Shown piece after piece: positions 1-47,526 of a DNA stretch of 47,526 bases; the stretch's first letter is position 1; each line of letters begins with the position of its first letter. The notes under the pieces are model-generated. The model saw only the letters and a list, made by a program, of their open reading frames with translations. It was not told where the DNA came from and searched no databases. The translations under genes were made by a program, and so were the position numbers. This DNA is from Opitutales bacterium (GTDB taxonomy: Bacteria > Verrucomicrobiota > Verrucomicrobiia > Opitutales > JABSRG01): assembly GCA_049599475.1 (NCBI GenBank), contig JBMYOQ010000026.1, forward strand, positions 1 to 47,526. Reading direction: 5' to 3'.

Positions 1-11
1 GTAAACGCTTC

Positions 12-89
12 TTAGACAACCTTAAGGCTCTTTAATTTTTAGAATCGGTATTAGACAACCTTAAGGCTCTTTAATTTTTAGAATCGGTA
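12..89. repeat. Perfect 39-bp tandem duplication (2 copies)
   Basis: TTAGACAACCTTAAGGCTCTTTAATTTTTAGAATCGGTA at 12-50 and again at 51-89. Confidence 0.95.
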
Positions 90-215
90 TGACATTTTGC
101 CCCCGTATTACTCCGAGGCGCCTCAACAGAGTGAGGCGGCTACAACTATCAAAATCAGTGTGAAGAGGCATAATGCGAATGCGATTCGATATAGAAGCTG
201 GCGGAGTAGAGACAC

Positions 216-250
216 AAAAAAGCCACCAGAGCTCTACTCTGGTGGCCTTT
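216..250 (-). terminator. Rho-independent terminator of the 275-871 gene
   Basis: Stem GCCACCAGAG (222-231)/CTCTGGTGGC (237-246) with a 5-nt loop; the A-run at 216-221 gives a U-tract on the minus strand. Confidence 0.85.
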
Positions 251-274
251 GTAAATTCAATCTCTACAGATCTA

Positions 275-871
275 TTACGCGTCAGTAGGAATGTCAGTTG
301 CTCCGCCTGTAGCAGGAACTCCTGGTGTTGACGGCGCAGAAGGTGCTGCTGGAGCCGAAGGTGCTGCTGGAGCCGAAGGTGCTGCTGGAGCCGAAGGTGC
401 TGCTGGAGCCGAAGGTGCTCCTCCAGAAGTAGGAGCTGGTGCTGGAGAGCTCACAGAACCTGTAGTTGGATTTGCAGTAGTTGAAGCTGCTGAAGAATCT
501 GAAGCTGAGATGGTTGCAGGAGATGAACCAGTTCCGCTAACAGTTGCAGTTCCGCTTGTTGCAACGACAGTTACTTCGCCAGTTGCAGGGCTTGTAGTCA
601 TGCTCACTGATGATCCAGCGCTGACAGAAACTGTAGAGCTACCGATTGTGACAGAAGCCTCACCTGCTACTGATCCGATTGTCGCACCTGTAGGAGCTGT
701 GAAAGACTCACCCGGCTGAACAGTCACTGTGGTAGGCTCAGAAGCGCCTTCTTCTGTGTAGGAAACGGTGACAGCTTCCGAACCTGTTGCTTCAACTGTC
801 TGTGCTGAAAGTGAAGAAACGAGGGTAAATAAAAATCCAATGAGGAGTGCTGAGATAGTTTTAGTATTCAT
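275..871 (-). CDS. Secreted Ser/Thr/Ala/Pro-rich low-complexity protein
   Basis: Signal peptide MNTKTISALLIGFLFTLVSSLSA|Q if the start is the ATG at 871 (ORF is open to 904). A beta-rich T/S/V/G segment is followed by (APSAPA)n repeats, and a terminator lies downstream. Confidence 0.8.
   Translation of the reverse strand: MNTKTISALLIGFLFTLVSSLSAQTVEATGSEAVTVSYTEEGASEPTTVTVQPGESFTAPTGATIGSVAGEASVTIGSSTVSVSAGSSVSMTTSPATGEVTVVATSGTATVSGTGSSPATISASDSSAASTTANPTTGSVSSPAPAPTSGGAPSAPAAPSAPAAPSAPAAPSAPAAPSAPSTPGVPATGGATDIPTDA
339..419. repeat. 18-bp coding tandem repeat, 4.5 copies
   Basis: GAAGGTGCTGCTGGAGCC at 339, 357, 375 and 393, plus a partial copy at 411-419; encodes APSAPA repeats on the minus strand. 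Confidence 0.95.
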
Positions 872-951
872 AAGAAGAAAATCCTGTTTACGTTTGTTTA
901 TCATCTAAAACACCAGATGCAACTCTAAATATCCTAGATTAGCTATTTGAA

Positions 952-1542
952 CTAACTTAAAGCCGATTCAGTTCTTTTGGCAAACCCATTATTGGCCTGA
1001 CCCCCATTCGAGAGAGCTCGGCTAAACACATCGGAGACGATTGATAGCACTCTTTCATTACCATGGTGCTCCTTCAGCAATCGGTCCTCAATATCCGTCC
1101 CATACGCCTCTATGAGCCGCTCAAAGCGATGCGTAACCGCCATTCTGAAAGCTTCCTGCTCACCATATTTCTCCCACGAGAAAGATGTGCATTTTTGAAC
1201 ATTCGGCTCAGGACGCCAGCTCACAGAGTAGCAGGTCAACAGATTACCGTTCGCTGATCGCTTGTCAGTTCGCGTCACACCCACAACACCCGTTCCGGAT
1301 CGCTTCGCGGAGATCTGTGGTGATCTCTTGCGTGGCTCCTTAGGCTGTTTCGCGACTGTCTCGAAAAGTTCATCTCGGTGCCTTCTCGCCTCTTCAAGTG
1401 CGGCCTCTTTGTCGCCATGCTTGCGATCACTGAAGAATTTCGAGCGCACTTTGCCGTTCCGATAGGCTCGTACATACCAACCGTGAGTCGAATCTGTATC
1501 TATCCGACTGATGCCTGGTTCTTTGAGCGAATCCGAATTCAT
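952..1542 (-). CDS. Tandem AP2-domain DNA-binding protein
   Basis: Two AP2-like motifs: GISRID..HGWYVR..KFFSDRKHGDKEAALEEARRHRD and SGTGVVGVTR..YSVSW..TSFSWEKYGEQEAFRMAVTHR. Confidence 0.75.
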   Translation of the reverse strand: MNSDSLKEPGISRIDTDSTHGWYVRAYRNGKVRSKFFSDRKHGDKEAALEEARRHRDELFETVAKQPKEPRKRSPQISAKRSGTGVVGVTRTDKRSANGNLLTCYSVSWRPEPNVQKCTSFSWEKYGEQEAFRMAVTHRFERLIEAYGTDIEDRLLKEHHGNERVLSIVSDVFSRALSNGGQANNGFAKRTESALS

Positions 1543-1650
1543 TCAAAATCACCAGTAGCTCAGTCGTCCGTATTTTCCAGTCCTCCTATAAGATTTTGAC
1601 GCAAAAATGAGGTTTTTTTTAACTAACGTTAATAAGCTAAGGGTATACAA

Positions 1651-2004
1651 TCAACCCTTGGATGGTAGCGGTTTATTATTCTCATTCAACAGTACGACCT
1701 TCGGGTCATGGCCAGCCATTTCGTCCTCATCGTAAACTGCGAAACTAGCGATGATGACCCTGTCTCCGGGCTCCGCTTTTCGCGCTGCCGCTCCATTGAG
1801 GCAAATTTCTCCAGGGCCTCCCACGATGACATAGGTCGTCAGACGCTCCCCATTGTTTATGTTGTAGACATCAACCTGCTCATACTCTTGCAGGTCAGCC
1901 ATCTTCATAAGTTCAGGATCGATCGAGATAGAACCATTATAGTGCAAGTTGGCATCCGTAACGGCAGCTCGATGGAGTTTGGATTTTAAAAGAGTACGAA
2001 GCAT
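1651..2004 (-). CDS. panD: Aspartate 1-decarboxylase
   Basis: [16 protein letters not shown], the Gly-Ser autocleavage site [16 protein letters not shown] and CLNGAAAR. Confidence 0.97.
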
Positions 2005-2024
2005 ACTGAAAAAAGTAAGGTGGT

Positions 2025-2795
2025 TTAACTGTTTCTTTCTAAAGCAACACGCAAGCCTTCTAGAGTCAGGTTAGGACGGACATGGTCGAATCCAATCTCC
2101 TCTCGCAACATTGAAGCAAAGCCTCCCGTGCCTATGACGATCGGATTTTGCCCAGGGAAAACCTCCGCGGTGAGGCGTTTGATCGCTTCATTCGCGAGAC
2201 CTATCTGGCCGAGAAAAAGACCAATCTGTATATTCTGTGTAGTATCACGACCCAAGGCAAACTGAGGCACTTCTATCGAAACCGGATGCAGTTTCGCGGT
2301 CTTCGTGTATAAGGCCTCCATGCTTAAGCGCATGCCTGCTGCAATCACGCCTCCGACATATTCTCGGTCCTTGGTGATCGCGCAGAATGTCGTCGCAGTA
2401 CCAAAATCTACAATAATCAGTGGCGAACCGGGAAACGCGGCGATACCCCCAATTGCGTTCGCTATTCTATCTGCGCCCACCTCATCAGGCACCCGCGTCT
2501 TGATACTGAGCCCCGTCTTTACGCCAGCTTTCAAGATAAATGGGTCTATATCGAAAAATTGTTGGCACCCCTGCTGCAGACTCTGGAGTACCCCAGGCAC
2601 CACAGATGATATCGCGATGCGTTTTACCGCTCGAGGATCTAGGCCGCGCGTCGTGATCAAATTATATATCAATAGCCCGATTTCATCCGCTGTGGATTTG
2701 CTATGCGTAGATACTCGGAACGATTCCCCAAGCGTATCTCCTTCAAACAGCCCCAACACCATGTTGGAGTTTCCAATATCAATACAAAGGTCCAT
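2025..2795 (-). CDS. coaX: Type III pantothenate kinase
   Basis: [27 protein letters not shown] and TGG motifs; lies within the pan operon. Confidence 0.95.
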
Positions 2796-2796
2796 A

Positions 2797-3555
2797 TCAG
2801 CGCAAAATTTCCAAATTATCGATTAGGCGCACCCCATCGAGCTGCACAGCACCAAACCGTCGCCCCCAATGCTCTTCTATATACTCCACAGAGAATCCTG
2901 CAGCCTTCAGTGCGCGGCTAGCTTCGGCTGCATTTCCAGCCGTGGACAGTTGGTGATGTAGGTCTGGGGCCCGCTTGCGTCCTCCATCAGTCAAGCGGCG
3001 ATTTCGAGAGCTAAAAGCCAATCCGTCCGCCTCTCGCACTGTCGCGCAGGGCACGATCTCACATTCCAAAAAGAAGGCTTTCGCCATCCTCTCGATAAGC
3101 AAAAACTGTTGGTAATCCTTCTCACCAAAAAACGCGTGAGTCGGATTCACAATATTAAGCAATTTCATCACAACTGTGAGCACTCCATCAAAATGCCCAG
3201 GACGTTCACGCCCCTCCATTTCGCGACTCACAACACTCTCCGACAGCTTAAACGACCGACCATCTGCATAGATCTCGTTTTCATCGGGGATAAATACAGC
3301 ATTCGCTCCCGCAGCCTCGGACTTTTCTAAGTCCGCGTCCAATGTCACCGGATACGCCTCGAAATCGCTTGGATCGTTGAACTGAGTTGGATTTACGAAA
3401 ATGCTCACAACCGAGGCATCACAAGTATCAGAAGCGCGCCTGATCAATGACTCGTGCCCGAGGTGAAGGGCTCCCATTGTCGGCACAAATCCACAGCTCC
3501 CGGCGACACGCGATCTCCATGCCCTGACCTCCTGGACTGACTTCAAAATCTCCAT
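2797..3555 (-). CDS. panC: Pantoate--beta-alanine ligase
   Basis: FVPTMGALHLGH, SIFVNPTQF, RPGHFDGV, FGEKDYQQ, SSRN and RLIDN motifs. The ATG at 3555 overlaps the panB stop (TGATG). Confidence 0.96.
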   Translation of the reverse strand: MEILKSVQEVRAWRSRVAGSCGFVPTMGALHLGHESLIRRASDTCDASVVSIFVNPTQFNDPSDFEAYPVTLDADLEKSEAAGANAVFIPDENEIYADGRSFKLSESVVSREMEGRERPGHFDGVLTVVMKLLNIVNPTHAFFGEKDYQQFLLIERMAKAFFLECEIVPCATVREADGLAFSSRNRRLTDGGRKRAPDLHHQLSTAGNAAEASRALKAAGFSVEYIEEHWGRRFGAVQLDGVRLIDNLEILR

Positions 3556-4346
3556 CACTCGTAAGACTCCTCTGGCGCAGGGAACGAGCCGTCCCGCACT
3601 GCTCCGACATAGGCACTCACGGCCGTACTGACTGCTTCGCCCACATTGGCAAACTTCCGGACAAAGCGCGGACTCCGACCCATCGTCATCCCCAACAAAT
3701 CCTGAAGGACAAGCACCTGCCCATCCATAGAGGCACCCGCTCCGATGCCGATTGTGACAATCCCCTCGGACTCCGCCTGTAGTGCCTGGGCCGCCTCTGA
3801 AGTAATGCATTCAAACACAACCGCGAAACACCCCAAGGCCTTCAGTTGGGACAGCTCTTGCAGCATGGACTCAATCGCAACATCCGACTTACCCTGCAGC
3901 TTATAGCCGCCCAGCTTATTGATGTGCTGAGGCGTGAGCCCTAAGTGACCAACAACCGGTATGCCCGCATCGATGGCACGCGCTATATTGTCATTTTGCA
4001 GGCCGACCCCTTCGACCTTAATCGCCTGAGCACCGGCGCGAACAAGCCCGCTCACGGCTTCCATAAAGGCTGTCGCATCCTTATGAGCCCAACCAAACGG
4101 CACGTCTGCGATAATGAATTTATCAGGAGCACCCCGAGCCACCGATTCTACGAAAAACTGGGCAGCATCCAGAGTCATCCGCGCGGTCTCGGGATACCCC
4201 TGCATCACCATTGCGGCAGAATCCCCTACCAAGATTGCGTCCAGATCGGATTCGTTCAATATGCGCGCAAAGGACCAATCGTAGCACGTCGCTACCGATA
4301 TCTTCTCACCCTTGCGTTTTTTTCGAGCAAGTTTTGAAACGCTCAT
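3555..4346 (-). CDS. panB: 3-methyl-2-oxobutanoate hydroxymethyltransferase
   Basis: TCYD, ILVGDS, ADVPF, IKVEG, GHLGLTPQ, IGIGAG and DGQVLVLQDLLG motifs. Confidence 0.97.
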   Translation of the reverse strand: MSVSKLARKKRKGEKISVATCYDWSFARILNESDLDAILVGDSAAMVMQGYPETARMTLDAAQFFVESVARGAPDKFIIADVPFGWAHKDATAFMEAVSGLVRAGAQAIKVEGVGLQNDNIARAIDAGIPVVGHLGLTPQHINKLGGYKLQGKSDVAIESMLQELSQLKALGCFAVVFECITSEAAQALQAESEGIVTIGIGAGASMDGQVLVLQDLLGMTMGRSPRFVRKFANVGEAVSTAVSAYVGAVRDGSFPAPEESYE

Positions 4347-4679
4347 TGTCCGCCAAGCGCGTCGAATCTAGCGACTATTGAGTCGTAGAGCGTGAAACCT
4401 ACAAATGCGTAATGTTCTAGAAGAAATACCTGTCTCATAGATCAAGTTCTCGTCATTAATTTTTGATAATCTGTTATATGCTGATCGCGTCACTGCTAGG
4501 ATCAGTCAGTGCGCGAAGTGTTTTCCTACACAAAAATAAAGGAAAATTAAAGCTGAATAATATTCCCTCGCACCGTGGAGCCCTTCTATCCTTGAGCGAA
4601 GTCTTGCAAATCGCCGCCAATTCGGTTCGGAATCATAGAGCAGGCTTCCTTCAACCGAAACGAGCCCTATAAGACACTT

Positions 4680-6224
4680 ATGGCCAATCCATCCGCTACG
4701 ATCCTAATCATCGACGACGACAACGAGATCCGCTACTCGCTCAACCGCGTGCTCGGCAGCCGAGGCTACAATATCGTCGAAGCCGCCAGCGGCGAAGAAG
4801 GCATTGAAGTCGCAGAGAAGGAACAGCCAGACGTCATATTCCTGGACAACCGCATGGAGGGCATGCCCGGTATCGAAGCGCTACAGCATCTGCGTTCCGT
4901 AGTACCTGAGTCGATGATTGTCCTCATGACCGCGTATGGCACGACGCAAACCGCGATCGAAGCCATGAAATATGGGGCCTTCGACTACATCATCAAGCCA
5001 TTCGACATTAAGAAAGTCGTCGCGCTCGCAGAAGGCGCTGTAACCGCTCGCCTAGACCTCAAAAAGACTGACCTTGATCCAGCTCCACTCTTCAATGTAG
5101 ACGACTACAAAGAAGGCATCGTCGGCAACTCCGAGCCGATGCAGGAAGTGTTTAAGACGATCGGTCAGGTCGCCGCCAGCGATGTAACCGTTCTCATCAC
5201 AGGAGAAAGCGGCACTGGTAAAGAGCTGGTAGCCCGCTGCATTTACCAACACAGCCACCGCTCTGGCCACCCATTCATCGCGGTAAATTGCGCAGCGATC
5301 CCGGAGAACCTGATCGAGAGTGAACTATTTGGCCACGAGAAAGGGAGTTTCACAGGAGCTACCTCACAGCGAATCGGTAAGTTCGAACTCTGCGACGGGG
5401 GCACCATCTTCCTCGACGAGATCGGAGACATGGCCCTGCCGACACAGACCAAGATCCTGCGCGCATTACAAGAGGGGGAAATCCAACGAGTCGGCGGTTC
5501 CGGCACGATCAAAGTAGATGTCCGCTTGATCACTGCGACTAATAAACCTCTTGAGGAGATGGTTGCGGAGAAAACTTTCCGGGAAGATTTGTACTACCGT
5601 CTCAACGTGGTACGTATTCGTCTCCCGAGCTTGCGCGAGCGCCTTTCCGACATCCCGCAACTGGTCAATTTCATGATCCAGCGCCTCAACAAGGAGCGCA
5701 AGTCGCACGTAAAACGCGTCAGCAGCGAGGCAATGTCTGTCCTCTCACTACATAAGTGGCCTGGAAATGTTCGCGAACTCGAAAACGTGATCTACCGCAG
5801 CGCGGTAATCGCTGGCGGAGACGCTATTTTGGTGAAAGACCTCCCAATGGAGGTTCGCAGCTCGGCTGAGGGCGCCACGCGCTCACCCTTCTCTGCAGGA
5901 AGCCTAACGCTTGTAAGCGAAGAGGGAGAATCCGAGCAATCCGGAGAAACCAGTGAAACCTCACCGGAAGAGACGGAATCCGTCTCAGCCGAAGAATCCG
6001 GACAGCAAATTCGCTCGATAGACAACATCTATGACGAGCTCTACGACGCATTGACCCGGGAGAAAATCGAGGGAGGCGTCCTATCTCATATCGAACATGC
6101 AATGGTCTTGAGAGCCCTTGAAGCGAACGGAGGCAATCAGGTAAAAGCGTCCCAAGTCCTCGGCATGACGCGAACAACTCTCCGTAAGCGCATCGAGCAA
6201 AACGATATTCGGGTAGGTTCCTGA
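4680..6224 (+). CDS. Sigma-54-dependent response regulator (NtrC family: REC-AAA+-Fis HTH)
   Basis: Receiver domain (IIDDD, FLDNRM), Walker [15 protein letters not shown] loop, [25 protein letters not shown] and a C-terminal HTH ([21 protein letters not shown]). Confidence 0.95.
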
Positions 6225-6234
6225 CGCCGCACCC

Positions 6235-8232
6235 TTACACGTAAGGCTCCTGGAGCATCTCATCCTTCTCATGCAAGGAGCGGCGGAGCTTGCCTATTCG
6301 GGAACTCAAAAGACTGCGCTGGTTTTCAAGGTCAGAAATGCGCAACATGAGCATCCTCTGTTTCTGCTGACTCTCAGCCGACTCAAACGGGTTGGGCGTC
6401 GCCGAAGCAGCCGCCGCGGCCAAGGCTTTGGTATGTCCTGAATATGGCATAAAGAGACCATAAACCATCAAGGCCAGCGCCACAGCACTGAGCGGTATCG
6501 TATACGGCCCCTGAAACAGGACGCTGAAATACATGATAATAATCCCGATGATTTCACAAATCACCGCGGACGCGAGCCGGCTTCCCTTGTCTACATTCTC
6601 CGGCAAGTTTCGCTTATTGTTCCTACGCTTGCGCCACTTTTCTGCCTTCTCGTGTACCGCCTCAATCTGTTTTTTAAGCTTCGCGGAGTCTTGCCTTGTA
6701 CGCTCGAGCTTCTTTTTCTCCTGCTCGATCGAATTCTGAAGATTCGTGATATCATCCTGCACCTTTTCCTCTGTGCGCCCCCAGATCACCTTCAGTTTAT
6801 CACGCGTCTCGCCACCTTCTTCGATAGAGAGCAACTCCCGATAAGCTGAGATATCTTCTTTAGTCCGAGCTGTCAGCCGAAGGTTAAACTTGGTGTTCAC
6901 GAAGAAATCGCGATCTCGCTCAAGCACCTGCTTCACCTTTCTGAAATCTTCCGGAAACAGCTGCTTGGCCAAGTCCTCATTCATGTATTCACAGATCGAG
7001 AGTTTACTGAGCCATTGCCGACTGTCTTCTCGGGGAATTCGTGCACATATAGCCTTAAATCTCTCTGCTTTATTTAAATATTCCTGATGCAGCTTCGCAT
7101 CATTTCTCTGATGATACTCTTGCAAGAAATTCGCATAATAATCTGCCATGTGATACCCGCCTCGACTCAAAGTCTCGTCGACGAATTGAGAGTTTTTGAG
7201 CACCGCTGCCGCAACTCGAGGCGCATCATTGGGCGAGTGAAACATCATCATCGATTCCGCACTGATAAACGGACAGTAGGCCGCCTGAATCATCCACTTT
7301 TGCTGTTCAGGCTCTTTGCCTCTGAAAATCTTGGCAACCACTGTCGATAACTCAGATTCGTGCTTCTGAGTGACCATCGTCTGGATCTCCTGCGCCACCT
7401 TTGAGGGAAGGCCGCGGGTCTTATTATGAACTACGAGGTCCTTGTCTATCGATAGACCACGACGTTCCAACATCCCTTGAATCTCGCCCAGAGTAAAGGG
7501 CTCGATGCGCTGCTCCACAGGTCGCTCACCGATGGGAAACTTTATAGATTTCAATTTTGCTTCATCAGAAGCTGTCACGATCAATCGCAAATCCTTGCGC
7601 TGAGATTCATAGAATAGCAGCGGCATGAACTCTTTAGTAACCCAACGAAGGAACTCGTCTTTGGCCTTATCCACATCATCCAAGACTATCGTAATTCTTG
7701 GATTTTGCAGAAAGCTTCCATCAGTCCCGGCTAAGTTATTAAAGACAAAATAGTCCTCGAGCAATTGGACCCAAATTCGCGTTTTCTCAGACGCCCTGGC
7801 CGAGCGGACTGAAAAATCCTCATCGTCGGCGATACGGGAATGTGATTGCTCATCTTCCTCTTCTGCAAGGGACCCGTCCTCGAGCGAATCTACTCCGAAA
7901 TCCGACAGGGCCACACGTCCCGCCTCCCGAGCAAATGTTGATACCATTCGCTTATGCTCATCGCGGTTCGCCATGAGGCCCTTTGTAAAGGCTTCGCGTG
8001 CACGCGCTCCCGAGCCCACCTCCTGGATCTTGGAAACCCGCAGCCATAGGTGTGGCTGAGCGCTATTATCAAGCATACGCCACAGTTCATCCAGAACCGC
8101 TGTCTTCCCCACTCCAGGATCCCCATAGAGGAACATGAGGCGGTGAGAATCCACAGCATTACCCGGCTTGCCGAGCTCCTCTTGCAAGTCTTCGAGTATA
8201 CGGGTCCGTCCTATGAACTGAAACTCCTCCAT
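6235..8232 (-). CDS. STAND-like P-loop NTPase with C-terminal coiled coils and two TM helices
   Basis: FIGR, Walker A GDPGVGKT, Walker B ITIVLDDVD, LIVTAS and TRGLP. Two hydrophobic helices are flanked by E/K/Q-rich heptad segments. Start placed at ATG 8232; the ORF is open to TTG 8265. Confidence 0.7.
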   Translation of the reverse strand: MEEFQFIGRTRILEDLQEELGKPGNAVDSHRLMFLYGDPGVGKTAVLDELWRMLDNSAQPHLWLRVSKIQEVGSGARAREAFTKGLMANRDEHKRMVSTFAREAGRVALSDFGVDSLEDGSLAEEEDEQSHSRIADDEDFSVRSARASEKTRIWVQLLEDYFVFNNLAGTDGSFLQNPRITIVLDDVDKAKDEFLRWVTKEFMPLLFYESQRKDLRLIVTASDEAKLKSIKFPIGERPVEQRIEPFTLGEIQGMLERRGLSIDKDLVVHNKTRGLPSKVAQEIQTMVTQKHESELSTVVAKIFRGKEPEQQKWMIQAAYCPFISAESMMMFHSPNDAPRVAAAVLKNSQFVDETLSRGGYHMADYYANFLQEYHQRNDAKLHQEYLNKAERFKAICARIPREDSRQWLSKLSICEYMNEDLAKQLFPEDFRKVKQVLERDRDFFVNTKFNLRLTARTKEDISAYRELLSIEEGGETRDKLKVIWGRTEEKVQDDITNLQNSIEQEKKKLERTRQDSAKLKKQIEAVHEKAEKWRKRRNNKRNLPENVDKGSRLASAVICEIIGIIIMYFSVLFQGPYTIPLSAVALALMVYGLFMPYSGHTKALAAAAASATPNPFESAESQQKQRMLMLRISDLENQRSLLSSRIGKLRRSLHEKDEMLQEPYV

Positions 8233-8296
8233 GAGCAGGTACAGAAAGTCGCCAAACCCGCTCAAATATTGAGGACAATGCCCAATCCCAGCACAG

Positions 8297-8333
8297 AAAA
8301 AAAGAGGGTTAACTGATAATCAATTAGCCCTCT
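8297..8333 (-). terminator. Probable Rho-independent terminator
   Basis: Imperfect stem GAGGGTTAA.TGA/TCA.TTAGCCCTC preceded by A7 (U-tract on the minus strand), just downstream of the 8341 stop. Confidence 0.65.
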
Positions 8334-8340
8334 CAAATAC

Positions 8341-8823
8341 CTAAAAGCCTTTCGCTTGTAGCTGCCTCTGGAGTTCTGTCTGAAACTCAGCAACATCGGC
8401 CTCAGGCGGCGAGTAGCCTTCCGGCGTATCCGACCCCGGAATCAGGCCTAAACGCCCCATCTGATCGAGCTGCCAGCCCAAGCTCTGACCGTCCGAGAAA
8501 GTCACCTCGCCACTCACCATCGCACCGGGTCGCTGCAAAGTATCCAGCGTGACGGATACTGAGCCGGGCGCGTCCAAGACCACTTCTGCCTCTTCAGGCA
8601 CAGCCTCTTCCGTGGACTCCGCCGCACCTTCACTGTCGTCTTCAGCTTCCTCCGCTTTCGCCTCAGTCACCTCAAGATCCAGATCATCAATGAGGAATCG
8701 GAGCTCCATATAAGTCATTCCAATGCCCATTTCTGAAGAAATCCGTTTCTGGATATCTGAAAGAGAAATACCCGCTGCTAGCCATTCTGCGAGCTGCGCT
8801 TTCTGTTCTGGCTTCAAAGTCAT
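8341..8823 (-). CDS. Acidic hypothetical protein (N-terminal HTH-like segment, acidic linker, beta-rich C-terminal domain)
   Basis: ORF from ATG 8823 (MTLKPEQKAQLAEWLAAGISLSDIQKRI) with protein-like composition and a downstream terminator. Confidence 0.8.
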   Translation of the reverse strand: MTLKPEQKAQLAEWLAAGISLSDIQKRISSEMGIGMTYMELRFLIDDLDLEVTEAKAEEAEDDSEGAAESTEEAVPEEAEVVLDAPGSVSVTLDTLQRPGAMVSGEVTFSDGQSLGWQLDQMGRLGLIPGSDTPEGYSPPEADVAEFQTELQRQLQAKGF

Positions 8824-9058
8824 GACGCAGAGAATTACCAAGCTGAAGACGGACTCAACAAGAATACTTTGGAAGATCCGCATTCGGAGGTAATTTTCAT
8901 CCGTGTTCGACCCTTTCTCAAAATCGTTTTTGGCAAACAAATGGTAGGGCGCACCGCTTCCGATGAGCGATGATTCTATTCGACTTACTGAATGGAAGTG
9001 ACGCAGGATTACTCAGGTTTTCAAAACCCTAAAGATGAAGTATCGATCCGCCCAAGTC

Positions 9059-9565
9059 CTAGTCTCGAAGATAGATGACGTAAACAGAGTGATCGATAAT
9101 CTGAAATTTGAATATAAAACGATAGCTCGCGCGGTTGAGCCATTCTGCAAGTTCGAGCTCTTGAAGTCGGCGAGGAGGTCGCAAACGACAGTTGATCTCG
9201 TCTCGGCTCAGGATATTTCGAAAACATCCTGCGACCTGATTAGTCAGCTCATTGGTCGACTCGTTTATCAAGTCATTCCCCTCAAAAGCCGCCATCTTGA
9301 CTTCATCTACACCAAGGGTCGTGTGCGCGACAAACTCCGCAACCGCTGCCCGAAAAGGTAGAATGATATGAGCCTCATGATCGCCATAAACAGTCACCTC
9401 TTTGAGGTACCGCTTCTCCTCGCGGACAAGTCCATCCACGATAAATTCTCTGAGCGTCATTTGCCCAATCTGAGTCAACTCTGTGGCGAGCGCTGATTCG
9501 AAAATGTGCCTCGCAGAACCTACAACAATCCGCGGAATATCAATTTGAGTATCCGTATCCGACAT
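9059..9565 (-). CDS. CheX/CheC-like chemotaxis phosphatase family protein
   Basis: ExxN motif in INESTNELTNQVAGCF followed by RLRPP; CheX-like size; preceded by a sigma-28-like promoter. Start is 9565 or 9577. Confidence 0.6.
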   Translation of the reverse strand: MSDTDTQIDIPRIVVGSARHIFESALATELTQIGQMTLREFIVDGLVREEKRYLKEVTVYGDHEAHIILPFRAAVAEFVAHTTLGVDEVKMAAFEGNDLINESTNELTNQVAGCFRNILSRDEINCRLRPPRRLQELELAEWLNRASYRFIFKFQIIDHSVYVIYLRD

Positions 9566-9577
9566 AGTGATGTGCAT

Positions 9578-9604
9578 ATGTCGGCAAAGACTTGTCTACT
9601 TTGA
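9578..9604 (-). promoter_or_regulatory. Sigma-28 (FliA)-like promoter
   Basis: Minus strand reads TCAA-N15-GCCGACAT, against the consensus TAAA-N15-GCCGATAA. Confidence 0.6.
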
Positions 9605-9799
9605 GATAAACTCAGAAGAAGAGTGAATCACCAGAAACGAAGATTTGTCTCAATTCATTTCAACTACGCTATTCTATTAGCAATCCATCCAATTTGTTCG
9701 CCGCTAACACAATCTGAAATAATTCCGACAACTTAAAGGATTCTACACACAAGCAGGGTCTTACATAGCATTTTTAACTCAAAGCCCCCGGTCACCCTT

Positions 9800-10354
9800 A
9801 TGGCATCCGAAAATAATCAGGAACAAGCCCACACACGGCAAAAGGCTCTCGTAAAGCTCTTACTTGAGCACCAACGCTCCATTTTTGCCTACATCTATAG
9901 CTTGGTGCCCAACAAATCCGATGCCGACGATATCCTCCAGGAAACCTGCCTCACCATTCACGAGAAATTCGACGATTTCCAGCTAGGGACGAATTTCCTG
10001 CTGTGGGCCAACCGGATCGCATACTGGAAAGTCCGCGAGCTTCGCCAAAAATTTGCCCGCTCCAAAGTCGTTTTTTCGGACGAAGTCTTCGAATTGGTGT
10101 CTCAGACGGCAGAATCGCTACACAAAGAGGATACCTTTCGACACGAGGCGCTGTCGGGCTGCCTAAAGAAACTGAAGCCCCGCGACCGCCAGATGATCCT
10201 GGCGCGATACGAAGACGATGGCGGCGTGGAAGCTGCAGCATCCATTTCGAATCGGACCGTCACCGCCACTTACAAAGCCTTAAATCGCATTCGTCAATCC
10301 CTTCACGAATGCGTCAACAAACAAGCACTGCTTGAAAGGAGCATGATCTCATGA
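9800..10354 (+). CDS. ECF sigma-70 factor (PVC-type)
   Basis: Region 2 (FAYIYSLV..DADDILQET..FLLWANRIA) and region 4 (ALSGCLKKL..YKALNRIRQSLHECV); ATGA overlap with the anti-sigma gene. Confidence 0.93.
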   Translation: MASENNQEQAHTRQKALVKLLLEHQRSIFAYIYSLVPNKSDADDILQETCLTIHEKFDDFQLGTNFLLWANRIAYWKVRELRQKFARSKVVFSDEVFELVSQTAESLHKEDTFRHEALSGCLKKLKPRDRQMILARYEDDGGVEAAASISNRTVTATYKALNRIRQSLHECVNKQALLERSMIS

Positions 10355-12033
10355 GTCAGATCGATCTCAAAGAATTATACAGACTGAGCGATGCTCTCCT
10401 GGATCGCACGATCACCGAAGACGAAAAAGATGTCTTGGAAAAGACGCTCGCAAAGAGCGAAACCGCGCGCCGGGCATACGTGCGCCATGTGAAACTCAAT
10501 CACAGCCTGGAGCACTATGCCTCAGAGTCCGATCTGGTATCCAGTGGAAGCGAAATTTGGGACCGTCCAGAAGGCAAAAATGTGATCGTCCAGTTCACCC
10601 AATCGAGCCTCAAATGGGCAGCGGCAATCATCATTGGCTTCATCGTAGCAATCGTGTCATCCAACCTAAATATATTCCAAGACGATGCCACCGCGCCCTT
10701 GGCCGGCAATGCCGAGGAGGAGTCTGTGGATCTCGGAGTTGCCGTGCTCATTCAATCTTTTGAGGCTGAATGGGGAGATGCCGCCCTTTCCTTCCAACCG
10801 GGAGATTCTATACCACCTGGACTCTTCCAGATGGATTCTGGCGTCGTCCAACTCGAGTTTTACAGCGGCGTCACCATGATCCTAGAAGGGAAAACCCAAC
10901 TCGACATCAAGTCTACAGATTTGGCCTTCTGCGAAACGGGCAAAATGGCAGTCAACGTGTCACCACATGCCACCGGCTTCGCGATCGAAACTGCGGATCG
11001 CACCTTCGTCGACTTGGGCACCCAATTCGGCTTGCGGGTGAATGAGGATCAAACCGAGCTGCACGTGTTCGATGGAGAGGTTGCCGTATATGAAGGTTCT
11101 CAGACAACTGGAGACCCTTACCTTACTCTGAAAACGGGCGAAGCCGCACAGTGGTCTTCTGAGGATAGCCATTTACCAATCGAGATAGCAAACGACGGCT
11201 TCTGGGACGTCAAGAGACTCGTTCAACAAGCTGACAACGTAACCTCTCAGCGATTCTGGGCATGGCAAGACATGGCAGAGAGTATAGAGGCGTCGCCGGA
11301 CATCATTGCATTTTTCCCATTCTACCAATCCGACCCATGGATACGCGAATTGGAATACGCCAGCGCAGTTAAGAGCAAAAAGAGCAAAAACAACCGCGGA
11401 GCTATCGTTGGCAGCCAATGGGAGGAAGGTCGCTGGCCCCTGAAGTCCGCATTGCGCTTCAATCGTCCTGGAGATCGCGTACGGTTCAATATTCGCGGAA
11501 AGTATGAGAGCATCACTTTCGCCACGTGGATCAAAGTCGAGAGCCTAAAAAATCACTACAACGGCCTATTCATGACAGATCACTTCTCGCCCGGTAATCC
11601 ACACTGGCAAATCCTCAAGGGCGGCAGAATCCAATTGGGAATAAAAACCCCTAAAGAATACAAGGAAGGGATTAGTCAATATGTAGCTGTATCCCCAAAA
11701 GTCATCACTCCTGAAATATACGGAAAGTGGATACACATCGCTTCCAGCTTCGATGGCAAGACAAGCAGCTTCCGCCATTATTTAAATGGAGCGCTTATCA
11801 AGGAAAGCGCCCCCCAAGAGCCTTCTGTCGTAAAACTGATTATTAATTCTGGAGAATTGGGCAACTGGGGCCTACCTCTAGGTCGAGTTACCCAGAGAGT
11901 CCGGAATTTTGATGGGGCGATGGATGAAATGGCGGTTTTCAAACGGGTGCTTACACCTGAGGAGGTTGCCGACCTTTACGAGATTGGCAGCCCCAATCAA
12001 CTGCCCGCCGCAACCTTGGCGGACATCAAGTAG
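10351..12033 (+). CDS. FecR-type anti-sigma factor with C-terminal LamG/concanavalin A-like domain
   Basis: N-terminal anti-sigma helices, a TM segment (WAAAIIIGFIVAIV), the FecR motif FVDLGTQFG..ELHVFDGEV and LamG motifs (TFATWIK, WIHIASSFD, YLNG, FDGAMDEMAVFKRVLT). Confidence 0.88.
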   Translation: MSQIDLKELYRLSDALLDRTITEDEKDVLEKTLAKSETARRAYVRHVKLNHSLEHYASESDLVSSGSEIWDRPEGKNVIVQFTQSSLKWAAAIIIGFIVAIVSSNLNIFQDDATAPLAGNAEEESVDLGVAVLIQSFEAEWGDAALSFQPGDSIPPGLFQMDSGVVQLEFYSGVTMILEGKTQLDIKSTDLAFCETGKMAVNVSPHATGFAIETADRTFVDLGTQFGLRVNEDQTELHVFDGEVAVYEGSQTTGDPYLTLKTGEAAQWSSEDSHLPIEIANDGFWDVKRLVQQADNVTSQRFWAWQDMAESIEASPDIIAFFPFYQSDPWIRELEYASAVKSKKSKNNRGAIVGSQWEEGRWPLKSALRFNRPGDRVRFNIRGKYESITFATWIKVESLKNHYNGLFMTDHFSPGNPHWQILKGGRIQLGIKTPKEYKEGISQYVAVSPKVITPEIYGKWIHIASSFDGKTSSFRHYLNGALIKESAPQEPSVVKLIINSGELGNWGLPLGRVTQRVRNFDGAMDEMAVFKRVLTPEEVADLYEIGSPNQLPAATLADIK

Positions 12034-12035
12034 CC

Positions 12036-12071
12036 AAAAAAAAACGCAGCCCATTCAGACTGCGTTTTTTT
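12036..12071. terminator. Bidirectional Rho-independent terminator
   Basis: A9-CGCAG..CTGCG-T7 between two convergent genes. Confidence 0.85.
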
Positions 12072-12095
12072 AAATGTTTAGACCGGCGGTCAGCT

Positions 12096-13127
12096 TTAAG
12101 CTGCGCCGAAGATAGTCTTACCTGTTGAGCAGAGATCATCACATGCCTGCTGCATACGAGCAGCCATGTTTTTTTCCGCTTTCTTAAGGTAGCTGCGTGG
12201 ATCGTAAGTCTTCTTGTTGCCGACCTCGCCATCGATCTTGAGCACACCTTCGATGTTTTCACCGATGTGCGTTACGATTGGGCGTGTGAAAGCGTATTGA
12301 GTGTCGGTATCGATGTTCATCTTGATCACACCGTATTCAAGTGTCTCACGGATGTCGCTGAGCTCTGAGCCAGAACCACCATGGAATACGAGGTCCATCT
12401 TAGCATCGTCACCGTATTTCTCGGTAACTGCAGCTTGACCATCACGGAGAATCGTTGGCTTAAGCTTTACTGCACCTGGCTTGTAAGCACCGTGGACGTT
12501 TCCAAATGTCGCCGCGAAGATGAACTTACCAATTGGGTTAAGCGCTTCATACACCTCCACCATGTCTTCCGGTGTTGTGTAAAGCTTCTCAGCTGGGAGG
12601 CCAGATGTGTCGTGACCGTCTTCCTCACCACCTACGCAGCCAGCTTCGACTTCGAGGATGATGTTGAGCTCGGCGCACTCCTTGAGGAGCTCCTTGGAAA
12701 TTTCCAAATTCTCTTCCAGTGAAACCACTGATCCGTCGAACATGTGCGACTGGAAGAGTGGACCTTGGCCACCAGCAATGCGCTGACGTGACGCTTCGAG
12801 GAGCGGCTTCAAGAAACCATCTACCTTCTCGGGGTGACAGTGGTCAGTGTGAAGAGCGACCAAGATGTCGTATTTTTCCGCGAGGCGGTGTGCCGCTTCA
12901 GCCAAAACGATTGCACCGAAAGCGGCGTCCTTCACATCCAAACCAGAGGCGAATTGACCGCCACCCGTAGATACTTGGATGATTCCGTCAGACTTAGCGT
13001 CTGCAAAAGCTTTTAGAGCCGCGTTGATTGTTGTGATAGAAGTTACGTTGACCGCTGGGTAGGCGTAGTTGCCCTTCTGGGCAGCATCCAGCATCTTCTC
13101 GTATTGTTCGGGCGTTGCTATAGGCAT
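12096..13127 (-). CDS. fbaA: Class II fructose-bisphosphate aldolase
   Basis: LHTDHC, SHMFDGS, GGEEDG, FGNVHGAYKPG, VFHGGSGS, KMNIDTD and YDPR motifs. Confidence 0.97.
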   Translation of the reverse strand: MPIATPEQYEKMLDAAQKGNYAYPAVNVTSITTINAALKAFADAKSDGIIQVSTGGGQFASGLDVKDAAFGAIVLAEAAHRLAEKYDILVALHTDHCHPEKVDGFLKPLLEASRQRIAGGQGPLFQSHMFDGSVVSLEENLEISKELLKECAELNIILEVEAGCVGGEEDGHDTSGLPAEKLYTTPEDMVEVYEALNPIGKFIFAATFGNVHGAYKPGAVKLKPTILRDGQAAVTEKYGDDAKMDLVFHGGSGSELSDIRETLEYGVIKMNIDTDTQYAFTRPIVTHIGENIEGVLKIDGEVGNKKTYDPRSYLKKAEKNMAARMQQACDDLCSTGKTIFGAA

Positions 13128-13405
13128 ATCTAATATACGTTTGGGTTTCCTACTCGCGGGAGCTTCAAGCTCAGCCGCTTTGATCGAAACGGGCTCGTGT
13201 CTAGGGGAATCAGTATCAGCCGTCTAGTCCAAATGCTCACTTTTCACATTAGTAACGCTGATTGGGAATTTTGGAATGCATTCAATTAGCTAACCTAATT
13301 ATACATTTTCCTAAAATTAGAAAAATCACCCTTAGCGCTAATGATTTCGCTTTTTCAAAAAGCCCTCAATTTAGAGTCAGTTTGGGCGAATTGCCATACC
13401 AGCAT

Positions 13406-14008
13406 ATGTCATCGCTCTCTCAACAGTCTGTCATTGTCGACCAGGAGCCCGTCACTTTCGAAGGGCCACCTCCAGCCGATATTCAACAGCTTTACCAACT
13501 CATTGATCAGGCCCTCACCGGGGCTGGTCGCCTTATCACGGCCATAGAGATCGACGGTGAGGACGCCTACGCCAATCCGGCGCGCCTCAATGTGCCCAAA
13601 TACAACAGCGTCAACATCACCTCGTCCGAGTGGCAGCCCGTTTGCCAAAAATCCATTCAGCAGCAATTACCCGCAGCCGAGGAAGCAGCCAATAGTCTCA
13701 TCGCCTACGGATCGGCAATGCTGGCAGTCCCCCTCGCCCATTCGCTCAGCGAGGTAAATACCGCAGCCGATAAAATGGGAGCACTCATCGCACCGATAGA
13801 AACCGCCCATCAATTTGCGGCTCAGTTTGCACCCGAGTGGGCAGACGCCTGCGAAGAGATCTACCAGAGCGCTAACGATGCATGCGAAACGTTCACGGAT
13901 GCTCTCAAAACACAAGATGTCGGCATCGCAGCCGAGAGCTTAGTCGTATCGCTTCCAGATGCCTTGAAAGCACTTAAAACCTTAACGGAAACCCCGTGGA
14001 ACGCCTAG
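13406..14008 (+). CDS. Hypothetical protein, probably co-transcribed with the Maf-like gene
   Basis: ORF from ATG 13406 (MSSLSQQSVIVDQEP..RLITAIEIDGE) with a helical C-terminal half; ends 3 bp before the next gene. Confidence 0.75.
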   Translation: MSSLSQQSVIVDQEPVTFEGPPPADIQQLYQLIDQALTGAGRLITAIEIDGEDAYANPARLNVPKYNSVNITSSEWQPVCQKSIQQQLPAAEEAANSLIAYGSAMLAVPLAHSLSEVNTAADKMGALIAPIETAHQFAAQFAPEWADACEEIYQSANDACETFTDALKTQDVGIAAESLVVSLPDALKALKTLTETPWNA

Positions 14009-14011
14009 AAA

Positions 14012-15856
14012 ATGAGTAGCATCTGGGACAAGAACCTATCCGCCCTAAAAGCCCGCTTTCCTGAAATGCACCAACGCACTCAGACCGCACCTTCGTCTTC
14101 AGCGGTTAAGTGGGAGTCAAGCGTGCTCATATACCAAGATTCTGAAAAGCGCCACCCCTACGGATCGAAGGAACCGAGCCGAGTGATAGACTCCTGGGCT
14201 AGACGTAACCCTCCGCTCCGCGATGATATTAATTGGCTCACCGGCTTCGGCGACGGCTTCCATGTCAGACAGATCCTTAAAAACATTTCCGAGATTGGTC
14301 GTGTATGTGTGACGGAATCGCGTATCGATGAATTCAGGACAGTATGCGAAAACAAAGACCTCACAGATATTTTCAATGACCCCCGCTTTCTGTTCAGCGG
14401 AGGCTCCTTAGATCAAGGCTGCTTTTCATGCCTGCAGGATGAAACATACAGGTCCGAAATGGAATGGAAGCACCTCCCATTCACACCACTTCAGAATCGC
14501 GATCCCAATTACTACGCAGACGCTAAAACACAATTTGGTAACGAGCTTTTCTTACGCAAAAATATATACCTGAATCGCAGTGATCACTCCGAAGGCTTCC
14601 TAGCGACACGGATCATCAATCAACCCTACACACTCGATGCTCCAGACCTTTCCGCACTAGAAGGCAAATTCTCCGACCTTCCCTTTATTCTCGTCGCAGC
14701 TGGCCCCTCACTCGACAAGTCGTACGATTTCCTCAAAAGAATACAGGACAAAGCCATCATTGCCTGCGGAAATTCCTCATACAGCGCCCTAATGGCCAAT
14801 GGCATCACTCCTCACATCACTGTCGCTGTGGATTTTCGTGGCGATACCGACAAGGGCTATCGCAAACACCCAACAGACAAACCCTTTCTCTTCTGCTCTT
14901 CTTACGTCGCCCCCGCGGTACTTCCCCGCTTCGCCGGTCGAACTTTTGCTTGGGCAAGCGAAAATGACCCTCTCGATCTAGTCCGCCAACGACTCGGCCA
15001 CCCTAAGCGAGTTCAAATTATAGGTGAAGGTACCCTCACGACTTCAATGATCCAAATTGCATCCATACTCGGATGCCAAAAAGTCTGCCTCGTCGCACAA
15101 GATCTCGGTTATCCAGCCAGTGGTCAAACGCATACAAGCGAGAGTTTCTATGCAGAGGAGGAACGCAACTCCGTCGAGATCGGCGACTGCGACACAGTAC
15201 CGGGCAATACGACTCCACACGTCTACCAAGACGGCCACATGCGACTCTACCAACGCGCCGTGGAGAACCGCATCGAGACGTTATCGCATCTCGAAGTCAT
15301 CAACACCTCAGTCGATGGCGCAAAGATCAAGGGAACCCTGTATTTGAATTTTGATGACGCAACACAATGGGTCGGCAGTTCAGACTCTTCCAACGTGTTC
15401 GACACCCTTGCAGATTCATGCAAAGTACCCGACGACATCGACTCCGCCGCAGCTCGTTTCGACATCGGCACAGGGCCTACTGAGAAATATGCGCAGAAGG
15501 TACTCGACACAGCCCTGGACCTTGCGCTCAGCATCGAAGCGCTTCCCGAGACATTCGAGCGCGCAAATTATTTTAAGAACAAGAACGTTCAAAATTGTAT
15601 CCATAAATCCGAAACACTGAATCAGCTCGCCACACGGCACCCCCTCGACCACGGAACGGTCGCCGAAGGTCGAGCACGCCCCCTCTTGCTTGAATTCTCC
15701 GAACTCCAGAAGCAAACACTCTCCAGCTCTCAACACGGCGACATCTTGCTAAAAAACAAGGAATTCGCCTGGGCCTTAGCCGAAGGCGCCTTCTTCGTCT
15801 TGAATACAATTCGAGAAACTCGAAAGAAATTCCAGAAGCTGAGCGTGGCAAAATAG
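14012..15856 (+). CDS. Motility-associated factor (Maf/DUF115/MptE-like) glycosyltransferase family protein
   Basis: GFGDGFH N-terminal motif; central LVAAGPSLDK, IIAC, PHITVAVD, LGCQKVCLVAQDLGY and INTSVDGAKIKG. Confidence 0.85.
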   Translation: MSSIWDKNLSALKARFPEMHQRTQTAPSSSAVKWESSVLIYQDSEKRHPYGSKEPSRVIDSWARRNPPLRDDINWLTGFGDGFHVRQILKNISEIGRVCVTESRIDEFRTVCENKDLTDIFNDPRFLFSGGSLDQGCFSCLQDETYRSEMEWKHLPFTPLQNRDPNYYADAKTQFGNELFLRKNIYLNRSDHSEGFLATRIINQPYTLDAPDLSALEGKFSDLPFILVAAGPSLDKSYDFLKRIQDKAIIACGNSSYSALMANGITPHITVAVDFRGDTDKGYRKHPTDKPFLFCSSYVAPAVLPRFAGRTFAWASENDPLDLVRQRLGHPKRVQIIGEGTLTTSMIQIASILGCQKVCLVAQDLGYPASGQTHTSESFYAEEERNSVEIGDCDTVPGNTTPHVYQDGHMRLYQRAVENRIETLSHLEVINTSVDGAKIKGTLYLNFDDATQWVGSSDSSNVFDTLADSCKVPDDIDSAAARFDIGTGPTEKYAQKVLDTALDLALSIEALPETFERANYFKNKNVQNCIHKSETLNQLATRHPLDHGTVAEGRARPLLLEFSELQKQTLSSSQHGDILLKNKEFAWALAEGAFFVLNTIRETRKKFQKLSVAK

Positions 15857-15857
15857 A

Positions 15858-16403
15858 GTGAACCCCCGCTTCAAGTTCTATGGCATCGTATTGGTGACCT
15901 TTGCGATTTGGCATTCACCCTTCAGGTGGTATGTCATTCCACCCGACATCCAGCTCGATAAGTATTCGTTTACCAAGATGGAACCCTTTGAAATGGAGGC
16001 CCGCATCCTTTCTCGAAAAAATTACCACTGGGGAAAAGAAGCAGACCTCTCGCCCGTCGATTTGGCGCTGGGCTGGGGGCGTATGTCCGATCCTAAAATT
16101 GCCGAACAAATCGATGTAAGTCAGGCAAAGCGCTGGTATAAATGGCGCGTCAGGGATTACCCGCCCATTCCCATGAGGGAAATTCAAACGCACAGTGCCA
16201 ACATGCACATGATTCCAGCAAACGACGAAGCGCTGAAATCACTCATACGACTCAAGAAGGGCATGGATATAAAACTTTCCGGACACCTCGTGTGGGTATC
16301 TGGTGAAAAAGGATGGAAATGGCAAAGTTCACTCACTCGCGAAGACACAGGTGATGGCGCCTGCGAAATAGTGCTCGTGGAATCCATCTCACAGATCGAA
16401 TAA
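15858..16403 (+). CDS. Conserved hypothetical exported protein
   Basis: N-terminal hydrophobic stretch; motifs LSPVDLALGWGRMSD, SANMHMIPA and WQSSLTREDTGDGACE. Confidence 0.8.
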   Translation: MNPRFKFYGIVLVTFAIWHSPFRWYVIPPDIQLDKYSFTKMEPFEMEARILSRKNYHWGKEADLSPVDLALGWGRMSDPKIAEQIDVSQAKRWYKWRVRDYPPIPMREIQTHSANMHMIPANDEALKSLIRLKKGMDIKLSGHLVWVSGEKGWKWQSSLTREDTGDGACEIVLVESISQIE

Positions 16404-16703
16404 TAATTTTCTGAAATTTGGGCATCCGCCTACCACATGGATATAATCTCCGAATTGCATTGAGGGGTGCTTCACAAACAACCTTACTTGAATTTTGACC
16501 CTAATGTATCCACTTTTAATTACACTCTATGTAGATTTAAAAAATTGGTTAATTATTTCCCTATATCCAATTGTTTTGATTATGTAAAAAGAGAACCAAA
16601 CAGGTCCTTCTAGGGTAAAAATATTGACTACGGCTTTTTCTCATCCGTTACTCCGCACAAGCGCCCCCTCAGCCCCAGTAAATACCCCTAACATACAAAC
16701 CCC

Positions 16704-18170
16704 ATGCGCCTCAATATCTTCGGCCTCTCGCTGGACGCCGGTAAAGGTTCTACGTACCTAAAACGAACGTCGTGTATGCTGCTATGCGTGCCGAGCGTAC
16801 TTACGGCAACGACCGTCACGACGAACATTGTCAGCGTCTTCGGAGCGGATGCTCCGTATGCATCCACGTTTGACTCAATGACCGACGGTTCTTTCGAACC
16901 CCAGAAGGAATCCACATGGTATACCAATGGTGATGCCGTCATATCGGCCGGTCGGCTCGAACTTAATGGCCCCGCCACGATGATAAACTTGACCTCGGAG
17001 AACACCTCTCTCTGGAGCGAGGTCAACATAACGCCAAATCCATTTCCACTCGGAGAGACACCCGAACTGGCTCCCGAAGCAGTTGCCGCCTTTTTCTTCA
17101 ACACGGAAGGCGATTTCCAAGTCCTCGATGGGAGCACATGGATCACCGCAACCACTGTTCCGGTCGGGCAGATCAATACGGAACACCGGATCACCACAGT
17201 CGTCGACTATGAAGCGCGCACTTATAGCGTCTGGCTCAATGGCGTCCGCGTTGCCCAAAACGCAGCATTTACGCAGCCGGGCAATGCGACACCACTCCAA
17301 ATCCGCTTTGATGGCGACGGGACAGTGTCTTCCCTGTTCCTATCCACAGGCGAACCGCAGGCCCTCGACAATGACGGAGACGGCATGATTAACAGCTGGG
17401 AAATCGCTCAGGGCATCGACCCTGAAGTGTCCACAGGAAACGACGGCTCAAGCGGAAACCCAGACGGAGACAGCTTTACCAACCTGGAAGAATATCAGTA
17501 TGACCTCACCGCCCTTTCCTACGAAACTCGAGTCGACGGCGGCGCAGATGCTGTATTAACTTTCGAAACCGAAGAAGGCTGGGTGACCGGCGATCTAAAC
17601 AACCAATTCGGCTGGCTAGCCAACAGCTCTGCGATCTTACAAGAACCTTCGATCTTCACCACTCAAGGTGATACTGGAGTCGAAGTCCTTCCTGAATTCA
17701 GCTACGCAGATGCGGCATTCGCAAATATCGATTCTTCACAGCAGAACATTCGAATGACCCTAGACCTTGCGCCCATGGCCTACAGCAACGATGCAGAGGT
17801 CCCCTTACCGGATACAGCTTCTCGCTTGGCCTTCTTCATTCGCGAAGATGCCAGCATCCACGCAACAGACGGCACATCGGGCACCGATCCTCTATGGAGC
17901 AATACGGGAACCATTCCACAGATTGATGTTGCGAGCTGGAATCGCGTCGAACTCCATATCGACTACCTCACTGAGAAATATTCTCTGCGCATCATCAACC
18001 CGGCGGATCCAACAGACTTTTCAGCAACCTATGGCCCGTTCAGTCTATTGCCCGGTTCTGAAACCTCAGTGGATCATGTCATGCAATTAACGATCAGCAA
18101 CGAAGCCGTGTCCGGAGAGACTTACTTCGACAATGTTCGCGTCGCTGCCACAGCAGATTCGGTAAACTAA
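16704..18170 (+). CDS. Acidic extracellular protein: two concanavalin/LamG-like beta domains around DxDGD calcium-binding motifs
   Basis: VDYEARTYSVWLNG and IDYLTEKYSLRI repeats, DNDGDGMINSWE, NPDGDSFTNLEEY and a terminal YFDNVRV. Start codon uncertain. Confidence 0.7.
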   Translation: MRLNIFGLSLDAGKGSTYLKRTSCMLLCVPSVLTATTVTTNIVSVFGADAPYASTFDSMTDGSFEPQKESTWYTNGDAVISAGRLELNGPATMINLTSENTSLWSEVNITPNPFPLGETPELAPEAVAAFFFNTEGDFQVLDGSTWITATTVPVGQINTEHRITTVVDYEARTYSVWLNGVRVAQNAAFTQPGNATPLQIRFDGDGTVSSLFLSTGEPQALDNDGDGMINSWEIAQGIDPEVSTGNDGSSGNPDGDSFTNLEEYQYDLTALSYETRVDGGADAVLTFETEEGWVTGDLNNQFGWLANSSAILQEPSIFTTQGDTGVEVLPEFSYADAAFANIDSSQQNIRMTLDLAPMAYSNDAEVPLPDTASRLAFFIREDASIHATDGTSGTDPLWSNTGTIPQIDVASWNRVELHIDYLTEKYSLRIINPADPTDFSATYGPFSLLPGSETSVDHVMQLTISNEAVSGETYFDNVRVAATADSVN

Positions 18171-18209
18171 ATAGCCTCATTCAATTATTACTTTAAAAAC
18201 GAAACCATC

Positions 18210-18380
18210 ATGAAAAAGTTATCCTACCTATTCCTCGCAAGCGTGACCATCATCACTCCGCTTGCTGCCGCTGAACCCGCAAACGGAACCCTTATCCAAA
18301 TAAGCTCCGTATCCATTTTTTCATTAATCGTCTCACTTTACTGCACGCGTAAAGCCGCAAAAGGCGAAATCCAGTCATAA
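18210..18380 (+). CDS. Small 56-aa membrane/secreted protein (below the ORF-track cutoff)
   Basis: MKKLSYLFLASVTIITPLAAA|EPANGTLIQISSVSIFSLIVSLYCTRKAAKGEIQS*: a signal peptide, a second hydrophobic helix and a basic tail, followed by a terminator. Confidence 0.7.
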   Translation: MKKLSYLFLASVTIITPLAAAEPANGTLIQISSVSIFSLIVSLYCTRKAAKGEIQS

Positions 18381-18435
18381 AGCGCACTGGTTATAAAATT
18401 TCTCGAATTGGGTTTCGAGAATCCCCCTCAAAAAT

Positions 18436-18464
18436 GGGCCGTCCATTCCAGGACGGCCCTTTTT
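18436..18464 (+). terminator. Rho-independent terminator
   Basis: GGGCCGTCC-ATTCCA-GGACGGCCC-TTTTT. Confidence 0.88.
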
Positions 18465-18537
18465 GATATATGCATACCTCAGTAAATAGAACTTGATTTG
18501 AGATGCTAGCGATTCAAAGAAAATGGGATATTAAGGG

Positions 18538-18641
18538 CTCATGCCCGCTACGCTCAAGGCCCCAAGACCCAAAGCTTATGCTCGGTAATACAAATTTAGA
18601 TCCGCTAGGTATTCCTTGGGGTCTTCGGGTCTTGGCGTGAG
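18538..18641. repeat. Hairpin repeat R1
   Basis: Left arm CTCATGCC..AAGGCCCCAAGACCCAAAG and right arm CCTTGGGGTCTTCGGGTCTTGGCGTGAG are imperfect reverse complements; homologous to R2 and R3. Confidence 0.92.
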
Positions 18642-18684
18642 TCCAACCGAAATCCGGATAAGACTAGCGCGTATAACATTCACT

Positions 18685-19095
18685 ATGGATGAAAATACAA
18701 TCGGCAAAGAAGTAGTGGATGCAGCCATAAAGACTCACCAGTCATTGGGACCCGGTTTACTTGAATCCGTTTATGAAGTCGTTCTAGCTAGAGAATTGCA
18801 ACGGCGCGGCATGACAATTGAAAGACAGCAACCGGTTTCAATCGAGTTTGATGGCGTCATTTTCGATGAAGGTTTCCGCGCCGACATCATAGTAAACAAG
18901 AAAGTTATTCTAGAGCTAAAATCAGTCGAACAATTGAGCAAGGTGCACCACAAACAGCTCTTTATATACTTAAAGTTGAAGAAATTAAAGTTGGGATTTC
19001 TCCTAAACTTTGGTGCTCCGCTTATGAAGGACGGAATCAAAAGAATGGTCAATGGACTCGATGACGAAAAACTCGGCGTCTTTGGGCCTCAATAA
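18685..19095 (+). CDS. GxxExxY protein (PD-(D/E)XK nuclease superfamily)
   Basis: Signature LGPGLLESVYE, plus FRADIIV, ILELKSV, HHKQLFIYL and GFLLNF. 136 aa from ATG 18685. Confidence 0.93.
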   Translation: MDENTIGKEVVDAAIKTHQSLGPGLLESVYEVVLARELQRRGMTIERQQPVSIEFDGVIFDEGFRADIIVNKKVILELKSVEQLSKVHHKQLFIYLKLKKLKLGFLLNFGAPLMKDGIKRMVNGLDDEKLGVFGPQ

Positions 19096-19118
19096 AAAAT
19101 GCGTAACTGGATTAAGGA

Positions 19119-19205
19119 CTCACGCACGCAGCGCTCAAGACCCAAAGCTCATGCTCAGCAATACAAGCTTAGATTCAATAGGTATTTCTTGGGGTCTTGG
19201 CGTGA
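19119..19205. repeat. Hairpin repeat R2
   Basis: CTCACGCACGCAGCGCTCAAGACCCAAAG ... TTCTTGGGGTCTTGGCGTGA; lacks one 8-nt unit in each arm relative to R1. Confidence 0.92.
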
Positions 19206-19248
19206 ATCCATTCAAAATCCGGATAAGCCGAGGAGTATAACATTCAAT

Positions 19249-19352
19249 ATGGATTAAAATGAAGGCGGCAAAGAAGCAGTAGTTGCAGCAATAAGGCTAA
19301 TCAAATTTTGGGAGTCGATGACCAAAAACTCAGACTTTTTGAAACTCAACAA
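19249..19352 (+). pseudogene. Internally deleted, nonsense-mutated copy of the GxxExxY gene
   Basis: ATGGATTAAAAT..GGCAAAGAAGCAGTAGTTGCAGCAATA aligns to the gene's 5' end (GAA->TAA at codon 3). It is joined at GGA to GTCGATGACCAAAAACTC, which aligns to the gene's 3' end. Confidence 0.88.
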
Positions 19353-19375
19353 CAAATACTTAACTGGATAAAGGG

Positions 19376-19470
19376 CTCACGCCCGCTACGCTCAAGGCCC
19401 GAAGACCCAAAGCTTATGCTCAGCAATACAAGATTAGATTCAATAGGTATCTCTTGGGGTCTTGGCGTGA
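19376..19470. repeat. Hairpin repeat R3
   Basis: CTCACGCCCGCTACGCTCAAGGCCCGAAGACCCAAAG ... CTCTTGGGGTCTTGGCGTGA. Confidence 0.92.
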
Positions 19471-19491
19471 AGACTTGCCCGAATTACGCAT

Positions 19492-19524
19492 AAAAAAAGC
19501 CGCCCAATTCAGGACGGCTTTTTT
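19492..19524. terminator. Bidirectional terminator downstream of aspS
   Basis: A7-GCCGCCC-AATTCA-GGACGGC-T6. Confidence 0.85.
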
Positions 19525-19532
19525 AGGTAAAT

Positions 19533-21314
19533 CTACTCGTTGACGAGCGTTTTTATATTCAGCTCACGTAGTTGCTTAGGTGCTACACGTGATGGGCTTT
19601 GCGTCATCAAATCTTCAGCCTTTTGCGTCTTCGGGAAGGCGATGACATCGCGGATCGATGTGCGCCCTGCGAGGAGTGTGACCAAGCGGTCGAATCCAAA
19701 TGCGATACCTCCGTGAGGGGGCGCACCGTATTCAAAAGCTTCGAGCATGTAACCGAAACGGCTTTCGACGACTTCTGGATCTAGACCCAGGACATCCAAG
19801 AAAACCTTCTTCTGCAACTCGGGCTGGTGGATACGAATTGAGCCGCCGCCGAGTTCTGTGCCGTTGAGCACGAGGTCGTAGTGTTGGCCACGAACGGCTT
19901 TGGGGTCTGTATCGAGTTTTTCGATATCTTCCGGAACCGGCGATGTAAACGGGTGGTGAGCCGACACGTAGCGCCCTGCCTCTTCATCGAAAATCATAAG
20001 CGGAAACTCAATACACCAGAGGAATTTCCAGTCGTCCCATTTCAACTCAAGCTTTTCGCGACTTACGAGTAATTGAGCAGCTAAGAGACGCACACGTCCG
20101 AGGATGGTGCAGGCTTGTTCCCAATCTGAAGCCGCAAAGAAAACGACATCACCAGTCTCGACATTAAGCTTTTCCTTGAGAGCCGCTTGCTCTTCCTCTG
20201 AGAGGAATTTTAGGATCGGGCTCTTCCAGCCATTTTCATTGGCCTTAATGAAAGCGAGGCCCTTTGCGCCAAGCGACTTTGCGGCATCTTCGAGACCCTT
20301 CAGTTCGCCCTGAGTGATGTCAGCAAGACCCTTCATGTTGATGGCCTTAATCGCGCCGCCCTTATCGACGACACTCTTGAATACCTTAAATTCGGAATTC
20401 GCAAAGACATCGCCGAGGTCTTGGAGCTCGAAGCCAAAACGCATATCAGGCTTGTCCACGCCGAAGCGGTTCATCGCGTCGTGGTAAGACATGCGAAGGA
20501 ATGGAGTCTGCAGCTCCACGCCCAAAGTCTCTTTCCAGATATGCGCCATGAGGCCTTCAATCAGCGCATACATGTCTTCCCGATCAAAGAAGGAGACTTC
20601 CATATCGATTTGGGTAAACTCTGGCTGACGATCGGAGCGCAAGTCTTCGTCGCGGAAACACTTCGCCATCTGGAAGTATTTCTCAACACCCGCTACCATA
20701 AGCATTTGTTTAAACTGCTGAGGCGATTGTGGGAGTGCGAAAAACTCACCTGGCTTCGTGCGGCTAGGAACAAGATATTCGCGCGCCCCTTCCGGTGTAG
20801 ACTTAAAGAGCATGGGCGTCTCGATCTCGAGGAAGCCTTCGGAGTCGAGATACTTACGCACGGCCTGAGCTGCCTTACTACGGAGCTGCAACAGCTTGAG
20901 GTTGCTCGAGCGGCGAAGATCGAGGTAGCGGTACTTCAGGCGCAGGTCTTCGTTTACCAAATCACCCTTCTCATCCATCGGGAACGGAGGGGTCTTGGAT
21001 GCATTCAAGATCTCGGCAACTTCGACAGCGATTTCGATAGCCCCTGTAGCCATCTTATCATTGGTGGTTTCGGCGCTACGCTCAACTACCGTGCCGGATA
21101 CATGAAGAACGCTCTCGCTCTTGAGCTGCGGGATGACTTCGGCTACCTCTGAATTATTCGGATCGAGCACCAGTTGAGTCACGCCCTCGCGGTCGCGGAG
21201 ATCAACAAACTGGATGCCGCCATGGTCGCGCACGGAGTCAATCCAGCCAGCCAGAGAGACTGATTCTCCGGCATTGTCCTTGCGCAGCTCTGCGCAGTGA
21301 TGTGTTTTTTTCAT
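19533..21314 (-). CDS. aspS: Aspartate--tRNA ligase (possibly non-discriminating; RDHGG carries His)
   Basis: OB-fold RDHGG..DLRDREG, RLKYRYLDLR, STPEGAREY, LPQSPQQFKQ, motif 2 FRDEDLRSDRQPEFTQID, GAD insert and motif 3 PPHGGIAFGFDR. Confidence 0.97.
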   Translation of the reverse strand: MKKTHHCAELRKDNAGESVSLAGWIDSVRDHGGIQFVDLRDREGVTQLVLDPNNSEVAEVIPQLKSESVLHVSGTVVERSAETTNDKMATGAIEIAVEVAEILNASKTPPFPMDEKGDLVNEDLRLKYRYLDLRRSSNLKLLQLRSKAAQAVRKYLDSEGFLEIETPMLFKSTPEGAREYLVPSRTKPGEFFALPQSPQQFKQMLMVAGVEKYFQMAKCFRDEDLRSDRQPEFTQIDMEVSFFDREDMYALIEGLMAHIWKETLGVELQTPFLRMSYHDAMNRFGVDKPDMRFGFELQDLGDVFANSEFKVFKSVVDKGGAIKAINMKGLADITQGELKGLEDAAKSLGAKGLAFIKANENGWKSPILKFLSEEEQAALKEKLNVETGDVVFFAASDWEQACTILGRVRLLAAQLLVSREKLELKWDDWKFLWCIEFPLMIFDEEAGRYVSAHHPFTSPVPEDIEKLDTDPKAVRGQHYDLVLNGTELGGGSIRIHQPELQKKVFLDVLGLDPEVVESRFGYMLEAFEYGAPPHGGIAFGFDRLVTLLAGRTSIRDVIAFPKTQKAEDLMTQSPSRVAPKQLRELNIKTLVNE

Positions 21315-21329
21315 AGCTTGAGTGGTGCT

Positions 21330-22661
21330 TTACTGAAAGTCAGAAGGTTTAAAGATACGAAATGTCGTGGGTTCGCCATCGACAGCGGGGAGAGCTTCGA
21401 GCGCCTTGACGGCATCGCTCATCGCCTTTTCGTTGGTGCGATGAGTTGTCAGGACAAGTGTGGTACAGGGCTCACCGGACGCTTCACTTTGTCTTACCGA
21501 GGCAATACTGATTCCCTGTTTGGCGAGCGCCTGTGTCACCTCTGAAAGCGTGCCCACGCGATCCTGAACATTCAGGCGGCAGTAGAAACTGGATTCGATG
21601 GACTCTGGCTCAGCAAGCGAGACTTGCTCGGCGAGCTCACCACCTACATCGTCTTGAGCATCGAGGGCTTCAGATTTGCGACGTAGTGCGATGACCGCAT
21701 CGGCGATATCTCCGATAACGGAAGAAGAGGTCGCATCTTGTCCCGCTCCACGACCAATCAACATTGTAGTGCCGACAACATCACCCGTGATGCTGACACC
21801 GTTGAAGACATCGTCCACGTCGGCCATGACCTCACCCTTTGGTATCAAGCAAGGCACGACACGCAGCCAGATCTTATCCGTCTTGAAATCGCGTGAAATA
21901 ATGCCGAGGAGCTTTATTTTGTAACCCAGGCGCGAGGCCACATCCATATCCACGGAGGTCACTTTACGAATACCTTCAACGACCGTCTCGCTCAGCTTAA
22001 TCCAGCGACCATGGGCTAAGAAAGCAAGAATGACCGCCTTGTGAGCGGCATCAATCCCGTCGAGATCAAGTCCTTCGTCGGCTTCGACATATCCCAAGTC
22101 GCGAGCCGCCCCCAAGGTCTCTTCAAAGGAAATTCCCTCACGCGCCATACGGGTGAGGATGTAATTCGAAGTACCGTTGAGGATGCCGAAAATGAGTTTG
22201 AAGCGATTCGCGACAAGACCTTCCTGGAGCGCCTTGATTACTGGAATCCCACCGGCGACTGAGGCTTCAAAAAAGAACGGAGCATTATGCTCACGAGACG
22301 CCGCGAAGAGCTCATCTCCGTGGTCACAGATCAAGGCCTTGTTGGCCGATACGACCGCTTTGCCCGAAGTCAGAGCGCGCATTGTCAGATCCCGTGCTTG
22401 GTCGGTGCCGCCCATGAGCTCACATACGATATCGATCTCTGGATCGTCGACGATAGAGTCTAGATCATCCGTCAGCAAGGATGGGTCGATCTCGACCGAG
22501 CGCTTCTTGCCTAAGCTGCGCACGCCCGCTTTTACCAAATTCAAATGCACTCCGAGACGCGCTTCCAGGGCCGCGCGATTGTTCTCGATGTTTTTCCAAA
22601 CACCTTGACCGACGGTTCCGAAACCGAGGAGGCCAATTTTAATTTCAGATTTCTGGCTCAT
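21330..22661 (-). CDS. hom: Homoserine dehydrogenase with C-terminal ACT domain
   Basis: GLLGFGTVG, VSANKA, FEASVAGGIP, GILNGTSNYIL, GYVEAD, GRGAG and an ACT domain (VQDRVGTL). Confidence 0.96.
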   Translation of the reverse strand: MSQKSEIKIGLLGFGTVGQGVWKNIENNRAALEARLGVHLNLVKAGVRSLGKKRSVEIDPSLLTDDLDSIVDDPEIDIVCELMGGTDQARDLTMRALTSGKAVVSANKALICDHGDELFAASREHNAPFFFEASVAGGIPVIKALQEGLVANRFKLIFGILNGTSNYILTRMAREGISFEETLGAARDLGYVEADEGLDLDGIDAAHKAVILAFLAHGRWIKLSETVVEGIRKVTSVDMDVASRLGYKIKLLGIISRDFKTDKIWLRVVPCLIPKGEVMADVDDVFNGVSITGDVVGTTMLIGRGAGQDATSSSVIGDIADAVIALRRKSEALDAQDDVGGELAEQVSLAEPESIESSFYCRLNVQDRVGTLSEVTQALAKQGISIASVRQSEASGEPCTTLVLTTHRTNEKAMSDAVKALEALPAVDGEPTTFRIFKPSDFQ

Positions 22662-23269
22662 TATTTTTTAGAGAACCGATTTTCAGTGCCCGCGAGCAGG
22701 CGCTTTATGTTGGATTGGTGACGCACGACTATAAGCACGGCGACTACCAATGAGAAAAGAATCAGCGGCACACCCATTTGGTATGCTACAGTAAAGACAG
22801 GCATTGAGACACCAAAGAGGATGGATGCCAGGGAGACGTAGCGGCTCGAGTAAAAGGTGATTGCCCACACAACGAGTCCTGAGAGCAGCACTAGAGGCAT
22901 CATCGCAAGGATGCCGCCCATAGTCGTGGCAACCCCTTTACCCCCTTTGAACTTGATAAAGACCGAGAAGCTGTGGCCGAAAATCGCGGCTGCTAGACCC
23001 AAAATCGACAGGATCTCCGGAGATGATTGCAGCCCCATTGATTGCATCTGCGGCCAACCAGCAGCCACAAAGCCTTTCGCGGCATCCAAAAAGAAGCACA
23101 AATTCCCCGGGCCCGATCCGAGCACACGCTTCACATTGGTAGCCCCAGGACTTCCACTGCCCTGAGCAAAGATGTCCACACCCTTGCTCTTGGCGATGAT
23201 TACGGCGAATGAGATGGCTCCCAGCAAGTAGCCAATGATCACAACTGCGATGACCTCGATGGGAGCCAT
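22661..23269 (-). CDS. plsY: Glycerol-3-phosphate 1-O-acyltransferase
   Basis: GYLLGAI, GSGSPGATN, DAAKG, GHSFS..FKGGKGVAT and RHQSNIKRL..GTE. Confidence 0.95.
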   Translation of the reverse strand: MAPIEVIAVVIIGYLLGAISFAVIIAKSKGVDIFAQGSGSPGATNVKRVLGSGPGNLCFFLDAAKGFVAAGWPQMQSMGLQSSPEILSILGLAAAIFGHSFSVFIKFKGGKGVATTMGGILAMMPLVLLSGLVVWAITFYSSRYVSLASILFGVSMPVFTVAYQMGVPLILFSLVVAVLIVVRHQSNIKRLLAGTENRFSKK

Positions 23270-23279
23270 GATTCAGCGT

Positions 23280-24863
23280 TTACAAATGAACGATGCGCAC
23301 TTTGCGCACCGCCGAGTGAGACTTGATGCGTTCGAGAGCAGCTTCAGACGGATCTGAATCGACCTCGAAGACCGAGACCGCAGTGCCTTCGCCTTCACGC
23401 GCCAATGACATGTTCGCGATGTTCACTTTCTCTTCGCCGAGAACAGTGCCCAAAAATCCGACCATGCCAGGAACGTCTTCGTTCTGCATGCAAAGAAGGG
23501 TGCTTGCTGGATCGACCTCGAGCTTACGCCCATCGATCAAAACGATGCGCGGGCGGTTAGACTTGCCAATGAGAGTGCCGGCAGCAGAGGCCAAGAGTTC
23601 GCCATCGCTGAACGCTTCGATTTGAATGAGCTCGGTGTAATCGCACTCGCCAGAATCCTTAGTGACGGTCAACTTCACACCCATAGCCTCGAACTTCGCT
23701 GTGGCGTTTACTTCATTCACTGAAGATGAAATTTCGGAAAGGAAACCGCGTTGGATCGCCCGGGTAATCGGAAGGGCATCGAGATCAACGACTTTGCCAA
23801 AGTAGGTAACCTTGAGCTCCTCGACACTGTGATGAGCGAGTTGCTGAACGAAGGTGGCAAGGCTAGACCCCAATGCGAGGTAGGGGCGAATCTGCTCCAG
23901 AGTGCGCGCATCGACGGAAGGCATGTTTACCGCATTGCTAATCACGCCCGTCTTCAGTGTCGCACTGATGACCTCGGCAATTTCGATACCTACACTCTCT
24001 TGCGCTTCCTTGGTGGAAGCACCGAGGTGCGGGGTGAGGACGACGTTGTCCATGCTGCGGAAAGGATGATCTTCGGCGAGTGGCTCAACTTCAAACACGT
24101 CGAGACCTGCTGCCGCACACTTGCCAGATTTGAGCGCTTCGAGGAGGGCTTCCTCTTTGATAATACCGCCGCGAGCTACATTGAACACGCGCACGCCGTC
24201 TTTCATTTTCGCGAAAGCAGCCTCATCGACCATGTGCTTGGTCTGCGGAGTCATCGGCATGTGGACAGTGATATAGTCCGCCTGCTCAAACGCTTGATCC
24301 AGCTCGACCTTTTCGATGCCGAGGTCCTTCGCACGGGCGTCAGTGAGGTATGGATCGTAGGCGATGACCGTCATTTGGAATGCCTTGGCGCGCTTAGCTA
24401 CCTCTTGACCAATACGGCCGAGGCCCAAAATCGCGAGCGTCTTGGCGCGCAGCTCAGTCCCTGGAAATTCTTTGCGTCCCCACTGACCCGCACGCATAGA
24501 GGCCGATGCTTGAGAGATCGGGCGCGCACCACAGATCATGTGGCTAAAAGTCAACTCAGCGGTCGCGACGGTATTACCCCCCGGGGTATTCATGACGACG
24601 ACACCGTGCTCAGTCGCTGCATCGAGATCGATATTGTCCACACCGACACCCGCACGGCCGACGGCCTTGAGCTTCGGTGCTGCAGCAAAGACCTCAGGAG
24701 TCACTTTGGTCTCACTACGGACGATGATAGCAGCGGCATCTGAGGCGAGTTCTAGGATTTTTTCAGGCGACGAGCCGTATGCCTCCACGACGTCAAAGCC
24801 TTCCTGGTCTTTCAGGTAGGCAACACCAATCGGAGAAATGCGGTCTGCTACTAGGATTTTCAT
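23280..24863 (-). CDS. serA: D-3-phosphoglycerate dehydrogenase (long form, ASB+ACT)
   Basis: GRAGVGVDNID, NTPGGNT, GLGRIG, NVARGG, LDVFEVEP, TPHLGAST and a C-terminal ACT domain (NEDVPGMVG..NIANMSL). Confidence 0.96.
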   Translation of the reverse strand: MKILVADRISPIGVAYLKDQEGFDVVEAYGSSPEKILELASDAAAIIVRSETKVTPEVFAAAPKLKAVGRAGVGVDNIDLDAATEHGVVVMNTPGGNTVATAELTFSHMICGARPISQASASMRAGQWGRKEFPGTELRAKTLAILGLGRIGQEVAKRAKAFQMTVIAYDPYLTDARAKDLGIEKVELDQAFEQADYITVHMPMTPQTKHMVDEAAFAKMKDGVRVFNVARGGIIKEEALLEALKSGKCAAAGLDVFEVEPLAEDHPFRSMDNVVLTPHLGASTKEAQESVGIEIAEVISATLKTGVISNAVNMPSVDARTLEQIRPYLALGSSLATFVQQLAHHSVEELKVTYFGKVVDLDALPITRAIQRGFLSEISSSVNEVNATAKFEAMGVKLTVTKDSGECDYTELIQIEAFSDGELLASAAGTLIGKSNRPRIVLIDGRKLEVDPASTLLCMQNEDVPGMVGFLGTVLGEEKVNIANMSLAREGEGTAVSVFEVDSDPSEAALERIKSHSAVRKVRIVHL

Positions 24864-25028
24864 GGGTCTGTCTTGGGTTTGTCTCAGAGAGAAAGCGGGA
24901 GAGACAAAGGATCTAGCCCAACCTTGGCAACAGTATATGCGGAAAAGGACGATTGGATCGCCAACCAGGAGAAAGCTCCTTTGATCGACGGCAGAACTCG
25001 AATGGCGCTGTCTTTAGAGAAGAAATTG

Positions 25029-25053
25029 GGAGCAACCGATCTCCGAGCGGTTG
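25029..25053. repeat. REP-like short palindrome
   Basis: GGAG-CAACCGATC-TCC-GAGCGGTTG; shares the TCTCCGAGCG core with the hairpin at 31115-31141 read on the reverse strand. Confidence 0.5.
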
Positions 25054-25237
25054 AATACAGTGATTTCGCCCAGCTGATACGCCGCATTCGGCCGCTACCG
25101 ATTACATCATCCTAAACGCAGCGCCATTCGGCAGAACTCCGGTCCTTCCGCATTCTGAAGCCAGATTGCTGGGCTCGATCTCGATCGAGGCCGCATTGAG
25201 CACGCACAGCCCAGCCAACTCAAGCGCGCTTCAACGA

Positions 25238-26833
25238 TCACAAAAGAATCTTGATATCATACTGCCCGCGCAGTTCCGCAATATACTCTTCGAGCGCATT
25301 ACGTATTTCGGGATTTCTAACCAATTGTGGACGCGTCAGTTCGAGATTGAGATCTTTCGCAGCCTTTGTTCGCAATTCATCCTCCATTAAGGAAACGACT
25401 ATTTCCTCCTTCATCTCCTTAAAATACTGCTCTCGACTGGTCCCACCTTTGTAGGTCTTTAGCCATTCTTCAAACAAACCCTCAGAGCCCCCAAAGTCTT
25501 GATCGATCATTTTCCGCTCTTCATCGCGGAAGACAGATTCAGGGATGTGACGCCCCGACTTTTGAAACTCCATGGTAAGCACCCTACGCCTCACCATACC
25601 GTGGGTGACCTCATACTGAAGTTGCCTAACTTTTCGAGACAAGTCCTCACCCGAATGACTCCGTTCGATCTGCGGCATAATCAGCCCTATAAATTCTTCT
25701 ACATCGTCAAACCAGATCGGCTCACCATTTACCGTCGCTGCTGCACCCTCTGGCTGAAACGCTATTTTGAATTCTGCCACCTCAACATCCTCCGCTTGGG
25801 CAAGCTGTGGAGACACCATGAGAATGGAGAATACGGATACAAACGCACCTACGGCTAGCCATCCGAGTGCCCCCCTAGACCCTCTACTGAACTTCTGTTT
25901 GCTGAGGATGCGCTTAATACGCAAATAAACATCGCTTCCCCGGCTGCCTCCAGCTGCTAGAATTGCACTCGATGAAAATTCATCTGTACCATCACATAGC
26001 ATAAGCGCAGAAAGATAGTCGGTCGCATCCACACCAGATTCCACGACCAAATCATCGCAAGCCTCCTCACGACTTATCTCCAGCTGTCGGCTCGTCCACC
26101 AAACGGCTGGATGGAAAAAGAATACGGTCTCCAGAACACGCTGCAGAATCACAACCCAGTGATCATAGCGCTTCAGATGCCCGAGCTCATGCAATACAAT
26201 TGATTCGATCTGCTGCACAGTGAAACTGGATCGCAATCTTTCCGGGATCAAAATTATTGGTCTAAAAATCCCGAAAACAACGGGCGAAGCCACGCTTTTT
26301 GACCATGCGATAAGAGGCGGCATCTTCAAATCAAGTGCCTTACAGGCACAATCTAAGGCATCAAGCCACTCTGATTCTTGCATAGTGATGGATTGCGCAC
26401 GCAGTCCGCGAACCGAGGCGACACTCAACATCAAACGAGTCAGCATAAAACAAAGCCCAATAAAATACGCCCAAACAAATGCAGTCGTATCCAACAGGTA
26501 GAAAGATTCTCCAAATCCTAGGCTCATCACCTGAGAGTCCATCGTTAAAGAAACAGGGGAAACTGTAGAATCTGGCCCGTTCTCAATAAGCACACTCTCG
26601 TTTGAAACACTCCCTACAGACGACACGTTTGCGCTACCAAGCCACATATTGAAAGGCACGCAGAGAGCCAAAGCAATGAATGCGAATAAGTGAACCAGAT
26701 ATCGAGTTTTTGGAGTCAACCGGACAGCAGAGGTCAACAGAGTTACACACCCCGAAATCAGGACACCTTGCCAAAAGAAATCAACCACTGCGGGAGCAAT
26801 CTCCCAAGTAAATGCATAGAGTTTATCGATCAT
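25238..26833 (-). CDS. BlaR1/MecR1-type M56 metallopeptidase with C-terminal SurA-N-like domain
   Basis: N-terminal TMs, SPVVFGIFRPIILIP, zinc motif HELGH, FFFHPAVWW and REEACD. After the last TM, AAATVNGEPI.. resembles a SurA N-terminal domain. Confidence 0.88.
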   Translation of the reverse strand: MIDKLYAFTWEIAPAVVDFFWQGVLISGCVTLLTSAVRLTPKTRYLVHLFAFIALALCVPFNMWLGSANVSSVGSVSNESVLIENGPDSTVSPVSLTMDSQVMSLGFGESFYLLDTTAFVWAYFIGLCFMLTRLMLSVASVRGLRAQSITMQESEWLDALDCACKALDLKMPPLIAWSKSVASPVVFGIFRPIILIPERLRSSFTVQQIESIVLHELGHLKRYDHWVVILQRVLETVFFFHPAVWWTSRQLEISREEACDDLVVESGVDATDYLSALMLCDGTDEFSSSAILAAGGSRGSDVYLRIKRILSKQKFSRGSRGALGWLAVGAFVSVFSILMVSPQLAQAEDVEVAEFKIAFQPEGAAATVNGEPIWFDDVEEFIGLIMPQIERSHSGEDLSRKVRQLQYEVTHGMVRRRVLTMEFQKSGRHIPESVFRDEERKMIDQDFGGSEGLFEEWLKTYKGGTSREQYFKEMKEEIVVSLMEDELRTKAAKDLNLELTRPQLVRNPEIRNALEEYIAELRGQYDIKILL

Positions 26834-26834
26834 T

Positions 26835-27224
26835 TTAAGAGTTTCCTTTCGATTCTTCGATCAGCGCTTTGAGTTCTTCCCGCTCAGATGAAGACAATTT
26901 CTGATTCCCTAAAACACTTAAGAGAAATGCCTGAGCAGATCCGCCAAACATCTTTTCGACGAGATCTCCCACCATTCCAGATGACACCGCATCGCGACTA
27001 ATCGCGGGAGCAAAGGCATAGCCTCGACCCGCCTCGGTCCGATCCACAAAGCCTTTGTCCAGCATCAAGTTGAGCGTCGTAATCAGGCTTGTGTGCGCCA
27101 GTTTTCGCCCCACTGCCTCCAGACGCTCGCGCACCTCTCGGACCGTTAGAGGACTGGACTCCCAGAGCACATTCAGTAGCTCAAGCTCGAGTGCAGTTGG
27201 ATGTTTAGATTTTGTTCGCGCCAT
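26835..27224 (-). CDS. BlaI/MecI/CopY family transcriptional repressor
   Basis: PTALELELLNVLW, TVREV, LAHTSLITTL..KGFV and LVEKMFGGS; directly upstream of the M56 gene. Start 27224 preferred over 27239. Confidence 0.93.
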   Translation of the reverse strand: MARTKSKHPTALELELLNVLWESSPLTVREVRERLEAVGRKLAHTSLITTLNLMLDKGFVDRTEAGRGYAFAPAISRDAVSSGMVGDLVEKMFGGSAQAFLLSVLGNQKLSSSEREELKALIEESKGNS

Positions 27225-27227
27225 ATG

Positions 27228-27299
27228 TTCTATTTCCATAGAAGATAAAACGTTAAACCAAAATCAATCCGTTTCTTCTATTTTTATAGAAGATAAAAC
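27228..27299. promoter_or_regulatory. Two palindromic operators (TTCTAT-N4-ATAGAA) upstream of the BlaI-family gene
   Basis: TTCTATTTCCATAGAAGATAAAAC (27228-27251) and TTCTATTTTTATAGAAGATAAAAC (27276-27299), starts 48 bp apart. Confidence 0.75.
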
Positions 27300-27394
27300 T
27301 CTCGCGACTTTTCACAAGGTTGAGCTCGTTGAACCGAAATGCATTGGCGCAACAACCTCCCCTCCTGGCAATAGCCACAAAAACCTAAAAGCGC

Positions 27395-28030
27395 TTACAT
27401 ATTCTCAAAGGCCTTCGCTCGCTTCAGCTCGGTGAGAATTTTACCCGGTTCCAAACGTTTGCGGTAATTGGGGTCAAAGTGCGCGAATCGGATTACTCCG
27501 TCGGTGCCCACCACATAAAAGGCCGGCACTGGGAGAATATTATGCGTCTCGCCGGAGTCGCCTTCGATATCTATGCCGTACTCATTTTTATATTTGGACA
27601 CGAGTGATTCCGGCACCTTAAAGGCTACGCCAAAGGCCTTCATTGCATCGGCCGAACTATCAGAAAGCAGCTTGTAATTGAGCGCGTGTTTCTTCCCTGC
27701 CTCCATATTCTTCTCAGGTCTGTCCGGGCTGATACCCACGACCTGAAAACCCATTGCCTCAATCCGCGGCATTATCTTTTGCACCGCAGATAAGTGCTTC
27801 GTGCAAAAAGGGCACCAACCGCCGCGATAGAAAATAAGGACGGTGGGTTTTTCGGAAACCAAGGTCGGCAGATCCACAGTATCTCCCTCAAGCCCGATTA
27901 ACGAAACTGCCGGGACCTGCTCTCCTTGCCCCAAGGGCTTTGCGTCCTCCGCAGCGGTCGGGACTGCGGCGGACAAAGGTATCAGGAGAAATGCGGGAAT
28001 GCTGAATAAAAGGCGTATCAAAAGAGTCAT
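27395..28030 (-). CDS. Secreted peroxiredoxin-like (AhpC/TSA) protein
   Basis: Signal peptide from ATG 28030, FYRGGWCPFC, GISPD, LLSD and LPVPAFYVV..DGVIRF. Confidence 0.9.
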   Translation of the reverse strand: MTLLIRLLFSIPAFLLIPLSAAVPTAAEDAKPLGQGEQVPAVSLIGLEGDTVDLPTLVSEKPTVLIFYRGGWCPFCTKHLSAVQKIMPRIEAMGFQVVGISPDRPEKNMEAGKKHALNYKLLSDSSADAMKAFGVAFKVPESLVSKYKNEYGIDIEGDSGETHNILPVPAFYVVGTDGVIRFAHFDPNYRKRLEPGKILTELKRAKAFENM

Positions 28031-28167
28031 TTGGGCGTGAGCCTCCGGGATAGCGATTATTCCCAAATTATTTTCAAGGAAGAATGCAGGTTCGACCCCT
28101 TTCGTTCTGGAACTTTTCTTAACAATTCTCTTACGTCCCTTGGGTCCATACAAGACGTGACCTCAGC

Positions 28168-29610
28168 ATGCCCATGAAATTCCAGAATTACGAAGTCGAT
28201 TCTTTCTTTGACGAAGCGATCCAGGCCGACGGCACACCGCGCCCACATTACCAGGCGATCCTTGATCGCCTGGATGCCTTGGACGATGAAGATTTCAAGC
28301 GCCGCCGCACCGCAGTAGATGCATCCTTCCTCCAACAAGGCGTCACCTTCACGACCTATATGGATAATGCAGAGGGCACTGAGCGAATTTTCCCATTCGA
28401 CACCATGCCCCGAGTCATCCCTGCCGATGAGTGGGCACATCTTGAGAAGGGCCTGACCCAGCGCATTGTTGCTCTGAATCTCTTTCTGCACGACATCTAC
28501 CACGACCAGAAGATCATCAAGGATGGCGTGGTCCCACCGCATCATATCCTTTCGGCGAAACACTTCCGCCGTGAGTTCATGGGCTTCAATGTCCCACAGG
28601 ACATATACATCCACATCTGCGGCACCGATCTTATCCGCGACGACAAGGGACAATATCTAGTCCTTGAGGACAACGCACGCTGCCCATCAGGTGTCTCTTA
28701 TATGCTGGAAAATCGCGCGGCGATGAAGCGCTTCTTCCCGCACTTCTTCCCGAGCGCAGGGGTCCGCCCGGTAGAAAGCTATCCGGAATCCCTTTTGGAG
28801 ATGATGCAATATGTCACTCCGAAGCCAAAGGATAACCCGACCTGCGTCCTGCTGACCCCCGGCGTCTATAATAGCGCATACTTCGAGCACTGTTTCCTCG
28901 CTCGGCAAATGGGTATCGAGATCGTTGAAGGCTCAGACTTGGTAGTCCGCGATTTCAAAGTCTACATGAAGACCACCCGCGGGCTTCATCAGGTAGATGT
29001 TATTTATCGCCGAATCGACGACGATTTCCTCGACCCGAGCGTGTTCCGTCCAGATTCCATGCTAGGTGTCCCTGGACTCGTAAATGCCGTCCGCGCCGGC
29101 AACGTAACTTTGGCCAATTCCATCGGCACCGGAGTCGCAGACGACAAGGTCATCTACTACTACGTGCCCAAGATGATTAAATACTACTTGGACGAGGAGC
29201 CCATCCTTCCAAACGTGGATACCTTCCTGCCCTCAGAGCCTGAAGATTTCCAATACGTTGTAGACAACGTCGAAAAGCTCGTGATCAAGTCTGCCAACGA
29301 AGCCGGTGGATATGGGATGATCATTGGACCGAAGGCCACTAAGGAAGAGGTCGCAAAATTCCGTGAGATGGTGAAAGCCGAGCCACGCAATTTCATAGCC
29401 CAGCCTCCTATCTCGCTCTCGCGCCACCCCACCTTTTTCGAAGATGCCGGATACGAGGGACGCCATATCGACCTTCGCCCCTACATTCTCTTCGGCAAAG
29501 ATATCAAAATTATCCCCGGCGGCCTCACGCGTGTAGCGCTCCGCAAAGGGTCACTCGTGGTCAACTCATCCCAGGGCGGCGGATCCAAAGACACTTGGGT
29601 ACTTAACTAA
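28168..29610 (+). CDS. Circularly permuted type 2 ATP-grasp protein
   Basis: [53 protein letters not shown] and [25 protein letters not shown]. Confidence 0.93.
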
Positions 29611-29636
29611 TTTCCTGATCTCCTAATTTTCGAAAA

Positions 29637-30641
29637 ATGCTATCACGCGTTGCAGACTCTCTTTTCTGGATGGGCCGCTACATCGAGCGCGCCGACAACA
29701 TGGCACGCCTCTTGGATGTTAACCTCGAGATCCTCCTCGATTTCGCACACATCGACGATGCCAAGATCAAGGAACACTGGGATCCGATTTTACGCTCCGT
29801 CGGACGCCTTGAGCAATTCGAAGAATTGTATGAGGAGGCCAACAGCGCCACCGTTACCGAATTCCTCACATTTAATCGCAAGAATCCGGAGTCCATCGTA
29901 TCCTGCCTTTTCTCCGCCCGCGAGAACGCCCGCATGATCCGCGACCAAATCTCCGCTGAGTTGTGGGAAGCTCTGAATGAGATGTATCTCTTCCTCAAAT
30001 CAGGCTCCGCTAAGAAGACCTGGGACGAAGGCACTTACGCATTTTACCGTCGCGTTCTCAATGAGTCTTACTTGGTTCAAGGCCTGATGCAGGCAACCAT
30101 GCCTCAGGATGACCGATACGCCTTTGTCATGCTCGGCCGCCTCCTCGAGCGCGCACAAAAGACAACGGAAATTATCGATACAAAATACCACATCCTACTT
30201 CCAAAAGTCGGAGATGTGGGAGGCGCGGTGGATGCGGTGCAATGGGCTGCCGTCTTGAAGTCTTGCAGCGCCTACGATGCCTACCATCAAAGTTTTGTAA
30301 CGGTCCCCGAGCCACGCAAAATTGCAAAGCTACTGGTGCTCTCCTACGATTTCCCGAGGTCCGTTCATTACTGTGTATCCAGAATTCTAGGCATTCTTAG
30401 CAGACTACACGGTGGAGATGTGGACAACACCGCTGGCCTTCCCGAAGTCCAAGCCCTTGTAAATCAACTCCAGCAAGCCGACACCGAATACATTATCCAA
30501 TACGGCCTGCACGAGTACCTGCTTGATCTGCAGAAAATGCTCCGCGAAATCAGTGATACCCTTTTCACTGCCTACCTATTTCGTGAACCCGTAGATATGG
30601 AGGGCGAAATCGCCATTCAGCAGCAACAGCAGCAACAGTAG
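29637..30641 (+). CDS. Alpha-E domain protein
   Basis: MLSRVADSLFWMGRYIERA, ARENAR.IRDQIS.ELWE.LN, LGRLLERA and FPRSV; ends in Q7. Confidence 0.93.
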   Translation: MLSRVADSLFWMGRYIERADNMARLLDVNLEILLDFAHIDDAKIKEHWDPILRSVGRLEQFEELYEEANSATVTEFLTFNRKNPESIVSCLFSARENARMIRDQISAELWEALNEMYLFLKSGSAKKTWDEGTYAFYRRVLNESYLVQGLMQATMPQDDRYAFVMLGRLLERAQKTTEIIDTKYHILLPKVGDVGGAVDAVQWAAVLKSCSAYDAYHQSFVTVPEPRKIAKLLVLSYDFPRSVHYCVSRILGILSRLHGGDVDNTAGLPEVQALVNQLQQADTEYIIQYGLHEYLLDLQKMLREISDTLFTAYLFREPVDMEGEIAIQQQQQQQ

Positions 30642-30648
30642 CGCTCAG

Positions 30649-30993
30649 ATGCTTCCAGTAATCCTCTCGTGGCTTGGCTCCGTAGTTGCAGCCATAGCCG
30701 GTGTATTTCTCCTCAAAGGAACCCGCGAGTCTCAATTGGCCCGATACCTTGCAGCCACAGGGACGATCCTCCCATTAATTGGAGCAATCGCGGCAGGTCC
30801 AAATTCAAAAGTATTCAGTATCCTCTTACCAGTAGGCCTCATCGTAACAGCAGCCGGCGGACTCCTCTACTCAAACATTGAAGCTGAAGATAAAAACGCC
30901 AAACGCATCTACGCCGCAGCCATTGTAGCAATAGCGGGATTCAGCATTGTAGGCTGGGCTCTGGTGCTCGCAAAGAAACACGGGCTGATTTAA
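30649..30993 (+). CDS. Small four-TM membrane protein
   Basis: 114 aa with four hydrophobic segments; starts 7 bp after the alpha-E stop. Confidence 0.7.
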   Translation: MLPVILSWLGSVVAAIAGVFLLKGTRESQLARYLAATGTILPLIGAIAAGPNSKVFSILLPVGLIVTAAGGLLYSNIEAEDKNAKRIYAAAIVAIAGFSIVGWALVLAKKHGLI

Positions 30994-31114
30994 GAGATCC
31001 CAAATACGGAAATTGGAAAAAGGTAGCCGATCTCCCGTTCGACTTCCCTCATAGCTTCGAGTCTATCGAGACGGCGAGCGGAGGCGAATGGCTATGCTAT
31101 TTCGCGCTTGCTGT

Positions 31115-31141
31115 GCCGCCGCTCGGAGAGCGGCGGCGACC
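31115..31141. repeat. REP-like GC-rich hairpin between convergent genes
   Basis: GCCGCCGCTC-GGA-GAGCGGCGGC-GACC (perfect 10-bp stem); a partial related copy GGTAGCCGATCTCC starts at 31022. Confidence 0.6.
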
Positions 31142-31150
31142 AAACGAATT

Positions 31151-31693
31151 TTAGTTCGCTGAAACTGCTCCGCTCTCTGGTCCAGCAGGCTTAACTGTTA
31201 GCACTCCCTGCATGATTGCCGCATGTCCTGGGAAGGTGCAAACGTATGGGTATTCCCCAGGAGCTCCAGCGGTGAAATAGACGACCGCTTCTTCCTTAGG
31301 GCCTAGAATCTTAGTAGACGCCAAAACGAGCGATGCATTCGGCTCACGAGTCGGGACGTAGTTGTCAGTCATGTAGGTCGCTGCATCCACAGCAAACTCC
31401 GCAATATCAGTCCCAGGAGCTAAAAGAACCCAATTGTGCCCCATCGCCGACTTTGGAATATTGCCAATATTTTTGAAAACAAGCTTCACGCGCTGGCCCT
31501 CGACAGCCTCCAGCTTGTTGATATCGAACATCATGTTGTCCATGCCAGATACCACGAGTTCTATGTCGTGAGGTTCATCCGGAACTGCCGCGACCGCTGG
31601 TTCCGCTGATGCCTCGGATTTGGGCTCACTCGAGCAAGATGAAAAAATGAGAGATGCTGTTACAGCCAGGAGAGAGAGAAGCTTAATTTTCAT
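31151..31693 (-). CDS. Azurin/auracyanin-like blue copper lipoprotein
   Basis: Lipobox-like FSSC; type-1 copper ligands MGHNWV and YVCTFPGH...M. Confidence 0.9.
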   Translation of the reverse strand: MKIKLLSLLAVTASLIFSSCSSEPKSEASAEPAVAAVPDEPHDIELVVSGMDNMMFDINKLEAVEGQRVKLVFKNIGNIPKSAMGHNWVLLAPGTDIAEFAVDAATYMTDNYVPTREPNASLVLASTKILGPKEEAVVYFTAGAPGEYPYVCTFPGHAAIMQGVLTVKPAGPESGAVSAN

Positions 31694-31758
31694 AGGTCGA
31701 CACGCTAGCCCTCCCATTCCCTATCGCAAGCATCGCTCGCAGTTATCTCAATTTATCA

Positions 31759-32460
31759 CTATCTCCGCTTTCTGGAAGATGAATGCCGCCACTCTCGCTT
31801 CGTCTGCAAGCTTCTAGGGTTACTGTACTCCATGACTTCATTGTTCCCATCATAGATCTTCAGCCAAATCCCCAGATCGTCGTCCTCATACTCGTTTCTT
31901 TCGCGATGCCACCAATAGCCCGCGTGGAGATACTCTCTGTTTAAATTGTATTGCACGGTTTTGAATGTGTAGTCTCCGCCTGGGTCTTCTTCTCTGATAG
32001 AATACTCTCCTGTAACCACATCTTCATGGTCTTCGTCACTATCACGCTCGATGAAAATCATATATTTCACCACGAGACCATCCAAAGAAAGATCGCGCGG
32101 CCGCCTAAAGCGCACCCGCTTTTCATAATGAGAGACTTCGCGACTCGAGCCCTCGTAATTTTGGACATTTTTGCTCTCCCTATTAGTCGAGACAGAGATG
32201 TGAACCTGGTCTATCCGCGATAGATCATAGGCACGCTTGAGCGAGCTGAGAAGCTTCTGACTCCTCGAAGATAGCATTTCGGATTTTATATCAAAACGCT
32301 GCCCATCCTCGCGAACGATCACCGCCCCAGAGTCGGTAAAACGCAGAATCTCAGCCCTGATCGTCCGACCATCTGCGGATTCGAAATCGTGAAACGAAGC
32401 GGAAGCGACTCCTGAAAAGAATAGAGCCACCAAAAGAATAGGTATAGATCGAGAAAACAT
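31759..32460 (-). CDS. Secreted protein with SHD1-like N-terminal domain
   Basis: Signal peptide from ATG 32460, then FESADGRTIRAEI..IVREDG..LSSRSQ. Confidence 0.7.
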   Translation of the reverse strand: MFSRSIPILLVALFFSGVASASFHDFESADGRTIRAEILRFTDSGAVIVREDGQRFDIKSEMLSSRSQKLLSSLKRAYDLSRIDQVHISVSTNRESKNVQNYEGSSREVSHYEKRVRFRRPRDLSLDGLVVKYMIFIERDSDEDHEDVVTGEYSIREEDPGGDYTFKTVQYNLNREYLHAGYWWHRERNEYEDDDLGIWLKIYDGNNEVMEYSNPRSLQTKREWRHSSSRKRR

Positions 32461-32691
32461 TAGATGATGGGCCAGGATTATAGACGGTGATACCAAGCGA
32501 TAGAGACATGGATTTCTGCTAAAATATAAAGTTCCATCCAAATTGTTTCCTATCAGGCAATAACTTTTCCGGTGAACATTCACTGAGTCTCTTAATCGAA
32601 CAATAATTAGGTTTTCCGCAGTGGAGGAGCTTGAATCAGAATCCCCTGAATTGGCTACACTTAACTATTCTAGCAATCATGAGAACAATTT

Positions 32692-33207
32692 TTACCACAT
32701 ACTTTTACTAGAGATAGTTAGACCAATCTCTGGATCCGCATTATTTAACTTCAAACTTTTAAGACCGTCAATTTCAGAGGGATCATCGATTGGAATAAAC
32801 TTAGCAGACCAGCCGCCATAGGACATCCCTCCAACAAAATAAGCAGCGCCTCGGTCCATCTCATATTCTAGATAATATTCTTTCCCCGCTTTCACATGAT
32901 ACCACAACGACGCTTCAGGAAACTGATCTAGCGTATCCAGATCTCCTATGCTGGCTCTAATCCTATATCCTCCAGGTCGCAAATATAAGGCCAAATAACT
33001 TTTCCCAACCAGTGTGCCCACCGGCTTGGTATTAACAAAGATATCAGCCGCCATACCGCTTCCAACGAGTTTGTTTTCTCTGACGATGTAGAGAACCGCA
33101 TAATTGTCCCCCACGGGTTGAGGAGCAAACAGAGTCCCTGGCCCCGAAACACGCAGGCAACCAGGAAATATAAGAACCAACAACACCAAACAGTATACAA
33201 CTTTCAT
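32692..33207 (-). CDS. DUF2846-like lipoprotein
   Basis: Lipobox-like FPGC, AVLYIVR, IFVNTKPVGTL, L.PGGYRI and VKAGKEYY. Confidence 0.7.
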   Translation of the reverse strand: MKVVYCLVLLVLIFPGCLRVSGPGTLFAPQPVGDNYAVLYIVRENKLVGSGMAADIFVNTKPVGTLVGKSYLALYLRPGGYRIRASIGDLDTLDQFPEASLWYHVKAGKEYYLEYEMDRGAAYFVGGMSYGGWSAKFIPIDDPSEIDGLKSLKLNNADPEIGLTISSKSMW

Positions 33208-33342
33208 ACTGAATTACGGGAGCGCAGCCGAGCTTTCATGGCAAGCACATTACTAAAACCACTCCTTTAGTTTCCACCGGAAAAACGGAGGATTCTAGCA
33301 ATCGCGGCATTCCAACTAATTCCACCGCAAACATTCTCGACT

Positions 33343-33738
33343 CTACTCAGAAATTCTCTTTCGCAGATCGACCTTCAATTCACCCATTCGACCCAAGCGG
33401 GAGCCGTATATCTCGAAATCTTCTTGAAGGTTCAAAATGAGCATGGGTTGATTCGATCCAGAAGCCTCTGTCTGAATTTCCTCATACCCACGTTCCAAAC
33501 ATATTTCGTGTTGTCGGCGCAATAGCGCACGCGCAACCCCTTTTCTTCGATTCCCTGAGACGACCCCTCCCAACCAGCTAAAGAACACTCCCTTATAACG
33601 CACATAGCCAATTTTAAATCCGATGAGGACATCACCACTGTAAGCAAGCAGCACCAGAAGGTCCTTCTTCTCATTGAGGCGCTCTAGGAAATCTTCTGGA
33701 GGCAGATTGCCATAGGCCTCTTCAAACACAGGACTCAA
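33343..33738 (-). CDS. GNAT family N-acetyltransferase (5' end interrupted; see findings)
   Basis: IGFKIGY, FFSWLGGV, acetyl-CoA motif RRKGVA and N.PMLILNL..F. Confidence 0.8.
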   Translation of the reverse strand: MSPVFEEAYGNLPPEDFLERLNEKKDLLVLLAYSGDVLIGFKIGYVRYKGVFFSWLGGVVSGNRRKGVARALLRRQHEICLERGYEEIQTEASGSNQPMLILNLQEDFEIYGSRLGRMGELKVDLRKRISE

Positions 33739-33837
33739 ACAAGCAGCTTCCTCCGCGTTTATAAATCTGTGTATTTCTTATATTTCCATTATCCCAAACA
33801 AGCGGCAGGTTGGATCGCTACTGGAGGATGGCAGCCG

Positions 33838-34845
33838 CTATTTATTCTTGAACCAGGCAACTGTCCGCTTCAGCCCCTCTTCAGTCGAAACTTTGGGAAT
33901 ATACCCTAAATCTCGTTGGGCAGCCGATATATCAAAATAATGATCTTTGCCTAGTTCCGTAGCGACAAAACGAGTCATAGGTGGTTCGCCAGAAAGCTTC
34001 AGTTTACGCCATATAAATTCGCAAATGCTTCCTATTTTGTAGGCAGCTGTCAGGGAAATTTTCTTACGTAACGGCGGCATATCCAAACACTCAAAGAGGC
34101 CATTGATCCAATCCCAAAGATTCACAGGCTCCCCTTGCGAAATAAAATACGGCTTCCCTCCCGCCTTGCCTTGCTGAAGAGCCGAGAGAGCATTGAGGTG
34201 AGCAGCTGCGACATTGTCGATATAACTGATATCCACTTTGTTTGCCCCATCTCCCACAATTCTTAAACGCCCCGACTGAGCACGGTCTACTAGACGCGGG
34301 ACAATGTGAGGATCTCCGGGTCCCCAGATCAAATGCGGGCGCAGTGCGCAGACGGCGAGGCGTCCCGGTTCATTAGCCCCCAAAGTCTCTTTCTCAGCTG
34401 TGGCCTTGCTCTCCGCGTAGCTGCAGAGCCAGTTGCGACCATAGGGCAGGCTCTCCCCTTCGCCCCGGAAGGGTTCACCCGAGAAGACGACACTGGGCGT
34501 GCTTGTGTATACGAGATATGGAACATTTGCTTTGCGGCAGGCAACGACGACATTGCGCGAAGCGACAACATTCGCTTTAAAATACTCTTCTTCGGGTCCC
34601 CAAACACCTGCTTTGGCCGCAATATGAAACACTGCATGGGTTCCATAAAACGCCTCTTCAATCGGCTCAAGCGGGCCCGACAAATCGCAAGAGATGGATG
34701 AGACACGATCTTTCTCATTTAAATCTTCGTATACGGAGCGCGAAAGCGAAACCACCTGGCATTCTGGATACGTTTCGAGCAATTGAGCAATCACAGCTCT
34801 CCCCACAAAACCACCGCCACCGGTTACTATAAATTTCTTATTCAT
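33838..34845 (-). CDS. oleD: OleD-like 2-alkyl-3-oxoalkanoate reductase (3-beta-HSD/extended SDR)
   Basis: VTGGGGFVG, FHIAAKAGVWG, YTSTPSVV, YAESK, ALRPHLIWGPGD, YIDN.A.AH and GEPPMTRF; next to oleC. Confidence 0.75.
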   Translation of the reverse strand: MNKKFIVTGGGGFVGRAVIAQLLETYPECQVVSLSRSVYEDLNEKDRVSSISCDLSGPLEPIEEAFYGTHAVFHIAAKAGVWGPEEEYFKANVVASRNVVVACRKANVPYLVYTSTPSVVFSGEPFRGEGESLPYGRNWLCSYAESKATAEKETLGANEPGRLAVCALRPHLIWGPGDPHIVPRLVDRAQSGRLRIVGDGANKVDISYIDNVAAAHLNALSALQQGKAGGKPYFISQGEPVNLWDWINGLFECLDMPPLRKKISLTAAYKIGSICEFIWRKLKLSGEPPMTRFVATELGKDHYFDISAAQRDLGYIPKVSTEEGLKRTVAWFKNK

Positions 34846-35079
34846 TAAAATGCTTATGGATTCTTTTTAACCAATGGAGATAGAGCGTTCGCAGATCGCA
34901 AAGTTGTGGAGCAGTTTTCGCAGGACATCATGCTCGTTCCATTACATAGTCCAAGCATCAAGGGCGCAAGACTGTGATCGCGTAGGTTTATGACTATCAA
35001 TGCTCTTCGTGTTATCGTTGATTTCTTTTCTAAGGGACAATCAGGCAGTCAGATGCCACCTTTCATTTCCTGATTCCAA

Positions 35080-36732
35080 TTATAATTTCGTGAACTTTCG
35101 CGCCAGCGTAAGCCTATGGATTTTAGCGTTATGTCGTACATCCACCGGGAATCTCTTTTCGAAGAATACCTTTCGGATGTTTTGAGTATGTGCATGTTGT
35201 GAGAGCTTTTCTAATACATTTTTGGTAAATGTATGCTTATCAGCCTCTGATTTTGGCCAAGCCCTTTCCTCGGGCTCAATGACAATCGCCGGAGTCTGGT
35301 TAGGAGCCTTGCCTAGTCCAATCAGCGCAGAACGATACACACCGGGCACCTGATTAGCGATGGCTTCACAGGGATCGGTATACATAATATTACCTGGCTG
35401 AGTCTCAACGCGCTCCGCCATGCGACCGCAGAACCATATCTCACCCTGCTCATCGAGATAAGCCATATCACCCATGCGGTGCCAGAGCGGCCCACCGTCG
35501 GGATCTTTTATTTTGGCTTTCGCAGTAGCTTCAGGCAAAGCATTGTATCGCTGAGTCACTACAGGACCGCGAACGCACAGTTCACCAATTTCTCCAACTG
35601 CGACTTCGGGCATACCATCCATCGAACGAACAGGAGATGCATTGAGCGGGATGATCCGCGTATCAATTTCTTTGAATGCTCTACCGACACAGGTACCGGC
35701 GCCCCGTTCGGTTTTACTCCAAGTATCCGACAAAACGCGCTTCGCGGAAATCGTCGATACCGGAAGAGACTCTGTTGCTCCGTAGGGCGTATGAATCTCA
35801 CCATTTGACAGAATGCTTTCAAACATACGCATGATTGCTGGAGACACCGGAGCGCCCGCCATAAGGATCCGCTTGATGCTTGGGAGCTGGATATGGTTCT
35901 CTGTGCAATAGCGCCCAATCTTCGTCCAAAGCACAGGCGACCCAAAGGAACTAGTCACCTCATTCTGGCGAATTGCCTGGACGATTTTTGCGGGATCAAC
36001 CGTCGCAGGGCGGCTCGGGTTCATTTCAGGTACGACGGTGGTCATACCCATTGCCGGATTGAAGAGCGCGAAAATCGGAAGCATCGGCAAATCCACCTCA
36101 CCGGGTTGGATATCATATTCCCCACGGATCATTTCCACCTGCGCCTCGAACATGGAGTGTTCGTAACACACACCCTTTGGCGCGCCGGTAGACCCTGAGG
36201 TAAACAGCACCGCTGCAAGGTCGCTCGCTTGAGTCAATGCCGGATCTGCTGGATCACTCGGCATACCTTCGAGGATTTTCTGAAATTTAGCGCCCTTTGG
36301 CACCTTGGCAGTGTGTTGAATCGACGCGAATGGTTTGCGAAAAACCGTTTTGACTGCATGCGCTAACGGAATCCCCACCAATGCTTCCGGCTGGGTGGTG
36401 CGCACGCAGTTCAGGAAATTTTTCAAGCCCATACCAGGATCGATCACCACGGGCACAGCTCCCATGCGAAAAAGTGCAAAGCACAATTGAATCAGCTCCA
36501 GACCTGGCTTCACCATCAAAAGTGTGAGCGTACCTTGCCGGATACCTCTTCCGCGGAGCCAATGCACCGCGCGATCAACATCCTCCGATAGTTCCTTGAA
36601 GCTTAGATTCTGGTAGATGATCGCACCATCAGACCCACGCCCTTGCGGAATTGCGAGAGCCCGGTGATCGGGGACCTTGGCTGCTGCCTCGGGCAGAAAT
36701 CGGGATACGTTGACAAAGCGATCTTGGCGCAC
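35080..36732 (-). CDS. oleC: OleC-like olefin beta-lactone synthetase (AMP-dependent ligase)
   Basis: IDPGMG, FTSGSTGAPKG, DLPMLPIFALFNPAMG, TPYGATESLP, WHRMGD, WFCGR and the OleC-type C-terminus FPVDVRHNAKI. Start GTG 36732 is a best guess. Confidence 0.8.
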   Translation of the reverse strand: MRQDRFVNVSRFLPEAAAKVPDHRALAIPQGRGSDGAIIYQNLSFKELSEDVDRAVHWLRGRGIRQGTLTLLMVKPGLELIQLCFALFRMGAVPVVIDPGMGLKNFLNCVRTTQPEALVGIPLAHAVKTVFRKPFASIQHTAKVPKGAKFQKILEGMPSDPADPALTQASDLAAVLFTSGSTGAPKGVCYEHSMFEAQVEMIRGEYDIQPGEVDLPMLPIFALFNPAMGMTTVVPEMNPSRPATVDPAKIVQAIRQNEVTSSFGSPVLWTKIGRYCTENHIQLPSIKRILMAGAPVSPAIMRMFESILSNGEIHTPYGATESLPVSTISAKRVLSDTWSKTERGAGTCVGRAFKEIDTRIIPLNASPVRSMDGMPEVAVGEIGELCVRGPVVTQRYNALPEATAKAKIKDPDGGPLWHRMGDMAYLDEQGEIWFCGRMAERVETQPGNIMYTDPCEAIANQVPGVYRSALIGLGKAPNQTPAIVIEPEERAWPKSEADKHTFTKNVLEKLSQHAHTQNIRKVFFEKRFPVDVRHNAKIHRLTLARKFTKL

Positions 36733-36769
36733 GCAAGAAAAGCAGCCCGCCGCTTCGTGCCTGGGCAAG

Positions 36770-36804
36770 AAAAAACTCCGTGACTTGCAAAGTCCACGGA
36801 GTTT
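36770..36804 (-). terminator. Probable Rho-independent terminator of the small lipoprotein gene
   Basis: A6-CTCCGTG-ACTT.GCA.AAGT-C-CACGGAG-TTT. Confidence 0.7.
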
Positions 36805-36828
36805 GAAATGAAAGAAATCGACTAGATT

Positions 36829-37089
36829 CTAGTCTTCGAGAGTGATGAGGCCCCAGAAGAGCTTCACGCGATCACCTGAAAAATTGTCGCGTGGAACCAA
36901 TTCTTCAGAACTCACAGCGAAAGTATTTTTAGTGGTGGGAGAGAAAGTTCCACTTTCATATTCAACGAGTCCGAGAAAGCTGCTTGATTCAGGGACTTTG
37001 TATGCCTGTTTGCTGCTTTTGAAGCATCCAGTAGACAGTGATGAAAAGAGAACCAGGGCAGTAATGGAGGCAACCGTTTTAATCTTCAT
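36829..37089 (-). CDS. Small lipoprotein
   Basis: MKIK, a hydrophobic core and the lipobox-like LSTGC; 86 aa; terminator follows. Confidence 0.8.
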   Translation of the reverse strand: MKIKTVASITALVLFSSLSTGCFKSSKQAYKVPESSSFLGLVEYESGTFSPTTKNTFAVSSEELVPRDNFSGDRVKLFWGLITLED

Positions 37090-37170
37090 AGCTTTGGGGT
37101 TAGAGTAAAATTGTGATGAGAGAGCGCCATCCTAAATTTTGCAACAGGATTCCGCTTATTTTTAAAGATA

Positions 37171-38727
37171 TTATTTACCAACGAGCTCAGACATACGCCC
37201 GCTGAGGTCTTGTACGGTATATGGTTTCTGGATCGCCGCGGTGAACCCGTAGGATTTCGGATCTTCCATAATCGGGTCATTGCTGTAGCCGCTCGAGACA
37301 ACAGCGCACGCATCGGGGTCCATTTCCAAGAGCTTCTCGGCAGCTTCTTTACCACCCATCCCTCCAGGAATCGTTAAATCCATGATGACCACGTCGAAAC
37401 GCTCTCCGGCATCCATCGCCTGCTTATATGTCTTCAACATCTCCTCACCATCGGGTGCCGACCCATACTCATATCCGAGTATTTGGAGCATATCTCCTGC
37501 TATTTGGCGGATCATTTCTTCATCATCCATGACGAGGATACGGCCTTTTCCTGAACTCATTGTCTGCGGGGTAGTCGGTGTAGATGTGGGTGTGGGTTCG
37601 CTTTCTTCAAGCGCGGCGGGAATTAAACAAGTGAATGTGGCCCCTAAACCAAGCTCGGAGTCTACGTCTAGTGATCCTCCATGGCGTTTAATAATAGTAC
37701 GGCAGGAGGCAAGCCCAAGCCCGTTGCCATTATCTTTTGTCGTGAAAAACGGAGAAAAAATACGCGAAAGCACATCTTTGGGAATTCCTGGACCATTATC
37801 GCGCACCGCGATCTCCACGTAAGCCCCGGGCTCGATTCCAAGTGCTTTCGCCCGAATGTTTCCGACATTGCTATTCTTTGCAGTGACAAAGACTTCGCCC
37901 ACTCCATCCAGGGCCTGGACAGCATTGAGCACCAAATTATTAATCACCTGGCTAATCTGATTCTCGTCAGCGGAGATAGCCAAATCCTCAGATGGCAATT
38001 CAAAGGAGACATTGCAATGCGTCCCACTCGTCATCAGAGAGCAGGACTCTTTAAGCAGATCGGCTAACACGACATTCGCGCGGACGGTGTTCTCGGCCCG
38101 ACACATGGTGAGGAGTTGCTGCGCTAGGTTTTTCGCACGGTGACTCGCAGTCTCCGCAGCCTTGATCTGTGAGGCAGTCGCCGCTTCAGGGTCAGAAAGA
38201 GCAGAGACCATTGATAGATTTCCGACAATCGCTGTGAGCAGATTGTTGAAGTCGTGCGCGATGCCTCCTGCCAAGACTCCGATAGACTCCAGTTTTTGAG
38301 TCTTCAACATCTCAGTCTCCAGGCGGACACGCTCATTTTTGTTCTCCAAAATCAAATAGGCACCGATCACCTGGCTATCCGGGCCGAAATACGGAACCAT
38401 TCTGAAGGTCACAAAGCAATCCACGCCCAAGCGTGACTTCACGACGATCGGATCATCCGAGACCCAGCTCAGGCCGCGAACCAACACATTGTCGAACTCT
38501 GCCGGCAAACGCTTCTTACCATCTAGATCGTATGGGCGAAACACCTCAGAGACATGCGTATCCACGATATCTCCACTTCTCCATCCGAGCAGACGCTCGA
38601 AAGCGGCGTTTCCTTGAATAACCAAGCCATTCGCATCGAGCATTACGACTGCATCGCGCAATGAACGCATGAGAGCTGAAAAACGCTCACGCTCGATAGA
38701 GCCATCCTGTGGTGTTGAAAGTGACAC
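37171..38727 (-). CDS. PAS-domain hybrid sensor histidine kinase/response regulator (CckA-like architecture)
   Basis: PAS domain, H-box LAGGIAHDFNNLL, N-box NLVLNA, DNGPGI, FSPFFTTK, GNGLGL and a receiver (VMDDE, IMDLTIP, SSGY, KPY). No TM segment. Confidence 0.93.
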   Translation of the reverse strand: MSLSTPQDGSIERERFSALMRSLRDAVVMLDANGLVIQGNAAFERLLGWRSGDIVDTHVSEVFRPYDLDGKKRLPAEFDNVLVRGLSWVSDDPIVVKSRLGVDCFVTFRMVPYFGPDSQVIGAYLILENKNERVRLETEMLKTQKLESIGVLAGGIAHDFNNLLTAIVGNLSMVSALSDPEAATASQIKAAETASHRAKNLAQQLLTMCRAENTVRANVVLADLLKESCSLMTSGTHCNVSFELPSEDLAISADENQISQVINNLVLNAVQALDGVGEVFVTAKNSNVGNIRAKALGIEPGAYVEIAVRDNGPGIPKDVLSRIFSPFFTTKDNGNGLGLASCRTIIKRHGGSLDVDSELGLGATFTCLIPAALEESEPTPTSTPTTPQTMSSGKGRILVMDDEEMIRQIAGDMLQILGYEYGSAPDGEEMLKTYKQAMDAGERFDVVIMDLTIPGGMGGKEAAEKLLEMDPDACAVVSSGYSNDPIMEDPKSYGFTAAIQKPYTVQDLSGRMSELVGK

Positions 38728-38804
38728 GATTAGTGAAAGGGTTTGTAAGGGTTTACTAATGGAATCTTCGGAGGTAATCTCTTCAGAAGGCGGGGATTTT
38801 GGAG

Positions 38805-38831
38805 ATATCGGAAGTAATTACATTTTTTTAA
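38805..38831 (-). promoter_or_regulatory. Sigma-28 (FliA)-like promoter
   Basis: Minus strand reads TTAA-N15-TCCGATAT, about 80 bp upstream of the kinase start. Confidence 0.5.
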
Positions 38832-38907
38832 CATTAAACAAGCCAACTTTTTCAACCTTACATCCAGCTTGACCCCAGACGGTGCTGATTCCATTTTCTG
38901 CCCCCTT

Positions 38908-40419
38908 ATGGCCAAAGAAAAGAAATCGGGAGACCTCATGGAAACAATCGTAAGCCTGTGCAGACGCCGCGGGTTTATTTTCCAATCGTCGGAAATCTAC
39001 GGCGGGATCAACGGTTTCTTCGACTACGGCCCACTCGGTGTCGAGCTCCGTAAAAACATCAAGGACGCCTGGTGGAGTCACTTCGTGCAGACACGCGACG
39101 ATATCGTCGGACTGGACGCATCGATCATCATGAACCCCAAGGTTTGGGAAGCTTCTGGCCACGTGGGCGGATTCAGCGATCCGATGGTCGACTGTAAAGA
39201 GTCCAAAATGCGCTACCGGGCCGACCATATTTTCTTCTCCGAGGTGAAGGTAGACGGCGAGACGATCGGCTACGTTTCGGTAATGGAAAGCGCCGGCATG
39301 GAAGCCGAAGCGATGACATCTGCAGAGAAGATGAAGCGCAAGCAGGGCGTTCAGGGCACGATCGAGCCCCTCAACCTCCGCGAATACACTGAGGCGAAGC
39401 CCGAGGAATACGCACTCGTCCCCTCACCTGCGACCGGCAAACCAGGCTCCCTGACTGAGCCCCGGGACTTCAATATGATGTTCCAGACTTACGTAGGCGC
39501 CCTGCGCGACGACTCGGCGGTAGCTTACCTGCGCCCGGAAACGGCCCAAGGTATCTTTGCTAATTTCAAAAACGTCACCGACAGCACACGCGTAAAAATC
39601 CCATTCGGCATCGCGCAAGTAGGTAAGGCGTTCCGCAACGAGATCACTCCGCGAAACTTCATTTTCCGCTCTCGAGAATTCGAGCAGATGGAGATCGAAT
39701 ACTTCATCGACCCAAGCGAAGAGACGTGGCCAAAGGTATATCGCGAGTGGATCGACACTTGTAAATCTTGGCTCGAGAGCATCGGTATCCGCACTGAGCT
39801 CCTCACCGAGCACGTTCATCCCCAGGAAAAACTCTCGCATTACTCGAAGGGAACAACGGACATCATGTTCGAATTCCCATTCGGCATCCAGGAGCTATGG
39901 GGTATCGCCTGCCGCGGCAATTTCGACCTCACTCAACACGAGACCCACTCCGGCAAGAGCCTTCAATATTTCGACGAAGCTAATCGCGAGAAATACATCC
40001 CACATGTCGTGGAACCGTCCGTGGGTGTAGACCGCATCCTGCTCGCGGTATTGTGTTCTGCTTACGACGAAGATGAGATCGATGGCGACAAACGCGTCGT
40101 CCTCCACTTCCACCCGCGCATCGCTCCGATCAAGGCAGCTATTTTCCCACTTGTGAAAAACAAGCCCGAACTCATGGAGAAAGCAAAGTCCCTCTACGAG
40201 TCTCTGCAGAAGCGTTACCCCGTTTTCTTCGACGTTTCAGGCAACATTGGCCGACGCTATCGCAGACAAGATGAAGTGGGCACGCCCTTCGGCATCACTG
40301 TAGACTTCGACACACTGGAAGACGGCACCGTGACCATCCGCGATCGCGACACCACGGAGCAAACACGTATTCCGATCGACGAAGTTGCAGCCTTCCTGGA
40401 CTCAAAAATCTACGGTTAA
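38908..40419 (+). CDS. glyQS: Glycine--tRNA ligase (alpha2 type)
   Basis: [70 protein letters not shown] and the anticodon-binding domain. Confidence 0.97.
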
Positions 40420-40470
40420 GCCCTAATCGCCCGGGCGAAGCTCGCTCGCCATGTAAAGTTCCTGTCAAAG

Positions 40471-40501
40471 AGATTTTCTTTCAACGATTGAAAGAAAATC
40501 T
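40471..40501. promoter_or_regulatory. Perfect 14-bp AT-rich inverted repeat
   Basis: AGATTTTCTTTCAA-CGA-TTGAAAGAAAATCT, 20 bp upstream of the 40522 ATG. Role (operator or terminator) unknown. Confidence 0.55.
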
Positions 40502-40521
40502 GCTTTGGTGACGTTATTTGA

Positions 40522-41295
40522 ATGAAAGGCCATGTTAAAAGTTCTCCCTCCCTACTCTACTTATCGCATTCCCTATTCATAGCTACCCTTTGCTTAGCGA
40601 TCAACGCGTCCGCTTCCACGCGTACATTCACATCCGCTGAGGATGTGACTATTGAAGCGGAATTAATCAGTGTCGATCCTCGTGAGCGGGTCACTCTCCG
40701 GCGATCCGATGGTCGCCTCTTTCGCGATGTGCCCATCGAGTTTTTCTCCAGTGCCGACCGTCGCTACATCCGTAATTGGAAGGCCCAGCAACAAGCTGCT
40801 CTGGACAACGCAAATATCACCGAAGACTCCAGAGTGCGCGTCACTGTAGGCACCAGCCGGGACTCAGATTTCAACGATTATGGTGATATCGACGACCAGG
40901 TTACCCAATTCAAACCAAAGATCTCCTTCTACAACGAAGAGCTCCATGAGACTTTCACCGGAGTGAATGGAACCCTGGTCTTCATCGGCGAGCACGTCCT
41001 CGACCGAAGCGTGGTGGGGGTCCTTTACAAAGAGAAATTTGAGGTAGATGTTCCCCCGAAAGAACGGATTGAGTGGTTTGGCAAACCCTTCATGTCGCGC
41101 TACGATCCCGACTACGGGGGCTACAAATACCGAGGCTCCCTGATCGTCGTAAAAGACCAGAAAGGGAAGCCGGTGCAGATAAAAGGCTCCGCCTCAATCT
41201 GGGAGCAAAATTATCGAAAAGTCTTACGGGCGAAGCTCAAACAAGCCTACGGTCGCAAATTCGAATCGGAAGCATGCGGCTACAATTCTTACTAG
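40522..41295 (+). CDS. Secreted protein with SHD1-like N-terminal domain
   Basis: Signal peptide ending ASA, then RTFTSAEDVTIEAEL..VTLRRSDG..VPIEFFSSADRRYI..W. Confidence 0.78.
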   Translation: MKGHVKSSPSLLYLSHSLFIATLCLAINASASTRTFTSAEDVTIEAELISVDPRERVTLRRSDGRLFRDVPIEFFSSADRRYIRNWKAQQQAALDNANITEDSRVRVTVGTSRDSDFNDYGDIDDQVTQFKPKISFYNEELHETFTGVNGTLVFIGEHVLDRSVVGVLYKEKFEVDVPPKERIEWFGKPFMSRYDPDYGGYKYRGSLIVVKDQKGKPVQIKGSASIWEQNYRKVLRAKLKQAYGRKFESEACGYNSY

Positions 41296-41367
41296 AGACT
41301 CTTGTGGACTGCCGCTCCTCAAGCAGCTCATCGATGGGCCGGCAGCGACATTCCAGCGACCGAGGGG

Positions 41368-42000
41368 CTACTTTGAGAACACAAACAAGGTCCGGCTCAA
41401 AGGATTTACGCGGCCCGTCGCTTGAGTCTCAGCATCGCTTGATTCCATCTCGTTGATGGACTCGGGTTTACGCAACCAAAGGCCGTTAAAGGCTTCGAAC
41501 AAAGCGATCACATCATCTGCCGATGGCAATTTATACTCGATTGTCTTAGAGTGAGTGGTGAGCGGATAGTCTTTGACCACAGGAGCGGTATCCAAGACCG
41601 CTTCCGCTTTATCCGTCACCGGAGCGGTGGCATTGTTGAATTCCTGTTGACCGAATTTCAACGGCGCATTCGCAAAAGGAATCTCCGAAGCAATCGGCTC
41701 AGCAGTATTTCCAGCAACCCCGGCAGTATCGATAAGATCCGTGCTATAGATGCGGATCTGAAGAGGACTGTTGATCACATCGATCACCATCTCAACAACA
41801 GCATAGGCTGGGGTCAGGTAGCGCTGGATGGATATGGAATTTACCGAGCGCACACGTCCGTAAAGCTCTTGGCCATCTCCAAGGCTCAAACCATACACTT
41901 CAGGGTTGGGGATCGCATTGTGCCGGACACTAATCCCAGCGAATGAAAAATGGGGCCCTAGGGTAAAAAGGCTCAAGCACAGGAGTATCGCAGCTTTCAT
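41368..42000 (-). CDS. Secreted hypothetical protein
   Basis: Signal peptide MKAAILLCLSLFTLGPHFSFA; 210 aa ORF that fills the gap between neighbours. Confidence 0.78.
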   Translation of the reverse strand: MKAAILLCLSLFTLGPHFSFAGISVRHNAIPNPEVYGLSLGDGQELYGRVRSVNSISIQRYLTPAYAVVEMVIDVINSPLQIRIYSTDLIDTAGVAGNTAEPIASEIPFANAPLKFGQQEFNNATAPVTDKAEAVLDTAPVVKDYPLTTHSKTIEYKLPSADDVIALFEAFNGLWLRKPESINEMESSDAETQATGRVNPLSRTLFVFSK

Positions 42001-42078
42001 ACAAACAAACGCTTGCTTGTTCGGGCCCAGATATTCAAGAACAAAGCTGCTCCAACCTCTCTAGATAGTTTCCCCTTC

Positions 42079-43722
42079 ATGTTATCCTGCGATAATCTTT
42101 CGGTCCGAGTCAAAGGGCGCAGCGAGCCCATACTCAACAATCTGTCGGCGGAATTCGCGCCCAAGAAACTTCACGCGATTGTCGGACCTTCCGGCTGCGG
42201 GAAGACCACCTTAATGCGCGCAATGCTGCAAATGCAGGCATCGGAGGGTCGAGTATCCCTCGATGGGCAAACCATCGCCAATCAATCAGATGTCGTCGGC
42301 GCAATCGGCCTGGTGCCACAGTTCAGCGTCGCCCATGAGCAACTCAAGGTCAGCGAATGCCTCGAATATACACTCAGACTTCACCGAAAGCTGACCAAAG
42401 CCGAGCGCGCTCAAGAGTCTGACCATCTTCTCAGCATTGTCGGCCTTTCCGCCCAGAAGAATAATCGTGTAAATGAGTTGAGTGGCGGTCAACTCCGACG
42501 CCTCGGCCTAGCATTGGGCCTAGCCCCCCGCCCCGAGATACTCCTGTGCGATGAAGTAACCAGCGGACTGGATCCAAACTCGGAGACAGACATCCTTAAA
42601 ATGTTGGCGCATCTCCGTGATAACGAGAGCACCACCTTCATCTGCATTATCCACAATCTATCTCAGCTCAGCCGATTCGACACGATTACTGTGCTCTTCG
42701 AGGGAAAACTTGTTTTCCAGGGCTCATACTCCCAACTACTCAAGACCTTCGACATCTCCGACCCCTTGGAGCTCTACGACGTCTTAAACGACAGCGAATA
42801 CGGAAGCTACTCCGGCCCAGCAGGTGCACCCTCACTAACAGACTCCGAGAAGCCCCCTAGGCCTGCCCAACCAAGCCCGATTCAACAAGCCGTCACCCTA
42901 CTTGAGAGGCGATCTAAACTCTTTTTCCGAAACCATGGTGCCCTTATTTTAACCGCCGCCATCACCTTTGGGTTTCCATTGTTGGTCATCATTTTTGCAA
43001 GCGGCGGTCTCCCGTCGGTCCCCAGCCTAAGCGGATACGATGAAGATGGCGCAATAGGGATAGACGCTTTACTCGAGCGTGCCCAATACGAAATCGATGT
43101 TACTCAGATAGGAACCCTCGTGATGGGCCTAGTCCTCTTTGAGGTCGTTCTGCTAACCCTGATGACAAGCAACAACGGCGCTCGAGAAATAGCCGAGGAG
43201 CGCCCGATCTTTACCCTCGAGCGCCTTCGTGGCCTGAGCACCGGAAGCTACGTGCTTTCCAAAGCAATCTTTGTAGGGCTACTGAGCGCGCTTCAAGGAG
43301 CATGGATGGCGATATTCGTCGATCTGTTCGTCGCTTTCCCTGGAAGCTTATTTACCCAGGTTTTGATTTTCGCAATCAGCGGAATGGCAATGGGCTGGGT
43401 AGCACTGGGCTTCTCCGCGATCATGGATTCGGCCGAGCGAGCCTCGCTTGCCTCCGTCTATTTAGTGGGCTTTCAACTACCGCTCGCCGGGATTGTCCTC
43501 AAACTGCCAGATTGGCTCGAATGGATCTGTCGGCCGTTCATCAACGCATACTGGGCCTGGTCAGGAATGGTTAGGACCATGCTCGAATCTCGATATTACG
43601 ACGCCGTCGTCCAGGCCTATCAGGGAAAGACTATCGACATCGTCTGGTGCGCGATCGTTTTGGCCCTTCAGGGAATTGTCGGGATCATTTTGGTATTCAG
43701 AGGCTGCATAAGAATACGTTAA
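42079..43722 (+). CDS. Fused ABC transporter ATP-binding/permease protein (NBD-TMD, ABCG-like order)
   Basis: Walker A GPSGCGKT, Q-loop VPQ, LSGGQ, Walker B LLCDE, IIH; C-terminal six-TM domain with REIAEERPIF..ER. Confidence 0.9.
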   Translation: MLSCDNLSVRVKGRSEPILNNLSAEFAPKKLHAIVGPSGCGKTTLMRAMLQMQASEGRVSLDGQTIANQSDVVGAIGLVPQFSVAHEQLKVSECLEYTLRLHRKLTKAERAQESDHLLSIVGLSAQKNNRVNELSGGQLRRLGLALGLAPRPEILLCDEVTSGLDPNSETDILKMLAHLRDNESTTFICIIHNLSQLSRFDTITVLFEGKLVFQGSYSQLLKTFDISDPLELYDVLNDSEYGSYSGPAGAPSLTDSEKPPRPAQPSPIQQAVTLLERRSKLFFRNHGALILTAAITFGFPLLVIIFASGGLPSVPSLSGYDEDGAIGIDALLERAQYEIDVTQIGTLVMGLVLFEVVLLTLMTSNNGAREIAEERPIFTLERLRGLSTGSYVLSKAIFVGLLSALQGAWMAIFVDLFVAFPGSLFTQVLIFAISGMAMGWVALGFSAIMDSAERASLASVYLVGFQLPLAGIVLKLPDWLEWICRPFINAYWAWSGMVRTMLESRYYDAVVQAYQGKTIDIVWCAIVLALQGIVGIILVFRGCIRIR

Positions 43723-43773
43723 ACTATTGTGTGCTTTCAATTATCAGCATAGAGAAACGATATTCTATTATTA

Positions 43774-44136
43774 ATGAGATCTACCCTACCCCGAATAATT
43801 CTATTGCTGACGGCCTGCCTCTGGGGATTGGCAGCTTTCACAGCATGCGAAAAGCGCTCAGAATTGGCCACCTTTGAGCGAGAAGCGTATTTGAAAAACC
43901 CAGACAATTTACTCGGCAACCGCTACCAGCTCAGCGCTGTTATCGATGCGACATTGGGCTACAAGGCAAACACCGGCCGCCTCATCGCCGTACGCGAGAC
44001 CCCAGAAACCGAGCGCATTCCCCTATTTATCGCCAGTGACATTATAGAAAACGTTCATGTGGGTCAGCGTTACCACTTCGAAATTCAAGTAAAGGAAGGA
44101 GGCTTAGTCAGTGTCAGCAAAATGGAAAAATTCTAG
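43774..44136 (+). CDS. Small lipoprotein (possible OB-fold)
   Basis: Signal with lipobox-like FTAC and a beta-strand-rich body (NVHVGQRYHFEIQV). Confidence 0.75.
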   Translation: MRSTLPRIILLLTACLWGLAAFTACEKRSELATFEREAYLKNPDNLLGNRYQLSAVIDATLGYKANTGRLIAVRETPETERIPLFIASDIIENVHVGQRYHFEIQVKEGGLVSVSKMEKF

Positions 44137-46066
44137 TCTCGTCCTGAGCGCAATCGCTTTAACCGCGAGCCTGTATGGCCAGGGCGTATTGCCCTCACAG
44201 CCTCAACCAGCCCAGCCGCAACCGCAGAGCATCGAAGTACCCCGGCAGAATGTTGGGGTGGAGAGTGACACCTTCCTCGAAGGTACTGATCGCATCTTCG
44301 ATACCGACTCTGACTCCATTGATTTTGAGGAGGGTGGATTCAATTGGAAGGGGCGCACTTTCACGCTGGGGGACAACCGACTCATTCGTGCTCGCTTCGA
44401 ACGCTATCTCGCCAGCCCGATTCCCGCAGAAAACATCGCCGAGTATGAGCGCTTACTCCAGGACATTGAGACCCGGCTCCAGGTAAACAATCTGGAACTC
44501 AATGCGGAAGTGCTCGAAGAGCTGTGGAACCTACTTTTCGAAGCCGCCGAATATCAAATTGATGGAGGTAACAGCCTCATCGTTGCCAACCAGGTTTTCA
44601 ACGCTTGGCGCATTCGCCAAGAGCGAGAGGCCGGTCGCACTAGCCAGCTTGAACTCGAACGCGTGCGCAAAGTCCAACAAGAGATTCTCGTAAACCGAGC
44701 AGAATTTCTTGAACGTGCCGAACGCCGCCAGCGCGAAAACGACGAGCGCGGCGAAGGCAATAGACGCGGTAGCGGAGGAGGTCAATCATCCTCTGGCCTG
44801 GCGACTGAAGCTCAGTTTCGCGCCATGGACCTTCAAGAAACAGAAAGTCGCATCAAGGCACTCGAAGCCCAAAACGCCACAACAGGCATCCAGGCCAAGC
44901 TTCAATTCCAAACCCAGATCGTCGGTTTCATCGTCCAACGCCGATTCCGCCATGCGATGATCGCCGCATCCTTTTACCGCCTCATTTTCAAAGGATCGGC
45001 GCAGACACTCGAAGTCGGGAAAGATCAGCTGAGCGACATTCTCTTGAGCACCGATGCCTCGCAATCAGTCAATACCCTCGATCAACTTTCAGCGGAGGCG
45101 AAAAACGACGTCTTGATCGGGATGAGTGCAGTAACTGCATCCTATACACGCGGCGAGCTTTTCAGCGCCCTCCAGCGACTCCAGGAGACTTTCTTTCTCG
45201 GCGAGCACCTATCGCCCGTAATCCTGTTTGATCCCGAAATCAAACGAGAGCTCTTCGATTTCTACCGAGACGCACGCGAGGCCAAGAAGCTCTTCGATTT
45301 AAAGGACTATGCCCGGGTGGATGAGCTGGCAAAAGGCATGCAGGAGCGTGCTTCCGACTTCTCAGCAGCCCAAATTCTCTCTGCATCGAGCTCGGCCCAA
45401 CGTCTTAGCGATCTCGCGCTACTCGCAGCTCAACAATCGATCGCTCTTCAGGAATTCGACAAAGCAGACATCTCACTGTCTCGAGCCACCATGCTCTGGC
45501 CTCTGAACCCACGGATCGAACAATTCACCCAGGATATGACATCTCGCGTCGACACCCGCAATGTCGCTACAACTGAGTTTGACCGCATGTATGAGACTGG
45601 GAATTTCAGAGGCCTTTACAATGATCGCGCACGTCTCGGAGTGGCCTTGATGACAGACCCAGAGCGAGCCGAACTACTCAAGAGCGCAATCGACAGAGTC
45701 GCACGGATCGACATTTCTTTAGCCCAAGCTCGCGAGCTGTCCGCGCAAGAAAATCCCTATGCAGCCTGGGAGCTGCTCAGCGCTGCCACGGTGCTCGATC
45801 CCAAGGACGTCGAACTCAACATCGCGAAGTCCGAAATCGCGCCACAAGCAGCATCTTTTGTGGAGAAGCTAAACTCTGCCAAGAAACTCGAAGTCGAGGG
45901 CAAGTGGCCCATTAGCCTAGCGCTATATCTTGCGGCCCAAGACATCTATCCCGCAAGTCAGACCAGCCGGGAAGCCATCGAACGTCTCACCGAACGCATT
46001 TTTATCAAGGCACAAGAGTCGAGCTCTCAGAACATGAACGATAGCTCTCTCGAAGAGGCATTCTAG
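44111..46066 (+). CDS. Large secreted alpha-helical protein (coiled coil plus TPR-like repeats)
   Basis: Signal peptide, QP-rich linker, charged coiled coil and TPR-like ends (ATMLWP, ATVLDP, AQDIYP); overlaps the lipoprotein gene. Confidence 0.8.
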   Translation: MSAKWKNSSLVLSAIALTASLYGQGVLPSQPQPAQPQPQSIEVPRQNVGVESDTFLEGTDRIFDTDSDSIDFEEGGFNWKGRTFTLGDNRLIRARFERYLASPIPAENIAEYERLLQDIETRLQVNNLELNAEVLEELWNLLFEAAEYQIDGGNSLIVANQVFNAWRIRQEREAGRTSQLELERVRKVQQEILVNRAEFLERAERRQRENDERGEGNRRGSGGGQSSSGLATEAQFRAMDLQETESRIKALEAQNATTGIQAKLQFQTQIVGFIVQRRFRHAMIAASFYRLIFKGSAQTLEVGKDQLSDILLSTDASQSVNTLDQLSAEAKNDVLIGMSAVTASYTRGELFSALQRLQETFFLGEHLSPVILFDPEIKRELFDFYRDAREAKKLFDLKDYARVDELAKGMQERASDFSAAQILSASSSAQRLSDLALLAAQQSIALQEFDKADISLSRATMLWPLNPRIEQFTQDMTSRVDTRNVATTEFDRMYETGNFRGLYNDRARLGVALMTDPERAELLKSAIDRVARIDISLAQARELSAQENPYAAWELLSAATVLDPKDVELNIAKSEIAPQAASFVEKLNSAKKLEVEGKWPISLALYLAAQDIYPASQTSREAIERLTERIFIKAQESSSQNMNDSSLEEAF

Positions 46067-46085
46067 GCAGCCGCCTAGATTTTGC

Positions 46086-46634
46086 CTAGATGCGGCCCAG
46101 ACTCGCCAAGAGCTTAAACAAACAATTGAGCGCCAGGGCATGGGTAAATTTCCCTTCGCGGCCCCATGAGATGACCTGCTCCAAAGGTGCCACGATGACC
46201 TCGATGTCTTCGTTTTGATCCAAGCTCAACTCGTGAGTCTTCTCGACACCCTCTACTTTAAAGAAAAAGCAGGTGTTATTTAAAATGGCTGGATTCGGAT
46301 ACACCGAGCCTAGCGAAACAGCGTCTCCTCCGGTATAACCAGTTTCCTCCTGCAACTCACGAACGGCCGCTGTCATAGGATCTTCGCCTGGATCCACGAT
46401 TCCCCCAGGGAACTCTAGGGAAAAATCCTCGACTCCAAAACGAAACTGACGCACCAGGACCACCTCCTGATTCGGGGTCAAGGCTGCGATATTTGCCCAA
46501 GATTTGGTTTTGATCGCATAAAAATCGTCCTCTCGCTCCGTCACCGGATGGCGGAAGCGCCGAGCAACCAGATCAAAAATGCGCGTCTCGGCCATCGGGG
46601 TCTCCCCCTTATATTCCCACCGTGGAAGGGACAT
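46086..46634 (-). CDS. NUDIX hydrolase (ADP-ribose pyrophosphatase-like)
   Basis: LVRQFR, Nudix box GGIVDPGEDPMTAAVRELQEETGY and YPNP. Confidence 0.92.
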   Translation of the reverse strand: MSLPRWEYKGETPMAETRIFDLVARRFRHPVTEREDDFYAIKTKSWANIAALTPNQEVVLVRQFRFGVEDFSLEFPGGIVDPGEDPMTAAVRELQEETGYTGGDAVSLGSVYPNPAILNNTCFFFKVEGVEKTHELSLDQNEDIEVIVAPLEQVISWGREGKFTHALALNCLFKLLASLGRI

Positions 46635-46635
46635 A

Positions 46636-47331
46636 TTACTCAGAGACGGGTGCAGGAATCGTGACAGGTTGCCCTACTTGCAATCGGCGCGGATCCAGCC
46701 CAGGATTAGCGTTCACTATCGCTTGCACGGACACCCCGTATTTAGCCGACAGGCGGCCAAAAGTATCTCCCGACTCAATGAGGTGCACACCAGCTTCACC
46801 CTCCGGCACGACTGTTTCGATAGCGGCATCGGAATCTCCAGAATCAGCCACAACGGTTGTCCTCGGTGCGACGGCAGCGGGAACCGCCATTTTAGGAATA
46901 TCGGAAATCGCGTCGGTGTTATCATTGATCTGAGTGCGGTTCGCCTCGATTGCCTTGGCGTACTTATCAAAATTTCGCGCAACTGAATCGCGATCCATCC
47001 GTGAGCGGCTCTTCAAGGCATCCACACTATTGGAAAGGCTAGACAGGGTCTTCTCTACTTCACCAATCCCGGCCGTGGCAGAAGAGATCTGCTCCGGAAG
47101 CGACGCCTGCGTTTCATGTATCTCGGCAATAGATGTCTCCAAGGCCGTAATCTTCTTCTGTGATGAAAGACCGAAGAAGATACCGATCGCGCCGAAAACG
47201 ACACCGATCAGCGCAACGACAATCGAAATTATAATGCCGGCTCCTCCAGATGACTCTGTCTCTACAGGATCGTTCTCAGGCGGCGTTGTAGGCGAAAAAG
47301 TCGGCTTGGGTGGCTGTTCGTCGGCTTCCAT
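46636..47331 (-). CDS. Membrane-anchored LysM peptidoglycan-binding protein with coiled coil
   Basis: A TM helix, a coiled coil and a C-terminal LysM domain [44 protein letters not shown]; start ATG 47331. Confidence 0.92.
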
Positions 47332-47377
47332 AAACGCCGAGCAAAGTACTTTTTCGGAATCAAGCAAGCATTCCGGT

Positions 47378-47406
47378 TTGACAAGAGGCAAATAAATCGA
47401 CTTCCT
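47378..47406 (+). promoter_or_regulatory. Probable sigma-70 promoter of tRNA-Pro
   Basis: Perfect TTGACA at 47378-47383, a 17-bp spacer and a weak -10 (CTTCCT), 21 bp before the tRNA. Confidence 0.45.
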
Positions 47407-47427
47407 CCATCCCTTCCTTCGATGGAA

Positions 47428-47504
47428 CGGGGCGTAGCACAGCCTGGTAGTGCGCTTGGTTTGGGACCAAGAAGTCGCAGGTTCGAATCCTGTCGCCCCG
47501 ACCA
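47428..47504 (+). tRNA. tRNA-Pro (anticodon TGG)
   Basis: Acceptor stem CGGGGCG/CGCCCCG, D-loop AGCCTGGTA, anticodon arm CTTGG-TTTGGGA-CCAAG, T-loop GTTCGAATC and encoded CCA. Confidence 0.98.
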
Positions 47505-47526
47505 CTTTGCTGGGTCTACACCAAAG

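Follow-up and report, generated by a model that had tools for sequence, protein, structure and literature searches.

GxxExxY nuclease genes and dispersed palindromic repeats: a likely selfish system seen in a tandem array of an Opitutales bacterium

A GxxExxY gene of an Opitutales bacterium (GenBank assembly GCA_049599475.1, contig JBMYOQ010000026.1, positions 1 to 47,526; this whole stretch of 47,526 nucleotides is termed ‘the window’ in what follows) is accompanied by hairpins whose arms recur throughout the genome. The reading that we favour, at a probability of roughly 55%, is that a hairpin-plus-gene unit, belonging to a dispersed family of palindromic repeats, is arrayed in tandem at the locus, and that the GxxExxY protein recognises and cuts its own type of arm, letting arm-bounded units spread and amplify. 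Gene and hairpins likely form a selfish repeat-plus-enzyme system, since the arms are dispersed without the gene in their own genome and bracket most relatives of the gene. The partnership of nuclease and repeat appears real and is well supported; by analogy it would be of the REPIN/RAYT or Ssn kind, with a third enzyme fold. Cutting or moving of the arms would fall to the GxxExxY enzyme.

The array runs from hairpin R1 through an intact GxxExxY gene, R2 and an internally deleted gene copy to R3 (Table 1), the order given in a preliminary description of the window, and the hairpin starts bear out the unit lengths of 581 and 257 bp reported there. The three hairpins are homologous, with a mean column identity of 74%. 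As DNA, R1 and R2 fold well beyond their shuffles (z-scores -3.5/-4.0 and -3.1/-4.3) and R3 marginally (-1.6/-1.5). The second gene copy had been called decayed; it is not intact, but it has suffered an internal deletion rather than general decay, with some 46 nt retained at its 5′ end and some 42 nt at its 3′ end. Contigs from a second study are identical to the window over 18338-18783, 19061-19424 and 19427-20357 (18784-19060 lies outside their coverage), and because they show no differences across the covered stretches the array is unlikely to be an assembly artefact. No transposase or integrase was found among the 41 open reading frames (ORFs) of at least 120 aa in the window, in agreement with the earlier view of the locus; a Pfam scan left 13 of 35 window ORFs without a match at E 1e-8. 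A promoter scan at the locus stayed at chance level (2 hits against 2.6).

Table 1. Features of the array and its immediate flanks (positions in the window)
Feature	Position	Strand	Remarks
Terminator-like hairpin, left of array	18431..18464		73% like the 19492 copy; 3 pattern matches genome-wide
R1 left arm	18539..18574	+	TCATGC head, 11-nt insert, 8-bp words ending AAG
GCGNAGC DNA mini-hairpin motif	18547..18553	-	Within R1 left-arm insert; present in R3, mutated in R2; folding in vivo putative
R1 loop	18575..18614		Common only to local copies
R1 right arm	18615..18641	-	Without insert
Intact GxxExxY gene	18685..19095	+	136 aa, predicted PD-(D/E)XK fold
Degenerate inward-pointing arm	19072..19106	-	Overlaps last codons of the GxxExxY gene
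R2 hairpin	19120..19205		Each arm one 8-bp word shorter than in R1
Internally deleted gene copy	19249..19352	+	Stop at codon 3; about 310 nt missing
R3 hairpin	19377..19470
Terminator-like hairpin, downstream of aspS	19492..19525		Sole terminator present at the empty site in G001

The spacers between hairpin and gene, previously described as conserved, are so among the three local copies, but what had been taken for the downstream spacer belongs to a fourth, degenerate arm, of which it forms the tail. Beyond the R1-R3 copies neither spacers nor loops are conserved, as expected under local duplication; among 10 arm pairs of the genome only R1 and R3 share a loop (R2 was not parsed), which likewise argues that R1-R3 arose by local duplication. 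Two similar terminators bracket the insert at a place where a genome of the same genus, G001, has one; a terminator was possibly duplicated upon insertion, although the similarity of the two is no higher than 73%. Upstream of the array, a 488-aa ORF (16704-18170) and a 56-aa ORF (18210-18380) have no Pfam or NCBIfam match, and both are conserved in G001.

Each hairpin consists of two inverted arms built of 8-base words. In an arm, a TCACGC head is followed, with or without an insert, by 8-bp words that end in AAG. Arm copies number 55 in the bacterium’s own genome against 2, 3 and 0 in shuffles, and a related pattern gives 60 matches, one of which falls inside a long ORF, in a genome of which long ORFs make up 81%; the possibility that the hairpin occurs only at this locus, raised in the preliminary description, is thereby set aside. 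Most arms form inward-pointing pairs about 90-260 bp apart, between housekeeping genes and mostly without a GxxExxY gene. No target-site duplication was seen by eye at 10 of these pairs. A tandem array devoid of GxxExxY genes lies on one own contig (C115; L025:1829-2613), where five arms face the same way at a spacing of about 192 bp. On another (C2; L001:2100-6000), several arm types form an island, intermingled with heptamer repeats, a PIN/FitA toxin-antitoxin pair and nucleotidyltransferase-like genes.

Read on the bottom strand, the insert is GCGNAGC, in which N varies freely; PMC13037366 gives GCGNAGC as a DNA mini-hairpin motif. Of 61 metagenome pairs, 58 carry it on a single arm, from a scan that required the insert on one arm. 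Asymmetry and motif together hint at polarity and at single-stranded DNA. The insert position holds varied small modules: GCGNAGC, a longer GAGCG..AGCGG hairpin, a hairpin with a GAAA loop or an A/T run (L160 of genome G006, L081, L029 and 19087-19096 of the window).

Arms accompany GxxExxY genes far beyond this genome. We collected 115 distinct homologs, 110 with enough flanking sequence, and scored inverted matches between the two flanks (threshold, at least 26). Such arms flank 85 of the 110, against 4 of 400 control ORFs from the own genome and 14 of 110 in the best of 20 shuffles, in a sample that leans toward relatives of the query and one order; the enrichment of palindromes at GxxExxY flanks, proposed earlier as a check, is therefore strong. 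A larger set gives 108 of 145 (5 of 150 were dropped). About three quarters of homologs thus have arms, across many phyla, and both loci found on viral contigs have arm-like flanks. Arm-gene-arm is the more fitting description of the basic unit, from which gene-less arm pairs would derive. In the own genome, the tgt-phoU interval on C99 holds a 64% identical paralog with an inward arm immediately on either side. The closest homologs have their start codon directly against the left arm and their 3′ end overlapped by the right arm; of the 101 close homologs that possess a tail (19 of 120 have none), 84 read on through the right arm. The degenerate arm in Table 1 is a version of this right arm that the window gene has retained.

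The type of arm goes with the type of protein. All five paralogs of the own genome have inward arms, of four types, three of which also occur there as gene-less pairs (the type on C17 was not counted). Paralogs within a genome are divergent, and most arm types have one or two of them. The more alike two proteins are, the more alike are their arms (rho 0.215, a value reached by 0 of 999 permutations) in the 94 of 145 genes that have a clear inverted match close to the gene. Sharing of arm 6-mers is 0.229 between proteins of at least 60% identity from different genomes (233 pairs) and 0.047 between same-genome paralogs below 50% identity (35 pairs), against a background of 0.063. With simple, model-free labels for arm type, a single 67-row clade of the protein tree (SH-aLRT 96) takes in 61 of the 62 CRCNRAG-type arms, and AT, AA and GGAA types fall mostly in the other, in a tree with few columns and many open forks; arm labels change 8 times, a raw count that has no shuffled-label baseline. 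From these sequence comparisons, arm type appears to follow protein clade and not host. Overall the covariation of arm and protein is modest, and physical linkage alone could produce it.

Among 41 related genomes, at least two arm matches occur in 11 of 23 with GxxExxY and 0 of 18 without; the Fisher p of 0.0008 is overstated by kinship and genome size, as kin genomes are non-independent and those without GxxExxY tend to be smaller. Four genomes (G002, G005, G022, G029) have arms without a homolog above 55% identity. In a further one, G030, 21 arm matches are scattered among ordinary genes with no GxxExxY match to the window protein at E 1e-25, nor was a GxxExxY gene found near arms in the 15 stretches examined (L419-L433); these arms are an orphan repeat population or have another partner. 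Such arms without a cognate gene fit an explanation that we consider unlikely, in which the gene is cargo: arms would be moved by another enzyme or by host recombination, GxxExxY would be one of several captured small accessory genes, and the window would show a plain tandem duplication that decayed. The same explanation would account for arms adjoining toxin-antitoxin and nucleotidyltransferase genes or enclosing, at one metagenome locus (L352), a gene that we take to be HicB-like, and ordinary recombination between repeats can yield tandem arrays. It accords poorly with the high proportion of armed homologs in many phyla and with arm types that track protein clades, and another recognisable gene is enclosed in only 1 of 84 metagenome arm matches.

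REP-associated tyrosine transposases were rejected as the arm partner: within about 1 kb of the 12 Y1/RAYT-like genes of the own genome there is no TCACGC-type arm and no triple word, which also counts against the cargo explanation. The hairpins had been likened to integron attC sites, a suggestion that we drop, as no matching AAC/GTT core pair exists around R1-R3 (18301-19600, both strands). The window contains no IntI; integrase-less integron clusters exist, and the absence of IntI is by itself non-excluding. Elsewhere in the own genome, contig C120 (L245) encodes an integron integrase that scores above the TIGR02249 threshold and is accompanied by an attI-like site and one or more cassettes, a point in favour of cargo. 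A second such point comes from genome G006, where another GxxExxY clade has 11 copies that share one G|TT starting point (10 GTT, 1 GAT) and follow unrelated DNA; because they share this integron-type start, an integrase and not the nuclease likely spread them. These 11 copies occupy unrelated sites in G006, each as an arm-gene-arm unit in an integron-type cassette, mostly internally deleted and with truncated attC-like tails (L250, L254, L258, L261, L264, L267, L269, L271, L273, L275 and L277; listed alongside are L251, L255 and L259 of G004). Across the family, the integron core signature is not enriched (7 of 145 genes against 4.0 in shuffles), contrary to what cargo status would suggest.

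The hairpins were also considered as RNA. The preliminary description had offered a structured RNA partner, as in type III toxin-antitoxin or RNA-guided nuclease systems; we rejected this candidate, as Rfam matches are at terminator level and all below the gathering score, and tests of covariation and of G.U pairs lend no support. The broader proposal that arms act in RNA, either pairing around the gene like an intervening sequence or serving as the RNA partner of a toxin or guided nuclease, seems to us very improbable. R1 and R2 do fold well as RNA (z -4.0 and -2.5), the position of arms against the start codon and over the 3′ end in close homologs would suit it, and word position 3 (C/G) covaries across the stem (paired in 64 of 71 hairpins against 57.3 expected), partly through kinship. 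Word position 5, however, pairs in 26 of 71 hairpins against 29.7 expected, a result that goes against the covariation looked for, and mismatches of the G.U/G.T type number 72 on the sense strand against 98 on the other (bottom) strand (p 0.055, 87 loci). Loops are unrelated between sites, and a PADLOC search gave faint matches (E 0.008). Since position 5 is unpaired and the sense strand has no G.U excess, information seems to lie mostly in the sequence of the repeated words, which suits protein binding better than an RNA fold.

Turnover of the units is visible between genomes. G001 has the same neighbours as the array, separated by about 130 bp with a single terminator, against about 1150 bp with two terminators in the window; this is the empty site downstream of aspS for which the preliminary description proposed a search in close relatives. 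No arm match was found in G001, a genome 86% complete. Arms are also absent from two further orthologous sites there; of other sites one (C) is non-syntenic and three are absent or only partly present, and intergenic DNA in G001 is too diverged to map insertion ends. Close to the 3′ part of aspS, no GxxExxY gene occurs in any of 19 relatives. Presence of the gene is patchy (23 of 41 relatives), with many broken copies.

In metagenomes we surveyed 80 loci of at least 127 matches. Gene-less pairs make up 47 of their 84 distinct arm matches; 15 are hairpins next to a GxxExxY gene (7 loci, of which about 5 are independent), 13 have no partner, 7 are truncated and 2 are long pairs. One locus (L292) is an exact tandem of hairpin and gene, and two others (L361 and L294) are one locus with 5 and 2 upstream hairpins. 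Hairpin plus nuclease had been proposed as a unit that is copied or mobilised; repeated units do recur at these loci, whereas mobilisation by the nuclease itself would be a further step. Long direct repeats lie on both sides of 25 of 145 genes, so the layout seen in the window recurs as a minority form. In two contig sets the array showed no excision joint, contigs being prone to drop rare forms.

This look of ongoing turnover, with patchy presence, broken copies, absence within the genus and changes of copy number in arrays, bears on another explanation, quite improbable in our judgement: a domesticated SsnA-like site-specific nuclease that cuts single-stranded DNA bearing its repeat, modulates recombination or DNA uptake and has lost any role in mobility. 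The layout matches the NTS-ssnA-NTS arrangement of PMC11893778, and a single-domain enzyme under strong purifying selection, with divergent paralogs mostly numbering one or two per arm type, is what it would lead one to expect; turnover is not.

The protein itself was assigned to the GxxExxY family with scores well above curated cut-offs, 135.8 bits against TIGR04256 (cut-off 35) and 135.2 against PF13366 (cut-off 22). The family is very large, with at least 8000 matches (8000 of 8000 scored candidates). The residues E27, E37, D67, E77, K79, Q91 and Y95 are conserved and intact in the window protein; among 61 sequences E77, K79 and Y95 are invariant and E37, D67 and Q91 are kept in at least 90%. 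The QxxxY of the window protein is presumably the RecB-family motif. A structure model (pLDDT 92) finds Cas4 SSO0001 as its best Foldseek match (E 6.4e-4), and a wide structure search gives the same protein a VIA Z of 7.8 (rmsd 4.4, 101 aligned), with several PD-(D/E)XK folds tied at Z 7-8. By predicted fold and residues, this is a Cas4/RecB-like PD-(D/E)XK nuclease with intact catalytic residues; the catalytic D and ExK residues are in place, and the preliminary assignment to the PD-(D/E)XK fold stands. A sequence search of solved structures gave no match under E 0.5, and PHROGs, like PADLOC, gave faint matches. Comparison with 11 homologs gives pN 0.14-0.25 and pS 0.84-0.97, with synonymous sites saturated, values that point to strong purifying selection on the gene.

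Under the favoured reading of a nuclease paired with its own arms, the enzyme would read the repeated words sequence-specifically, probably on single-stranded or extruded DNA, a target suggested by the bottom-strand mini-hairpin motif and by the Cas4 nucleases among the nearest solved folds. It would nick beside the words, and host repair or replication would then copy the unit. Gene-less arm pairs would be non-autonomous copies moved in trans, and the window array would be a local duplication whose second gene was internally deleted. More tentatively, GxxExxY proteins might be the mobilising enzymes of widespread elements of about 500 bp, each a minimal Cas4/RecB-like nuclease that recognises tandem 8-10-bp words in folded single-stranded DNA and moves units bounded by arms or raises their number. 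We know of no PD-(D/E)XK enzyme that does strand transfer alone. Were this mobilising reading true, it would mean a chemistry of transposition different from that of the DDE, HUH, serine and tyrosine enzymes, and a natural library of clade-specific enzyme-site pairs.

PMC3424549 lists PF13366 as of unknown function, and the literature that we searched, with most subscription papers and bioRxiv supplements out of reach, contained no description of arm flanks at GxxExxY, PF13366 or TIGR04256 genes. The family now gains a specific candidate substrate, its cognate arm. If the pairing is true, it would follow RAYT/REP and Ssn/SRM as the third independent one of small nuclease and dispersed palindrome, and would account for a common class of repeats between genes; a 136-aa enzyme with clade-specific sites could be a useful reagent.

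Several known systems share features with the one described here. As in insertion sequences and their MITE derivatives, a single gene lies within terminal inverted arms (L021, some 530 bp in the tgt-phoU interval) and internally deleted and gene-less copies exist, but no known transposase family is involved and no target-site duplication is evident. Some relatives in G004, G006 and G021 lie in integron cassettes with GTT...AAC cores and attC-like tails; their attC lies outside the arms, however, and R1-R3 have no such cores. The best structural match is to Cas4, of the Cas4/RecB-family nucleases, but compared with Cas4 as presented in PMC5704561, the 136-aa protein has no CRISPR context and, containing no cysteine, no four-cysteine Fe-S module.

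REPIN/RAYT systems pair REP doublets with a REP-associated tyrosine transposase and (PMC3337134) share with the arms their extragenic inverted doublets, hairpins of about 90 bp with variable spacers, tandem arrays, and the coexistence in a genome of several repeat groups, every one of them linked to its own divergent paralog of the enzyme. The REP/RAYT analogy drawn in the preliminary description was the right one, for dispersed extragenic inverted doublets, tandem arrays and paralog-specific arm types all recur here. The enzyme there is HUH/Y1 and here PD-(D/E)XK (PF13366); an arm here is a run of 8-10-bp words and there a single short palindrome; and here the gene is usually inside the doublet, with no excision joint in contigs. 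Ssn/SRM systems (PMC11893778) combine the GIY-YIG single-stranded DNA nuclease SsnA with NTS hairpins, likewise a small single-domain nuclease whose flanking hairpin repeats are also dispersed, and 71% of them have at least one SRM, against about 75% with arms here by another measure. Fold and repeat grammar differ, the window protein has no GIY-YIG (cd10448) domain, and cleavage, shown for SsnA, is here only predicted. By these analogies the GxxExxY system would work like REPIN/RAYT and Ssn/SRM and, because its enzyme family differs, would belong to neither.
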